This document shows positions 1-44,232 of a stretch of DNA of 44,232 bases, piece after piece. Origin of the DNA: an uncultured Piscirickettsiaceae bacterium (GTDB lineage Bacteria > Pseudomonadota > Gammaproteobacteria > GCF-002020875). How positions within the stretch are numbered: position 1 is the first letter of the stretch; each line of letters begins with the position of its first letter. The translations under genes and the position numbers were made by a program. Location: NCBI GenBank assembly GCA_964416755.1, contig CAYQFH010000001.1, positions 1 to 44,232 of the forward strand. The letters run 5' to 3'. Below the pieces are notes generated by a model, which was given only the letters and a program-made list of their open reading frames with translations, searched no databases and had not been told where the DNA came from.

Positions 1-2
1 AA

Positions 3-1565
3 CAGGACTCCCATCTGATTGGCCAGTTTGGTGTCGGCTTCTACTCCTCCTTTATTGTGGCCGACAGGGTGACGGTAGAGACTCGTCGTGCCGGATTGAC
101 CTCTGAACATGGTGTGCGTTGGGAATCTTCTGGCGAGGGTGACTACACGCTGGAGACTATCGACAAGCCGCGTCGTGGTACCCGGATCACTATGCATCTG
201 CGCGATGACGAGGAGGAGTTCCTCGACAACTGGAAGCTGAAGTCACTGATCCACAAATATTCCGAACACATCACCTTGCCGATCATGATGGAGCCAGATG
301 CGCCGCCTCCTGCTGAGGAGGGTGAAGAGCCGAAGGAGATGGAGCCGTGGGAGCAGGTCAACAAGGCGACGGCACTCTGGAGCATGAACCGCAACGAAAT
401 CTCCGAGGAGGAGTACAAGGAGTTTTACAAGAGTGTTGGTCATGATTGGCAGGATCCGATGGAGTGGGTGCATGCGCGGGTTGAGGGTAATCTTGAATAT
501 ACCCAGCTGCTCTATGTTCCTTCCAAGGCACCTTTTGATCTCAATGATCGTGAACGTTCACATGGCATCAAGCTCTATGTGCGCCGTGTCTTCATTATGG
601 AGGATACCGAGAAGCTGATGCCCACCTACATGCGCTTTGTGCGTGGTGTCATCGACTCCAACGACCTGCCGCTCAATGTCTCGCGCGAGATTCTGCAGAG
701 CAGTAAGATTGTCGACCAGATCAAGAAGGGCTCTACCAAGAAGGTGCTTGGTATGTTGGAAGGAATCGCCAAGCAAGGTGAGGAGGAGTATGCCAAGTTC
801 TGGAGTGAATTTGGCCCGGTTTTCAAGGAGGGGCTGATCGAGGACACCAACAATCAGGAACGTATCGCCAAACTTTGCCGTTTTGCCACCTCCGAGAGTG
901 AGGGCACCGACCAGAATGTCTCGCTCGAGACCTATGTTGAGCGGATGAAAGAGGGACAGAACAAGATCTACTTCATCACTGGTGAGAGCTACAACGCAGC
1001 CAAAAACAGCCCGCACCTCGAAGTCTTCAAGAAGAAGGGGATTGAGGTAGTGTTGCTTACCGATCATGTGGACGAGTGGGTGGTTAACCATCTGCGTGAG
1101 TTTGATGGCAAGTCCCTGGTCTCGGTCACTCAGGGTGATCTGGATCTTGGTGAGCTGGAGGATGAGGAAGAGAAGGAGGAGCTGAAGAAAGAGGAGGAGA
1201 CCTTCAAGAATCTGATCGAGCAGATGAAGGGGGTGCTGGGCGAAGAGGTGGAGGATATCCGCGTCACCAACCGCCTGACCGACTCTCCTGCCTGTCTGGT
1301 GGCTGGTGCTGGTGGTATGGATGCCAACATGGAGCGCATCATGAAGAGCATGGGGCAGGAGATTCCAAGCACCAAGCGCATCATGGAGATCAATGTGGAG
1401 CATCCGCTGGTTGAGCGTCTACAGAACGAGCAGGATGAAGAGCGCTTCGCGGACTGGAGCCGTATCCTGTTTGATCAATCCCTGCTGGCCGAGGGGAGTC
1501 AGCTGGATGATCCGGCCAGCTTTACCCGTCGCCTGAACGGGTTGTTGCAGACACTTGCTGGATAA
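3..1565 (+). CDS. htpG: Hsp90 chaperone HtpG (5' end outside window)
   Basis: The frame is open from position 3 (QDSHLIGQFGVGFYSSFIVAD), giving the Hsp90 GQFGVGFYS motif. It also has IKLYVRRVFI, GVIDSNDLPLNVSREILQ and the SP(H)LE motif. TAA stop at 1563-1565. Confidence 0.98.
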   Translation, partial: QDSHLIGQFGVGFYSSFIVADRVTVETRRAGLTSEHGVRWESSGEGDYTLETIDKPRRGTRITMHLRDDEEEFLDNWKLKSLIHKYSEHITLPIMMEPDAPPPAEEGEEPKEMEPWEQVNKATALWSMNRNEISEEEYKEFYKSVGHDWQDPMEWVHARVEGNLEYTQLLYVPSKAPFDLNDRERSHGIKLYVRRVFIMEDTEKLMPTYMRFVRGVIDSNDLPLNVSREILQSSKIVDQIKKGSTKKVLGMLEGIAKQGEEEYAKFWSEFGPVFKEGLIEDTNNQERIAKLCRFATSESEGTDQNVSLETYVERMKEGQNKIYFITGESYNAAKNSPHLEVFKKKGIEVVLLTDHVDEWVVNHLREFDGKSLVSVTQGDLDLGELEDEEEKEELKKEEETFKNLIEQMKGVLGEEVEDIRVTNRLTDSPACLVAGAGGMDANMERIMKSMGQEIPSTKRIMEINVEHPLVERLQNEQDEERFADWSRILFDQSLLAEGSQLDDPASFTRRLNGLLQTLAG

Positions 1566-3261
1566 CACAGCAACAGCAATCTCGCGCAGAGACGCAGAGA
1601 CGCAGAGAACAGCAGACACCAATTGCTGTTACTTTGGGTCTCTGCGTTTTTTTGTTGAGATACTTGATTTTAAAGGTGGAAAATACTCTTTAGGTCTGAC
1701 AGATATCGAAAGGCAATCAGTATTTGTAGAGGGCAAAAAAAAAATCAATAAGCCCTTCTCTGCGTCTCTGCGTCTCTGCGCGAGACTGCTTTTGCTGTTA
1801 TCTGTTCAGCAAGTTGCACATGCTGATCTGCAATCCGATATTGACGCCATCATCGACTCCCCCAAGACCCCGGCCGCACTCTGGGGGATCCGTATTGAAG
1901 AGAGCGATTCCGACACCGTGCTCTACTCCCGCCATGGGGATACTCCGTTTGTTCCTGCATCGGTCAACAAGCTGGTCTCGACGGCTGTAGCGCTGGATCG
2001 ACTGGGGCCCGACTACACCTTTGAGACCCACCTCCGCTTCCCAACTGCAGAGATTCCAGCGGATGGTGTCATTCGTGGGGATCTGCAGATCATTGGCGGA
2101 GGGGATCCGACCTTGGGAACAGCCGAGGGGGCAACGGGGCGAAAGTTTCTGCAGCAGTGGGTCAAGCGGCTGAAGAAGGAGGGGGTCAAACGGATCAATG
2201 GCCATATTGTTGGGGTGGATGACATCTTTGTCGAAGAGCCGCTGGGGCAGGGGTGGGCCTGGGATGATGAGCAATATGCCTTCTCGGCAGAGTCTTCCGG
2301 GTTGACGATCCATGGGGGGACCGCAGGTTACCGTATCGAGGGGAATAAAAAACAGCGCCTGAGAAGGAAGCAGATCCACCTCTATCCGGAGAATGAGTAT
2401 CTCAATACCCATGTACGGATCACAGATGAGAAGCGTCAGGTACAGATCACACGGCGGCGGGGCACCAACCATTTTGTCATCGAGGTGCCGGAGTCGATGC
2501 GGCGCAATCCGCCCATGTCGGGCAAGGTGACGGTCAAGAACCCGACTGATTGGACCGCCACCCTGTTCAAACAGGCACTGGAGCAGGCGGGTATTGAGGT
2601 AAAGGGAAAGGCGGTCGATAGTGACTACCTGCGTGGGTTTGAGCCAGCGACGGGAATGGTCTGGACCCACCACTCCAAACCGTTGAAGGAGATTCTGTCG
2701 CTGGCCAATAAACGCAGTATCAATTTGGTGGCTGAGCATCTGCTGCGAGCCAGCGGGATACAGCGAGATCAGAGTGGTGCAGTTACACAGGCAGGATCAG
2801 TTCAGCGTGGACTGCAGCAGACCACAAAGCTGCTGAAGGGGTGGGAGGTCGCGCCACACCGTTACAAGGTGGTGGACGGTTCCGGACTCTCTCGCTATAA
2901 CCTGATTCGACCGGAAGATCTGGTGAAATTGTTGAAAGGGATGGCAGCGCACCCACAGGCAGAGGTCTACCGTGACTCACTGGCCCGCTCTGGCAAGGAT
3001 GGGACGTTGACCTGGCGCCTGCGTGAGACTCCGCTGGAGGGAAAGGTATGGGCCAAGACTGGTACACTCTCCTCTATTCGGGCGATTGCCGGATACTTGA
3101 AAACGCCAAAAGGGAAGGAGTTGACCTTCGCCATTTTGGTGAATAACTACGCTTCAGGCAGCCGCAAGATCCGAAATCGCATCGACAGCATACTATTGAA
3201 GGCGGCAGAGTGGGCAGATAAGAAAAAACCAAAGAAGAGCAAGAAGCGTAAGGAGAAGTAG
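1555..3261 (+). CDS. dacB: D-alanyl-D-alanine carboxypeptidase/endopeptidase PBP4 (peptidase S13); start codon uncertain
   Basis: SxxK (PASVNKL), GGGDPTL, GWAWDD, SxN (SINLVAE), DGSGLSRYN and KTG motifs. A signal-like segment RLLLLLSVQQVAHA precedes the mature domain. No in-frame ATG lies before it, only the TTG at 1555 and a TTG inside the hydrophobic stretch. Confidence 0.92.
   Translation: MLDNTATAISRRDAETQRTADTNCCYFGSLRFFVEILDFKGGKYSLGLTDIERQSVFVEGKKKINKPFSASLRLCARLLLLLSVQQVAHADLQSDIDAIIDSPKTPAALWGIRIEESDSDTVLYSRHGDTPFVPASVNKLVSTAVALDRLGPDYTFETHLRFPTAEIPADGVIRGDLQIIGGGDPTLGTAEGATGRKFLQQWVKRLKKEGVKRINGHIVGVDDIFVEEPLGQGWAWDDEQYAFSAESSGLTIHGGTAGYRIEGNKKQRLRRKQIHLYPENEYLNTHVRITDEKRQVQITRRRGTNHFVIEVPESMRRNPPMSGKVTVKNPTDWTATLFKQALEQAGIEVKGKAVDSDYLRGFEPATGMVWTHHSKPLKEILSLANKRSINLVAEHLLRASGIQRDQSGAVTQAGSVQRGLQQTTKLLKGWEVAPHRYKVVDGSGLSRYNLIRPEDLVKLLKGMAAHPQAEVYRDSLARSGKDGTLTWRLRETPLEGKVWAKTGTLSSIRAIAGYLKTPKGKELTFAILVNNYASGSRKIRNRIDSILLKAAEWADKKKPKKSKKRKEK
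1567..1798. repeat. Long inverted repeat built of tandem CGCAGAGA units (REP/MITE-like element)
   Basis: 1580-1609 TCTCGCGCAGAGACGCAGAGACGCAGAGAA is the exact reverse complement of 1756-1785. The match extends to 43 bp with 2 mismatches (1567-1609 vs 1756-1798). The interior is AT-rich, with an extra GTCTCTGCG copy at 1638-1646. Confidence 0.9.
1592..1653 (+). terminator. Possible intrinsic terminator after htpG
   Basis: ACGCAGAGAC (1592-1601) can pair with GTCTCTGCGT (1638-1647), with an inner AACAGCA/TGCTGTT stem and a T7 run at 1647-1653. The loop region is atypically large. Confidence 0.4.
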
Positions 3262-3501
3262 ATGGAGCTGGCTGAGATCAAACAGCGTATTGAAGAGGGC
3301 ATTCCCGGATCTGAAGCGATCCTCAGCGGGGATGGGTGTAACTGTGAAGCAACGGTGATTAGCGATAGCTTTGAGGGACAAGGGTTGTTGGCTCAGCAGC
3401 GTGCAGTCATGGCGACGGTCAATGATGTGATTGCCAGTGGAGAGCTGCATGCGTTGGCGATCAAAACTTATACGCAGAAGTCATGGGATAGTCAAGCCTG
3501 A
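3262..3501 (+). CDS. BolA/IbaG family protein
   Basis: 79 aa with GDGC..EATVISDSFEG and GELHALAIKT, the BolA-family signature. Abuts the dacB stop. Confidence 0.92.
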   Translation: MELAEIKQRIEEGIPGSEAILSGDGCNCEATVISDSFEGQGLLAQQRAVMATVNDVIASGELHALAIKTYTQKSWDSQA

Positions 3502-3515
3502 CTCACTTCAGATAG

Positions 3516-3559
3516 ATAGTATTACGGTAAGACTATTTTCATAATTGCAGACTGCAATT
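3516..3559. promoter_or_regulatory. Two adjacent palindromes (candidate operator sites) upstream of the binding-protein/kinase operon
   Basis: ATAGTATTACGGTAAGACTAT (3516-3536, imperfect dyad) and AATTGCAG-A-CTGCAATT (3543-3559, perfect 8-1-8 dyad) in an AT-rich intergenic gap. Confidence 0.4.
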
Positions 3560-3632
3560 TATTGATGAATGTCTGGAATGAATTCGTCACCAGTACGGAA
3601 GATCGGTTAGTGAACCGCATGGGAGAGTATGG

Positions 3633-4610
3633 ATGGTAAGGCGGATAGTGCTGTATATGGTTCTGCTGTTTTCGGCAAATAGTTGGGCAACGGAGGGGAA
3701 ACGCTGTTTGATTGTCTACTCCTACCATGTGGGATACCCATGGAATGACACGATTGATCAGAGGGTGACAGAGGTACTGCAGGATGAGTGTGAAATCGTC
3801 CGCTTCTATATGGACTCCAAGCGCAACCCACAACCACAGTTTATCCGGGACAAGGCTCAACAGGCTCATTTACTGGTTCAACAATTGAAGCCAGATGTGG
3901 TGCTTGCATTTGATGACAATGCCTCGAAATATCTGGTTGTCCCCTATCTACGAGATGGGGATGTTCCAGTGGTCTTTGCGGGGGTTAATTGGGATGCCAA
4001 AGAGTATGGTTATCCCTATTCCAAGGCGACCGGGATGGTCGAAATTGCTCCGCTTGAACCACTCTTTTTGTATGCACAACAATTGCTGGGGAGAGGTGGA
4101 AAAAGGCCACTTCAGGTGCATGTGATTGATGCCAATCGCTATAGCGCAATAAAAGAGTTTAGCCATATCGAGAAACGATTCAGCAAGGGAGAGATGATTT
4201 TTTACCCCCACTTTGTGGAGAATTTTGAGCAGTGGAGGCAGGCATTTATTGCTGCTCAGAGCGGAGATATTGTGCTGCTGATGAACAATGCCGGGATTGT
4301 TGGATGGAGTAGTAGTGATGCAGAAGCCTTTGTCCGTCAGCATGGCAAAGCACTCTCTGTTGCCATCCATGGCTGGATGAAAAGATTGGTGTTATTGACG
4401 ATGGCAAAAGAGCCTGAAGAACAGGGGGAGTGGGCTGGAGAGGCTGCAGCTGCCATTTTGTCCGGAATCAACCCGAAGGACATTCCGATGGTAAGCAATC
4501 GGCGCTGGAGCAGTTATATCAATCAAAGCTTGCTGAATCAGATCAATGTACCACTTCCGGAACGATTGATTCAGCGTTCCCGGTGGCTAGAGGAGGAGAG
4601 AAATGAGTAA
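3633..4610 (+). CDS. Periplasmic binding protein, ABC_sub_bind-like (type I PBP fold)
   Basis: Signal peptide (…SANSWA). YSYHVGYPW, FYMDSKRN, PDVVLAFDDNA, PVVFAGVNW, ATGMVE and EQGEWAG motifs are typical of this family. Confidence 0.8.
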   Translation: MVRRIVLYMVLLFSANSWATEGKRCLIVYSYHVGYPWNDTIDQRVTEVLQDECEIVRFYMDSKRNPQPQFIRDKAQQAHLLVQQLKPDVVLAFDDNASKYLVVPYLRDGDVPVVFAGVNWDAKEYGYPYSKATGMVEIAPLEPLFLYAQQLLGRGGKRPLQVHVIDANRYSAIKEFSHIEKRFSKGEMIFYPHFVENFEQWRQAFIAAQSGDIVLLMNNAGIVGWSSSDAEAFVRQHGKALSVAIHGWMKRLVLLTMAKEPEEQGEWAGEAAAAILSGINPKDIPMVSNRRWSSYINQSLLNQINVPLPERLIQRSRWLEEERNE

Positions 4611-5601
4611 ATTTCAAAATGGAGTTGGTATGCTAAAGCGTTGGTTGTTGCTGTTCTGTTTGCCATTGAACAGTGTTGCCGGAGAGTTAGAGCCATTATC
4701 GATGCAGCTGCGATGGATCACTCAGGCGCAGTTTGCGGGCTATTACGTTGCGTTGGATAAGGGGTTTTATCAAAAGCGGGGGTTGGATGTGACTATTCTT
4801 CCCGGTGGGCCCAACCTCGATCCGTCACAAAATCTGCGTTCCGGATTTATCGATGTGGGGATTGAGTGGTTGCCGCATGCACTGTTGCAGCGGGAGCAGG
4901 GTAATCAGATCGTCAATATTGCACAGATCTTTGATCGTACCGGATATACCCTATCGTGTCGTAAAGACAGGGGGATCACATCTCTGAAAGACCTTCATGG
5001 CAAGCGGATAGGCTCCTGGTTTGTGGGCGATGAAGTGAAGATTGCTGCGCTACTGAGGAAAGAGCAGGTTGAGGCGGAGATCTATCCACAGAATTTCAAT
5101 CTGATCGATCTGATCGAAGGGAAGTCGGACTGCATCTCTACCATGCGTTACAACGAGTATTTGACGTTGTTGGAACAAGGGATGAGAGAGGATGAGATCG
5201 TAACTTTCGATTTTGACCAGTTGGGGGTGGCAACACTGGAGGACGGCCTCTATGTGCGTGAGGATCTTCTACAAGATCCATTGATGCGGAGTCGTTTGAC
5301 TCGGTACCTTGCTGCAACCATCGAAGGGTGGCGATATACACTGGATCACCCGGAAGAAGCGCTTGAAATTGTTTTGGATAATGATCCTACAGGGGCGCTG
5401 GATGAGGCACACCAACGCGCAATGCTAAACGTGGTATTGGGATTGCTTCATGTTGATCGGGATAAAATTGGTCAGCTTTCCGAAAGGCTTTACCTGCAGA
5501 ATGTAGAGCAGTTACTTGACGGAAAGGTGATCACCTACCATCCGGCAAGGGGAGCTTACAGCGATAAGATCTGGAAAGCGGTGCAGTCGTTGAGCAAATA
5601 A
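4603..5601 (+). CDS. NMT1/THI5 (SsuA-like) periplasmic binding protein; alternative start 4630
   Basis: LRWITQAQFAGYYVALDKGFY…GLDVTILPGGP, IAQIF, TMRYNEY and LEDGLYV motifs, plus a signal peptide. Confidence 0.88.
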   Translation: MSKFQNGVGMLKRWLLLFCLPLNSVAGELEPLSMQLRWITQAQFAGYYVALDKGFYQKRGLDVTILPGGPNLDPSQNLRSGFIDVGIEWLPHALLQREQGNQIVNIAQIFDRTGYTLSCRKDRGITSLKDLHGKRIGSWFVGDEVKIAALLRKEQVEAEIYPQNFNLIDLIEGKSDCISTMRYNEYLTLLEQGMREDEIVTFDFDQLGVATLEDGLYVREDLLQDPLMRSRLTRYLAATIEGWRYTLDHPEEALEIVLDNDPTGALDEAHQRAMLNVVLGLLHVDRDKIGQLSERLYLQNVEQLLDGKVITYHPARGAYSDKIWKAVQSLSK

Positions 5602-8379
5602 ATGCTGAGTATACGCCAACGACTCTCTCTCACTTTCGGTGTAATGGCGCTGATGTTGATGAGTGCAACGGCACTGGTTTGGATAGCCATTGACCGGTTG
5701 ACAACCTCTCACCAGCAGACACTGGTAAATACCATACCCATGACAATCAAGGCGGATCAATTCAGTGATTTGGTAGGACAGTTGGTGCATGAGGTGCTGG
5801 AGCTACAGTACGCAACTTCGGAGGGTGCTCGCTGGGAACAGCTGTTTGAGGTGAATCAGAAAGAGAAGTTGGTTAAGAATTCCTTTACTGCGCTGTTTGA
5901 TGATGCAGGAGAGGAGACCTATCCGTTGCAGCAAGCGTTGGATGAGGAGTTGAGGGAGTTACGTCAGGGGATCTATCAGGTGGACAACCATGTCCAGCAA
6001 TTGATCGAGTCAAGACAGTTGAAGAACATCTGGTCAGCGAAGATCGAAGAGAAACAGAAGCAGTTTCTGATGGCAATTACCCCGCTGGTCAATCTGGCCT
6101 GGAATGAAGTAAATGCAATTCAGCTGGATGATCAGTTTGGAACTGGCCATCCCAAGCAGGTGGACCGGTTGAGGCGTCTTTATTCAACCATCATGGCAAG
6201 TACCCAGCTCAGTCAGAAGCTGCAAGCTGCACTGCTGCAAACGGATTTGAAGCAGTTGAAGCGTCTGGAGAGAGAGGGGAAGCGGCTGTGGCGTAGAGTG
6301 GTTAAGAATGTAAATGTTAGTGTGGAGAACCAAGAGCCGATTAGTAAGGAGACGCAAGCATTAAGTGACCTTTTTCAACTGTTCCAGCTGCAACAACAGC
6401 ATATTGAGCACCTAAAACAGAGCAGAGTGATGGCAGAGCATCTGGAGAAGGTTGAGGAGGAGATCAGGACTGAGATGGTTCGTCTCAAGCAGGCCGTACA
6501 GCATCAGGTCAATGACAGCACGGAGGACACCAATCAGCTGTTACAACAGGGACGTGGCTGGATTGCACTGTTTACCCTCTTTTTTGTGCTGGTGGCCAGT
6601 TTCAGTGGTTGGTATGTCTATCGTCGTGTGGGGGGTGGGCTACGAGAGATGATCGATACCACACGTAAGCTCTCGAACGGCTTTCTCAGTATCAATATCC
6701 CGTTCCGGAATCGTCATGATGAGTTGGGGGATATGGCCAATGCGCTGGAGATCTTTCGTAAACAGGCGCAGGAGCGCAATCAACTGGCAGATGCGCTGAA
6801 GCGATCACAGCAGGATCTGGAACAGCGGGTTGAGCAGCGGACAGCTGATCTCAGTCACGAGATTGAGCGTCACAAGGTGACGGAGAAGAAGTTGGAGCAG
6901 AGTGCTCGCTACAAAACAGAATTCATAGCCAATATGAGCCATGAGATCCGTACACCGATGAATGCAATCCTTGGATTGAATAATCTGTTGTTGCAGTCGG
7001 AACTGAATGGTAAACAGCGCAACTTTCTCGAGAACCAGCAGAGTTCGGCTCAGACGCTGCTGCGCCTGTTGAATGATATCCTCGATATCTCCAGAATTGA
7101 GTCTGGAAAGATGGAGGTTGAGAATCGCCCATTCAGTCTGGATCAACTACTCAATACGCTGCATGCAACGGTCTATAGTGGCCTGGCGATGGAGAAGGGG
7201 TTGCAGGTCACGATTGAGCGTGAGGAACATATTCCAGACCATCTGCTGGGTGATGAACATCGATTGCTGCAGGTGCTCATCAATCTCTGCAGTAATGGCA
7301 TCAAATTTACCGAGAAAGGGGGAGTGAAAATAGTTGTCTCACCAGTGGAAGCGACAACAGAGCAGTACCTCTTGCGCTTTGCTGTAGAGGATAGCGGTAT
7401 TGGTATGAGCAACGAGGTGCAGAACAGGGTATTTGAAGCCTTTGTGCAGGCTGATAGCTCTACCACTCGCAGATTTGGCGGTACTGGATTGGGACTGGCG
7501 ATTAGCCAACGTCTTGTGCAGTTGATGGGAGGTTCTGGAATTGAGGTCGAAAGCGTCGAGGGGGAGGGGAGTACCTTCTCGTTTGAGCTCTCATTTGATA
7601 TTACTGCTTCGACAGGAGTGGCATCACCAAAAGTGTCGCCAGAAGTGGTATCTATTGACCAGCTTCAGCGGTTGATGAAGGATAAAACGGTATTGTTGGT
7701 GGATGACCATGCAGCAAACCGCCTGGTGGTGGGGATCATGCTGGAGGATATGGGGGTAAAGGTATCCGAGTCGGAAGGGGGGAGAGAGGCATTGCAGTGG
7801 CTGCAGCGTAATGGTATCCCGGATCTGATTCTGATGGATATGAGAATGCCGGGTATGGATGGTATTGAGACCACACGGGAGATCAGTAGACGCTATCCCG
7901 ATTTGGCGTCTCCGATTGTTGCATTGACAGCGGAGTCGATTGAAGAGCGGCGCAGTGAGGCGATGGCCGTGGGTATGGCTGGATTTCTCAGTAAACCGGT
8001 CGATCCGGATCTGTTTGAGGCGTTAATGATCCAGCTCTTCTCGGAAGGCCAGAGCGAGGTTGAATATGGTGCCTCTCAAGTGAAGTTGCCTGATGTGGAA
8101 CTTCAGAGACACCCCGACCCAATTGAGTTCACAGAGGATCCTGTGTTGAGAACTTATTTCAAACAGGAGGTTGGTGAGTGCTTCGATGAAGTGCAATCGA
8201 CGCATGATATTGATACCATAGAGCGCTTCGCTATTGATCTGCTGATTGCTGCACAGCAGAAAGACGCTTCGCAATGTGTGGAATGGGCAAATAATTTGAG
8301 AACTCAAGTTGAGAATATGGATGTGGTTGGTATGAATCAGTCACTGGAGCAGTTTGCCCGGTTTGTGGAGGAGCAGTAG
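5602..8379 (+). CDS. Hybrid sensor histidine kinase: TorS-like periplasmic domain, HAMP, HisKA, HATPase, REC
   Basis: Two TM helices flank a ~290-aa helical domain. HAMP (DELGDMANAL), H-box FIANMSHEIRTPMN, NGIKFT, DSGIG, FVQAD, GGTGLGL, and a REC domain (VLLVDD, LMDMRMP, SKP). Confidence 0.93.
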   Translation: MLSIRQRLSLTFGVMALMLMSATALVWIAIDRLTTSHQQTLVNTIPMTIKADQFSDLVGQLVHEVLELQYATSEGARWEQLFEVNQKEKLVKNSFTALFDDAGEETYPLQQALDEELRELRQGIYQVDNHVQQLIESRQLKNIWSAKIEEKQKQFLMAITPLVNLAWNEVNAIQLDDQFGTGHPKQVDRLRRLYSTIMASTQLSQKLQAALLQTDLKQLKRLEREGKRLWRRVVKNVNVSVENQEPISKETQALSDLFQLFQLQQQHIEHLKQSRVMAEHLEKVEEEIRTEMVRLKQAVQHQVNDSTEDTNQLLQQGRGWIALFTLFFVLVASFSGWYVYRRVGGGLREMIDTTRKLSNGFLSINIPFRNRHDELGDMANALEIFRKQAQERNQLADALKRSQQDLEQRVEQRTADLSHEIERHKVTEKKLEQSARYKTEFIANMSHEIRTPMNAILGLNNLLLQSELNGKQRNFLENQQSSAQTLLRLLNDILDISRIESGKMEVENRPFSLDQLLNTLHATVYSGLAMEKGLQVTIEREEHIPDHLLGDEHRLLQVLINLCSNGIKFTEKGGVKIVVSPVEATTEQYLLRFAVEDSGIGMSNEVQNRVFEAFVQADSSTTRRFGGTGLGLAISQRLVQLMGGSGIEVESVEGEGSTFSFELSFDITASTGVASPKVSPEVVSIDQLQRLMKDKTVLLVDDHAANRLVVGIMLEDMGVKVSESEGGREALQWLQRNGIPDLILMDMRMPGMDGIETTREISRRYPDLASPIVALTAESIEERRSEAMAVGMAGFLSKPVDPDLFEALMIQLFSEGQSEVEYGASQVKLPDVELQRHPDPIEFTEDPVLRTYFKQEVGECFDEVQSTHDIDTIERFAIDLLIAAQQKDASQCVEWANNLRTQVENMDVVGMNQSLEQFARFVEEQ

Positions 8380-9657
8380 ATGAGCGAATTGCCTCGAGTA
8401 TTGGTTGTTGATGACCAGCCGACCAATTTGCAGGTGGTAGGTGGTGTGTTGCGAGATACCGGGCAGTATCGGGTCAGTTTTGCCCAGAGTGGTGAGGAGG
8501 CGTTGATGTTGGTGGATAATCTGGCGCCAGACCTGATTTTGCTCGATGTAATGATGCCGGGTGTGGGCGGCTTCGAGGTTTGCCGGAAACTGAAAGGCAG
8601 TCCTGTTCTGAACGCAATCCCGATCATATTCCTTACCGCAAAAAGTCAGGCCAAAGACATGGTGGAGGGCTTTGAAGTTGGAGGAGCCGATTACATCACC
8701 AAGCCATTTGAACCTGCAGTACTGCTCTCCCGGGTCAATGCCCACCTCCAGCTCTACCTCTATAATCAGCGTGAAGAGGAGATGAGAAGCAAGGAGCGGA
8801 TCACCTCTTATCAGAACGGTTTGACGGAGATGGGAGCCTCCGTGCTGCACAATATTGGCAATGCGATGGTCGGTGTCAATAGTCGGCTCTCTCCCATTCA
8901 CGAAATGGTGAAAAAGATGGGTGATCTGGGGGGCGCACTGGAGAAGGCACACACCATGCTGAAGGATGAAGGGGATGTGGATCGCGTACTACAGATTCTC
9001 ACGCTGAGTAGTAAACTGCTGAAGGAAGAGTATGCGGCAATGTTGGCAGAGGATAGCGATAATCTGAGAGAGTCTGTCCACCATGTGAATGAGATTATTG
9101 ATGCGCAGCGAAACTTGACAGCGAAAGGGTTGATGTCTTCTCACTTTCATGTTGAGTCACTGATTTCTGATGTGACGACATTGTTGGGGGATGAGCTGAA
9201 GAAACGCAAGATCAGGTTGGTGATCAAGGAAGAGGCCAGAATACCTGAGGTGTTCTTGCCACGCAGTCCGATGGGGCAGATGGTGGTGAATTTGATCAAG
9301 AACAGCTACGAATCTCTCTCCACGCATGTTCAGCGTAGCGGGATCAGAGAAAATGAGGCCGAGATTGAGGTCAGACTCCGTCTGGATGATGTGAAAGAGG
9401 GGGGACAGTTCTGGCGTCTGGAGGTGGCTGACAATGGTGTGGGGATTGCGCAGGAGCATTTGAGTCAGGTGCTGCTCTCCGGCTATACCTCAAAGTCTTC
9501 AGGAAGTGGGTTGGGGCTGCACAGCGCTGCCAATTTTGCCGTTGCAGTGGGAGGGAAGCTTTCGGTAGAGAGCGATGGGATCGGCAAGGGGGCAACCGTT
9601 TCCGTGTTGCTCCCCCAGGAGTGTCAGCAGAACTGCTACCAGATGAACTTCGGCTAG
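8380..9657 (+). CDS. Cytoplasmic REC-HisKA-HATPase hybrid kinase
   Basis: N-terminal REC (VLVVDD, LLDVMMP, FLTA, ITKP), H-box ASVLHNIGN, NLIKNS, DNGVG and GSGLGL. Confidence 0.92.
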   Translation: MSELPRVLVVDDQPTNLQVVGGVLRDTGQYRVSFAQSGEEALMLVDNLAPDLILLDVMMPGVGGFEVCRKLKGSPVLNAIPIIFLTAKSQAKDMVEGFEVGGADYITKPFEPAVLLSRVNAHLQLYLYNQREEEMRSKERITSYQNGLTEMGASVLHNIGNAMVGVNSRLSPIHEMVKKMGDLGGALEKAHTMLKDEGDVDRVLQILTLSSKLLKEEYAAMLAEDSDNLRESVHHVNEIIDAQRNLTAKGLMSSHFHVESLISDVTTLLGDELKKRKIRLVIKEEARIPEVFLPRSPMGQMVVNLIKNSYESLSTHVQRSGIRENEAEIEVRLRLDDVKEGGQFWRLEVADNGVGIAQEHLSQVLLSGYTSKSSGSGLGLHSAANFAVAVGGKLSVESDGIGKGATVSVLLPQECQQNCYQMNFG

Positions 9658-9692
9658 TGAGTTAGCCGTTCTGGTGATTGACCGGGGTATGG

Positions 9693-11528
9693 TCAGGTTC
9701 TGAAGTAGGCGGTCAACTCAGGTAGATCTACTTCACTCAACTTCAGTGGTACGCTCTCATTGAGAGGCATTCCCTTTTTTAGTCGCGCCCTGCACTCCAG
9801 AGCCAGTTCCGGGATCAGGAAGGTTCCGCGCTGTTTCATCAGGTCAACCAATATCCCGTTTGTGTTCCATGTCTCTTGTTCTTGCAGCCATACCATGGTC
9901 CAGTGGCGGTTGGAGAGGCGTTCTGCACGACGTATGTTACCGATAATGGCCTCTGCAGCGCCTATCCGTTCGGTCACTGTTTCACTGTCGAGCAGGGGTT
10001 GTTGTCTCAGCCAGGCACGCAGTTGCTGGTGAGCGACCAGATCAAGATAGCGTCTTAACGGGCTGGTTACCTGGCTGTATTGCACCATTCCCAAGCCAGC
10101 ATGACGATCGGGGGTGGTCTTCAACTGGCTGCGCTGGAAGCGACGACGGAAGGCGTACATCTCTGCAGGGGTCTCTGGAGGAGGGTAAGGATTGCCTTTA
10201 TCATCCGGTTCTGGAGGAGGCTGAGTGGAGTAGGGGAACGGGATATCATGCTGTTGCGAAAAGAGGGCGGCCGCTTCACCAGCCATCAGCATGAACTCGG
10301 TGACCAGGTTGCGACTGCGTAGTTTGGGCAGGGGGGTGATTTTTACAGCTTCATTCTCTACCCGTATTTTTACCTCAGGCAGCTCAAGGCGAATGGCCCC
10401 CTGCTGCAACCGTCTCTGCTGATAGCGCAGTGCGAATTCATACAGTGGGGCGAACGGTGCTTCTTCAATCTGCTGATCAACCACTGTATAGGTGGTGCGT
10501 TGCACCTTGATCCAGCTGGTGACAATCTCGATCTGTTCTATTTCCGCCTCTGCTGACAGTGTGAAGCTGAAAGAGAGGGCAGGTGAGCGCTCCTGTAGCC
10601 CAAGTCCGAGCACTTCTGTCGCCTTTTCAGGCAGCATGGTGAGTGTCCCTTCGGGAAGATAGAGATTGGCGCCACGGGTACGGGCCTGTTGATCCAGCGG
10701 AGAATCTGGTGGAATCAATGCAGCCACATCAGCCACGTGTACCCAGATGCGCTTGCCGTCGAATGAGATGGCATCGTCAGGATCCCGGTTCCCCTCATCG
10801 TCAATTGCCCATGCATTCAGGTGAGTCAAATCTACCCGTTGTTCATCAGGCAGATCGGGTACCGCGCCTTCGGCAGGAGCAGTCTCTACGCCCATTCTGG
10901 CAGGGTAGGGATTGTAATTGGGGGGCCAGTAGCTGCACTCCAGGAGCAGATGATGGGCATTCTCCGGACGCTGCTCCCGGTTGAGATCGCGTAGAATCCG
11001 GCTCACCTCGCTACGCCCCAGTGCCACCATCTCTACATCACTGAGCTCCGCATGATCCTCTGCCAGTAGGGTGTTGGATTGCAGCCGCTGCAGAAAGGCG
11101 GCCTTCTTCTGTTCAGCCTCCTGTTTTTCACTGCGTATGCGTTTAACCTCATCGATGTGTGTCTCCGGGTGTCCCTGAATGGCTCCGGGGGTACCATGGA
11201 AATAGAGGTTCTCGGTAATCAACTGCCAGCTGCACCAGTGGGTATGTGGCGTACTCTCTCCGAAGATCAGTTCGCTCAGCTCATCCAGCGGCAGGCTCTC
11301 GTCACCCAGCAGCTCCCATGCTTCATCAATCTCTCCATCCAGGGGGGGCTCCAGTTCGCTGAGGGTACGGAGAGGGCCGGGGTGGAGTGTGAGAATATCC
11401 TTCTCCCGCACCCGTTTGGACTTTCCGTTGGGGAGCTGGATCTCGATCTTGTCGCTGATGTTGGTGATCTTTGCAGGGGCGCTCTTGTAGAGTACCAGTG
11501 CGTCTTTCCGGGGAGATAGGTTATCCAT
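9693..11528 (-). CDS. RNB-domain exoribonuclease (RNase II/R family)
   Basis: AIDDEGNRDPDDAIS, VHVADV, LVTEFMLMA, HAGLG and TSPLRRYLDL. The start is set at ATG 11528 (MDNLSPRKD) to avoid overlapping the divergent SCO gene. Confidence 0.93.
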   Translation of the reverse strand: MDNLSPRKDALVLYKSAPAKITNISDKIEIQLPNGKSKRVREKDILTLHPGPLRTLSELEPPLDGEIDEAWELLGDESLPLDELSELIFGESTPHTHWCSWQLITENLYFHGTPGAIQGHPETHIDEVKRIRSEKQEAEQKKAAFLQRLQSNTLLAEDHAELSDVEMVALGRSEVSRILRDLNREQRPENAHHLLLECSYWPPNYNPYPARMGVETAPAEGAVPDLPDEQRVDLTHLNAWAIDDEGNRDPDDAISFDGKRIWVHVADVAALIPPDSPLDQQARTRGANLYLPEGTLTMLPEKATEVLGLGLQERSPALSFSFTLSAEAEIEQIEIVTSWIKVQRTTYTVVDQQIEEAPFAPLYEFALRYQQRRLQQGAIRLELPEVKIRVENEAVKITPLPKLRSRNLVTEFMLMAGEAAALFSQQHDIPFPYSTQPPPEPDDKGNPYPPPETPAEMYAFRRRFQRSQLKTTPDRHAGLGMVQYSQVTSPLRRYLDLVAHQQLRAWLRQQPLLDSETVTERIGAAEAIIGNIRRAERLSNRHWTMVWLQEQETWNTNGILVDLMKQRGTFLIPELALECRARLKKGMPLNESVPLKLSEVDLPELTAYFRT

Positions 11529-11567
11529 AGGGAGAGAGGATACTCGGAATGGGAGAGACTCGATAGA

Positions 11568-11596
11568 TTGACATTGAGGAGTGATCCGGTTACAAG
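11568..11596 (+). promoter_or_regulatory. Candidate sigma70 promoter for the SCO operon
   Basis: TTGACA (11568-11573), a 17-nt spacer, then TACAAG (11591-11596). Confidence 0.55.
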
Positions 11597-11632
11597 AGTC
11601 CCTGCTTTTGTTGTTGTTTTGGAGAGAGTCGA

Positions 11633-12310
11633 GTGGATAGAGTAAATGGGGCAATTGGAAAATGGAGCCGCTGGTGGATGGTTGCTGTGGTGCTGTTACT
11701 TGCCGGTTGTGAGCAATCCGGATCAAAATTGCATCTGGAGGCGGCGACACTTCTGCCTCAACCGAAGAATATTCCCTCCTTTGAACTGCAGCAGCGTGAT
11801 TTGGGAGCATTAACCGGTGATCAGCTCAGGGGGAAGTGGTCACTACTCTTTTTTGGATATACCCGTTGCCCTGATGTCTGCCCCACAGAGCTGTACACCT
11901 TGAGTCAACTGATGCGTTCAATTGAGAAGGCGGGTGGAGAGAGTGAGAAACCACAGGTGCTCTTTATTTCGGTAGATGGAGCACGGGATACTCCTGATGC
12001 ATTGCAGACCTATGCGGCGTATTACCATCCTGACTTTATCGGGGCAACCGGAGGGAAGGATGAGGTGGATACGTTAACCCGATCATTGGGTGTGATGTAT
12101 GAGCGTGTCTACTACCAAAATGGGAAGCAGATCATTGTTGATGAAGCGAAGTTGCAATCAGAGGGAATTCAGCAGGCCTATCTGATCAACCACTCGGCCA
12201 CCATCTTCCTGATCAATCCAGAAGGGAAGTTTCATGCCATCTTCTCAACACCGCACAACCCTGAGGTGATGCAGCGTGACTTGATAGCGATACAGCAGGC
12301 CTGGCAGTGA
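11633..12310 (+). CDS. SCO1/SenC family copper chaperone lipoprotein
   Basis: Lipobox LLAGC, FFGYTRCPDVCP (CxxxC), ISVD…RDT and the conserved His in YLINHSA. Confidence 0.95.
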   Translation: MDRVNGAIGKWSRWWMVAVVLLLAGCEQSGSKLHLEAATLLPQPKNIPSFELQQRDLGALTGDQLRGKWSLLFFGYTRCPDVCPTELYTLSQLMRSIEKAGGESEKPQVLFISVDGARDTPDALQTYAAYYHPDFIGATGGKDEVDTLTRSLGVMYERVYYQNGKQIIVDEAKLQSEGIQQAYLINHSATIFLINPEGKFHAIFSTPHNPEVMQRDLIAIQQAWQ

Positions 12311-12765
12311 GACGATACTATCTGCTGATTGCGCTGTTGCTGTCAGCAGGGGCGGTTGTGGTTGGACTCAATTGGCAGGGCGATGAGCAGCAGCGTGTAG
12401 TCTCATTGCCGTTGGTTGAAGGATGCGGGCTGCATGATTCAGTATGCCATACAACGCTTCCCAATGGCGGGGTGATTGAGTTTGAGATGTCGCCAAAACC
12501 GTTACCGACAACAGAGCCGATCACCATGCAGGCCCGATTCAAGGGGGTTGATCCAAAGCAGGTGACGGTACTGTTTGAAGGGAAGGATATGTATATGGGG
12601 TTTTTGCAGTATCGCCTGAGGCGGGTCGATGTTGCGAAGTTTGAGGGTAAGGGGAGTCTGTCAATCTGTATCCGTCGTTTGATGGAGTGGATTGCCAGGG
12701 TTCAGATTGATGTGGGGGGAGAGATCTATGAGGTGCAATTTCAGTTTGAGACCATCAGTCCATAG
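12307..12765 (+). CDS. Membrane-anchored periplasmic hypothetical protein of the type found next to SCO genes
   Basis: Overlaps the SCO stop (GTGA). N-terminal TM helix, CGLHDSVC, DMYMG and LSIC…MEW; beta-rich. Confidence 0.75.
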   Translation: MRRYYLLIALLLSAGAVVVGLNWQGDEQQRVVSLPLVEGCGLHDSVCHTTLPNGGVIEFEMSPKPLPTTEPITMQARFKGVDPKQVTVLFEGKDMYMGFLQYRLRRVDVAKFEGKGSLSICIRRLMEWIARVQIDVGGEIYEVQFQFETISP

Positions 12766-12792
12766 TGATTTGGTGGTTGAGGAGGATTAATC

Positions 12793-13326
12793 ATGCAGAT
12801 TCGTCTGTCGATGGCGGTATTGATTCTGTTGCCGGTGCTGTTGGGAAAAGTGGGTGATGAAGCTCAGATGAAGCCCAATCCCTGTCTCCACGGCATTACT
12901 GTGGAGCCTGAAGCGGAGTGGGCCAATGGAGGGGCCAATTACCAGATGGGAGAGGGACCCTACTGTAAGACACCGTTGACCCTGGCACATGATGACCACC
13001 AGGCACGTTATGGGGGAGATTTCTACATGGCGCCCAATGGAATCCACCATCTGGAGTTGCTCTACTCGGAGCAGTGTGGAGCACAGGTGGTGCTCTACAA
13101 TGCCTATACGCAGGAGTTGCATGCAGCCAGACAGTTACAGGGGATGGTGCGGGTGGTGCCTGATGATGAGGAACAGCCTGAACGGATACGCTTCATGCAA
13201 AATAGTGATGCGGGGTTGCTGTTGGAGACGGATGTTGGGGGAATCAAGCGCCCCTTTGAGCTGCAGTTTTATCTGCAGTTCCCCTACCGCGTCGAACCGG
13301 ATCGATTCAGTCTCTACGTGCCCTGA
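12793..13326 (+). CDS. Exported hypothetical protein with His-rich candidate metal-binding motif
   Basis: GAGGAGG SD, hydrophobic N-terminus, and AHDDHQARYGGDFYMAPNGIHHLEL. Confidence 0.7.
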   Translation: MQIRLSMAVLILLPVLLGKVGDEAQMKPNPCLHGITVEPEAEWANGGANYQMGEGPYCKTPLTLAHDDHQARYGGDFYMAPNGIHHLELLYSEQCGAQVVLYNAYTQELHAARQLQGMVRVVPDDEEQPERIRFMQNSDAGLLLETDVGGIKRPFELQFYLQFPYRVEPDRFSLYVP

Positions 13327-13380
13327 TCCCCCGGCCATATAGTTGCAGTAGTACTCAGAGGATGGGGGTACAATGCGCCG

Positions 13381-15261
13381 ATGATCCGTATCTCCTCCCT
13401 TGCTATCCGTCGTGGTCCCCGGCTGCTGTTCGAGGATAGCACGCTCTCCATCCACCCTGGGCAGAAGGTGGGTATCACAGGTGGAAACGGAACCGGAAAG
13501 TCGAGTCTGTTTGCGCTGATTCTGGGAGAGATGGGAGCAGATGAGGGTGAGTTATCGATTCCTGACAGTTGGGTGATCGCCCATGTGGCACAGGAGACCC
13601 CATCACTACACTGTAGTGCAATCGATCTGGTGATGGATGGTGACCATGAACTGCGCCGTCTGCAGCGTGCCTTGGAACAGGCTCAGGAGGCAGACGATGG
13701 TGTGTTGCAGGGGGAACTCTACGCTGCACTGGAGACAATTGATGGTTTCAATGCGCGCAATCGTGCTGCCCGTCTGATGCAGGGGCTGGGATTCTCGGTG
13801 GAGCAGGAGGAACAGCCGGTCGAATCCTTCTCGGGAGGATGGCGGATGCGGCTCAACCTTGCGCAGGCGTTGATGGCGCGATCCGATCTGCTGTTGCTGG
13901 ATGAGCCCACCAACCATCTCGATCTGGATGCGGTATTCTGGCTGGAGGAGTGGCTGAGTCACTATGCTGGAACGCTGCTGTTGATCTCGCATGACCGGGA
14001 TGTGCTGGACCGGGTGGTGGATGGTATCGTCCATATCGAGCAGCAGCAGATGCAGTTGACTGCAGGCAACTACAGTGCCTTCGAACGGATTCGTGCAGAA
14101 CGGCTGGCACAGCAGCAGGCGGCACATGAGCGGCAGCAGCGGGAGCAGATCCATATGCACCGCTTTGTGGAGCGCTTCCGCGCCAAGGCGACCAAGGCCA
14201 AACAGGTGCAGAGTCGGGTCAAGGCGCTGGAGCGGATGGAGACCATCGCACCAGCGCATGTGGACTCCCCGTTCCACTTTGAATTTTACCCACCGCAGAA
14301 GAATCCTCATCCACTGTTGACCATTGAGCAGGTGGCTGCCGGATATGGTGAATATGTGGTGCTGGACGGAATCTCAATCACACTCAATCCGGGAGATCGG
14401 CTGGCACTGCTGGGGCGTAACGGTGCCGGTAAATCGACCTTGATGAAACTGCTCTCCAGTGCATCCACGTTGTTGCAAGGGGAACGCAGAGAGGCGCAGG
14501 CACTGAAGGTCGGTTACTTTGCGCAGCACCAATTGGAGCTTTTGGATCTTGAAGCGACTCCGCTGCTCCATCTGCAGAGAAACCACCCACAGGCCAGTGA
14601 ACAGGAGTTGCGTGATTATCTGGGCAGTTTTGGCTTCAATGGAGATCGAGTGTTGGAATTGATTGCTCCCTTCTCTGGTGGGGAGAAGGCACGTCTGGTG
14701 CTGGCAATGATTGTGCGACAGCGCCCCAACTTGTTATTGCTGGATGAGCCCACCAACCATCTTGATCTGGAGATGCGTCATGCGCTAACGGTGGCACTGC
14801 AATCCTTTGAGGGGGCGCTGGTTGTGGTTTCACACGATCGTTATCTATTGGAAGGGGTTGCAGACCAACTGCTACTGGTGGCCAAACAGTGTGTTGAACC
14901 ATTCAATGGGGATCTGGATGATTATGCAAGGTGGCTGCGATCTGAAGAGAAGACGGAGCCATCGACTGCCCCTGAGAAGAGTGCAGGGAGCAACCGCAAG
15001 GAGCAGCGCAGGCAGGAGGCAGAGCTACGCAAGCAGCAGGCCCCAGTGCGCAATCAGGTGAAGCGTTTGGAGCAGAGTGTAGAGCGGTTGGAGCAGCGCA
15101 AGGGTGAGATTGAGACCTTGATGGCTGATTCCGCACTCTATCAGGAGTCCGGAAAGGGGCACTTGACCCAGCTGCTACAGGAGAAGGGAGAAGTGGACCA
15201 GCAGCTACTGCAGGAGGAGGAGCAGTTGCTGGAGCTCTATGAGCTGCTGGAGCAGCAGTAG
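13381..15261 (+). CDS. yheS: ABC-F family ATPase (YheS-like translation factor)
   Basis: Two ABC domains (GGNGTGKS / GRNGAGKS; FSGGWRMR / FSGGEKAR; LLDEPTNHLD twice), the RFRAKATKAKQ linker, a C-terminal coiled coil and no TM segments. Confidence 0.9.
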   Translation: MIRISSLAIRRGPRLLFEDSTLSIHPGQKVGITGGNGTGKSSLFALILGEMGADEGELSIPDSWVIAHVAQETPSLHCSAIDLVMDGDHELRRLQRALEQAQEADDGVLQGELYAALETIDGFNARNRAARLMQGLGFSVEQEEQPVESFSGGWRMRLNLAQALMARSDLLLLDEPTNHLDLDAVFWLEEWLSHYAGTLLLISHDRDVLDRVVDGIVHIEQQQMQLTAGNYSAFERIRAERLAQQQAAHERQQREQIHMHRFVERFRAKATKAKQVQSRVKALERMETIAPAHVDSPFHFEFYPPQKNPHPLLTIEQVAAGYGEYVVLDGISITLNPGDRLALLGRNGAGKSTLMKLLSSASTLLQGERREAQALKVGYFAQHQLELLDLEATPLLHLQRNHPQASEQELRDYLGSFGFNGDRVLELIAPFSGGEKARLVLAMIVRQRPNLLLLDEPTNHLDLEMRHALTVALQSFEGALVVVSHDRYLLEGVADQLLLVAKQCVEPFNGDLDDYARWLRSEEKTEPSTAPEKSAGSNRKEQRRQEAELRKQQAPVRNQVKRLEQSVERLEQRKGEIETLMADSALYQESGKGHLTQLLQEKGEVDQQLLQEEEQLLELYELLEQQ

Positions 15262-15268
15262 CAGTGGC

Positions 15269-16156
15269 TCAGTGCCGTTCGGTAGAGAGGTAGATCCCAC
15301 CCAGGATGCCAGCAGCGCTGAGTAGATGAATTGAAGTGATCGGCTCCCCCAGTACCAGCCATGCCTCGATGCCGCTGAAGAGCGGCAGGGTGTAGTAGAT
15401 CATTCCGGCATTGGCTGGGCCAATTGAAGCAACCGCATGGTTCCAGAGAAAGTAGGAGATAATGGAGGTGAAGAGTCCTAGATAGAGAATTGCTCCGGAA
15501 CTCTGCAGGGTAATCGTGGGCCAGGCCATCCCCTGCTGTTCCCATACCACCCATGGGACCAATAGTACCCAGCCAATCAGGAAGGTGTAGATCAGAAAGG
15601 CATGGCTGTTCAATGTTTGTGGCTTGCGACGAATCAGAATGCTGTATACGGCAAAGATGATCGCGGCGAGCAACATCCAAAGGTCTCCAATGCTGGCCTC
15701 GATCGATAGCAGTTTCTGCAGATCACCACCACTGATGAGGAAGAGAATGCTGGAGAGCACCACAACCACTCCGGCCATCCGTCTGGAGGTGATGGTGTCG
15801 CCCAGAAATAGTGCAGAGAAGAGCAGGATAAAGATTGGAAAGCTGATTGCAATCAGTGAAAGATTGAGGGCAGAAGTGGTCTGGCTGCCAATATAGATCA
15901 GTGTATTGAAGAGGGTCACGCCAAGCAGCGCGGTGATGGCTAGATAGAAGAGGTGCTGCTTGACCAGTGGCCAGGCACTTTTCAATGGTTGCAGTGTGAA
16001 AGGGAGCAGCAGAAGGGTAGCGGTACTCCAGCGCAGAAAGGCGAGTGTAACAGGCGGGATGGTGTCGATTACACTGCGGGCAATGATGAAATTCCAGGAC
16101 CAGATCAGGGTGGCGGTTACCGCACTGAGAATACCCCAGCGGAATGTGTGACTCAT
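15269..16156 (-). CDS. DMT/EamA family transporter
   Basis: About 10 TM helices, IWSWNF, PPVTLAFLR, GDLWMLLA and LWNHAVASIGP. The start is set at ATG 16156 (MSHTFRW), just after ung. Confidence 0.92.
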   Translation of the reverse strand: MSHTFRWGILSAVTATLIWSWNFIIARSVIDTIPPVTLAFLRWSTATLLLLPFTLQPLKSAWPLVKQHLFYLAITALLGVTLFNTLIYIGSQTTSALNLSLIAISFPIFILLFSALFLGDTITSRRMAGVVVVLSSILFLISGGDLQKLLSIEASIGDLWMLLAAIIFAVYSILIRRKPQTLNSHAFLIYTFLIGWVLLVPWVVWEQQGMAWPTITLQSSGAILYLGLFTSIISYFLWNHAVASIGPANAGMIYYTLPLFSGIEAWLVLGEPITSIHLLSAAGILGGIYLSTERH

Positions 16157-16169
16157 TGGTAAAGCGGTT

Positions 16170-16853
16170 TCAAAGTTGCCAGTTGATCGGTTCCAGACCA
16201 TTCGCAGTAAGGTACTGGTTGGTTGTCGAGAAGGGACGGCTACCAAAGAAACCGCGATGAGCCGATAGAGGAGAGGGGTGTGGGGAGCGAATGATCAGAT
16301 GACGGCTGCCATCAATGCGTGCACCTTTCTTCTGTGCATAGCTGCCCCAGAGGATAAAGACCAGATGTTCACGTTCACGGTTGAGATGGTCGATTGCTGC
16401 ATCAGTAAAGGTCTCCCACCCCTTGCCTTGATGTGCTCCGGCACTGCCGGATTCGACGGTCAGAACGGCATTGAGCAGCAGTACCCCCTGGTCAGCCCAC
16501 GGGGTGAGTGTGCCGGAATGGTTCTCTATGCCGAGATCGGACTCCAGCTCTTTGTAGATATTGAGTAGTGATGGTGGAATTCTGACTCCGGGTTGGACCG
16601 AGAAGCAGAGTCCGTGTGCCTGCCTTGGGCCATGGTAGGGGTCCTGTCCAATGATCACCACCTTGGTCTTGTCGAACGGGGTGTGGGCAAAGGCGTTGAA
16701 CCACTGATTGGAGGGGGGGAAGAGGGTTATCCCCTGCTGCTTGCGCTGTAGCAGAAACTGGCGCAGTGTGACCATATAGGGCTTGTCAAACTCGGGTAGT
16801 AGTACCTGCTTCCAGCTCTCTTCCAGTTGTACACGCTCTTGTGTAGTACTCAT
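16170..16853 (-). CDS. ung: Uracil-DNA glycosylase (family 1)
   Basis: GQDPYH, HGLCFSV, PPSL, GVLLLN and HPSPLS motifs. Confidence 0.98.
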   Translation of the reverse strand: MSTTQERVQLEESWKQVLLPEFDKPYMVTLRQFLLQRKQQGITLFPPSNQWFNAFAHTPFDKTKVVIIGQDPYHGPRQAHGLCFSVQPGVRIPPSLLNIYKELESDLGIENHSGTLTPWADQGVLLLNAVLTVESGSAGAHQGKGWETFTDAAIDHLNREREHLVFILWGSYAQKKGARIDGSRHLIIRSPHPSPLSAHRGFFGSRPFSTTNQYLTANGLEPINWQL

Positions 16854-16865
16854 TTTGGGGGCATG

Positions 16866-18113
16866 TCAGGTGGTTCGACCACGCATCATCACCGCTTCTG
16901 CAACCCGGTTGATGGCGATCATGAAAGCGGCGGTACGATAGGAGAGCTCCTTGCGGGAGTGTGCCAGCGCCGACATCTCGAAGAAGCTGTCGACCAGTTT
17001 CTTCTCCATCTTCCTCGCAATCTCCTCCTCCTCCCAGTAGTGGCGCTGCAGGTTCTGTACCCACTCGTAGTAGGAGACGATTACACCGCCGGCATTGGCC
17101 AGAATGTCAGGGATGACCGGTATATTCTTGTTCCAGAGGATCTCGTCTGCAGTGGGAGTGGTGGGGCCATTGGCCGCTTCGATGATCATTCGGCAGTTGA
17201 GGCAGTCGGCATTCATTTTGTGGATCACACCCCCCAGAGCGGCGGGAATCAGATAGTCACACTCAAGGCAGAGTAGCTCCTCATTGCTGATCGGCTCTGC
17301 CAGTGTGGAGTTGTGGATGGAGCCGTGTTCCTCTCGATACTCTATCAGTGCAGGGATATTGATTCCGTCTGGATTGTAGAGTGCGCCATCGGCATCGCTG
17401 ACCGCGATCACCTTGCAGCTATACCCGTGTAAAGTTTGAGCAGCCCAGCTGCCGACATTGCCGAACCCCTGGATGACGACGCTACCCCCCTCTACAGGCA
17501 TATTGCGGCATTTTGCAGCTTCCCTCAGCACGATAGAGACCCCTACACCAGTGGCTGCCTCACGCCCCTTGGAACCCCCCAGACTGATCGGTTTACCAGT
17601 CACAATGCCGGGGCTGTAGCCATTCATCTGACTGTACTCGTCCATGATCCATGCCATGATCTGCGCATTGGTATTCATATCTGGGGCGGGGATGTCTGCA
17701 TGTACCCCGATGATGGGGCTGATTGCACGTACAAAGGTACGGGTCAGCTGCTCCAGTTCGCGTGGTGTCAGTTCGTGAGGGTCTACATGGATTCCCCCCT
17801 TGGCACCACCAAAGGGGATGTCGACCAGTGCCGTTTTGAAGGTCATCAGTGCAGAGAGCGCACGTACCTCATCGATATCAACCTGTGGATGGTAGCGTAG
17901 ACCACCCTTGCAGGGGCCGCGTGCATCATTGTGCTGGATGCGATAACCGCGAAAAACCTTGAGTGATCCATCCTCACGGATCAGAGGCAACTCCACGCTC
18001 AGCTCTCGGTCAGGGTACTTCAGCAGGGTGGCCAGATTCTCGTCCAGCCCCAGCTCACCGCTGACGCGGTCAAACTGATCGCAGTAGGCCTTGAAATTGT
18101 TGATCTCCATCAT
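16866..18113 (-). CDS. gdhA: Glu/Leu/Phe/Val dehydrogenase, probably NAD(P)-glutamate dehydrogenase
   Basis: KGGLRY, MTFKTA, GGAKGG, DIPAPD, GSKGREAATG, IQGFGNVG, EAANGP and ANAGGVIVSYYEWVQN. Confidence 0.93.
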   Translation of the reverse strand: MMEINNFKAYCDQFDRVSGELGLDENLATLLKYPDRELSVELPLIREDGSLKVFRGYRIQHNDARGPCKGGLRYHPQVDIDEVRALSALMTFKTALVDIPFGGAKGGIHVDPHELTPRELEQLTRTFVRAISPIIGVHADIPAPDMNTNAQIMAWIMDEYSQMNGYSPGIVTGKPISLGGSKGREAATGVGVSIVLREAAKCRNMPVEGGSVVIQGFGNVGSWAAQTLHGYSCKVIAVSDADGALYNPDGINIPALIEYREEHGSIHNSTLAEPISNEELLCLECDYLIPAALGGVIHKMNADCLNCRMIIEAANGPTTPTADEILWNKNIPVIPDILANAGGVIVSYYEWVQNLQRHYWEEEEIARKMEKKLVDSFFEMSALAHSRKELSYRTAAFMIAINRVAEAVMMRGRTT

Positions 18114-18159
18114 ATTGGTCTCTCCCCAATGAAACGGTGAATGGATAGTAGCATGTTAT

Positions 18160-18378
18160 TCAGACCAGAAATTTTCCTCTATGGTTTGGCCCGTTGTTGG
18201 TTTTTGATTCTGTTTTCGGTTTGAACTGCAGGCAGGGGCGCCCATCTGCCTGTAGTACCTCGGTTGCCGGCAATTGAGAGGTCTTGATGCCGTTGGCGCG
18301 ACAGCCACGAGGAAAGTTTTTGTCCCAGGTGATAAAGAAGTGCTGGCACTCAAAGCAGTTTGGGCCTTTGGTGTCCAT
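18160..18378 (-). CDS. Small four-cysteine protein (CxxC…C…C), function unknown
   Basis: 72 aa, NCFECQHFFITWDKNFPRGC…G.KT..LP…V…G.PC..F. Co-oriented directly upstream of gdh. Confidence 0.75.
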   Translation of the reverse strand: MDTKGPNCFECQHFFITWDKNFPRGCRANGIKTSQLPATEVLQADGRPCLQFKPKTESKTNNGPNHRGKFLV

Positions 18379-18481
18379 TAGAAAATCATCGTGATCTGAT
18401 AGGGTTGTGATGGTTTCATGCTCTGATATTCTACCTCTTTTGAAGGTCCAATCCAGAAAACAGGCAGAGGAGCAAAGGATT

Positions 18482-19123
18482 ATGCGTTGGTGGAGAGTCT
18501 TGGGGGGGGGGATGGGGGTGATGCTCTCTGCTTCAGTTGTTGCACTGGAAGTGGGAGTGACGGAGGACCTCTCCTCAATCGAGGTGCTGCATGGTGACGC
18601 ACGGTTTACAATAGAGCGTAATCAGGATGTGGAGCATCGTATTGCAGATGAGTATGCACGAACCTCACGACCCTGCCCGCCTTTCTGCATTCAACCGATG
18701 GAAGTTGCGTCTGGTGTCAAGACGATCGGTGAACTGGAATTGCTCGATTTTATGCAACGTCAGGTGGCCAGTGGTTCCGGGATGGTGATTGATGCACGCT
18801 CCAGTGACTGGTATGCAAAAGGGACGATACCAACCTCGATTAATATTCCCTATACTGATCTGGATCGAAAATTGGGAGCCGATGACTTTGTGATTGAGTT
18901 CTTTCTGGAACAGCTTGGTGTAAAGCGGCAGAATGGAGTTTGGGACTTCTTTGTTGCCAAGGATGTTGTGCTCTGGTGTAACGGACCCTGGTGTCAACAA
19001 TCACCAACAGCGATTCGAGCGCTATTGGAGTTGGGATATCCTGCAGAGAAGATTCTCTATTACCGGGGAGGCATGCAGATGTGGCAGTTGATGGGTTTTC
19101 CAGTGGTAGATCCGGCTGAGTAA
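18482..19123 (+). CDS. Exported rhodanese-domain (sulfurtransferase-like) protein
   Basis: AAAGGA SD before ATG 18482, a signal peptide, and TSRPCPPFCIQP, IDAR, GTIP…NIP, WCNGPWC and YYRGGMQ.W. Confidence 0.9.
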   Translation: MRWWRVLGGGMGVMLSASVVALEVGVTEDLSSIEVLHGDARFTIERNQDVEHRIADEYARTSRPCPPFCIQPMEVASGVKTIGELELLDFMQRQVASGSGMVIDARSSDWYAKGTIPTSINIPYTDLDRKLGADDFVIEFFLEQLGVKRQNGVWDFFVAKDVVLWCNGPWCQQSPTAIRALLELGYPAEKILYYRGGMQMWQLMGFPVVDPAE

Positions 19124-19128
19124 CAGCA

Positions 19129-21498
19129 GTGACCTATCGAGGCAAGCTCAAAGCGGGTTTCTCGGTGATGCTCCTGTTGCTATTGGTACAGGGGATCTTC
19201 TCTGGTTGGCTCTTCCGGGAGAGTCGTGATCTGGGAGAGTCAGTCAAGTATCGAGAACTTCCTCTGGTGCTGGAGGCGATGGAACTGCGTGAAGGACTGC
19301 ATCAGGTACAGGGAGCACTACAGGGGTGGATTCTGACGCAGGATAGTGCATTTCAGGTGCAGTATCAGCAGCTCTGGCAGGCGCTGCACAGTAAACAGAT
19401 TCTTGCAGACAACGCGCAGTTGGGATTGAAAGTTGCGGCACTTCAGGAGATGCAAGATCAGGTGATGGTGTTGGCACATACCTTGGAGAGCCAACCTGCT
19501 GCCCGTTTGATGAAACAGGTGTTACAACCTCTGGCGGAGGGGATCGGTGAAGCGGCTCGACGCCTGATTTTTCTGGAACGGAGGCGAGTTCCGGGTAATA
19601 AAAATGTGGTGAAGTTGCGACAGAGCAAATCTCTGATCTATACGCTCTCTACCTTCCAGCGCTCATTTTCAGAGGCTAACAATACCCTCAATAGTGTTTT
19701 GCTTAGTGGTGATGCAGATGGGCAGGCGCGTTTTACGCAACATTGGCGTGAAAATGAGGGGGCGTGGATGACTATTCACCGCTCTGATCTGACAGCAAAA
19801 CAGATGAGAGAAGTGGAGCAGATACAGCAGCGGCGAGAGCGGTTTCTGCTGGATGCGACTCGTATGATTCAGCTGCGGCGGGGGGAGAAGTGGAACTTGG
19901 CCGCCTGGAAGATGCGTCATGAGGTGGAGCCACAGTTGCAGGAGGTGTTGCTTGCGGTGACTGGTATGGTCAGACAGAACACCGAGAAGATGAATCGTGG
20001 CTTTACCCATCAGACTGAGGTGATGAATGATGGTAGCCGCATGGTCTGGATCTTTCTTGCGGTTGCGATGGTGGTGATGTCTATTGCGGCGCGTGCAGTG
20101 GCACAGGGAGTGCGTAGACCGATCCGTAAGGTGCAGCAGGTATTTCAGGATATCCATGACAAGAACTACCACACCCCGATTGAGATCGAGACCGATGACG
20201 AGATGGGGATGTTGTTGACATCATTGAAAGGGATGCGTCAGCAGTTGCTGGATGCAGCGTTGGAGGAGCAGGCAAGCAAGACGGCGCTGCAGAACCAGAA
20301 GTTTGCGCTGGACCAGGCTGCCATCGTCAGTGCTACTGACCTGGATGGAAAAATCAACTATGTCAACCACAAAATGCTCGACCTGACTGGTTATGAAGAG
20401 CATGAGTTGATGGGGCAGACTCACCAGCTGATGAAGTCGGGTGTGCATGATGATGACTTTTATGCGGATATGTGGAAGACCATCAAGGCGGGGTTGGTGT
20501 GGCGAGGTGAGGTTTGCAACCAGGTACGTGATGGCCGCAAGGTGTGGATGGATACCACCATTGTCCCTTTTTTGGGGGAGGATCTGTTGCCAGTGCAGTA
20601 TATGGCGATTCGCAGTGATATTACGGTGATCAAGGAGACGGAGCAGCGTATTCGTGAGGAGCAGAAGCGTACGGTATCTGCCAATGAGGAGCTGCAGCGT
20701 TCCATGGATGAACTTCGGGCCACACAGCAGCAGTTGGTGGAGTCCGAGAAGATGGCATCCCTGGGAGGACTGGTTGCCGGTGTGGCGCATGAGGTCAATA
20801 CCCCGTTGGGGATTAGTGTGACTGCTGCCTCTTTCCTCAAGGATCAGACCGATCAATTTCATGACAGTTACCGGTCACAGAAGATGAAGCGCTCCGATCT
20901 GGAGCGCTATGTGGAGCAGGCCAAAGAGTCTTCGGGGATTGTGCTGGAGAACCTGATGCGTGCCAGCGCACTGGTGAAGAGCTTCAAACAGGTGGCTGTG
21001 GATCAGTCCGATGAGGCGTTGCGCTCGTTTCAGGTGGTGGAGTATCTGCATGATATTTTGCGTAGCCTGCAACCGAAGCTCAAGCGTCTTCCACACGCCA
21101 TTGAGATAGAGGGGAATGAAGAGATCACCATGGTGGGGGTGCCGGGCTCTTTTGCTCAGGTGATCACCAATCTGATCATGAATGCGGTCATCCATGGATT
21201 GGAGGATACGGTTGCAGGCAGAATCGGAATTGCTGTCCAACAGCAGGGTGAGGAGGTGGTGATCCACTTTGAGGATAACGGTAAGGGGGCTTCCCGGGCG
21301 GTGGTAGAGAATATCTTTGAGCCATTTTTTACTACCAAGCGTGGAGATGGAGGAAGTGGTCTCGGAATGCATCTGGTCTACAACCTGGTTGTGCAGCAGA
21401 TGGGGGGTGAGATCAGCTGTAGCAGCATTGAGGGTGAGGGGATGGCCTTTACTCTGCGTTTTCCATGTCAATTGCAGGAGGAGCAGGTCAGGGCTTAG
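19129..21498 (+). CDS. Membrane sensor histidine kinase (helical periplasmic domain, HAMP, PAS, NtrB-like HisKA-HATPase)
   Basis: Two TM helices, HAMP (DDEMGML), PAS (TDLDGKINYVN…WRGEVCN), EKMASLGGLVAGVAHEVNTP, NLIMNA, DNGKG, FEPFFTT and GSGLG. Confidence 0.94.
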   Translation: MTYRGKLKAGFSVMLLLLLVQGIFSGWLFRESRDLGESVKYRELPLVLEAMELREGLHQVQGALQGWILTQDSAFQVQYQQLWQALHSKQILADNAQLGLKVAALQEMQDQVMVLAHTLESQPAARLMKQVLQPLAEGIGEAARRLIFLERRRVPGNKNVVKLRQSKSLIYTLSTFQRSFSEANNTLNSVLLSGDADGQARFTQHWRENEGAWMTIHRSDLTAKQMREVEQIQQRRERFLLDATRMIQLRRGEKWNLAAWKMRHEVEPQLQEVLLAVTGMVRQNTEKMNRGFTHQTEVMNDGSRMVWIFLAVAMVVMSIAARAVAQGVRRPIRKVQQVFQDIHDKNYHTPIEIETDDEMGMLLTSLKGMRQQLLDAALEEQASKTALQNQKFALDQAAIVSATDLDGKINYVNHKMLDLTGYEEHELMGQTHQLMKSGVHDDDFYADMWKTIKAGLVWRGEVCNQVRDGRKVWMDTTIVPFLGEDLLPVQYMAIRSDITVIKETEQRIREEQKRTVSANEELQRSMDELRATQQQLVESEKMASLGGLVAGVAHEVNTPLGISVTAASFLKDQTDQFHDSYRSQKMKRSDLERYVEQAKESSGIVLENLMRASALVKSFKQVAVDQSDEALRSFQVVEYLHDILRSLQPKLKRLPHAIEIEGNEEITMVGVPGSFAQVITNLIMNAVIHGLEDTVAGRIGIAVQQQGEEVVIHFEDNGKGASRAVVENIFEPFFTTKRGDGGSGLGMHLVYNLVVQQMGGEISCSSIEGEGMAFTLRFPCQLQEEQVRA

Positions 21499-21522
21499 AG
21501 CGGGATAGGTGAAGATTCAGGT

Positions 21523-21538
21523 TGGCACGGTTTATGCA
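21523..21538 (+). promoter_or_regulatory. Sigma54 (-24/-12) promoter
   Basis: TGGCAC-GGTTT-ATGCA has one mismatch to TGGCAC-N5-TTGCW with exact GG/GC spacing. It lies ~55 bp upstream of ORF 21592. Confidence 0.75.
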
Positions 21539-21591
21539 ATTTTTCTGTTGCAGGTTTTAGCAAAAAAATCAAACATGAGGAATGATGAGTC

Positions 21592-21939
21592 ATGATGAGT
21601 CAATTGAGAGAAGAGCTTCTGGATGCGATGGGGAAAACCTATCAACAGTTTTCTGTTGCGATGGAGCGGGGGGAAGCAAACCGTGCGCGTAATGCACTGA
21701 ATAAGCTTAAGTCTTTGAAAAAGAGTTTGGTTTCTGCGCGTGAGCAGGAGCAGTTTCGCTATCTCCATAGTGAGCATTCGGGACAGAGTTGTATGGTTTG
21801 TGGAGATGAAGATGGTCAGTCTGTGGTGGTACAGGCATGGGATGGCTGTGAGGGGTGTGAAGTGACCCGGTTCCGTTCACTCAAAGATGCCAAAAAGGCG
21901 CTGTTGAGCGGGGGGTATGTCGCCATGTCAATGGTTTGA
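21592..21939 (+). CDS. Hypothetical protein, helical N-terminus plus two CxxC motifs
   Basis: GAGGA SD region upstream, fills the gap between convergent genes, and has CMVC and CEGC motifs. Confidence 0.7.
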   Translation: MMSQLREELLDAMGKTYQQFSVAMERGEANRARNALNKLKSLKKSLVSAREQEQFRYLHSEHSGQSCMVCGDEDGQSVVVQAWDGCEGCEVTRFRSLKDAKKALLSGGYVAMSMV

Positions 21940-21957
21940 CGTTTGGGATGTGGTTTA

Positions 21958-23997
21958 TTACCAAAGTTGTAACGCTTCGGTACGAAGCTCATCTGTTGAT
22001 TTTCCGGTGATTGACTCAATCGCTGGATGTGGTTGTAGTCCCTTGCGGAAGGTGAGCAACCGTTTACGCCTCTGTTTTGGTGAGGCTCCCTTCCCGGTTG
22101 TGGGATCAATATAGCGTGTAGTCATCCCTTTAGGACGCTGTCTCAGTTTTTCTGGTAACCCCTCCAGCGCCTCTCTCATAAAGCGAATCCACATCGGCAG
22201 TGCGGTGTGGCCTCCAGACTCATCCTTCCCCAGTGGATAGGGCTGGTCATATCCGATCCAGCTGACCGCCACCAGATCCGGGTGGTAACCGGCAAACCAG
22301 GTGTCGATGGCCTTGTTGGAGGTGCCGGTTTTTCCGCCAATATCCTTCCGTTTCAGTTGCTGTGCCTCCTGTGCTGTGCCGCGTCGAATCACCTTCTTCA
22401 TCATGTTGTCCATCAGATAGTGGACCTCCGGTGTCAGTACCCGAATCTTCTTCCGTTTCTTGCAGAGACTGCACTGTTTGAGTTTTACCCCATTGACGGA
22501 GTGGATGAGATAGGGGAAGACCAGTTTCCCGCCATTGGCAAACGGGGTATAGGTGGTCGCCACCTCCAGTGGGGATGCGGGCAGTGAACCCACTGCCAGT
22601 GTCAGATCCTGATGCTGCCTGATCCGTTTTTTGGGTAGGCCGAGCCTGTTGAGATGGTGCAGTACCGGCTTGAAACCGATCTGTTGCAGAAGACGAATGG
22701 AGGCCAGATTTCTTGAATAGATCAAACCATCCTCCAATAGCGTAGGGCCGTGAAAGAGGTGCCCGGAGTTTTCCGGCTTCCATGGTGGGAAATCGAGTGA
22801 TCCCTTGAAGACCAGTGGAGCATCATTGAGCAGCGTGGCCACGGTTTTTCCCTGATGTAGCGCTGTGCTGTAGATCAATGGTTTGATGGTCGATCCCATC
22901 TGGCGCATCGATTGAGTCACCCGGTTGAAGGGGGTCTTGTCAAACTGGGTGCCGCCGCTGAGTGCGTTGATTGCACCGTTATGTGGATTGATTGCGACCA
23001 GTGCTCCCTGGACACTTTTGGCTGGTGGGTTGAAATCCTCTTCACGCTTGCTCCGTTTTTGCTGGCGCTTGTTGACCTCATTGACTGTTTTGCGGAGCGC
23101 CTTGATTGCACTCTTCTGCTGACTGGGGTGAATGGTGGTGGTGACAACGATCCCTTGAGTGTAGGCCCGGCTTCCCAGCTGTTTGAACAGTTCGGCACGT
23201 ACCATCTCTGCTGCATAGGGTGCAACGGTCTCTATCGGAGGGTGATGAAGTTTGGCGGTTAGCGGAGTATTGATCGCCTTGCGGTGGGCCTTGTTGGAGA
23301 TCATTCCCAGCAATTTCATTCGATCCAGCACATAGTCACGGCGCTCTTTTGCACGTTCCGGATTGCGTAGTGGATTGATACTGGAGGGGGCCTTGGGTAG
23401 TGCGGCAACCATTGCGGTTTGGGCCAGCGTGGCCTGCTCCGGAGCTACACCGTAGTAGGTCTGGAAGGCAGCAGCAATACCGTAGGCGCGGTGTCCGAGA
23501 AAGACCTTGTTGAGGTAGAGGGTCAGGATCTCCTCTTTGCTGTAAGTCTCCTCGATACGCAGTGCAAGAAAGAGTTCCTTGATCTTGCGCTCCCAGCTCT
23601 TCTCCCGGGTTAGAAAGAAGTTGCGTGCAGCCTGCATGGTGATGGTGCTGCCCCCCTGACGCTTCTCTCCGGTAATCAGATACTGAAAGGCGGCGCGTGC
23701 AATGCCGGTGGCATCAATGCCGGGATGCTCGAAATAGCGCTCATCCTCGGCAGCCAGGATGGCATCGATCATGGTTTGCGGAACCTGCCTGTAGGTGAGT
23801 GGAGTACGTCTCTTTTCTCCAAATTCAGCAATCAGAGAGCCATCTCTGGCCAGCACTCGTAGCGGAGTCTGCATCTCAATGTCCTCAATCTCCTGCTGTG
23901 AGGGAAGGGCGGGCAGAATTTCATTCTCGATGTAGTGCCAGGCAACGCCACCCGTAATCAGCGGCAGCAGTGACAGAACCAGCAGCAGAAGACGCAT
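21958..23997 (-). CDS. mrcA: Class A penicillin-binding protein (PBP1A family), short form
   Basis: Transglycosylase motifs AEDERYFEHPG, GGSTITMQ, RKIKE and YSKEEILTLYLN; transpeptidase motifs GSTIKP (SxxK), YSRN and KTG. Confidence 0.92.
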   Translation of the reverse strand: MRLLLLVLSLLPLITGGVAWHYIENEILPALPSQQEIEDIEMQTPLRVLARDGSLIAEFGEKRRTPLTYRQVPQTMIDAILAAEDERYFEHPGIDATGIARAAFQYLITGEKRQGGSTITMQAARNFFLTREKSWERKIKELFLALRIEETYSKEEILTLYLNKVFLGHRAYGIAAAFQTYYGVAPEQATLAQTAMVAALPKAPSSINPLRNPERAKERRDYVLDRMKLLGMISNKAHRKAINTPLTAKLHHPPIETVAPYAAEMVRAELFKQLGSRAYTQGIVVTTTIHPSQQKSAIKALRKTVNEVNKRQQKRSKREEDFNPPAKSVQGALVAINPHNGAINALSGGTQFDKTPFNRVTQSMRQMGSTIKPLIYSTALHQGKTVATLLNDAPLVFKGSLDFPPWKPENSGHLFHGPTLLEDGLIYSRNLASIRLLQQIGFKPVLHHLNRLGLPKKRIRQHQDLTLAVGSLPASPLEVATTYTPFANGGKLVFPYLIHSVNGVKLKQCSLCKKRKKIRVLTPEVHYLMDNMMKKVIRRGTAQEAQQLKRKDIGGKTGTSNKAIDTWFAGYHPDLVAVSWIGYDQPYPLGKDESGGHTALPMWIRFMREALEGLPEKLRQRPKGMTTRYIDPTTGKGASPKQRRKRLLTFRKGLQPHPAIESITGKSTDELRTEALQLW

Positions 23998-24615
23998 CTA
24001 GTTGCTGGCAGCCGCCTCTGCAGCCCGGCGCTCGGCACGCTTCTGTTCCCGTAGCTGTTTGGTCTGCTCCTGAAGTACCTTGCGTACCACACGATCCTTG
24101 TCCTCTTCGTGCATATGGGCGAACTCGATAGCGATTTTCCAGGGGCCATTGGGGTCATCTTCTGCGGGGAACGACTTGATTACACGAGATACGGTGCGAA
24201 TTGCAACATGCTCCGGGATAAAGGTAATCTTCAGATCAAGGAGTGAATCTTTTTCCAGCTCCTGCTGGTGGTAGATCAGTGCACCGCCGCCACTGAGGTT
24301 GACCGGCATCAGTACATTGGTCGGTGTACCGTTCTGCGGGTTGAGTGACTTCTGGTGCTCCAGCTCTCTCAGGATGATGTTGATCTTCTGGTTCATCAGA
24401 TCCAGCAGGAGTCCCATCTTCAGGTCTGAGCCAGTCACTGCAGCAATGGCATCCTGGATCTGCTTGTTCATCTTGACTGTTTCGGAGTCAATGGAGTTGT
24501 TCGGTGTCTGTGAGAGGATTGCGGTTGCCAGTTCACTGGCCTGCTCTTCATTGATGGTGCTGCATTGAATCAGTGCTTCAAGATCAATGCGGAAATGTCT
24601 GCGCTTCTGGTCCAT
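23998..24615 (-). CDS. PilZ-domain c-di-GMP-binding protein (alternative GTG start 24633)
   Basis: RRHFR (RxxxR), the L.L.NQKIN helix and NLSGGG (D/NxSxxG). Confidence 0.88.
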   Translation of the reverse strand: MDQKRRHFRIDLEALIQCSTINEEQASELATAILSQTPNNSIDSETVKMNKQIQDAIAAVTGSDLKMGLLLDLMNQKINIILRELEHQKSLNPQNGTPTNVLMPVNLSGGGALIYHQQELEKDSLLDLKITFIPEHVAIRTVSRVIKSFPAEDDPNGPWKIAIEFAHMHEEDKDRVVRKVLQEQTKQLREQKRAERRAAEAAASN

Positions 24616-24641
24616 GCTCTGCTCTTTCCTCACTTACACTT

Positions 24642-25448
24642 TTACTTCTTCAGAATAATCTCAACCCGTCGATTGGCGGATCGTCCCATTGAATTTTCAT
24701 TGTCATCGATGGGGTCAATGTCGGCATGCCCCTCTGCCTGGATACGTCCCGCCAGCTCGGGTTCGAACTCCATCATCTTGTGGACCACTGCGGTTGCACG
24801 CATACTGGAGAGTTCCCAGTTGGAAGAGAACTCTTCATTGGAGATCGGGATGTTGTCGGTGTGTCCAATCACCTGAATGCGCCCCTCCATATCAGTCAGA
24901 TTTGCAGCAATCTTTTTCAGGGTGCCAAAGATAGCACGATTGAGGCGCGCTTTACCGGTCTGAAAGGCAGCCTTGTCCTTGAGGCGGATCAGGACGGTGT
25001 TCTCTACCCCTTGCACCTCGGCCTGACGCAGAAAACTCTCCAGTTTGAGGGCCTTCTTGATGGTTTTTGTATCTTCCTGAGTCTGTTGCCGCTTCTCGTC
25101 GTTGTCACTTTCTCCATCGGAACCGGACTGCTGAGCAAGAATCTTCTTGGAGATGATACTGGTGGTCTCCTGCCGAACCACATCCTTGGTGGTCTTCTTG
25201 GTGACATTGGGAGACCACTTGAGGGCGATGATGGAGGTACCCATCGGGGTGTTGGTTGCAATGACTTCATTCTGTACACCAAAAGCCTTGTCCATACCGG
25301 CAACTACTTTCTTCATCTTTCGGGCATCAATGGTTGCAAATGAGAGCAGTAGTACAAAGAAGCAGAGTAGCAGTGACATCAGATCACCAAAGGTGGCCAG
25401 CCATGCAGGCAGCCCGGGGGGGCACTTCTTCTCGGGAGCATCTGCCAT
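24642..25448 (-). CDS. pomB: Flagellar stator B subunit, PomB/MotB type
   Basis: CPPGLPAWLATFGDLMSLLLCFFVLLLSFA and an OmpA-like domain (GHTDN, SNWELSSMRA, NRRVEI). Confidence 0.92.
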   Translation of the reverse strand: MADAPEKKCPPGLPAWLATFGDLMSLLLCFFVLLLSFATIDARKMKKVVAGMDKAFGVQNEVIATNTPMGTSIIALKWSPNVTKKTTKDVVRQETTSIISKKILAQQSGSDGESDNDEKRQQTQEDTKTIKKALKLESFLRQAEVQGVENTVLIRLKDKAAFQTGKARLNRAIFGTLKKIAANLTDMEGRIQVIGHTDNIPISNEEFSSNWELSSMRATAVVHKMMEFEPELAGRIQAEGHADIDPIDDNENSMGRSANRRVEIILKK

Positions 25449-25454
25449 CCCCGT

Positions 25455-26219
25455 TTACTCCTCGTGCTCGGCGCGCTGCTTGGAGGGGATGTAGTTGAGC
25501 AGAGAGGATTGCAGCACACGAGGGTTGAGCCCTTCCTGAATACCGGCAACCCCTTCGATGATCAGCGCCTTCTGGATACGCTCCTGTTCAGTACGCAGCT
25601 CCAACTTTTTGGCGATGGGGATGGCAATCAGGTTGGCGAGCAGCGCGCCATAGAGGGTGGTGAGCAGAGCCACCGCCATCGCCGGTCCGATTGCTGCAGG
25701 GTCACTCATGTTGGCCAGCATCTGTACCAAGCCGATCAGGGTGCCGACCATGCCCATTGCCGGAGCCAGATCACCCCACGACATAAAGAGTTTATGTGCC
25801 ACTTCATGACGCCCCAGGGTAAGGATCATGTCGGAACTGAGTTTGGAGGTGACAGTGTGAGCATCCTGCCCATCAACGCCCATCTGCAGACCAGAGCGGA
25901 GGAAGTCGCTCTCGAAGCTCTCCATCATCCCCTCCAGTGCCAGCAATCCCTCTTTTCGTACGACTTGTGCGCATTCAACGATCTGGTTGATGAGTTCGAT
26001 ATTCTCGGTCTCTTTGTAGAGGAATGCCTTGGCAGCAGTGCCCCATGCGGCCAGGAATTGGGCCAAGGTAAACTGCATCATCACCGCAGCAAGTGACCCT
26101 CCCACAACGATCACCAGCGAGGGTGCGTTGACAAACATCCCCATCTCGCCACCCAGCAAAATAGTGATGGCAACCAGTACCCAAGCGAGAATAATCCCGA
26201 CTAGACTTGCAATATCCAT
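25455..26219 (-). CDS. pomA: Flagellar stator A subunit, PomA type
   Basis: 254 aa with MDIASLVG, RKEGLLALE, APAMGMVGTLIGLVQML and IGPAMAVALLTTLYG. Confidence 0.93.
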   Translation of the reverse strand: MDIASLVGIILAWVLVAITILLGGEMGMFVNAPSLVIVVGGSLAAVMMQFTLAQFLAAWGTAAKAFLYKETENIELINQIVECAQVVRKEGLLALEGMMESFESDFLRSGLQMGVDGQDAHTVTSKLSSDMILTLGRHEVAHKLFMSWGDLAPAMGMVGTLIGLVQMLANMSDPAAIGPAMAVALLTTLYGALLANLIAIPIAKKLELRTEQERIQKALIIEGVAGIQEGLNPRVLQSSLLNYIPSKQRAEHEE

Positions 26220-26297
26220 GCTTTAAATTAAGTAATGATTTCTGTTTGTCAGTAATAACTGAGGAGAAAATGTTTGTGCTCTAATAATTGTGATACA

Positions 26298-26324
26298 TTA
26301 TCGGCAACTCGGGGGGGAAATCCA
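26298..26324 (-). promoter_or_regulatory. Candidate sigma28 (FliA) promoter of pomAB
   Basis: Perfect GCCGATAA -10 on the minus strand (26305-26298). The -35 is weak (TGGA at 15-nt spacing). Confidence 0.55.
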
Positions 26325-26424
26325 ACCTTTCTTCAAAGTTTAAGTGTTGCTTTACTGTGTGCTTGTTCTTCCAGAGTTTGGGAGATATAGTTGGGGCAAA
26401 TCAGCGCATTTTTAAGGAGTCTAC

Positions 26425-26913
26425 ATGCAGACTACACAGGCAGTTGCGGGTCAGAGAAGGGGCGATCTGTATGGTACCAGTGTTCAAGACCAATACCTTG
26501 TTTTTACGTTAGGGGGAAAGCAGTATGGTGTTGATCTGATTAAGGTTCAGGAGATCAAGGAGTGGGAAGAGCCTACGCCAATGCCGGGTACACCAAGTGA
26601 AGTGCGGGGCGTGTTGAATCTGCGAGGAGTCGTTGTACCCATTGTCGATATGAGACTGCGCTTTGATATGCAGGACGCGGGCTTTACTCGTGAGACGGTG
26701 ATCATTGTGACCCTGATTCAGGGGCGAGCGGTAGGCTTGGTTGTAGACTCTGTATCAGACGTGATCTCGCTTTCTGAGGGGCAATTCAAGACTGCACCCG
26801 CCGTGGATGGGTTCGATGCGCACCACATGAAGGGGATTGCAGCACTTGAAGATGGTATGGTGATTTTGCTGAATGCGGATAACCTGCTCTCTGCAGAGGC
26901 GTTGGAGATATAG
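26425..26913 (+). CDS. cheW: Chemotaxis coupling protein CheW
   Basis: QYLVFTLG, VQEI, GVLNLRGVVVP and GLVVDSVSDV; AAGGAG SD. Confidence 0.96.
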   Translation: MQTTQAVAGQRRGDLYGTSVQDQYLVFTLGGKQYGVDLIKVQEIKEWEEPTPMPGTPSEVRGVLNLRGVVVPIVDMRLRFDMQDAGFTRETVIIVTLIQGRAVGLVVDSVSDVISLSEGQFKTAPAVDGFDAHHMKGIAALEDGMVILLNADNLLSAEALEI

Positions 26914-27005
26914 GCTTGGTGTATTGATAAAAGTTACATTTTATAGAACAATGAGATGTAACCGTTATGGATATTGTAGTTAACCTTGGAGTAAGAGATA
27001 GAGAG

Positions 27006-27368
27006 ATGGCAAAAATACTGATTGTTGATGATTCGGTCTCAATGAGACAGATGGTCACATTTACCCTGGAGGGTGTGGGTCATGAAGTAGATCAGGCTGA
27101 AGATGGTGTTCAGGCGCTGGAGATGGCCAAGGCTCAACAGTATGAGATGGTGCTTACTGATGTCAATATGCCAAACCTGGATGGAATCGAGATGACACGC
27201 CAGATGCGTCAGGTTGAAGGATATCAGTTTCTTCCCATTCTCACGTTGACTACAGAGGCGGCGGATGACAAGAAGATGGCTGGACGTGATGCAGGTGCGA
27301 CAGGCTGGATTGTGAAACCGTTCAGCCCGGACAAGCTGTTGGCGACTGTGAACAAGCTATTGGGGTAA
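27006..27368 (+). CDS. cheY: Chemotaxis response regulator CheY
   Basis: Single REC domain starting MAKILIVDDS, with TDVNMP, LTTE and GATGWIVKPF. Confidence 0.95.
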   Translation: MAKILIVDDSVSMRQMVTFTLEGVGHEVDQAEDGVQALEMAKAQQYEMVLTDVNMPNLDGIEMTRQMRQVEGYQFLPILTLTTEAADDKKMAGRDAGATGWIVKPFSPDKLLATVNKLLG

Positions 27369-27447
27369 ATGTCTGCCGAGGGGGAGTGCTAAATAGATGC
27401 GCAGTTGTAATTTCAAGTCCGAGAGGCTGGGTTTTAGGAGATCGTAA

Positions 27448-29520
27448 ATGGCGATTGATATGGAACAATTTCGACAGGTCTACCTGGAGGAGAGCTTTGA
27501 GGGGCTTGAGATTATGGAGTCTGGACTGCTGGAACTGGATCCAGGAAAGGCGGACTCGGAAGAGATCAATACCATCTTCAGAGCGGCCCACTCTATCAAG
27601 GGGGGAAGTGCCACATTTGGTTTTGAAGAGGTGACCGGGTTTACCCATATCATGGAGACCCTGCTGGATGAGATGCGCTCGGAGCAGCGCGATGTCACTC
27701 CGGAGAATGTGGATCTGTTACTGCGTTCAGTCGACTGCCTGCATGAGATGTTTGTGGCGTTGAAAGATGGGGAGCCTATCAACGAGTCTCGTGTCGAGGT
27801 GATGCAGCAAGAGTTGGAGCAGATGTTGGGCGGGGAAGGCACTACTGCGGTTCCAGCGACATCCAGTGGCGAGGTTACAGCATCGTCTGAGGGGTGGGCG
27901 ATCACTTTTATCCCGTTTGCAGGAATGCTGAGAACCGGTAATGAACCCTTGCGTATCTTGCGTGCGCTGCGTGAGTTGGGTGAGGTCGAGGTTCAGGTGG
28001 AGCGAGATGCAGTTTCAACATTGAATGATCTGCAGCCGGAAGATTGTGTGCTGGGTTGGAAATTGATGCTTAAGGGGGCAGCAACTCAGGAAGAGGTTGC
28101 TGAGGTTTTTGAATGGGTCGAGGACGACTGTGATTTGACCATTGCACCGTTGGCGACAGCAGCTCCAGTGGAAGCGGCAGCAGAGCCTCGACAAAGTAGT
28201 GCAGATAGTCCTTCCGCAGCGGCTCCAAAGGTGGAGCGTTCTGTCGGTACAGTGGAGCGCAAGAAGAGTGGTGGAAGCAAACAACAGAGCTCCTCTATCC
28301 GCGTTGCCATTGAGAAGGTGGACGCACTGGTCGACATGATTGGTGAGTTGGTCATTACGCAGTCCATGCTGAGTCAGATCGGTGAGAATTTCTCGGTAGA
28401 CATGATTGAGCGGATGCGTGAAGGTTTGACACAACTGGAGCGTAATACCCGTGAACTGCAAGAGAGTGTAATGCAGATTCGCATGCTGCCGATCAGTTTT
28501 GCCTTCAACCGCTTTCCGCGTGTGGTACATGATTTGAGTGCAACGCTGGGCAAGAAGGTTGAGCTGGTGGTGAGTGGTGAAGGTACAGAGCTGGACAAAA
28601 CGGTGCTGGAGCAGATTGGGGATCCTCTGGTGCATCTGGTCCGCAACTCGATTGATCACGGTATCGAATTACCCGAAGAGCGTATTGCCAATGGCAAACC
28701 AGAGGTGGGTACTGTCAATCTGAATGCCTACCATCAAGGTGGAAATATTGTCATTGAGGTGGCAGATGATGGTGCGGGCCTGAACAAGAAAGCGATCATG
28801 AACAAGGCAGTCCAGCAGGGGTTGATTGAAGAGGGTGAAGAGCTACCCGATTCAGAAGTCTTTGATCTGCTGTTCCGCCCCGGTTTCTCTACCGCAAAAG
28901 AGATTACCGACGTCTCCGGGCGTGGAGTGGGAATGGACGTGGTGCGGAGAAATGTGCGTACCTTGGGGGGTAATGTCGAGGTTACCTCTGAACCGGGGAT
29001 GGGTTCCACCTTTACCGTTCGTCTGCCATTGACGTTGGCTATTCTGGATGGCCAGTTGCTGCGTATTGGTAATGAGATCTTTATTATTCCACTGGTATCC
29101 ATTATTGAATCCATTCAGGTCAACATGGAGCATGTCAACTCCATTGCACATCAGGCTGAGGTCTATCAGTTGCGTGAAGAGTACTTGCCGATCATTCGAC
29201 TGCATGATCGACTGCAGCTGGATGAGGGGAACAAGGACCTGGAGAATGGTCTGCTGGTTGTTGTGGAGGCAGACGGCAAGCGTGCTGCGCTGATGGTGGA
29301 TGACCTGTTGGGGCAGCAGCAGGTGGTGATCAAGAGCTTGGAGACCAACTTCCACAAGATGATGGGGCTCTCTGGTGCAACCATTCTGGGCGACGGTACT
29401 GTTGCATTGATTCTCGATGTTGCAGAGTTGATGAATGACAGTGTTGTCTCTACTGCAGCACAGAGTCTTGGACAAGACTCTTCGTCAAAAGGTGCGCATG
29501 ACGCTCCAGTGATTCACTGA
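27448..29520 (+). CDS. cheA: Chemotaxis histidine kinase CheA
   Basis: HPt (FRAAHSIKG), dimerisation domain (IRV…GELVI), HATPase (RNSIDHG, DDGAG, GFST, SGRGVGMD) and a C-terminal CheW domain. Confidence 0.97.
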   Translation: MAIDMEQFRQVYLEESFEGLEIMESGLLELDPGKADSEEINTIFRAAHSIKGGSATFGFEEVTGFTHIMETLLDEMRSEQRDVTPENVDLLLRSVDCLHEMFVALKDGEPINESRVEVMQQELEQMLGGEGTTAVPATSSGEVTASSEGWAITFIPFAGMLRTGNEPLRILRALRELGEVEVQVERDAVSTLNDLQPEDCVLGWKLMLKGAATQEEVAEVFEWVEDDCDLTIAPLATAAPVEAAAEPRQSSADSPSAAAPKVERSVGTVERKKSGGSKQQSSSIRVAIEKVDALVDMIGELVITQSMLSQIGENFSVDMIERMREGLTQLERNTRELQESVMQIRMLPISFAFNRFPRVVHDLSATLGKKVELVVSGEGTELDKTVLEQIGDPLVHLVRNSIDHGIELPEERIANGKPEVGTVNLNAYHQGGNIVIEVADDGAGLNKKAIMNKAVQQGLIEEGEELPDSEVFDLLFRPGFSTAKEITDVSGRGVGMDVVRRNVRTLGGNVEVTSEPGMGSTFTVRLPLTLAILDGQLLRIGNEIFIIPLVSIIESIQVNMEHVNSIAHQAEVYQLREEYLPIIRLHDRLQLDEGNKDLENGLLVVVEADGKRAALMVDDLLGQQQVVIKSLETNFHKMMGLSGATILGDGTVALILDVAELMNDSVVSTAAQSLGQDSSSKGAHDAPVIH

Positions 29521-30278
29521 TGCGAAAAATTGCGGTGGTTAACCAGAAGGGTGGTGTTGGAAAGACCACCCTGACAAGCAATCTCGCCTTTGCTCTTGCC
29601 AAGAAAGGGAAACGGGTTTTGCTGATCGACATGGATCCGCAATCCCATCTGGCTGCAAGTCTCGGTGTGGTCGAGCGTGGGCTCTCCGGGATGGATCGAG
29701 TGTTGATGCATCAGGAGCAGCTGGAGCAGCATGCGATTCTGGTCAGAGATCATCTGAACCTTATCCCGGCCGGTAGTCAGCTGGGGTTGCTGGAGGGACA
29801 GAATGGTGATCAGGTTTGGTCAGGAAAATTACTGAAAGAGGCGCTTGAGCGCTCCCGTATAGAGAGTGACTTTCTGTTGATTGATGCGCCTCCATCATCC
29901 GGCGCTCTGGTTGTTAATATCCTCTATGCAGTGGATGAGGTGGTGATTCCGGTGACTGGAGACTACCTTGGTTTGCAGGGGCTCTCCTATTTGATCGGTA
30001 CACTGAAAAAGTTTGAGCAGTCACTAGGACATACCTTGAAGCGACATTTGGTGATGTCCCGTTTCAATAAGCGGCGCCGGTTGGCTCGAGAAGTGAGAGA
30101 CAAGATTCAGGGATATTTCCCCGGTGAATTGTTGAAAACACCAGTGCGGGAGTGTGATGCCTTGGCAGAGGCTCCTGGATTTGGTAAAAGTGTCATTGAG
30201 TATCGCTGGCATGCGCCGGGGTCCAGGGATTTCAAATCTCTGGCAACAGACTTGCTTCAGGGGCGAACCTACTCATAA
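29520..30278 (+). CDS. ParA/MinD-family ATPase
   Basis: Deviant Walker A NQKGGVGKTT, DMDPQ, IDAPP and LAEAPGFGK. Overlaps the cheA stop (TGATG). Confidence 0.93.
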   Translation: MRKIAVVNQKGGVGKTTLTSNLAFALAKKGKRVLLIDMDPQSHLAASLGVVERGLSGMDRVLMHQEQLEQHAILVRDHLNLIPAGSQLGLLEGQNGDQVWSGKLLKEALERSRIESDFLLIDAPPSSGALVVNILYAVDEVVIPVTGDYLGLQGLSYLIGTLKKFEQSLGHTLKRHLVMSRFNKRRRLAREVRDKIQGYFPGELLKTPVRECDALAEAPGFGKSVIEYRWHAPGSRDFKSLATDLLQGRTYS

Positions 30279-30311
30279 GAGTAGGCAATCAAGGGAAAAC
30301 AGGAGATCGAG

Positions 30312-30839
30312 ATGGGCAGTAATGAGATGATCGGACATGATCCTTTGGCGTGGATCAAGGAGGAGCCTGTCGAGGCCGGGCAGCCAGTTGAGGTGCAGCA
30401 GGAGACAGTCACTGCCGCGCCTGCTGAAGTGGTTAAGCCAACGCCGGTGCAAACGGAGGAAGTTGTGGCAGAGTCATCGACAGCTGATGAAATTCAAGAG
30501 TCTGTTGCAGTGGCACCTGAGGTTGCAGAAGAGGCTTCCGTAGTAGAAGCAGTATCTCTGGCAGATCAGGGAGTGATTGATCTGGGGGAGCAGTTGGTGA
30601 TCTCCAATGTTGGGAAGGTACGTGCAGAGTGGATGGATCGGATTGTGGCTGGTGTTGAGTCTCCTATCGTGATCGAGGGAGGTGGACTGCAGATGGTTGA
30701 CACAGCAGGTCTGCAGTTGGTCATTGCCTTGATTCGGGAGTTGAATGAGGATGGGGTCTCCTGGCAGTGGGGGGGGCGTTCCGATCTTCTGCAGAGTAGC
30801 GCAGAGCAGTTGGGCATCTCAGGGATGATGTCGCTGTGA
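30312..30839 (+). CDS. STAS-domain protein with N-terminal DPLAW peptide and acidic linker
   Basis: C-terminal VDTAGLQL STAS motif. Residues ~16-85 are E/V/A/P-rich low complexity. Confidence 0.8.
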   Translation: MGSNEMIGHDPLAWIKEEPVEAGQPVEVQQETVTAAPAEVVKPTPVQTEEVVAESSTADEIQESVAVAPEVAEEASVVEAVSLADQGVIDLGEQLVISNVGKVRAEWMDRIVAGVESPIVIEGGGLQMVDTAGLQLVIALIRELNEDGVSWQWGGRSDLLQSSAEQLGISGMMSL

Positions 30840-30875
30840 ATTGGCATTACGGTTGAATATTGGAGAGCTGTAAAA

Positions 30876-31460
30876 ATGGATCAACAGAACAGTGATGATG
30901 TAACGCACTCCCTGGGTTGGAAGGAGTTGCAGGACACTGTGCTGACCTTGAATCTGGCCGTTGCGCAGATTCAGATGTCGATGAAGGATGGGGATCACTC
31001 GGTATCCACGTTGATCGACTCGTTTACCACTCTCTCGGGATGTGTACAGGTGATCGATAGTGCAAGCTCGGAAATTCCGGATCAGCCGACACCTGAGACA
31101 GACTGCAGGGCGATCCGGGAGACGGTACAGACCAATGTGGATCTTGTTGCGGAGAAGGTTGGTGCCGCGATTGTCGCCTTTCAATTCTATGATAAGCTGA
31201 CACAACGTCTGTCTCATGTGAGCAATAGCTTGTCGGCGCTCTCTCAATTGGTTGCCGATGAGGAGCATGTCGACTCTCACGATGATTGGCATAACCTCAG
31301 AGAGCAGATACGTCGAATCTATAGTATGGTAGATGAGGCGAGCATGTATGAGGCGATCATGCAGGGTGAGGACCTTGAGACTGCTCTGAAGATGGCTACA
31401 CAGCAGCAGGAACGGCCTGCCGATGAGAATGACAACTCCGGAGAGGTCGATCTTTTCTGA
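30876..31460 (+). CDS. CheZ-like helical protein
   Basis: IVAFQFYDKLTQRL contains a DxxxQ motif. Acidic linker and terminal GEVDLF. Confidence 0.6.
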   Translation: MDQQNSDDVTHSLGWKELQDTVLTLNLAVAQIQMSMKDGDHSVSTLIDSFTTLSGCVQVIDSASSEIPDQPTPETDCRAIRETVQTNVDLVAEKVGAAIVAFQFYDKLTQRLSHVSNSLSALSQLVADEEHVDSHDDWHNLREQIRRIYSMVDEASMYEAIMQGEDLETALKMATQQQERPADENDNSGEVDLF

Positions 31461-31577
31461 CAAAAAGGATATATTTCGAATAATTGTTAGCTGCTTTGCC
31501 TTGCCAAGAAAGGGGTTTTGAAGATAAGGTAGGGGTAGTTTGAAGTTGAGAAATAATAATAAGAGGAAAGGGGGAAA

Positions 31578-33845
31578 ATGATGGGGGCTTTTTTTAGAGA
31601 TCTGTCGATAGCCAAACGAATTGCGGTGTCGTTTGGTCTTATTCTTGTGTTGGCAGGATCAGGCGGTGGATTGGTTTTGCTCAACATGAATAAATTGAGT
31701 GACCAGTTGACTCAGATTGTTACCAACTATAATGTCAAGATTCAGTTGGCCAGTGATATCCGGGATGAGGGACGTCAGCGTGCAGAGTCAATCCGCAACA
31801 TGTTGCTGACAGAGGATGAAGATAAGCTGGAACAGTACAAGGCGGATTTTGATGGTTCTGTAAAACGTTATACTGCATTGATCCTGGAGCTTGATGAGTT
31901 GATCAATGATGACGATGAGCGTTCAATGATGGATCTTGTGCGCAAGAGTTCGGCAGCCACCTTCCCGGTGATGAATGTGATGATGCAGAACATTATGGAT
32001 GGCTTTGGCGAAGACTCGATTGAGGTGCTGCAGAGTGAGGGCGCAGCGTTACAGACGGAATTGCTTACTGCATTGGATGACTTCGTGACGCTGGAAAAGC
32101 AGAGGATCAACCAAGCCAGCGCAGAAGCAGAGAAGGTGGCCCGTGATGGGCTGATTGTCGTGATTACCGCCAGTGTGGCAATTTTTGTATTTATTCTGAT
32201 TGTCTGGTTCCTGCTCTCCCGTTCGATGAGCCGTCCACTACAAGGTATTGTGACCTTGATGAGCCGTCTGCGCGAAACTGGAGACTTTTCTGTACGCTGC
32301 AGGGATTACGGCAAGAGCGAGCTGGGGCTGATGGCTTCCGGTTTCAATCAGCTGATGGATTCACTGCAAACCAACATTGATGCCATTCGCCAGGGAATGC
32401 GTGAAGTGGCTTCTGGCAAGTTGAGCGCGCAGGTGACTTCGGATGCCAAGGGTGATTTGGCAGAGTTGAGAGACAGTATCAATGAGACGGTCAACGAGCT
32501 GAACAACATGGTCAATGAAGTGCGTGAGGTGATGCAGAACGTCGCACTGGGTAACTTTGACCGTACTGTGGATAGTGGTGCACGGGGAGATCTGGCTGAC
32601 CTCGGGGATAACGTGAATGAGAGCATCAGTAGTCTCAATAGCGCAATCAGCAGCATTGACAGTGTGATGAGTTCGGTTGCGATGGGTGACTTCTCTGCAC
32701 GTGTTGAGGTGGCGCTCTCAGGTGATCTGGCCGGTTTGAGGAAGCATCTGAATGCTTCGCTGGATGCGTTGAGTGGTGCTCTGACTGGCTCGGTTGAGGT
32801 GGCGGTTGCACAATCCGAGGGTGATCTGACCTCCCGGGTTGGGGGTGATCATGCAGGGCAGTTGGGCGTGTTGAAAGATGCGATCAATGCATCGCAGGAG
32901 AAGGTGGCAGGCGCTGTAGGAGAGATTGCCAGATCTGCAGTCACTGTGGCGGGTGCCAGTGAGCAGATCTACCGAACCAGTACTGATTTGAGTCAGAGAA
33001 CGCAGGAGCAGGCGGCCTCGATTGAGGAGACTGCAGCCAGCATGGAGGAGATGACTGCATCGGTCAAACAGAACTCTGATAATGCAGGACAGGCCGATCA
33101 GCTGGCAATCAGCGCAAGAGATCTGGCAGAAGAGGGTGGAGTGGTGATGGAGCGTGCGACCAATGCCATGAATGCCATCTCTGAATCGAGCCAGAAGATC
33201 TCTGACATTATCGATGTGATCGACGGTATCGCTTTCCAGACCAATCTGCTGGCACTGAACGCTGCGGTTGAGGCGGCGCGTGCAGGCGAACAGGGACGCG
33301 GTTTTGCGGTGGTCGCCGGTGAGGTACGTACGTTGGCACAGCGCAGTGCGGAGGCAGCGAAAGAGATCTCCAGCCTGATTGCCGATAGTGTCGACAAGGT
33401 CAATGAAGGTGCGGGTCTGGTGGATGAAGCGGGTCACTCGCTGGGCGAGATTGTGCACAGTATCAAGAAGGTGAGTGATATTGTGGCAGAGATTGCGGCA
33501 GCCAGTGCCGAGCAGACAGCGGGTATTGATCAGGTGAACAATGCAATTACACAGATGGAGGCGTTGACACAGGATAACGTTGAATTGGTTGAGAAGACCG
33601 CAGCAGCGAGTGAGACCATGAGCCAGCAAGCAGATGGTATGCGTGGGCTGGTCTCCTTCTTCAAGGTGGATGGTGTTGACCTCTCCGCTTCCAGCAGCTA
33701 TGAGTATAGTGAAGAGGAGGATCAGCTCGAGACTGAGGAGTATGAAGAGGTTGAGTCGACTCCTGTTGAACCACCTCCGCTTCCAAAAGCGGCTACCACC
33801 TCTACATCAACCTCACACCCTGATGCGGAGTGGGCAGAGTTCTAG
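31578..33845 (+). CDS. Methyl-accepting chemotaxis protein (4HB-like sensor, five HAMP-like repeats, C-terminal pentapeptide)
   Basis: Two TM helices, signalling tip [30 protein letters not shown], and a C-terminus ending EWAEF. Confidence 0.97.
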
Positions 33846-33868
33846 CCTGTTTTTTGTTCTGGATACGG

Positions 33869-33897
33869 TAGGGCGCCTGAGTGCGCCCTATTTTTTT
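33869..33897 (+). terminator. Rho-independent terminator after the MCP
   Basis: TAGGGCGC-ctgagt-GCGCCCTA followed by T7. Confidence 0.9.
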
Positions 33898-34003
33898 GTA
33901 CGATAGTTGGGTTTAACTTCGGTTAATATCAATCCCCTATAGACAATGGTAGTATCTGGAGTCCTGATAGAGTAAACCTGAGACAGATAAACATAGAAAA
34001 TCC

Positions 34004-34891
34004 ATGAATATCATTGTCGGATTTCTTGTTGTGACTGGAAGTGTGATTGGCGGATATCTGCTATCACATGGTTATCTGTTGGCGTTGTGGCAGCCTTATG
34101 AGTTGCTGATCATATTAGGGGCTGCTACCGGCGGTTTGATCATTGCCAATCCGCCCCATATTCTATCGCAAGTGCGCAAGGGGCTGCCTCAGCTGTTGAG
34201 GAAGAGTCGCTATGACAAGGCACTCTATCTGGAACTGCTGGGGGTCATCTATGAACTGTTCATGCGCTCCAGAAAAAATGGCATGCTCAGTTTGGAGAGT
34301 CATGTTGAAAATCCGAAAGAGAGCTTCATTTTTCTGCAGTACCCCCGTTTGACCAAACATCACCCGGAAGCGATTGAATTTTTGATCGATTACCTGCGCT
34401 TGATTGTTGGTGGCAATATGAACAGTTACGAGCTGGATAATTTGATGGATATTGAGCTTGCTACTCATGAACATGAGTCGGCACAGCCTGCCGGAGCACT
34501 CAACTCCATGGCGGATGGTTTACCAGGGTTCGGAATTGTGGCAGCAGTGATGGGAATTGTGATTACGATGGGGTCGCTGGGTGGCCCGGTTGAAGAGACC
34601 GGACAACATCTTGCTGCGGCATTGGTGGGAACCTTTCTGGGGATTTTGCTCTCCTATGGGTTTGTGGGGCCTCTGGCGCGTGCGCTGCAGTACGTTGCGG
34701 AGGATCAGGCCATGATGCTCAGCTGCATCAAGACAGCATTGGTAGCCAGCCTCAATGGTTATGCACCAGTGGTGGCAATCGAGTTTGGGCGCAAGGCGAT
34801 TCCTTCCCACCTGCGTCCCGGTTTTTATGAGCTGGAAGACCATATCCATCAGTTGGGTCTGCATGAGGGTGCAAAGGCGGTTGATGCATGA
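34004..34891 (+). CDS. motA: Flagellar stator MotA (E. coli-like long form)
   Basis: ALWQPYELLII.GAA, R..G.L.LE, DYLRL, LPGFGIVAAVMG, ALVGTFLGIL and EFGRK. Confidence 0.95.
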   Translation: MNIIVGFLVVTGSVIGGYLLSHGYLLALWQPYELLIILGAATGGLIIANPPHILSQVRKGLPQLLRKSRYDKALYLELLGVIYELFMRSRKNGMLSLESHVENPKESFIFLQYPRLTKHHPEAIEFLIDYLRLIVGGNMNSYELDNLMDIELATHEHESAQPAGALNSMADGLPGFGIVAAVMGIVITMGSLGGPVEETGQHLAAALVGTFLGILLSYGFVGPLARALQYVAEDQAMMLSCIKTALVASLNGYAPVVAIEFGRKAIPSHLRPGFYELEDHIHQLGLHEGAKAVDA

Positions 34892-35784
34892 GTGACATGA
34901 TCCAGCCGATTGTTGTGAAGAAATGCAGAAAATCTCTGCACCATTCACACAGCAGTTCCTGGAAGGTGGCACTTGCAGATTTCATGACTGCGCTGATGAC
35001 ACTGTTTCTGCTGTTGTGGCTGTTGGCGTCGACAACCCCGGAACAGCGTGCTGCGATTGCTACACAATTTCAGGGTGAAGGGCTGATGCCGGGTGACAAG
35101 CGTATGACTCTGGAAGAGGAGAATGGTGGAACCTCCAGTCAGTTGATTGATATGGGGGGGAGTCGAACAGAACGGGAGAAAGAGGAGGAGCGAGAGCAGA
35201 TTGAAGCAGAGAGTCGCAAGGAGATTAGCAAGATTTACCGTCAGGTGAAATCTGAGCAAGCGAGGATGAGAAAGCTTAAACGTGTGCTGGAGCAGACCAT
35301 TGAGCGTAGTAGTGTGATGAATAAATTCAAGGATCAGATTCTGTTGAAGCAGACTCCCGAAGGGTTACGTATTCAGATTGTGGATAAAAAGAACCGTTCC
35401 ATGTTTGATCGGGGTGGAGCAACACCAAAGAAGTATACTCAGAAGATTCTTATGCAGTTGGGCGCAACGATCAATATGGCACCCAACAAGATCTCGATTT
35501 CCGGTCATACGGATGCTTCCCGTTATAGCAGAATCAACTACAGCAACTGGGAGCTGTCGAGTGATCGGGCCAATGCAGCCCGCCGTTTTTTGGTAAAGGG
35601 AGGGATGCGTGAGCGGAAAATTGACCGTGTGGTCGGGTTGGCAGCCACAGACCCATTGGACGAGCGTAATCTGAAGAGCGCAGTCAATCGGAGAATCAGT
35701 ATTCTGGTGATGAACCGTTCCAATGAGACCTCACGTTATATGGAGGCTGTGACCAAACCTGGAAAGTCGCGTTCAGATCAATAG
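34888..35784 (+). CDS. motB: Flagellar stator MotB (E. coli-like)
   Basis: HHSH…WKVALADFMTA, EGLRIQIVD…R.MF, GHTDA, NWELSSDRANAARR and NRRISI; ATGA overlap with motA. Confidence 0.95.
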   Translation: MSDMIQPIVVKKCRKSLHHSHSSSWKVALADFMTALMTLFLLLWLLASTTPEQRAAIATQFQGEGLMPGDKRMTLEEENGGTSSQLIDMGGSRTEREKEEEREQIEAESRKEISKIYRQVKSEQARMRKLKRVLEQTIERSSVMNKFKDQILLKQTPEGLRIQIVDKKNRSMFDRGGATPKKYTQKILMQLGATINMAPNKISISGHTDASRYSRINYSNWELSSDRANAARRFLVKGGMRERKIDRVVGLAATDPLDERNLKSAVNRRISILVMNRSNETSRYMEAVTKPGKSRSDQ

Positions 35785-35868
35785 ACTTGCAGTGTAAAAA
35801 GCTGTCATTTAATTGTCAGAGCAGTATGGAAAATATACAACTGTATGAAATATAATGCCTATTTTTCG

Positions 35869-35884
35869 TGGCATCTAATTTGCT
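35869..35884 (+). promoter_or_regulatory. Sigma54 promoter of the fliM-flhF operon
   Basis: TGGCAT-CTAAT-TTGCT. Upstream lie an AT-rich IHF-like tract (~35838-35855) and a FleQ-box-like GTCATTTAATTGTC (35804-35817). Confidence 0.8.
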
Positions 35885-35942
35885 AGCAGCTTGATGTTAG
35901 CCGAATTTTAAATTGAATTAGATAAGGATACTTGAAACCAAG

Positions 35943-37004
35943 ATGGATGATCTGCTGTCACAAGCTGAAGTTGATGCCCTCCTCAGTGGAATGGATGGGG
36001 GGGACGTTGAGACGGATGCAGGTCTGGGATTCGACCTGGATGGAGATATATCCGCGTTCGACTTTACCACGCAGGAGCGCATTATCCGTGGGCGTATGCC
36101 TACGCTGGAGATGATTGCGGAGCGTTTTGCTCGTAATCACCGAATCACGCTGTTCAACATGTTGCGCAAGACGGTTGAGATTGGTGTGGTCGGTATCAAT
36201 GTGGTGAAGTTCAGTGAGTATCTGAGAAATCTGTTTCTGCCAACCAGTCTCAATCTGGTGCGTATGCGACCATTTCGTGGCACTGCACTGGTGACCTTCG
36301 ATCCAAAGTTGGTTTTTTCCGCTGTGGACTACTATTTCGGTGGGCTTGGGAAGTTTGCATTCCGTATTGAGGGTAGAGAGTTCACCATTGTTGAGAATCG
36401 TGTTATCGGTATGCTGTTGGAGCGTTTTTTCCAGGATATGGCACCGGCATGGGAGATGGTTGAGCAGATTGAGTTTGAGTCGGTGGGGCATGAAGTGAAT
36501 CCACAGTTTGCCAATATTGTTGGGCCGACTGACCCGGTCGTGGTGATGGAGATGAGCGTCGATCTGGAAGGCGTTGGTGGTGAAGTCCATATGGTGATTC
36601 CCTATCAGATGCTTGACCCCGTTCGTGAGAAACTGGAGTCTGGTACGCAGACGGAAGGTGGAGACCTGGATGATCGCTGGCTGCGTGCGCTACACCATGA
36701 AGTGGAAGGGATTAATGTCGAGCTCTCCTGTGAGTTGACTGAGGTACAAATGCGGGTGAGTGATGTAATGAAGATGGAGCCGGGTGATATCATTCCGATC
36801 GATATGCCGGAAAATGTGTTGTTGAGAGCACGTGATGTGCCGGTTGTCCGTGGAAGCCTCGGAATGCACGATGGCTGCAAGGCGATTCGAGTGGCGGAAG
36901 GAGTCGAGGTGCCCGAGCTGGTTCTGGAAATAAATAAAAAAACAGAAGAAGAGCAAGACCAGAGAGAAGTGAGTGAGAATGCAGAGGTTGCAGTTGCTCA
37001 ATAA
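35943..37004 (+). CDS. fliM: Flagellar motor switch protein FliM
   Basis: LSQAEVDALL CheY-binding peptide, RGRMPTLE, REFT..E, EVNPQFA and a C-terminal SpoA domain. Confidence 0.97.
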   Translation: MDDLLSQAEVDALLSGMDGGDVETDAGLGFDLDGDISAFDFTTQERIIRGRMPTLEMIAERFARNHRITLFNMLRKTVEIGVVGINVVKFSEYLRNLFLPTSLNLVRMRPFRGTALVTFDPKLVFSAVDYYFGGLGKFAFRIEGREFTIVENRVIGMLLERFFQDMAPAWEMVEQIEFESVGHEVNPQFANIVGPTDPVVVMEMSVDLEGVGGEVHMVIPYQMLDPVREKLESGTQTEGGDLDDRWLRALHHEVEGINVELSCELTEVQMRVSDVMKMEPGDIIPIDMPENVLLRARDVPVVRGSLGMHDGCKAIRVAEGVEVPELVLEINKKTEEEQDQREVSENAEVAVAQ

Positions 37005-37055
37005 CTCTTGTTTTTGAATGCAAATAGATGAATGAATTAGAGTCGAGAAGTAACC

Positions 37056-37454
37056 ATGAGTGAAGAAGAGGGTGTAGAAGAGCAAGACCTGGGAGGTGAC
37101 CTGGGGGATGATTGGGGAGATGCTCTGGCAGAACAGGGGGTGGATGCTGCAGAGATGGAGGACTTCACCGGATCAGGAGGGGATGGTGAAGAGATCAATC
37201 TTGATGTGGTGCTGGATGTCCCGGTTACACTCTCGATGGAGGTGGGGACCACCATGATTACCATCCGTAATCTGTTACAGTTAACGCAGGGTTCTGTAGT
37301 TGAGTTGGACCGTCTTGCTGGAGAAACCCTGGATATCAAGGCGAATGGCACCCTGATTGCCCATGGTGAGGTGGTCGTGGTCAATGAGAAGTTTGGTATT
37401 CGTGTGTTGGATGTGGTTACACCGGAAGAGCGCATCCGCAAGATTAAAGAGTAA
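37056..37454 (+). CDS. fliN: Flagellar motor switch protein FliN
   Basis: LDVPVTLSMEVG, GSVVELDRLAGE and GEVVVVNEKFGIR. Confidence 0.97.
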   Translation: MSEEEGVEEQDLGGDLGDDWGDALAEQGVDAAEMEDFTGSGGDGEEINLDVVLDVPVTLSMEVGTTMITIRNLLQLTQGSVVELDRLAGETLDIKANGTLIAHGEVVVVNEKFGIRVLDVVTPEERIRKIKE

Positions 37455-37465
37455 CTGAAGAGAGA

Positions 37466-37861
37466 GTGATGGCACCAGAACCGAGTGGACAAGCTGTAGA
37501 GTTGGTGAGTCAGCCATTGGGGATGGGACAGCTGTTCCAGACCTTCTTCAGTCTGTTACTGGTAATCCTTTTGATTATTGGTATTGCCTGGGTGTTGCGA
37601 CGAAGTGGCCGTTTTGGTTCCGCATTGGGTGGTCAGCTCCGTGCAATCGGTGGCTTGTCATTGGGGGGGCGTGATCGTATTCTGTTGGTGGATGCAGGAG
37701 GCACCCACCTGTTAATCGGGATATCGCCTGCAGGCATCCGAACGTTGCACGTCTTTCCGGAACCACTGGATCTCGGTGAAGAGTACAGTGGAGGGGCACC
37801 GCCTCCCTTTGCAGATACCTTGCAGAAGATACTCAGTAAACAAGAAAAGCGAGATGACTAA
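37466..37861 (+). CDS. fliO: Flagellar biosynthesis protein FliO
   Basis: Single TM helix, LSLGGRDRILLV and LLIGI; lies between fliN and fliP. Confidence 0.9.
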   Translation: MMAPEPSGQAVELVSQPLGMGQLFQTFFSLLLVILLIIGIAWVLRRSGRFGSALGGQLRAIGGLSLGGRDRILLVDAGGTHLLIGISPAGIRTLHVFPEPLDLGEEYSGGAPPPFADTLQKILSKQEKRDD

Positions 37862-38606
37862 ACAATATTCAACAGTAAGCAGGGTGCTCCTGCTTTTTGT
37901 CGTTCTGATAGCACCGGTTTCCACGGTCTCTGCGGCAGGGATTCCGGCAGTTACCCTGAGTGAGGATGGAGGCACTTATACCCTCAGTCTCCAGATCCTG
38001 ATCATGATGACGATGCTGACGTTACTTCCGGCAGCGTTCATGACCATGACCTCTTTTATGCGTATTGTGATTGTATTGGCCTTGCTAAGGCAGGCGCTGG
38101 GTACAATGCAGAGTCCAAATAACCAGATCCTGATCGGTCTGGCGATGTTCATGACCTTCTTTATTATGGCGCCGGCCTTCAATCAGGCCTATGAAGAGGC
38201 GGTTGTGCCGTTGATGGCAGAGGAGATCGGGATGGAGGATGCGCTGAAAAAGGCGGCAGTTCCATTTCGAACCTTCATGATGCGACAGGTTAGAGAGGAT
38301 GATCTTGCATTCTTCGGAGAGATGTCGGGGGTAGAGTCTTTTGAGAGTGAGGCGTCTGTGCCATTCTCCGTGCTCATGCCCTCTTTTTTGACCAGTGAGT
38401 TGAAGACGGCGTTTCAGATCGGATTCCTGATCTTTATCCCGTTTCTGATTATCGATATTGTTGTGGCCAGTCTGTTGATGTCGATGGGTATGATGATGCT
38501 CTCGCCGATGATTATCTCCCTGCCATTCAAGATCATGCTGTTTGTGCTGGTGGATGGCTGGACACTGGTGTTGGGTACATTGGCTTCCAGTTTTATGGTG
38601 CAGTGA
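37854..38606 (+). CDS. fliP: Export gate protein FliP
   Basis: MTSFMRIVIVL..LRQALG, SELKTAFQIGF and PFKIMLFVLVDGW; start set at ATG 37854. Confidence 0.97.
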   Translation: MTKQYSTVSRVLLLFVVLIAPVSTVSAAGIPAVTLSEDGGTYTLSLQILIMMTMLTLLPAAFMTMTSFMRIVIVLALLRQALGTMQSPNNQILIGLAMFMTFFIMAPAFNQAYEEAVVPLMAEEIGMEDALKKAAVPFRTFMMRQVREDDLAFFGEMSGVESFESEASVPFSVLMPSFLTSELKTAFQIGFLIFIPFLIIDIVVASLLMSMGMMMLSPMIISLPFKIMLFVLVDGWTLVLGTLASSFMVQ

Positions 38607-38619
38607 AAAGGAGTAGAGG

Positions 38620-38889
38620 ATGACCCCTGAGACTGTAATTACTGTGGGGCAGCAGGCGATGGAGGTTGCCGCAATGATTTCAGCACCACTGCTGTTGGCG
38701 TCATTGGCGATTGGTCTGCTGATTGGCGTGTTTCAGGCGGCAACCCAGATCAATGAGATGACGCTCAGCTTTATCCCAAAACTGGCGGTGATCATGGTGG
38801 TGTTGATGATGTCAGGTAACTGGATGTTGATGACCATTATGGATTTCATGCGTCGCCTCTATGAGAATATCCCCTTCCTGATTGGCTGA
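38620..38889 (+). CDS. fliQ: Export gate protein FliQ
   Basis: FQAATQINEMTLSFIPK; 89 aa. Confidence 0.97.
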   Translation: MTPETVITVGQQAMEVAAMISAPLLLASLAIGLLIGVFQAATQINEMTLSFIPKLAVIMVVLMMSGNWMLMTIMDFMRRLYENIPFLIG

Positions 38890-39668
38890 TGAGCTTTACA
38901 GTAGGTCAACTGAACGAATTTATTGGCTACTACTTCTGGCCATTCATGCGGGTGACCGGAATGTTGATTGTGGCCCCGATGTTCTCTACACGTACTGTAC
39001 CGATGCGGATTCGGTTAATGGCCACGGTTCTGATTACCATGGTGATGGCGCCAGTTCTGCCGCCGATGCCGATTCTTGATCCATTTACCCTTGCTGGTGT
39101 TTTGCAGATTGCCAATCAGTTCATGATTGGTTTGGCAATGGGGTTTGTGTTGTCGATGATCTTTGCTGCGTACACCGTTGCAGCGCAGACGATGGGTATG
39201 TCGATGGGACTGGGGTTTGCGATGGCGGTTGATCCCAATAATGGTATTCAGGTGCCGGTGTTGGCGCAGTTCTATGTACTGTTTGCGACACTGATATTCA
39301 TGTCGATTAATGGACATCTACTGATTATTGACACCTTGCGTGAAAGTTTTACAGTGATGCCGGTAGGAGAGCATGGGCTGTCCAAAGACTCGATTTGGGC
39401 GGTAGCATCTTGGGCCAGGATGATCTTTATCTGGGGGTTGAAGATTGCGCTGCCTATCGTGGTGACGTTGCTGTTGATCAATGTCTCTTTTGGTGTGGTT
39501 ACTCGTGCAGCACCTCAGTTGAATATCTTTGCGGTTGGTTTTCCTGTCAGCATCATGGTTGGTTTCTGGCTGGTGATGATCTCTCTTCCAACCATCTATC
39601 CACGTTTGGTAGAGCTGATGGAGAGCGCCTTCTCTACCATTCAAGGGCTACGTCTGATTGGAGGATAG
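38889..39668 (+). CDS. fliR: Export gate protein FliR
   Basis: MGLGFA..VDP, NGHL and RAAPQLNIFAVGFP. Confidence 0.97.
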   Translation: MSFTVGQLNEFIGYYFWPFMRVTGMLIVAPMFSTRTVPMRIRLMATVLITMVMAPVLPPMPILDPFTLAGVLQIANQFMIGLAMGFVLSMIFAAYTVAAQTMGMSMGLGFAMAVDPNNGIQVPVLAQFYVLFATLIFMSINGHLLIIDTLRESFTVMPVGEHGLSKDSIWAVASWARMIFIWGLKIALPIVVTLLLINVSFGVVTRAAPQLNIFAVGFPVSIMVGFWLVMISLPTIYPRLVELMESAFSTIQGLRLIGG

Positions 39669-39671
39669 GAT

Positions 39672-40844
39672 ATGGCAGAGAATCAGGATGGTACTGAAAA
39701 GACGGAAGAGCCCACCAGCAAGCGCCTTGAACAGGCGCGTGAAAAAGGGCAGATTCCCCGGTCGAGAGATCTCAATACTTTCGTGATGTTGATTATGGCA
39801 GCAGTCTCTTTTCTCACGTTGGGAGGAGAGATGGGGCGTCAAGTTTTGGCGGGGCTGGCTCGTGGCCTGCAACCCGGGCGCCACTATTTTTATGATACCA
39901 ATGCGATGTTGGGGTTGATGGTGGATCTGTTGCTGGACGGGATCTGGTTGATGCTCCCTTTTATTGCAGTAATGGTGCTCTCGGCCATTGCTGCCCCTGT
40001 GTTGATGGGGGGGTGGTCGTTCAGTACCCAGGCAATGGCCTTTAAAATCAGCAAACTCAATCCGATTTCCGGGATTGGCCGAATGTTTTCTATAAAAACT
40101 CTGGTTGAGCTGCTCAAGGCGATCGGCAAATTTGCTTTGGTGATGTCGGTTGCAACCGGATTGATGATCTCCCAGTTGGATATCTTTCTCGGTTTGGGAG
40201 AGGAGCCGATCAATCAGGCGATTCTTCATGCGATGACAATGATCGCCTGGTTCTTTCTGATTCTGGCATTTACTCTGGTTGCGATTGTGGCGATTGATGT
40301 CCCTTTTCAACTCTATACCCATAATCAGCAGTTGAAGATGACACTGCAAGAGGTGAAGGATGAGCAGAAGGAGACCATGGGTCGTCCTGAAGTCAAACAG
40401 CAGATTCGCCGCAGACAGCAAGAGGTGGCAATGTCACGGATGATGCAGGATGTGCCAGAGGCCGATGTGGTGGTGACCAACCCAACCCATTTTGCAGTAG
40501 CTCTGAAGTATGATCAGAGTGGTGCAGGGGCACCTGTCGTGGTTGCCAAGGGGGCGGATCTGGTTGCCACCCAGATCCGTACTGTAGCGCAGTCCAATAG
40601 TGTCACGATGGTTTCGGCACCTCCACTGGCGCGTGCGCTCTACTTCTCTGCAGAGATTGGCCATGAAATTCCGCAAGGGCTCTATATGGCAATCGCCCAA
40701 CTGTTGGCGCATGTCTATCAACTGGATGCTGCCGCAGGAGGGGAAGAACCGATGGTGATGGGGGATTTGCCTATTCCGCAGGAGTTCCGGCTGGATGCTG
40801 AGGGTAATCCGGAGTTGGATGCAGCGGCTGGTAGTGTGAATTAA
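39672..40844 (+). CDS. flhB: Export switch protein FlhB
   Basis: EKTEEPT, LKMT.QEVKDE.K, the NPTH autocleavage site and PPLARALY. Confidence 0.97.
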   Translation: MAENQDGTEKTEEPTSKRLEQAREKGQIPRSRDLNTFVMLIMAAVSFLTLGGEMGRQVLAGLARGLQPGRHYFYDTNAMLGLMVDLLLDGIWLMLPFIAVMVLSAIAAPVLMGGWSFSTQAMAFKISKLNPISGIGRMFSIKTLVELLKAIGKFALVMSVATGLMISQLDIFLGLGEEPINQAILHAMTMIAWFFLILAFTLVAIVAIDVPFQLYTHNQQLKMTLQEVKDEQKETMGRPEVKQQIRRRQQEVAMSRMMQDVPEADVVVTNPTHFAVALKYDQSGAGAPVVVAKGADLVATQIRTVAQSNSVTMVSAPPLARALYFSAEIGHEIPQGLYMAIAQLLAHVYQLDAAAGGEEPMVMGDLPIPQEFRLDAEGNPELDAAAGSVN

Positions 40845-40869
40845 CGCTTCAGTTCAGTAGAATGACGCG

Positions 40870-42951
40870 ATGAATCTTGAGTTGATCAAAAAAATGATGA
40901 TGCAGGGGATGGGGGCCCCGGTGTTATTAGTGATGATCCTGTCGATGTTGATCATCCCATTGGCCCCTTGGGCGCTGGATATCTTCTTTACCTTCAATAT
41001 CGCACTGGGGTTGATCATTTTGATGACCGCAGTCTATGCAATGCGACCACTCGATTTCTCGGTTTTTCCAACCATCATCCTGGTGTCGACCTTGTTGCGT
41101 TTGGCGCTGAATGTGGCCTCCACTCGAGTCATTCTGATGGAGGGGCATGCAGGCGGTGGGGCAGCAGGCAATGTGATTGAAGCCTTTGGAAACTTTGTGA
41201 TCGGGGGTAATTTTGCGGTTGGTCTGGTGGTCTTCATGATTTTGGTAATCATCAATTTTATGGTTATTACCAAAGGCGCGGGGCGTGTCTCCGAGGTGGG
41301 TGCTCGTTTCACTCTGGATGCGATGCCCGGTAAACAGATGGCGATTGATGCAGACCTCAATGCGGGAATTATCGATCAGGATGAGGCACGTCAGCGACGT
41401 GAAGATGTGGCTGCTGAGGCGGACTTCTACGGCTCCATGGATGGTGCCAGCAAATTTGTTCGAGGTGACGCCATCGCAGGCATTCTGATTCTCTTTATCA
41501 ATATTGTTGGCGGTTTTACCATTGGTATGGCGCAGCATGATTTGAGTGCTGCGCAAGCTGCCGAGACCTATATCATTTTAACCGTAGGGGATGGGTTAGT
41601 CGCGCAAATTCCGGCATTGGTGCTTTCTACTGCAACGGCAATCGTCGTAACCCGGGTCTCAGGCACCTCTGATCTTGGTGAGCAGGTGACCGGGCAGTTG
41701 GCCAAACCACAGACCCTCTACGTCGCGGCAGGGATTATTGGGTTGCTAGGTGTAATTCCGGGTATGCCCAATATGGCCTTTCTGACACTGGCTGCAATTT
41801 TAGGGGGGGCGGCCTGGTTGATTGCTCAGCGCGTGGCACAGGAGAAGGTAGCAGAAGCGGTGGCGGCAGAGGAGATGGAAGCGGTTGATGAGATGCCGAG
41901 AGAGCGGGATGTGGGCTGGGATGATGTAGAGACAGTGGATCCGTTGACGCTTGAGGTGGGGTATCGTCTGATTCCGATGGTGGATACCAATCAGGGAGGG
42001 GAGTTGATCGACCGGATCAAAGGGGTACGCCGTAAACTGTCCAAGGAGCTCGGATTTCTGGTGCATGCCGTCCATATCAAGGATAACCTTGATCTCAACC
42101 CCAATACCTATCGGGTGCAGCTGATGGGAGTGCCGGTTGGGGAGGGAGATCTGCAGCCAGACCACTATTTGGCGATCAATCCGGGGCAGGTGTTCGGTGA
42201 ATTGGAGGGGACACACACCAAGGATCCGACCTTTGGCATGGATGCAGTCTGGATTGATGGGGATCATCAGGAGCATGCGCAGTCGATGGGGTATACCGTG
42301 GTGGATGCCAGCACCGTTGTGGCTACCCATCTGAGTGATATCGTGCGCACTCATGCCAGCGAGTTGATTGGTGTGGATGAGGTGAAAGAGCTGTTGGATC
42401 GCCTTGCCGAAAATGCTCCCAAATTGGTTGAAGGGTTGGTGCCTGATACGGTGGGCTGGTCCGTGGTATTGAAAGTGCTGCAGAACCTGTTGGAAGAGGG
42501 GGTCTCCATCCGTGATATGCGCACTATTGCTGAAACTTTGGCGGAATTTGCGCCAAAGGGTCAAGATCCTGACGCCCTGACAATGGCGGTAAGGAACGCC
42601 TTGGGACGCTCCATTGTGCAGGAACTCGCAGGTATTGCTGGCGAGCTGCCTGTGATTACGCTGGATCCAGGATTGGAACAGATATTGCATCAGTCGGTCC
42701 AGGGTGACGGAACAGGTGGTTCCGCGCTGGAACCTGGATTGGCTGAGAGAATGAATCAATCATTGATGGAGGCGGTACAACAGCAAGAGGCGGAGGGGCA
42801 ACCGGCGGTATTACTGGTTGCACCTACAATTCGTCGCCTGTTGGCACGTATGTTCCGCCACTCTCTGCCCGATCTGGCTGTGCTCTCCTATACTGAAGTA
42901 CCGGATGATCGCTCTATTCGAATGGTGGCGAATGTTGGTGGCCAAGAGTAG
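40870..42951 (+). CDS. flhA: Export apparatus protein FlhA
   Basis: RLALNVASTR, RVSEVGARFTLDAMPGKQMAIDADLN and FYGSMDGASKFVRGDA. Confidence 0.98.
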   Translation: MNLELIKKMMMQGMGAPVLLVMILSMLIIPLAPWALDIFFTFNIALGLIILMTAVYAMRPLDFSVFPTIILVSTLLRLALNVASTRVILMEGHAGGGAAGNVIEAFGNFVIGGNFAVGLVVFMILVIINFMVITKGAGRVSEVGARFTLDAMPGKQMAIDADLNAGIIDQDEARQRREDVAAEADFYGSMDGASKFVRGDAIAGILILFINIVGGFTIGMAQHDLSAAQAAETYIILTVGDGLVAQIPALVLSTATAIVVTRVSGTSDLGEQVTGQLAKPQTLYVAAGIIGLLGVIPGMPNMAFLTLAAILGGAAWLIAQRVAQEKVAEAVAAEEMEAVDEMPRERDVGWDDVETVDPLTLEVGYRLIPMVDTNQGGELIDRIKGVRRKLSKELGFLVHAVHIKDNLDLNPNTYRVQLMGVPVGEGDLQPDHYLAINPGQVFGELEGTHTKDPTFGMDAVWIDGDHQEHAQSMGYTVVDASTVVATHLSDIVRTHASELIGVDEVKELLDRLAENAPKLVEGLVPDTVGWSVVLKVLQNLLEEGVSIRDMRTIAETLAEFAPKGQDPDALTMAVRNALGRSIVQELAGIAGELPVITLDPGLEQILHQSVQGDGTGGSALEPGLAERMNQSLMEAVQQQEAEGQPAVLLVAPTIRRLLARMFRHSLPDLAVLSYTEVPDDRSIRMVANVGGQE

Positions 42952-42995
42952 GTGGGTGAGACGATAAAAGATTGATAGTTAGAGAATAATTTTAG

Positions 42996-44198
42996 ATGAA
43001 GATGCGTCGTTTTTTTGCTCCTACTGTTTCTCAGGCACTCAAGCAGGTGCGCCGTGAACAGGGTAGTGAGGCGGTAATCCTCTCTCAGCGCAAGGTTGAG
43101 GGGGGGGTTGAAGTGGTGGCTGCTGTGGATCCTGATATGGTGGAGGTTGCAGAGCAGAAGCCCGCCCCCGTCAGAAGTCGTGACCATCATGCCAATTTCA
43201 AGCACCGTCCGTCAACCGATGTAACTTCTACCGCTGAACCCGTGGTTGCTGCAGCATCGTCGGGCTCTCAAGAGATGAAGGAGATGCGCCGCGAGATGCA
43301 GGAGATGCGTACCTTGATGGAGCAACACCTCTCGTTGGTGCAGCGTGTCTCTCCGGTGGAGGGCGATCCGCAGCAGGCCTGGCTCAATGATCGACTTGCA
43401 GAGATCGGCATTGCTACTGATGTGGCAGAGCGTATCTGGGAATCTGTCAAAGAGAGTGACCCCAATACCCATTGGCAGCAGGCACTGAACTGGTTGGAGG
43501 TGACCCTGCCAACAGGGGAGGATGATGTATTGCAAAATGGTGGTGTAATTGCGTTGGTGGGGCCAACCGGTGTCGGAAAAACGACAACGGCGGCAAAGCT
43601 GGCTGCACGCTATGCACTACGTAATGGCACCAGTCGAGTTGCGCTGGTGACGACAGATGCCTTCCGTATTGGTGCACAAGAGCAGCTCAGAGCCTTCGGT
43701 TCACTGATTGGTGTGCCGGTCTATGCGGTTTCCGAAATCAGTGAATTGCATAATACACTGCACTCCTTGGGTGACCGTGATCTGGTTATTATTGATACTG
43801 CAGGGTTGAGCCAGCGGGATATGCAGCTGCTGGAGCAGTTGGCAGTACTACGCACGGGTGAGATCAATATCGACCCCTATCTGGTGATTTCGGCTACGAC
43901 ACAAGAGTCTGCACTGGATGAGACGGTAGAGATCTTCAATCGTATTGACCTCAAAGGGGCTATTCTTTCCAAGCTGGATGAGGGTGGAGAGTTGGGAGGG
44001 GCGGCCAGTGTACTGTTGCGTCACCAGTTGCCTCTGCTTTATTTTGGCGATGGGCAGCGTGTCCCTGAAGATCTCCAGGTTGCGCGTGGGCGGGATCTGG
44101 TGGATCGTCTGGCGTCACAGCGGCGCACGGAAAAACAGCGGCTGACCGTGGTGCAGGGTGGACGACAGATGCAACGCAGCTTGCAGGCGGTAGGATAA
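42996..44198 (+). CDS. flhF: SRP-family GTPase FlhF (polar flagellum placement)
   Basis: MKMRRFFA N-terminus, GPTGVGKTT, D.FRIGA.EQL, DTAG, SKLDE and GQRVPEDL. Confidence 0.96.
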   Translation: MKMRRFFAPTVSQALKQVRREQGSEAVILSQRKVEGGVEVVAAVDPDMVEVAEQKPAPVRSRDHHANFKHRPSTDVTSTAEPVVAAASSGSQEMKEMRREMQEMRTLMEQHLSLVQRVSPVEGDPQQAWLNDRLAEIGIATDVAERIWESVKESDPNTHWQQALNWLEVTLPTGEDDVLQNGGVIALVGPTGVGKTTTAAKLAARYALRNGTSRVALVTTDAFRIGAQEQLRAFGSLIGVPVYAVSEISELHNTLHSLGDRDLVIIDTAGLSQRDMQLLEQLAVLRTGEINIDPYLVISATTQESALDETVEIFNRIDLKGAILSKLDEGGELGGAASVLLRHQLPLLYFGDGQRVPEDLQVARGRDLVDRLASQRRTEKQRLTVVQGGRQMQRSLQAVG

Positions 44199-44202
44199 CG
44201 AT

Positions 44203-44232
44203 ATGGCAGATCAGGTAGAAGGAATCAGAGCG
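44203..44232 (+). CDS. flhG: Probable start of FlhG/FleN (truncated by window end)
   Basis: MADQVEGIRA resembles the FlhG N-terminal DQAxxLR motif and directly follows flhF. Confidence 0.65.
   Translation, partial: MADQVEGIRA

Follow-up and report, generated by a model that had tools for sequence, protein, structure and literature searches.

In the 23S rRNA genes of Coxiella and Leptospira, intervening sequences consist of an open reading frame bracketed by inverted repeats, which can form a long stem in the transcript. The element that we describe here, at the htpG-dacB junction of an uncultured marine Piscirickettsiaceae bacterium, belongs to a family that likewise holds a small gene or a spacer within inverted repeats, but it does not lie in an rRNA gene, and the four-helix-bundle family typical of such intervening sequences was not found with its repeat word. 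REP and REPIN sequences, which go with the RAYT enzyme (Y1 HUH), share with it dispersed, short extragenic palindromes built as inverted doublets and a tie to one repeat-flanked small enzyme gene. However, their enzyme is a Y1 transposase, whereas here it is a PD-(D/E)XK-fold GxxExxY protein and the arms are tandem arrays of an 8-nt word. The genome's two PF01797 genes (on C42 and C29) have no arm-like match around them, and no association with RAYT was found. Rickettsia palindromic elements (RPEs), as characterized in an extract of PMC10969869, are like the window element in being short palindromes that sit in frame within genes and are translated with the host protein, as is predicted for the element here. 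This likeness is one of description: RPEs are specific to Rickettsia, measure about 150 bp, and have a conserved interior and peptide, whereas here only the arms are conserved, the interiors are unrelated, the family spans many phyla, and the insertions seen lie in N-terminal leaders predicted to be cleaved. As with RPEs, insertion is in frame, in that the frame stays open through the element both here and in a lipoprotein-like gene on C159. Correia elements and other MITEs, as treated in the same extract (PMC10969869), have in common with the window element terminal inverted repeats, a gene-adjacent position, promoter- or terminator-like features, and RNA stems. Unlike in those elements, no target-site duplication, conserved interior, or related insertion sequence was seen here, and the arm spacing is variable. 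A full-text search of a limited literature set found no published description of these repeats or of repeat-flanked GxxExxY genes.

The window, by which we mean the whole 44,232-nt stretch of DNA analyzed, opens within htpG. An inverted-repeat search of the window returned two 43-nt arms (1567-1609 and 1756-1798) that are 95% complementary, with 2 mismatches, and lie 146 nt apart. Read from the sequence, they share a perfect 30-nt core (1580-1609 against 1756-1785), and each carries three tandem CGCAGAGA units, so the inverted repeat noticed by an earlier sequence-only reading is real. The further outer complementarity that it had described (1561-1567 with 1796-1802 and 1553-1560 with 1807-1814) is present in the sequence and is paired in the minimum-energy fold. 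The element begins 2 nt past the htpG stop, and its arms are free of stop codons in all frames. With up to 2 mismatches allowed, the window has five occurrences of the 15-mer CGCAGAGACGCAGAG, where 0.11 would be expected; 0 of 100 shuffles reached this count. The features of the junction are as follows, with G numbers denoting same-genus genomes.

3-1565, + strand: htpG, its 5' end cut by the window, with its stop TAA at 1563-1565 (Pfam HSP90, E 4e-145).
1553-1814, + strand: largest extent of the long-range stem; in read-through RNA, both TTG 1555 and the codons of the signal peptide would be sequestered by it (RNA fold).
1555-1557, + strand: TTG, the most likely dacB start, 8 nt ahead of the htpG stop in the +1 frame (relatives and open frame).
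1567-1609, + strand: left arm, made up in this order of an outer flank of AACAGC type, CTCGCG, and three CGCAGAGA units (1585-1608; nhmmer, E 1e-10).
1591-1653, + strand: terminator-like hairpin formed by units 2-3 of the left arm together with a partial copy of the arm in the interior (1632-1647), with a T7 run behind it (1647-1653; RNA fold).
1610-1755, + strand: locus-specific interior, in the dacB frame (sequence, promoter scan, and comparison with relatives).
1655-1684, + strand: weak promoter-like site in the interior (promoter scan).
Around 1698-1724, + strand: imperfect palindrome in the interior.
1735-1744, + strand: A10 run in the interior.
1744-1752, + strand: conserved ATCAATAAG in the interior (comparison with relatives).
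1756-1798, + strand: right arm, which in the dacB frame reads FSASLRLCAR and then a Leu run (repeat search and nhmmer).
1768-1770, + strand: CTG at the column of an in-frame TTG in G009 and G005, a near-cognate alternative start (alignment).
1780-1782, + strand: GCG at the column of an in-frame GTG in G009, G013, G006, and G004 (alignment).
1783-1824, + strand: putative basic residue, h-region, and c-region (RLLLLLSVQQVAHA), with predicted cleavage after 1824 (inspection).
1792-1794, + strand: TTG, the only canonical in-frame start past 1555, from which the leader would be 11 residues (ORF list).
1825-3261, + strand: mature DacB, a PBP4-type Peptidase_S13, with its stop codon (Pfam, E 7e-86).

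Independent Logan contigs agree with this sequence: those of one run (X1) reproduce 1756-2200 with 0 differences, and those of a run from a different study (X4) reproduce 1637-1881 with 1 difference, at 1873. Because the right arm is reproduced, its odd codons are not a consensus error. Among the four runs examined, no contig spans 1613-1637, a join that is carried only by shared gene order and a homologous interior in two same-genus genomes. Contigs of the four runs also contain two joints that skip from 1613 to 1757/1758 with short sides of 27-28 nt, which most likely stem from other copies of the family.

The window element is a gene-less copy of a dispersed palindromic family, and the genome-wide count that had been proposed as a check bears out a multicopy, nonautonomous repeat. 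In the 2.75-Mb assembly, the exact 15-mer CGCAGAGACGCAGAG is found 18 times on 7 contigs, the CGCAGAGA-type 8-mer word 216 times (about 94 expected), and the core in 29 arms at up to 2 mismatches; 28 of the 37 nhmmer matches have an E below 1e-5, giving about 28 strong arms. Most strong arms form convergent pairs around unrelated interiors of 57-174 nt, and arm-to-arm spacing within one genome ranges from about 10 to 250 nt. All-against-all blastn of 12 pair interiors gave a single intercopy match, of 10 nt (E 0.04-0.09), and the interior in the window had no similarity to those of the 11 other copies. Codirectional genes flank 12 of 16 sites, one copy sits between convergent genes, and another is a tight hairpin with almost no interior. 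Repeat searches showed no direct repeat or target-site duplication at the element ends. The site is filled in the window genome, G009, and G005, and it lacks the element or has a short hairpin in G013, G006, G008, and others, a distribution that fits gain and loss alike.

The sequence-only reading had described similar arrays as often flanking GxxExxY or four-helix-bundle genes. The first half of that statement holds. There are 14 genes of the GxxExxY family (PF13366), in 8 of 15 same-genus genomes, and inverted word arrays flank all 14; at 4 of these loci (L200, L201, L202, and L205), each in a different genome, the arms have the same word and CTCGCG boundary as the window. The window arm matches L202 over 31 nt (90%, E 7e-6); for the G009 arm, the match to L202 is 35 nt long and 100% identical. 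An arm at a contig end (C44:20517-20557) lies where same-genus genomes have a GxxExxY cassette. The arms of this assembly's only PF13366 gene are of CACAGAG, not CGCAGAG, which counts against the leader explanation given below. Arrays of CGCAGAG/CGCAAAG were found at at least 121 loci in named genomes of many phyla, with a convergent partner within the locus at 74 of the 121 loci listed; among 49 sampled loci from other phyla, 2 (L046 and L085) have a PF13366 gene inside such arms. The second half was not borne out for this word: PF05635 had 0 matches in the sampled loci, and the genome's one such gene bears GAGTGAT arrays. These loci add a genomic context to the large GxxExxY (PDDEXK_3) family, for which an extract of PMC3424549 gives the function as "Unknown". 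The family words are tandem 8-nt CGCAGAG/CGCAAAG, with CGCAGAG dominant here and CGCAAAG in G009. The interior was also considered as a decayed GxxExxY gene, but tblastn with the 14 genus proteins found nothing, the best E against the window being about 0.4.

At this junction, the dacB frame is open from 1537 and, as had been claimed, runs without a stop through the whole element. Alignment of the junction in relatives, another of the proposed checks, showed 0 dacB-frame stops in the htpG-dacB spacers (79-293 nt) of 15 of 15 genomes, short-spacer relatives without the long stem included, against 0-6 in the other two frames; the genomes are related, so that these counts overstate independence. 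Shuffling yields an open frame with a probability of 0.0038 in the window, 0.006 in G009, and 0.0016 in G005, and these comparisons indicate that the frame is constrained. Spacer length equals 1 modulo 3 in 10 of the 15 genomes, whose spacers have 8 distinct lengths between 79 and 253 nt. Nine of the 15 have an in-frame TTG at -11, overlapping the last htpG codons; the htpG Leu codon that creates it is CTT in 13 of 15, and neighboring third positions are variable. In G010 and G011, an ATG lies 10-12 nt past the htpG stop, so the whole short spacer there encodes the signal peptide. The frame offset differs in G001, G005, G007, and G016, where the htpG-end TTG is out of frame; thus, members of the group do not all share one start site. 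In the window, from 1555 onward, the reported lack of an ATG upstream of the mature domain was borne out and extends to GTG, leaving TTG 1555 and TTG 1792 as the only canonical starts. The latter was rejected because its 11-residue leader, with a 4-residue hydrophobic core, is too short for a signal peptide.

The explanation that we favor, and think somewhat better than even, is that TTG 1555 is the dacB start codon, with the element as a translated part of a leader that is cleaved off after AHA. Ribosomes would start at the TTG overlapping the last htpG codons and would translate the left arm, interior, and right arm as a long leader. A point against this start is that no Shine-Dalgarno sequence precedes the TTG, which would make initiation reliant on coupling to htpG termination. 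The final basic residues, at the end of the n-region, and the hydrophobic core of the h-region would come from the right arm together with its flank, in support of what the earlier reading had proposed for the right arm. This is the only signal peptide discernible by inspection (LRLCAR LLLLLSV QQVAHA/D, with an n-region of about 70 residues if the start is 1555). Signal peptidase would then remove the entire 90-residue leader after AHA (1824). The Peptidase_S13 match begins at residue 92, counted from 1555, directly past the predicted AHA/D site, and mature DacB shares 63-83% identity with the corresponding proteins of the other 14 genus genomes. Sec substrates do not usually have leaders as long as 90 residues, with about 70 before the h-region, and this counts against the explanation. 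The interior peptide of the window shows little conservation relative to G009, and therefore it is the openness of the frame, not the peptide, that argues for translation. Compared with the 85-nt spacers of relatives, the element adds 168 nt (56 codons); because the arms are stop free in every frame, whole codons are added, and the leader would be discarded after export, such an insertion could be tolerated. The element is thus probably translated as part of a cleaved export signal. The sequence-only reading had called it exapted coding sequence, of which the open in-frame sequence stands, whereas exaptation goes beyond the data, since a tolerated insertion in a cleaved leader fits equally. 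The htpG-dacB gap is effectively nonexistent, a new result here, and as a probable coding region it changes the annotation of dacB and probably of many other genes.

A rather unlikely alternative is that dacB is transcribed from a promoter in the element and starts at a near-cognate codon, CTG 1768 or ATC 1744 (10 nt past GAGGG), in which case only the right arm would be coding and the openness upstream would be incidental. The columns of CTG 1768 and GCG 1780 hold an in-frame TTG in G009 and G005 and a GTG in G009, G005 has a AAGAGGGGA insert just ahead of its TTG, and a CTG start would give a textbook 19-residue signal peptide. Furthermore, a terminator-like hairpin lies inside the proposed coding region, with the promoter-like site downstream of it, an order that would also be compatible with a transcript beginning internally and a start codon farther downstream, and four same-genus genomes have only a conserved ATA at the expected apbE start, which hints that noncanonical starts are tolerated. 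However, a rare start codon would be needed, and CTG has no nearby ribosome-binding site. Neither the 15 stop-free spacers and their one-register lengths nor the C159 gene, with its ancestral ATG upstream of an open element, would be explained.

We consider it distinctly improbable that the inverted repeat acts mainly as RNA, with a stem of about 70 bp that hides the dacB start and signal codons or is cut by RNase III and so tunes or uncouples dacB expression, as for Correia elements. Folding 1540-1830, as had been suggested, gave -135.2 kcal/mol (z -11.3), with a stem that exceeds the family consensus and covers the htpG stop and TTG 1555. The extract of PMC10969869 reports that RNase III cuts at Correia repeats. 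Wherever the left-arm cores of the window and G009 differ (five differences), the right arms carry the matching change and complementarity is kept, but these changes track each genome's family consensus, for which homogenization at the DNA level suffices. Such concerted evolution of a repeat family offers a route to altered expression of housekeeping genes, and variants of the repeat create or destroy host start codons. The local stem at 1591-1648 is G+C rich (-36.9 kcal/mol, z -7.9) and is followed by a U-run, features predicted of an intrinsic terminator; the hairpin is kept in G009 and G005, and a simple terminator scan of the window did not list it. During transcription it would form before the long stem, which speaks against a role for the latter. 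The open frame persists in short-spacer relatives that have no such stem, and a permissive Rfam search of 1400-2000 returned only chance-level microRNA-like matches, all below gathering scores. The suggested coupling of dacB to htpG by an RNA structure is accounted for more simply by a start codon that overlaps the htpG stop. Under the favored explanation of a translated leader, some htpG transcripts would end at the terminator-like hairpin, and only the remainder would extend into dacB.

It is very improbable that dacB has lost its start here, by TTG to CTG and GTG to GCG changes in the arm, and is untranslated: both candidate starts of the G009 arm are indeed missing from the window, but the 480-residue mature region is intact, is 83% identical to its closest relative, and has no internal stop, the leader frame is open (P = 0.004 by shuffling), and a canonical TTG stands at 1555. 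Barely credible is a multilocus invertible switch in which a recombinase flips promoter-bearing interiors between the arms, for although conserved arms around variable 57-174-nt interiors, often upstream of genes, recall invertible-promoter families, the interior does not differ in orientation among the window, G009, and G005, the copy between convergent genes and the nearly interior-less hairpin do not fit, the dacB and C159 interiors are open in one orientation only, and contigs of four runs, which are blind to rare forms, contained no strand-changing joint.

The probable use of an arm as signal-peptide coding sequence extends beyond dacB. All four exported-protein genes that adjoin an arm (dacB, apbE, that of a cd1-type cytochrome, and the C159 gene) read it in the same phase, as SASLRLCA(R/S), so that dacB is joined by three others; in the 10 other genes downstream of an arm, a canonical start lies at the arm or beyond it. 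In the C159 gene, the ancestral ATG is kept, overlapping the upstream stop, and the element comes directly after it, in frame and free of stops over its whole length; where relatives lack the element, the same ATG leads straight into the same residues. Gene callers that choose a nearby ATG would place the start wrongly in all four genes. We tentatively suggest, at somewhat less than an even chance, that cleaved leaders are safe harbors for a pan-bacterial palindromic element linked to the GxxExxY nuclease. Its arms would in one reading phase encode a signal-peptide-like segment (a basic residue, LC(A/G), and a Leu-rich flank) and in some variants supply a TTG or GTG start codon, so that selfish DNA would have repeatedly rebuilt or lengthened the signal peptides of unrelated exported proteins in several phyla. 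This gives a testable rule for how a widespread palindromic element survives within genes, namely, in leaders that are cut off after export. Among the loci listed from other phyla, the same arm phase was found at three by a scripted criterion (L020, L053, and L110) and at a fourth by eye (L033), and genuine Pfam domains follow the arm in L020 and L110.

The inverted repeat described by the sequence-only reading between htpG and the mature domain of dacB is present, with arms 95% complementary and three tandem CGCAGAGA units per arm. Five copies of the 15-mer at ≤2 mismatches lie in the window, where 0.11 would be expected. The features of the junction, in coordinates of the forward strand, are as follows.

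1555, TTG, proposed start of dacB, overlapping the end of htpG
1563-1565, TAA, stop of htpG (Pfam HSP90)
1567-1609 and 1756-1798, left and right arms of the inverted repeat, 43 nt each
1580-1609 and 1756-1785, perfect 30-nt core of the arms, read from the sequence
1591-1648, predicted hairpin followed by T7
3259-3501, BolA-like gene directly 3' of the dacB stop

The ORF downstream of htpG encodes a Peptidase_S13 (PBP4-type) protein whose domain model begins directly after ...VAHA/D. The BolA-like ATG comes right after the dacB TAG, so that htpG, dacB and bolA are closely packed in a single direction. The organism is metagenome-derived only. Logan contigs matched 1756-2200 with 0 differences and 1637-1881 with 1 difference, at 1873. 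These contigs come from two different studies, and the right arm's unusual codons are therefore no assembly artefact.

DacB was found in 16/16 other family genomes searched, 14 of these within the genus, and the junction 5' of dacB was read in all 16. The htpG end was located by pattern in 15 of 17 genomes (not in the relatives G012 and G015). The claim that the dacB frame runs through the element was borne out: in 15/15 genomes the spacer, 79 to 293 nt long, has no stop in the dacB frame, and the other two frames contain 0 to 6. The chance of an open frame upon shuffling was 0.0038 for the window, 0.006 for G009 and 0.0016 for G005 (the two relatives with the same element and a homologous interior), and 0.08 to 0.53 for shorter spacers. 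Spacer length was 1 mod 3 in 10/15 genomes, with eight different lengths, and an in-frame TTG lay 11 nt before the end of the htpG stop in 9/15, although the relatives are kin and counts among them overstate independence. This TTG arises from an htpG Leu codon conserved as CTT in 13/15 genomes, although nearby third positions vary; G010 and G011 have an ATG 10 to 12 nt past the htpG stop. From the stop-free frame, the length register and the in-frame TTG or ATG starts, we infer that the spacer belongs to the 5' end of the dacB coding sequence. Where the spacer is short, it encodes, by inspection, a signal peptide of 28 to 34 residues with a basic n-region. The same start in the window, TTG 1555, gives a 90-residue leader in which the element is an extra 168 nt (56 codons). 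A spacer of 85 nt with a short terminator-like hairpin, ending CTCACG...CGTGAG, was found in G013, G006 and G008. In G007 this position is taken by another inverted repeat, 21 nt long and of the GGGGTCAGGCCCCC type, which brackets the spacer without interrupting the dacB frame. The ATCAATAA motif immediately 5' of its right arm also occurs in the window, G009 and G005.

Translation of dacB would thus most likely begin at TTG 1555, coupled to htpG termination; the element would be read through as an extended n-region, and the leader would be cut off by signal peptidase. The insertion would probably be tolerated because no reading frame of the arms contains a stop and because the leader does not remain on the mature protein. 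The only other canonical in-frame start in the window, at 1792, was rejected because the leader left is too short to work.

We examined 14 genes downstream of an arm in this genome. Four encode exported proteins (dacB, apbE, a cd1-type cytochrome and a lipoprotein-like gene on contig C159), and in 4/4 the arm is read in the identical phase, giving ...SASLRLCA(R/S) and then a hydrophobic run; the remaining 10 have a canonical start at the arm or beyond. At the arm start column, the apbE and cytochrome genes have a TTG variant, and the C159 gene has a CTG variant as in dacB. In the C159 gene the ancestral ATG survives, overlapping the preceding stop, and is followed by the whole element in frame; in G002, G001 and G013, which lack the element there, the ATG leads directly into the same residues. 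The whole element is open in the gene's frame only in dacB and the C159 gene, so that absence of a canonical arm start coincides with a fully open element in 2/2 genes versus 0/9 others. An internal promoter with a near-cognate dacB start at CTG 1768 or ATC 1744 is possible but doubtful. The G009 right arm has an in-frame TTG and an in-frame GTG where the window columns are CTG (1768) and GCG (1780). The left-arm cores of the two genomes differ at five positions, all mirrored in the right arms, and the dominant word is CGCAGAG here and CGCAAAG in G009. The start codon difference tracks each genome's word variant, and repeat homogenisation can therefore create or remove host-gene start codons. 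An arm-derived segment is also found in ApbE of several relatives, with ATG, TTG or GTG starts. At apbE in G010, G012, G011 and G007 (stored loci L158, L160, L161 and L162), a short open leader lacks ATG, GTG and TTG; a conserved ATA stands at the expected start with GGAG a few bases 5', which suggests near-cognate initiation in this group.

At the RNA level, folding of 1540-1830 confirmed that a long stem is possible in read-through RNA (-135.2 kcal/mol, z -11.3), and the outer complementarities proposed earlier (1553-1567 with 1796-1814) are indeed present, with the minimum-energy fold pairing them. That this stem acts mainly as RNA is rather unlikely as the chief explanation and is compatible with translation from TTG 1555. 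Units 2 and 3 of the left arm, together with an internal partial arm copy (1632-1647), form the hairpin at 1591-1648 (-36.9 kcal/mol, z -7.9), and this terminator-like hairpin is kept in G009 and G005. It would pair first during transcription, ahead of the long stem. It may limit how much transcription continues from htpG, which is highly expressed, into dacB, and ribosomes initiating at 1555 could hinder its folding. A dead dacB start is very unlikely, and an invertible switch is scarcely credible.

Two further features lie in the interior. An imperfect palindrome at 1698-1724, centred on GATATCGA, is kept in the window and G009, where the interior is otherwise variable, and may be a protein-binding site. 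An A10 run at 1735-1744 within the proposed leader frame reads KKK and is not conserved in G009 or G005. Runs this long are slippage-prone, and slippage could turn the leader frame on or off.

The element belongs to a dispersed family, as had been supposed. In the assembly (224 contigs, 2.75 Mb, 53% G+C), the exact 15-mer has 18 occurrences on 7 contigs, the 16-nt arm core is found at 29 places at ≤2 mismatches, and an arm profile search returned 37 places, 28 of them with E<1e-5. The arm consensus runs from an AACAGC-type outer flank through CTCGCG to three CGCA(G/A)AGN units, and convergent pairs are the usual arrangement. Of 16 listed sites, 12 lie between co-directional housekeeping genes (prpD-icd, ccmB-ccmC, ahcY-metF, bioB-bioF-like and rnfG-rnfE, for example), 1 between convergent genes and 3 at contig ends. 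Among 12 interiors compared (57 to 174 nt), there was no mutual similarity; the arms alone make up the conserved unit. Arms stand at the ends of several contigs (C8:232, C44:20517-20557, C113:48 and C193:15), and thus the family breaks the assembly. Because the C44-end arm sits where same-genus genomes have a CGCAAAG-armed GxxExxY cassette, a GxxExxY gene copy may be missing from this assembly.

The association with GxxExxY (PF13366, PDDEXK_3) genes named in the sequence-only reading proved correct within the genus. There are 14 such genes in 8/15 genomes, and inverted short-word arrays flank all 14. Window-type arms surround four (L200, L201, L202 and L205), which have the CGCAAAG word and, as in the window element, the CTC(A/G)CG boundary and the AACAGC flank; blastn against L202 aligned 31 nt of the window arm at 90% and 35 nt of the G009 arm at 100%. 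The window element is therefore a gene-less copy of one cassette flavour's arms. Three-unit arm matches number 20 here and 15 in G009, are rarer in G007, G008, G006, G005 and G011, and were not found in 8 other genomes of the genus.

We also scanned one genome per species with a 22-nt degenerate three-unit pattern and obtained at least 121 loci; the phyla among the matches listed include Acidobacteriota, Planctomycetota, Cyanobacteria, Chloroflexota, Verrucomicrobiota, Bacteroidota, Spirochaetes, Proteobacteria and others. Among the matches listed, 74/121 have a convergent partner inside the stored locus, with inner gaps of 15 to 447 nt. An ORF scan covered 131 inner-side ORFs at 49 loci (47 partnerless in the stored locus and the two with the widest gaps, L046 and L079). 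Among the matches listed, PDDEXK_3 was found at 2 of these 49 (L046 and L085), and the four-helix-bundle family, also named in the sequence-only reading, at 0/49. By a scripted criterion, 5/134 arms in other phyla, among the matches listed, enter a signal-peptide-like stretch (L020, L053, L110, L114 and L118), and L033 was picked by eye; these signal-peptide readings are by inspection. Downstream in-frame Pfam domains are NMT1 (L020), Cyc-maltodext_N (L110) and VIT (L114).

For the effect on the host gene, the closest match is the Rickettsia palindromic elements, described in an excerpt of PMC10969869 as in-frame insertions in ORFs. The genome layout resembles that of REP/REPIN sequences with RAYT genes, but the Y1 transposase link that defines them was not found in this genome; the gene associated with window-type arms has a different fold, and PMC3424549 lists its function as unknown. 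Classical MITEs have a conserved interior and a target-site duplication, whereas the window family has neither.

The assembly's sole PF13366 gene (C129:4050-4530), between an FKBP-like gene and prfC, has CACAGAG arms, with three words per side at 9-nt spacing and the AACAGC outer flank in common; the same cassette occupies the same site in G007 and G006. A four-helix-bundle (PF05635) gene at C28:15718-16035, with about five tandem GAGTGAT words before it and weak inverted copies after, looks like another word-flanked small gene of a different protein family.

Follow-up and report, generated by a model that had tools for sequence, protein, structure and literature searches.

Two periplasmic binding proteins of unrelated families are encoded directly ahead of a hybrid sensor histidine kinase and a receiver-bearing kinase (REC-kinase) in the stretch of DNA analysed here (44,232 nucleotides, hereafter the window), and the locus raises the question of whether such a set of genes serves signalling rather than uptake, and by which route a signal would be passed on. 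We lean, with somewhat better than even confidence, towards a two-component sensor with a TorS-type receptor that reads its signal through binding proteins. The cassette, at 3633-9657, consists of four co-directional, tightly packed open reading frames on the + strand (Table 1). The tight coupling described in an earlier note was reproduced, the frames lying as stated there: PBP1 and PBP2 overlap by 8 bp, with a strong Shine-Dalgarno sequence (...GGAGGAGGAGAGAAATGAGTAA), and the gap is 0 bp both between PBP2 and the kinase (TAAATG) and between the kinase and the REC-kinase (TAGATG). A scan for promoters and terminators gave no excess of sites over shuffles.

Table 1. Positions in the window of the four cassette genes and of the parts of the hybrid kinase.
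Feature	Position	Strand	Length or basis
PBP1, secreted PF04392-type binding protein, receptor-associated subfamily	3633..4610	+	325 aa; Pfam ABC_sub_bind
PBP2, secreted NMT1/THI5-type binding protein	4603..5601	+	332 aa; Pfam NMT1
Hybrid sensor histidine kinase	5602..8379	+	925 aa; Pfam HAMP, HisKA, HATPase_c, REC
Kinase periplasmic sensor domain, aa 31-318, predicted all-helical, TorS-like fold	5692..6555	+	AlphaFold2, Foldseek
Kinase HAMP (339-390), HisKA (438-502), HATPase_c (550-665), REC (697-804)	6616..8013	+	Pfam
Kinase C-terminal tail, aa 844-925, diverged HPt-like, Ile878 in histidine column	8131..8376	+	hhalign
REC-kinase: receiver (7-119), dimerisation region with H-box, HATPase_c (298-413)	8380..9657	+	425 aa; Pfam

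Genes for HtpG, a DacB-type S13 peptidase and BolA lie upstream of the cassette, and an RNase II-like gene on the opposite strand, SCO1 and an ABC-F type ATPase lie downstream; the latter comprises two ABC_tran domains and ABC_tran_Xtn and is not a transport ATPase according to Pfam. Pfam annotation of the neighbours bore out the earlier statement that the cassette adjoins neither an ABC permease or transport ATPase nor a gene for a DNA-binding regulator, and no ABC permease or ATPase partner was found among the window genes for PBP1 or among the adjoining genes for PBP2.

The N-termini of both binding proteins resemble signal peptides. PBP1 matches ABC_sub_bind (PF04392) with 28.6 bits (cut-off 25.9), the match covering the C-terminal part only. 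Used as a single sequence it found no useful match in the PDB, for which the family profile was required (3LKV, 3e-10; 3LFT, 3e-6), and the ESM Atlas returned generic PF04392 clusters only. PF04392 proteins of solved structure take aromatic amino acids as ligands (PMC10443332). By identity (35-54% to 370 relatives) and by common invariant motifs, PBP1 belongs to the CHASE-receptor-associated PF04392 subfamily as delimited here. In the best 80 of 501 relatives confirmed in genome contigs, Pfam CHASE was present in 49 of the 57 called genes directly downstream, and a local CHASE profile added 16 loci, so that a CHASE receptor comes next in 65 of the 80; a contig edge ends 3 more, and an ABC permease is the next gene in none of the 80. 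The outputs of the 49 CHASE receptors are GGDEF in 32 (30 with EAL), a kinase in 14 and SpoIIE in 1, with 2 consisting of CHASE only. A PBP1 homologue with a CHASE partner of its own is encoded, for example, at locus L061 of Sedimenticola selenatireducens. This large family adjoins signalling receptors, not transporters, and the survey supports the earlier proposal that PBP1 is tied to sensing. No paper was found in the literature that links CHASE receptors with periplasmic, substrate- or solute-binding proteins, PF04392 or COG2984, and we know of no ligands assigned to bacterial CHASE-domain receptors. Neither the window nor the paralogous locus on contig C46 gave a CHASE match by Pfam or by the local profile, and in a quick tree the window PBP1 clusters with other non-CHASE cases (6 rows, SH-aLRT 89); its subclade has moved from CHASE to other sensors.

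PBP2 is an NMT1 protein (PF09084, 3.3e-39, 135.4 bits against a cut-off of 20.5), with overall similarity only to PDB entries 4NMY (1e-16) and ThiY 3IX1 (4e-12). A vitamin precursor or nucleobase, proposed as ligand solely from the NMT1 family name, may perhaps be what it binds. Its orthologues (57-75% identity) all sit in the cassette wherever gene context is available, and its sister clade (38-44% identity) adjoins ABC permeases, with a permease homologue in 60 of 74 loci. The pattern named beforehand as contrary to a sensing role, orthologous binding proteins that accompany permeases and not this kinase, was not the one observed, the true orthologues of both proteins being located in the cassette. 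PBP2 is kept in every cassette locus, and no example was found of the kinase's sensor without it.

The sensor itself comprises approximately 290 residues between two hydrophobic segments, modelled by AlphaFold2 as all-helical (pLDDT 84). The six best PDB matches of this model in Foldseek were TorS sensor domains (3O1J, 3O1I in two chains, 3I9Y, 3O1H and 3I9W), with E values from 4e-6 to 1e-4 and TM scores of 0.56-0.80 on target length. The complete kinase aligns end to end (3-894) with the TorS equivalog TIGR02956, its 427.6 bits not reaching the cut-off of 676.5, and scored 244.6 against 982, also below cut-off, with PRK11466; the TorS-like sensor suggested earlier was thus recovered at the level of predicted fold. 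In sequence the domain is rare. It belongs to no Pfam family, a sequence search of the PDB matched HAMP entries only, and 9 relatives were retrieved among 1.84 billion proteins; relatives were found in none of 400 other genomes of the class, and none of 369 pattern matches in metagenome contigs was confirmed as a relative. The best conserved stretches, in an alignment of only 7 rows, are kinase residues 74-88 (RWExLFxxN) and 124-128 (IYxVD).

Next after TorS in the structural ranking came the ligand-binding domains of PilJ and McpS, which would fit an alternative in which the helical sensor, as a bimodular domain of this kind, binds the signal directly and the co-transcribed binding proteins serve a transporter encoded elsewhere. 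The genome does contain a NitT/TauT-type transporter on contig C122, as well as other ABC systems. However, the C122 transporter already has its own adjoining NMT1_2 binding protein, and no PF04392-type transporter was seen in the genome, in which the sole BPD_transp_2 pair is Urt/Liv-like with its own Peripla_BP_6 protein. The absence of permeases as next genes in the 80 PBP1 loci and the complex model described below also speak against this alternative, which we consider quite unlikely.

Docking of the binding proteins on the kinase was modelled as a three-chain complex of PBP1, PBP2 and the sensor with custom alignments, and the ipSAE mark, which 116 of 157 solved complexes attain as against 2 of 215 mismatched pairs, was calibrated on a set that differed on both counts. 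The runs gave ipSAE values of 0.79, 0.81 and 0.82 (median 0.81), with at least 84% of contacts in agreement and partner pLDDT of at least 80, and the best of 3 controls, the one with PBP1 replaced, gave 0.18; this pass could partly reflect fold likeness, because the TorT-TorS complex has already been solved. All of the 25 lowest-error residue pairs join PBP1 and the kinase, the PBP1 residues concerned being 140-146, 267-270, 285-294 and 315. The predicted interface is conserved on both sides, and the model supports a docking site for PBP1 at those sensor motifs that are best conserved. Residues P140, W267, P285, R290, W292 and K/R315 of PBP1 are conserved among 78 family members, and the transporter-type structure 3LKV differs at these positions. 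Against this docking speaks that CHASE, the usual partner of the PBP1 family, has another fold than this sensor, and one conserved patch would have to serve both.

The earlier idea that both binding proteins dock on the kinase stands in the model for PBP1, to which the confident contacts belong. PBP2 residues 39-40, 66-72, 168-192 and 261-266 do touch the sensor in the best run, with an expected error below 8 A, and this is one of several points that would suit a reversal of roles, in which PBP2 is the real ligand-delivering partner and PBP1 an accessory or scaffold of CHASE-associated ancestry, or in which both are equal inputs. The presence of PBP2 in every cassette with this sensor is consistent with such a reversal, as are hybrid kinases in G340 and G329 that share the tail and have an NMT1 domain fused to them, and two loci (L004 and L005) in which a PBP1-related gene directly precedes another kinase type without a second binding protein. 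Nevertheless, the lowest-error contacts belong to PBP1, the consistent receptor association is that of the PBP1 family, and the nearest outside relatives of PBP2 are found in ABC transporter operons. A leading or equal role for PBP2 is accordingly judged unlikely, and PBP1 is retained as the probable docking partner.

On the cytoplasmic side, the kinase has the attributes of a hybrid histidine kinase by Pfam and motifs, namely the H-box histidine (SHEIRTPMN), the ATP-binding boxes and the receiver aspartate (LILMDMRMPG), and the H-box of the REC-kinase reads LHNIGN. The C-terminal tail of the window kinase has no Pfam Hpt match. A profile of 12 tails aligned with 6 HPt domains in hhalign (probability 65.5%, E 5.9e-5), with Ile878 in the column of the HPt histidine, and the tail profile also picks up a true Pfam Hpt in L240; a 3-row tail profile compared with 5 HPt domains gave no significant match (probability 0.14%). 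The histidine is kept in 1 of the 12 tails, although its column was placed differently by four alignments, MAFFT ones included, and His868, close to that column, is retained in 2 of 5 close tails. Homology of the tail with HPt domains is probable, as is the loss of its phospho-accepting histidine. The sole orthologue with a canonical HPt motif (PIHTIKG, in L031) has no REC-kinase.

A recurrent neighbour came to light among eight tail-bearing kinases that are encoded in other genomes and no longer match Pfam Hpt. In five of them an adjoining gene encodes a receiver that shares 48-55% identity with the REC-kinase receiver, as against 26-37% for the receivers within the kinases themselves; the other three, and the one kinase with a true HPt, have no partner-receiver gene adjoining. 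The same pairing of tail and partner receiver occurs both in the window and in a second locus of the same genome (contig C5), the partner-receiver genes carry kinase, HD-GYP or nucleotide cyclase outputs, and REC-kinase orthologues follow the kinase in L029, L033 and L141. We propose, from these sequence comparisons, that the REC-kinase is the cognate partner of the hybrid kinase. The recurrent pairing fits the relay to a second kinase put forward in the earlier note.

The order of the four genes is found again in further assemblies (L029, L033, L141-L145 and L217), and the arrangement is therefore not due to chance. The cassette is also missing from both same-genus genomes compared, at the same bolA/rnb junction, and is therefore dispensable. 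It is real and accessory. This accessory insertion, the CHASE partner of the PBP1 family and the lack of a working HPt histidine go beyond what had been noted before. A cassette that comes and goes in this manner might be a decaying or silent island, in which the lost histidine and the absent regulator signify loss of function, and in L033 the kinase is broken into two frames and lacks the tail. In the window, however, the four frames are intact and the H-boxes, N/G boxes and receiver Asp/Thr/Lys are all present as read from the sequence. Moreover, the histidine-less tail is conserved together with its matching partner across distant genomes, which argues for selection, and decay is regarded as highly improbable.

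Under the favoured reading of a binding-protein-dependent sensor, PBP1 would be exported to the periplasm and dock on the helical sensor, at its membrane-proximal and middle portions, through a patch formed by Pro140, Trp267, Pro285, Asn289-Arg-Arg-Trp292 and Arg315, conserved family-wide. Closure of PBP1 on its ligand would alter the sensor dimer and, through HAMP, kinase activity, as TorT acts on TorS. PBP2 would constitute a lineage-specific second input, recruited from a clade of NitT/TauT-type transporter binding proteins, and would probably contact the membrane-distal bundle of the sensor. The HisKA histidine of the kinase, which carries its own receiver as well, would be autophosphorylated, and the histidine-less HPt-like tail may offer a docking site to the receiver of the REC-kinase encoded downstream. 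The latter would then be the true response regulator, its own kinase activity passing the signal to a regulator elsewhere in the genome.

Among known systems, TorT/TorS of E. coli and Vibrio parahaemolyticus (3O1H, 3O1I, 3I9Y, 3I9W) is comparable in several respects. TorS has a two-storey helical periplasmic sensor, as is predicted for the window kinase, and the order of cytoplasmic domains is the same over the TIGR02956 alignment; both systems also pair the kinase with a class I binding protein that has its own gene and no transporter, its docking on the sensor being modelled in the case of the cassette. Identity in the sensor is approximately 15%, with the equivalog cut-off not reached as given above. 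Unlike TorT/TorS, the cassette has an NMT1-type protein as a second binding protein, the tail of its kinase lacks the HPt histidine, and a REC-kinase stands in place of the OmpR-type regulator; a TorT-type binding protein, TorR and torCAD are absent, by Pfam, from all called genes of the 44-kb window. TorT is of the Peripla_BP_1 type according to passages of a review (PMC8050422), whereas PBP1 is a PF04392 protein.

A chemical signal passed through a transporter-less binding protein, as proposed for the cassette, is also a feature of the PahS/PahP/PahK/PahR system of Cycloclasticus sp. P1, in which, in the portion of PMC10570129 that deals with it, a periplasmic substrate-binding protein of approximately 318 aa binds the sensor kinase with a reported KD of 9.8 nM. 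The first component of that system, as described there, is an outer-membrane receptor, which the cassette lacks, and the Pah kinase and regulator belong to other types.

Three further comparisons concern the receptor architecture and the tail. BvgS/EvgS-type kinases have periplasmic binding-protein domains fused to them, and the HPt of BvgS works. In relatives from G340 and G329, NMT1 (in G340 also SBP_bac_3) forms one protein with a hybrid kinase whose tail is that seen here, and the window cassette, with separate binding-protein genes, looks like an unfused form of such a receptor; its sensor, in contrast to their fused binding domains, is a helical TorS-like domain. AHP6, a free plant pseudo-HPt protein that inhibits the phosphorelay, is an HPt-like domain without the phospho-accepting histidine, like the window tail, but the latter is part of a bacterial hybrid kinase and occurs together with a receiver partner of its own. 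Among the matches listed, the term pseudo-HPt appeared in plant papers only. LuxP, finally, is a class I binding protein permanently bound to the hybrid kinase LuxQ, which relays through the free HPt protein LuxU. The CHASE fold is an alpha/beta sensor, and the periplasmic domain of LuxQ is alpha/beta as well, like the usual partners of the PBP1 family; LuxP belongs to the Peripla_BP_4 family, and the LuxQ sensor also differs from that of the window. Passages of PMC8050422 describe the LuxQ periplasmic domain as dCache-like.

Only a handful of sensor kinases are known to read their signal via a separate binding protein, and a 2021 review of such kinases contains none of the terms CHASE, ABC_sub_bind and NMT1 in its full text (PMC8050422). 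What is new in the cassette is a TorS-type receptor combined with a different binding-protein family and with a second, unrelated binding protein. Taken together, and tentatively, at less than even confidence, the locus may join two undescribed principles. A large PF04392 subfamily, its pocket near-invariant and its docking patch conserved, would act as a dedicated periplasmic co-receptor, serving mostly CHASE receptors and re-used in this lineage on a TorS-like sensor, and an HPt domain would have been turned into a histidine-less docking module that recruits one receiver family with kinase, HD-GYP phosphodiesterase or nucleotide cyclase output, in a relay that would not take the usual His-Asp-His-Asp route. 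The histidine-less tail with its dedicated receiver partner is relevant to target choice by hybrid kinases. Ligand screens are practical, as the ligand-binding proteins are of small size and soluble, and the CHASE adjacency of the PF04392 subfamily in most of the loci examined would give access to the signals that bacterial CHASE receptors perceive.

The four-gene layout described in the earlier note, tight and with no adjacent permease, ATPase or DNA-binding regulator, was confirmed by open frames, junctions and Pfam searches. The cassette comprises four co-directional open frames, with coordinates identical to those first read, encoding two binding proteins (PBP1, PF04392-type, and PBP2, NMT1/THI5-type), a hybrid kinase and a REC-kinase. 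A strong GGAGGAGGAGAG ribosome-binding stretch precedes the 8 bp by which PBP1 and PBP2 overlap, and the following junctions read TAAATG (PBP2/kinase) and TAGATG (kinase/REC-kinase). Among the Pfam-annotated genes of the window, none next to the cassette encodes an ABC permease, a transport ATPase or a DNA-binding regulator. The flanking genes are housekeeping ones (HtpG, S13 peptidase and BolA upstream; RNase II-like, SCO1 and ABC-F protein downstream), and the remainder of the 44 kb contains chemotaxis and flagellar genes by Pfam. In the chemotaxis/flagellar region, a PilZ-domain protein adjoins a MotA/MotB-like pair (23998-26219), with a second MotA/MotB pair at 34004-35784. A further accessory-protein/kinase pair may be present at 18407-21498, where 6 bp separate the end of a 238-aa rhodanese-like-domain protein from a 789-aa HAMP-PAS kinase; about 320 N-terminal residues of this kinase have no domain assignment.

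Coordinates of the cassette genes and of the paralogous loci in the source genome (G000)
Feature	Location	Strand	Content
PBP1 gene	3633-4610	+	ABC_sub_bind PF04392, weak, 28.6 bits, C-terminal part only (Pfam)
PBP2 gene	4603-5601	+	NMT1, 3.3e-39 (Pfam)
Hybrid kinase gene	5602-8379	+	HAMP-HisKA-HATPase_c-REC (Pfam)
REC-kinase gene	8380-9657	+	REC + HATPase_c (Pfam)
Contig C5 locus	L223:4859-8835		422-aa REC-kinase paralogue overlapping start of 904-aa 7TMR-DISM kinase with histidine-less HPt-like tail
Contig C46 locus	L003:864-11430	-	PBP1 paralogue, then the genes named in the text

The cassette is an accessory unit of ~6 kb. MAGs labelled uncultured Piscirickettsiaceae or Gammaproteobacteria are the nearest relatives. 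In five loci (L029, L033, L141, L143 and L145) the cassette lies downstream of bolA, and in the first four it is followed by rnb, the L145 contig ending within the kinase. The cassette is absent from two same-genus genomes, where bolA abuts rnb, and in L031 it is found at a different place.

TorT/TorS is the closest known system, and the likeness of the kinase to TorS proposed earlier was supported by structural modelling. The periplasmic sensor (residues 31-318, flanked by two hydrophobic segments) matched no Pfam family and, by sequence, no solved structure. A scan of 1.84 billion representative proteins detected nine relatives at E<=1e-3, seven of them reaching 1e-10, and none was found in 400 other genomes of the class (one genome unscored). 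The AlphaFold2 model, built from a 7-row alignment, was all-helical (mean pLDDT 84). When it was compared with the PDB by Foldseek, the top six matches were TorS sensor domains (3O1J, two chains of 3O1I, 3I9Y, 3O1H and 3I9W; E 4e-6 to 1e-4; TM-score on target length 0.56-0.80), followed by PilJ and McpS. Against the TorS equivalog TIGR02956, the whole kinase aligned over residues 3-894 with 427.6 bits, below the cut-off of 676.5. By these matches and this score, the kinase resembles TorS in architecture and predicted fold, without being a TorS orthologue.

The sensor (aa 32-318, the scored partner), PBP2 (28-332) and PBP1 (20-325) were modelled together as three chains, giving ipSAE values of 0.79, 0.81 and 0.82 in three runs that share at least 84% of contacts, with partner pLDDT of at least 80. 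In the controls, ipSAE was 0.00 and 0.00 when the sensor was replaced and 0.18 when PBP1 was replaced. In the calibration, 116 of 157 solved complexes attained the ipSAE mark, as did 2 of 215 mismatched pairs; this job differed from it in having three chains and custom alignments. Binding is supported, not demonstrated, by the model, and fold likeness to the solved TorT-TorS complex may contribute to the score. The 25 residue pairs with the lowest expected error all lie between PBP1 (140-143, 267 and 287-294) and the kinase (74-88 and 124-129). The PBP1 interface residues P140, W267, P285, R290, W292 and K/R315 are conserved among 78 family members, and the aligned transporter-type protein 3LKV differs at this patch (Trp267 to Gln, Asn289 to Ala, Arg291 to Gly, Trp292 to Ser). 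On the kinase, the contacted residues belong to the stretches of the sensor that are best conserved, RWExLFxxN and IYxVD. In the best run of the three-chain model, PBP2 contacts the distal helices of the sensor (kinase residues about 152-232) with an expected error below 8 Å.

A word-indexed search returned 370 relatives of PBP1, mostly at 35-54% identity and annotated only as ABC substrate-binding or hypothetical proteins; many residues are invariant in a 30-row alignment. The family profile reaches the solved PF04392 structures 3LKV (3e-10), 3LFT and 6HNI, and structures of this family with bound L-Trp, L-Tyr and L-Phe are described in PMC10443332. Neighbourhoods were surveyed at the best 80 loci of 501 relatives confirmed in species-representative genomes. 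In 57 of the 80 loci, a simple gene caller identified a gene of 250 aa or more downstream of PBP1, within -80 to +300 nt, and 49 of these 57 genes encode a periplasmic CHASE domain (Pfam), with GGDEF (32, 30 of them with EAL), histidine kinase (14) or SpoIIE phosphatase (1) outputs, or CHASE only (2). A local profile made from those 49 revealed a CHASE-type frame starting at the PBP1 end in 16 more loci, so that a CHASE receptor directly follows the PBP1 relative in 65 of 80 loci by the two approaches combined (L004-L083 set; e.g. L061:8908-12632). The survey loci span Gamma-, Zeta- and Betaproteobacteria and Desulfobacterota. The other 15 loci comprise three at contig edges, three orthologous cassettes (L029, L031, L033), two with another kinase type (L004, L005), two with an ArsP permease, one with a dCache chemoreceptor, one with an unassigned gene and three with nothing called. 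In a quick maximum-likelihood tree of 82 rows, the four cassette PBP1s cluster with the L004 and L005 proteins (SH-aLRT 89), and 72 rows, most of them CHASE-linked, form a separate group (support 84). Based on the neighbourhood counts and the tree, the PBP1 family is receptor-dedicated, and the small subclade that includes the window's PBP1 has switched partner type. One PBP1 and CHASE-GGDEF pair, on a contig labelled Halobacteria archaeon (L071), nests among gammaproteobacterial sequences in the tree, and this contig is probably mis-binned.

On contig C46 of the source genome, the genes after the PBP1 paralogue (45% identity) encode a Peripla_BP_6 binding protein, a PAS kinase (727 aa, periplasmic domain unassigned), a chemoreceptor, a receiver and a multi-receiver hybrid kinase (1100 aa, with HPt). 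At another locus (L240:5054-8700), a PF04392 binding protein directly precedes a hybrid kinase that has sCache_4 and HAMP domains and a true HPt, a pair in which another sensor fold is matched with the family.

Among solved structures, PBP2 best matches 4NMY (1e-16) and ThiY 3IX1 (4e-12), the latter a binder of pyrimidine precursors. About ten relatives show 57-75% identity and, beyond these, there are thousands at 44-48% named NitT/TauT substrate-binding proteins. Among the 400 genomes of the class, the nearest relatives occur in mixed contexts: one orphan gene (44%), one within an ABC operon that also encodes two permeases and an ATPase (43%), two immediately upstream of dCache-HAMP-SpoIIE proteins (34-36%) and, at 30-33%, many proteins in which an N-terminal NMT1 domain is joined to a kinase or a diguanylate cyclase, two of them in the source genome. 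The one NitT/TauT-like transporter of that genome has its own NMT1_2 binding protein. On metagenome contigs, 60 of 74 non-cassette relatives (38-44% identity) had a NitT/TauT-type permease homologue in the locus and none had a PBP1 gene; in 12 loci with at least 2.5 kb on both sides, a permease was present in 10 and an ATPase in all. Six further metagenome loci (three distinct sequences) are true cassettes. PBP2 orthologues are thus cassette genes, and the sister clade is a transporter family. The earlier note had named, as a finding that would refute its receptor, orthologous binding proteins normally encoded with permeases and not with this kinase; the PBP2 survey does not refute it in this way.

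The ~120 kinase residues after the receiver had no Pfam match. Comparison by hhalign of 12 such tails with six HPt domains (probability 65.5%, E 5.9e-5) placed Ile878 of the window kinase in the histidine column, where only one of the 12 tails keeps histidine. The family is tied to HPt because one tail, in genome G117, is a true Pfam Hpt (2e-11). A pseudo-HPt reading of the tail is moderately supported by these alignments, since smaller ones placed the histidine column differently. In the orthologous L031 kinase the HPt motif is canonical (PIHTIKG), and no REC-kinase follows; the window, L029 and L141 combine the divergent tail with a REC-kinase. L033 has a split kinase that lacks the tail, yet a REC-kinase follows; the two frames (126 and 692 aa; L033:10942-13418) end just past the receiver, and the split may stem from a frameshift, from decay or from an assembly error. 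In the metagenomic L141, bolA and PBP1 are separated by genes (3755-7004) for a Phosphonate-bd-like binding protein and for a further hybrid kinase of 813 aa that bears this tail; two kinases may there feed one REC-kinase.

A tail profile located a second copy in the source genome, at the end of the C5 7TMR-DISM hybrid kinase, whose upstream neighbour is the REC-kinase paralogue, and copies in eight other genomes among 400 of the class. At G340, G376, G325, G311-C23 and G144, an adjacent gene carries a receiver 48-55% identical to that of the window REC-kinase, to which the tail-bearing kinases' own receivers show 26-37% identity; the G311-C23 and G144 loci are 91% identical to each other. Partner output domains at these five loci are HD-GYP (2), nucleotide cyclase (1) and PAS-kinase (2). 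Such a receiver partner is absent beside the tail kinase at G311-C22, G329, G022 and G117. As the tail-bearing kinases of G340 and G329 have fused NMT1 domains, and two SBP_bac_3-like binding proteins precede the kinase in the G311/G144 clusters, this arrangement, in which binding proteins go with a tail-bearing hybrid kinase and a dedicated receiver partner, recurs with different input families. Loci L235:2287-8047 and L237:4264-10034 encode two SBP_bac_3-like proteins, a 755-aa tail-bearing hybrid kinase and a REC-PAS-kinase, the window's layout made of other binding-protein families.

Binding-protein-stimulated sensor kinases are an established kind (reviewed in PMC8050422), and PahP/PahK, in which a transporter-less periplasmic binding protein docks on a kinase (PMC10570129), is a probable precedent for such docking. 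In the literature searched, 'pseudo-HPt' together with 'hybrid histidine kinase' appeared only in plant papers, no paper was found that connects CHASE receptors with PF04392 or with any other binding protein, and no description was found of the directly adjoining PF04392-CHASE pairing. The cassette is a variant of a kind itself known, and the two wider leads, the PF04392-CHASE pairing and the tail-receiver pairing, could prove new in kind.
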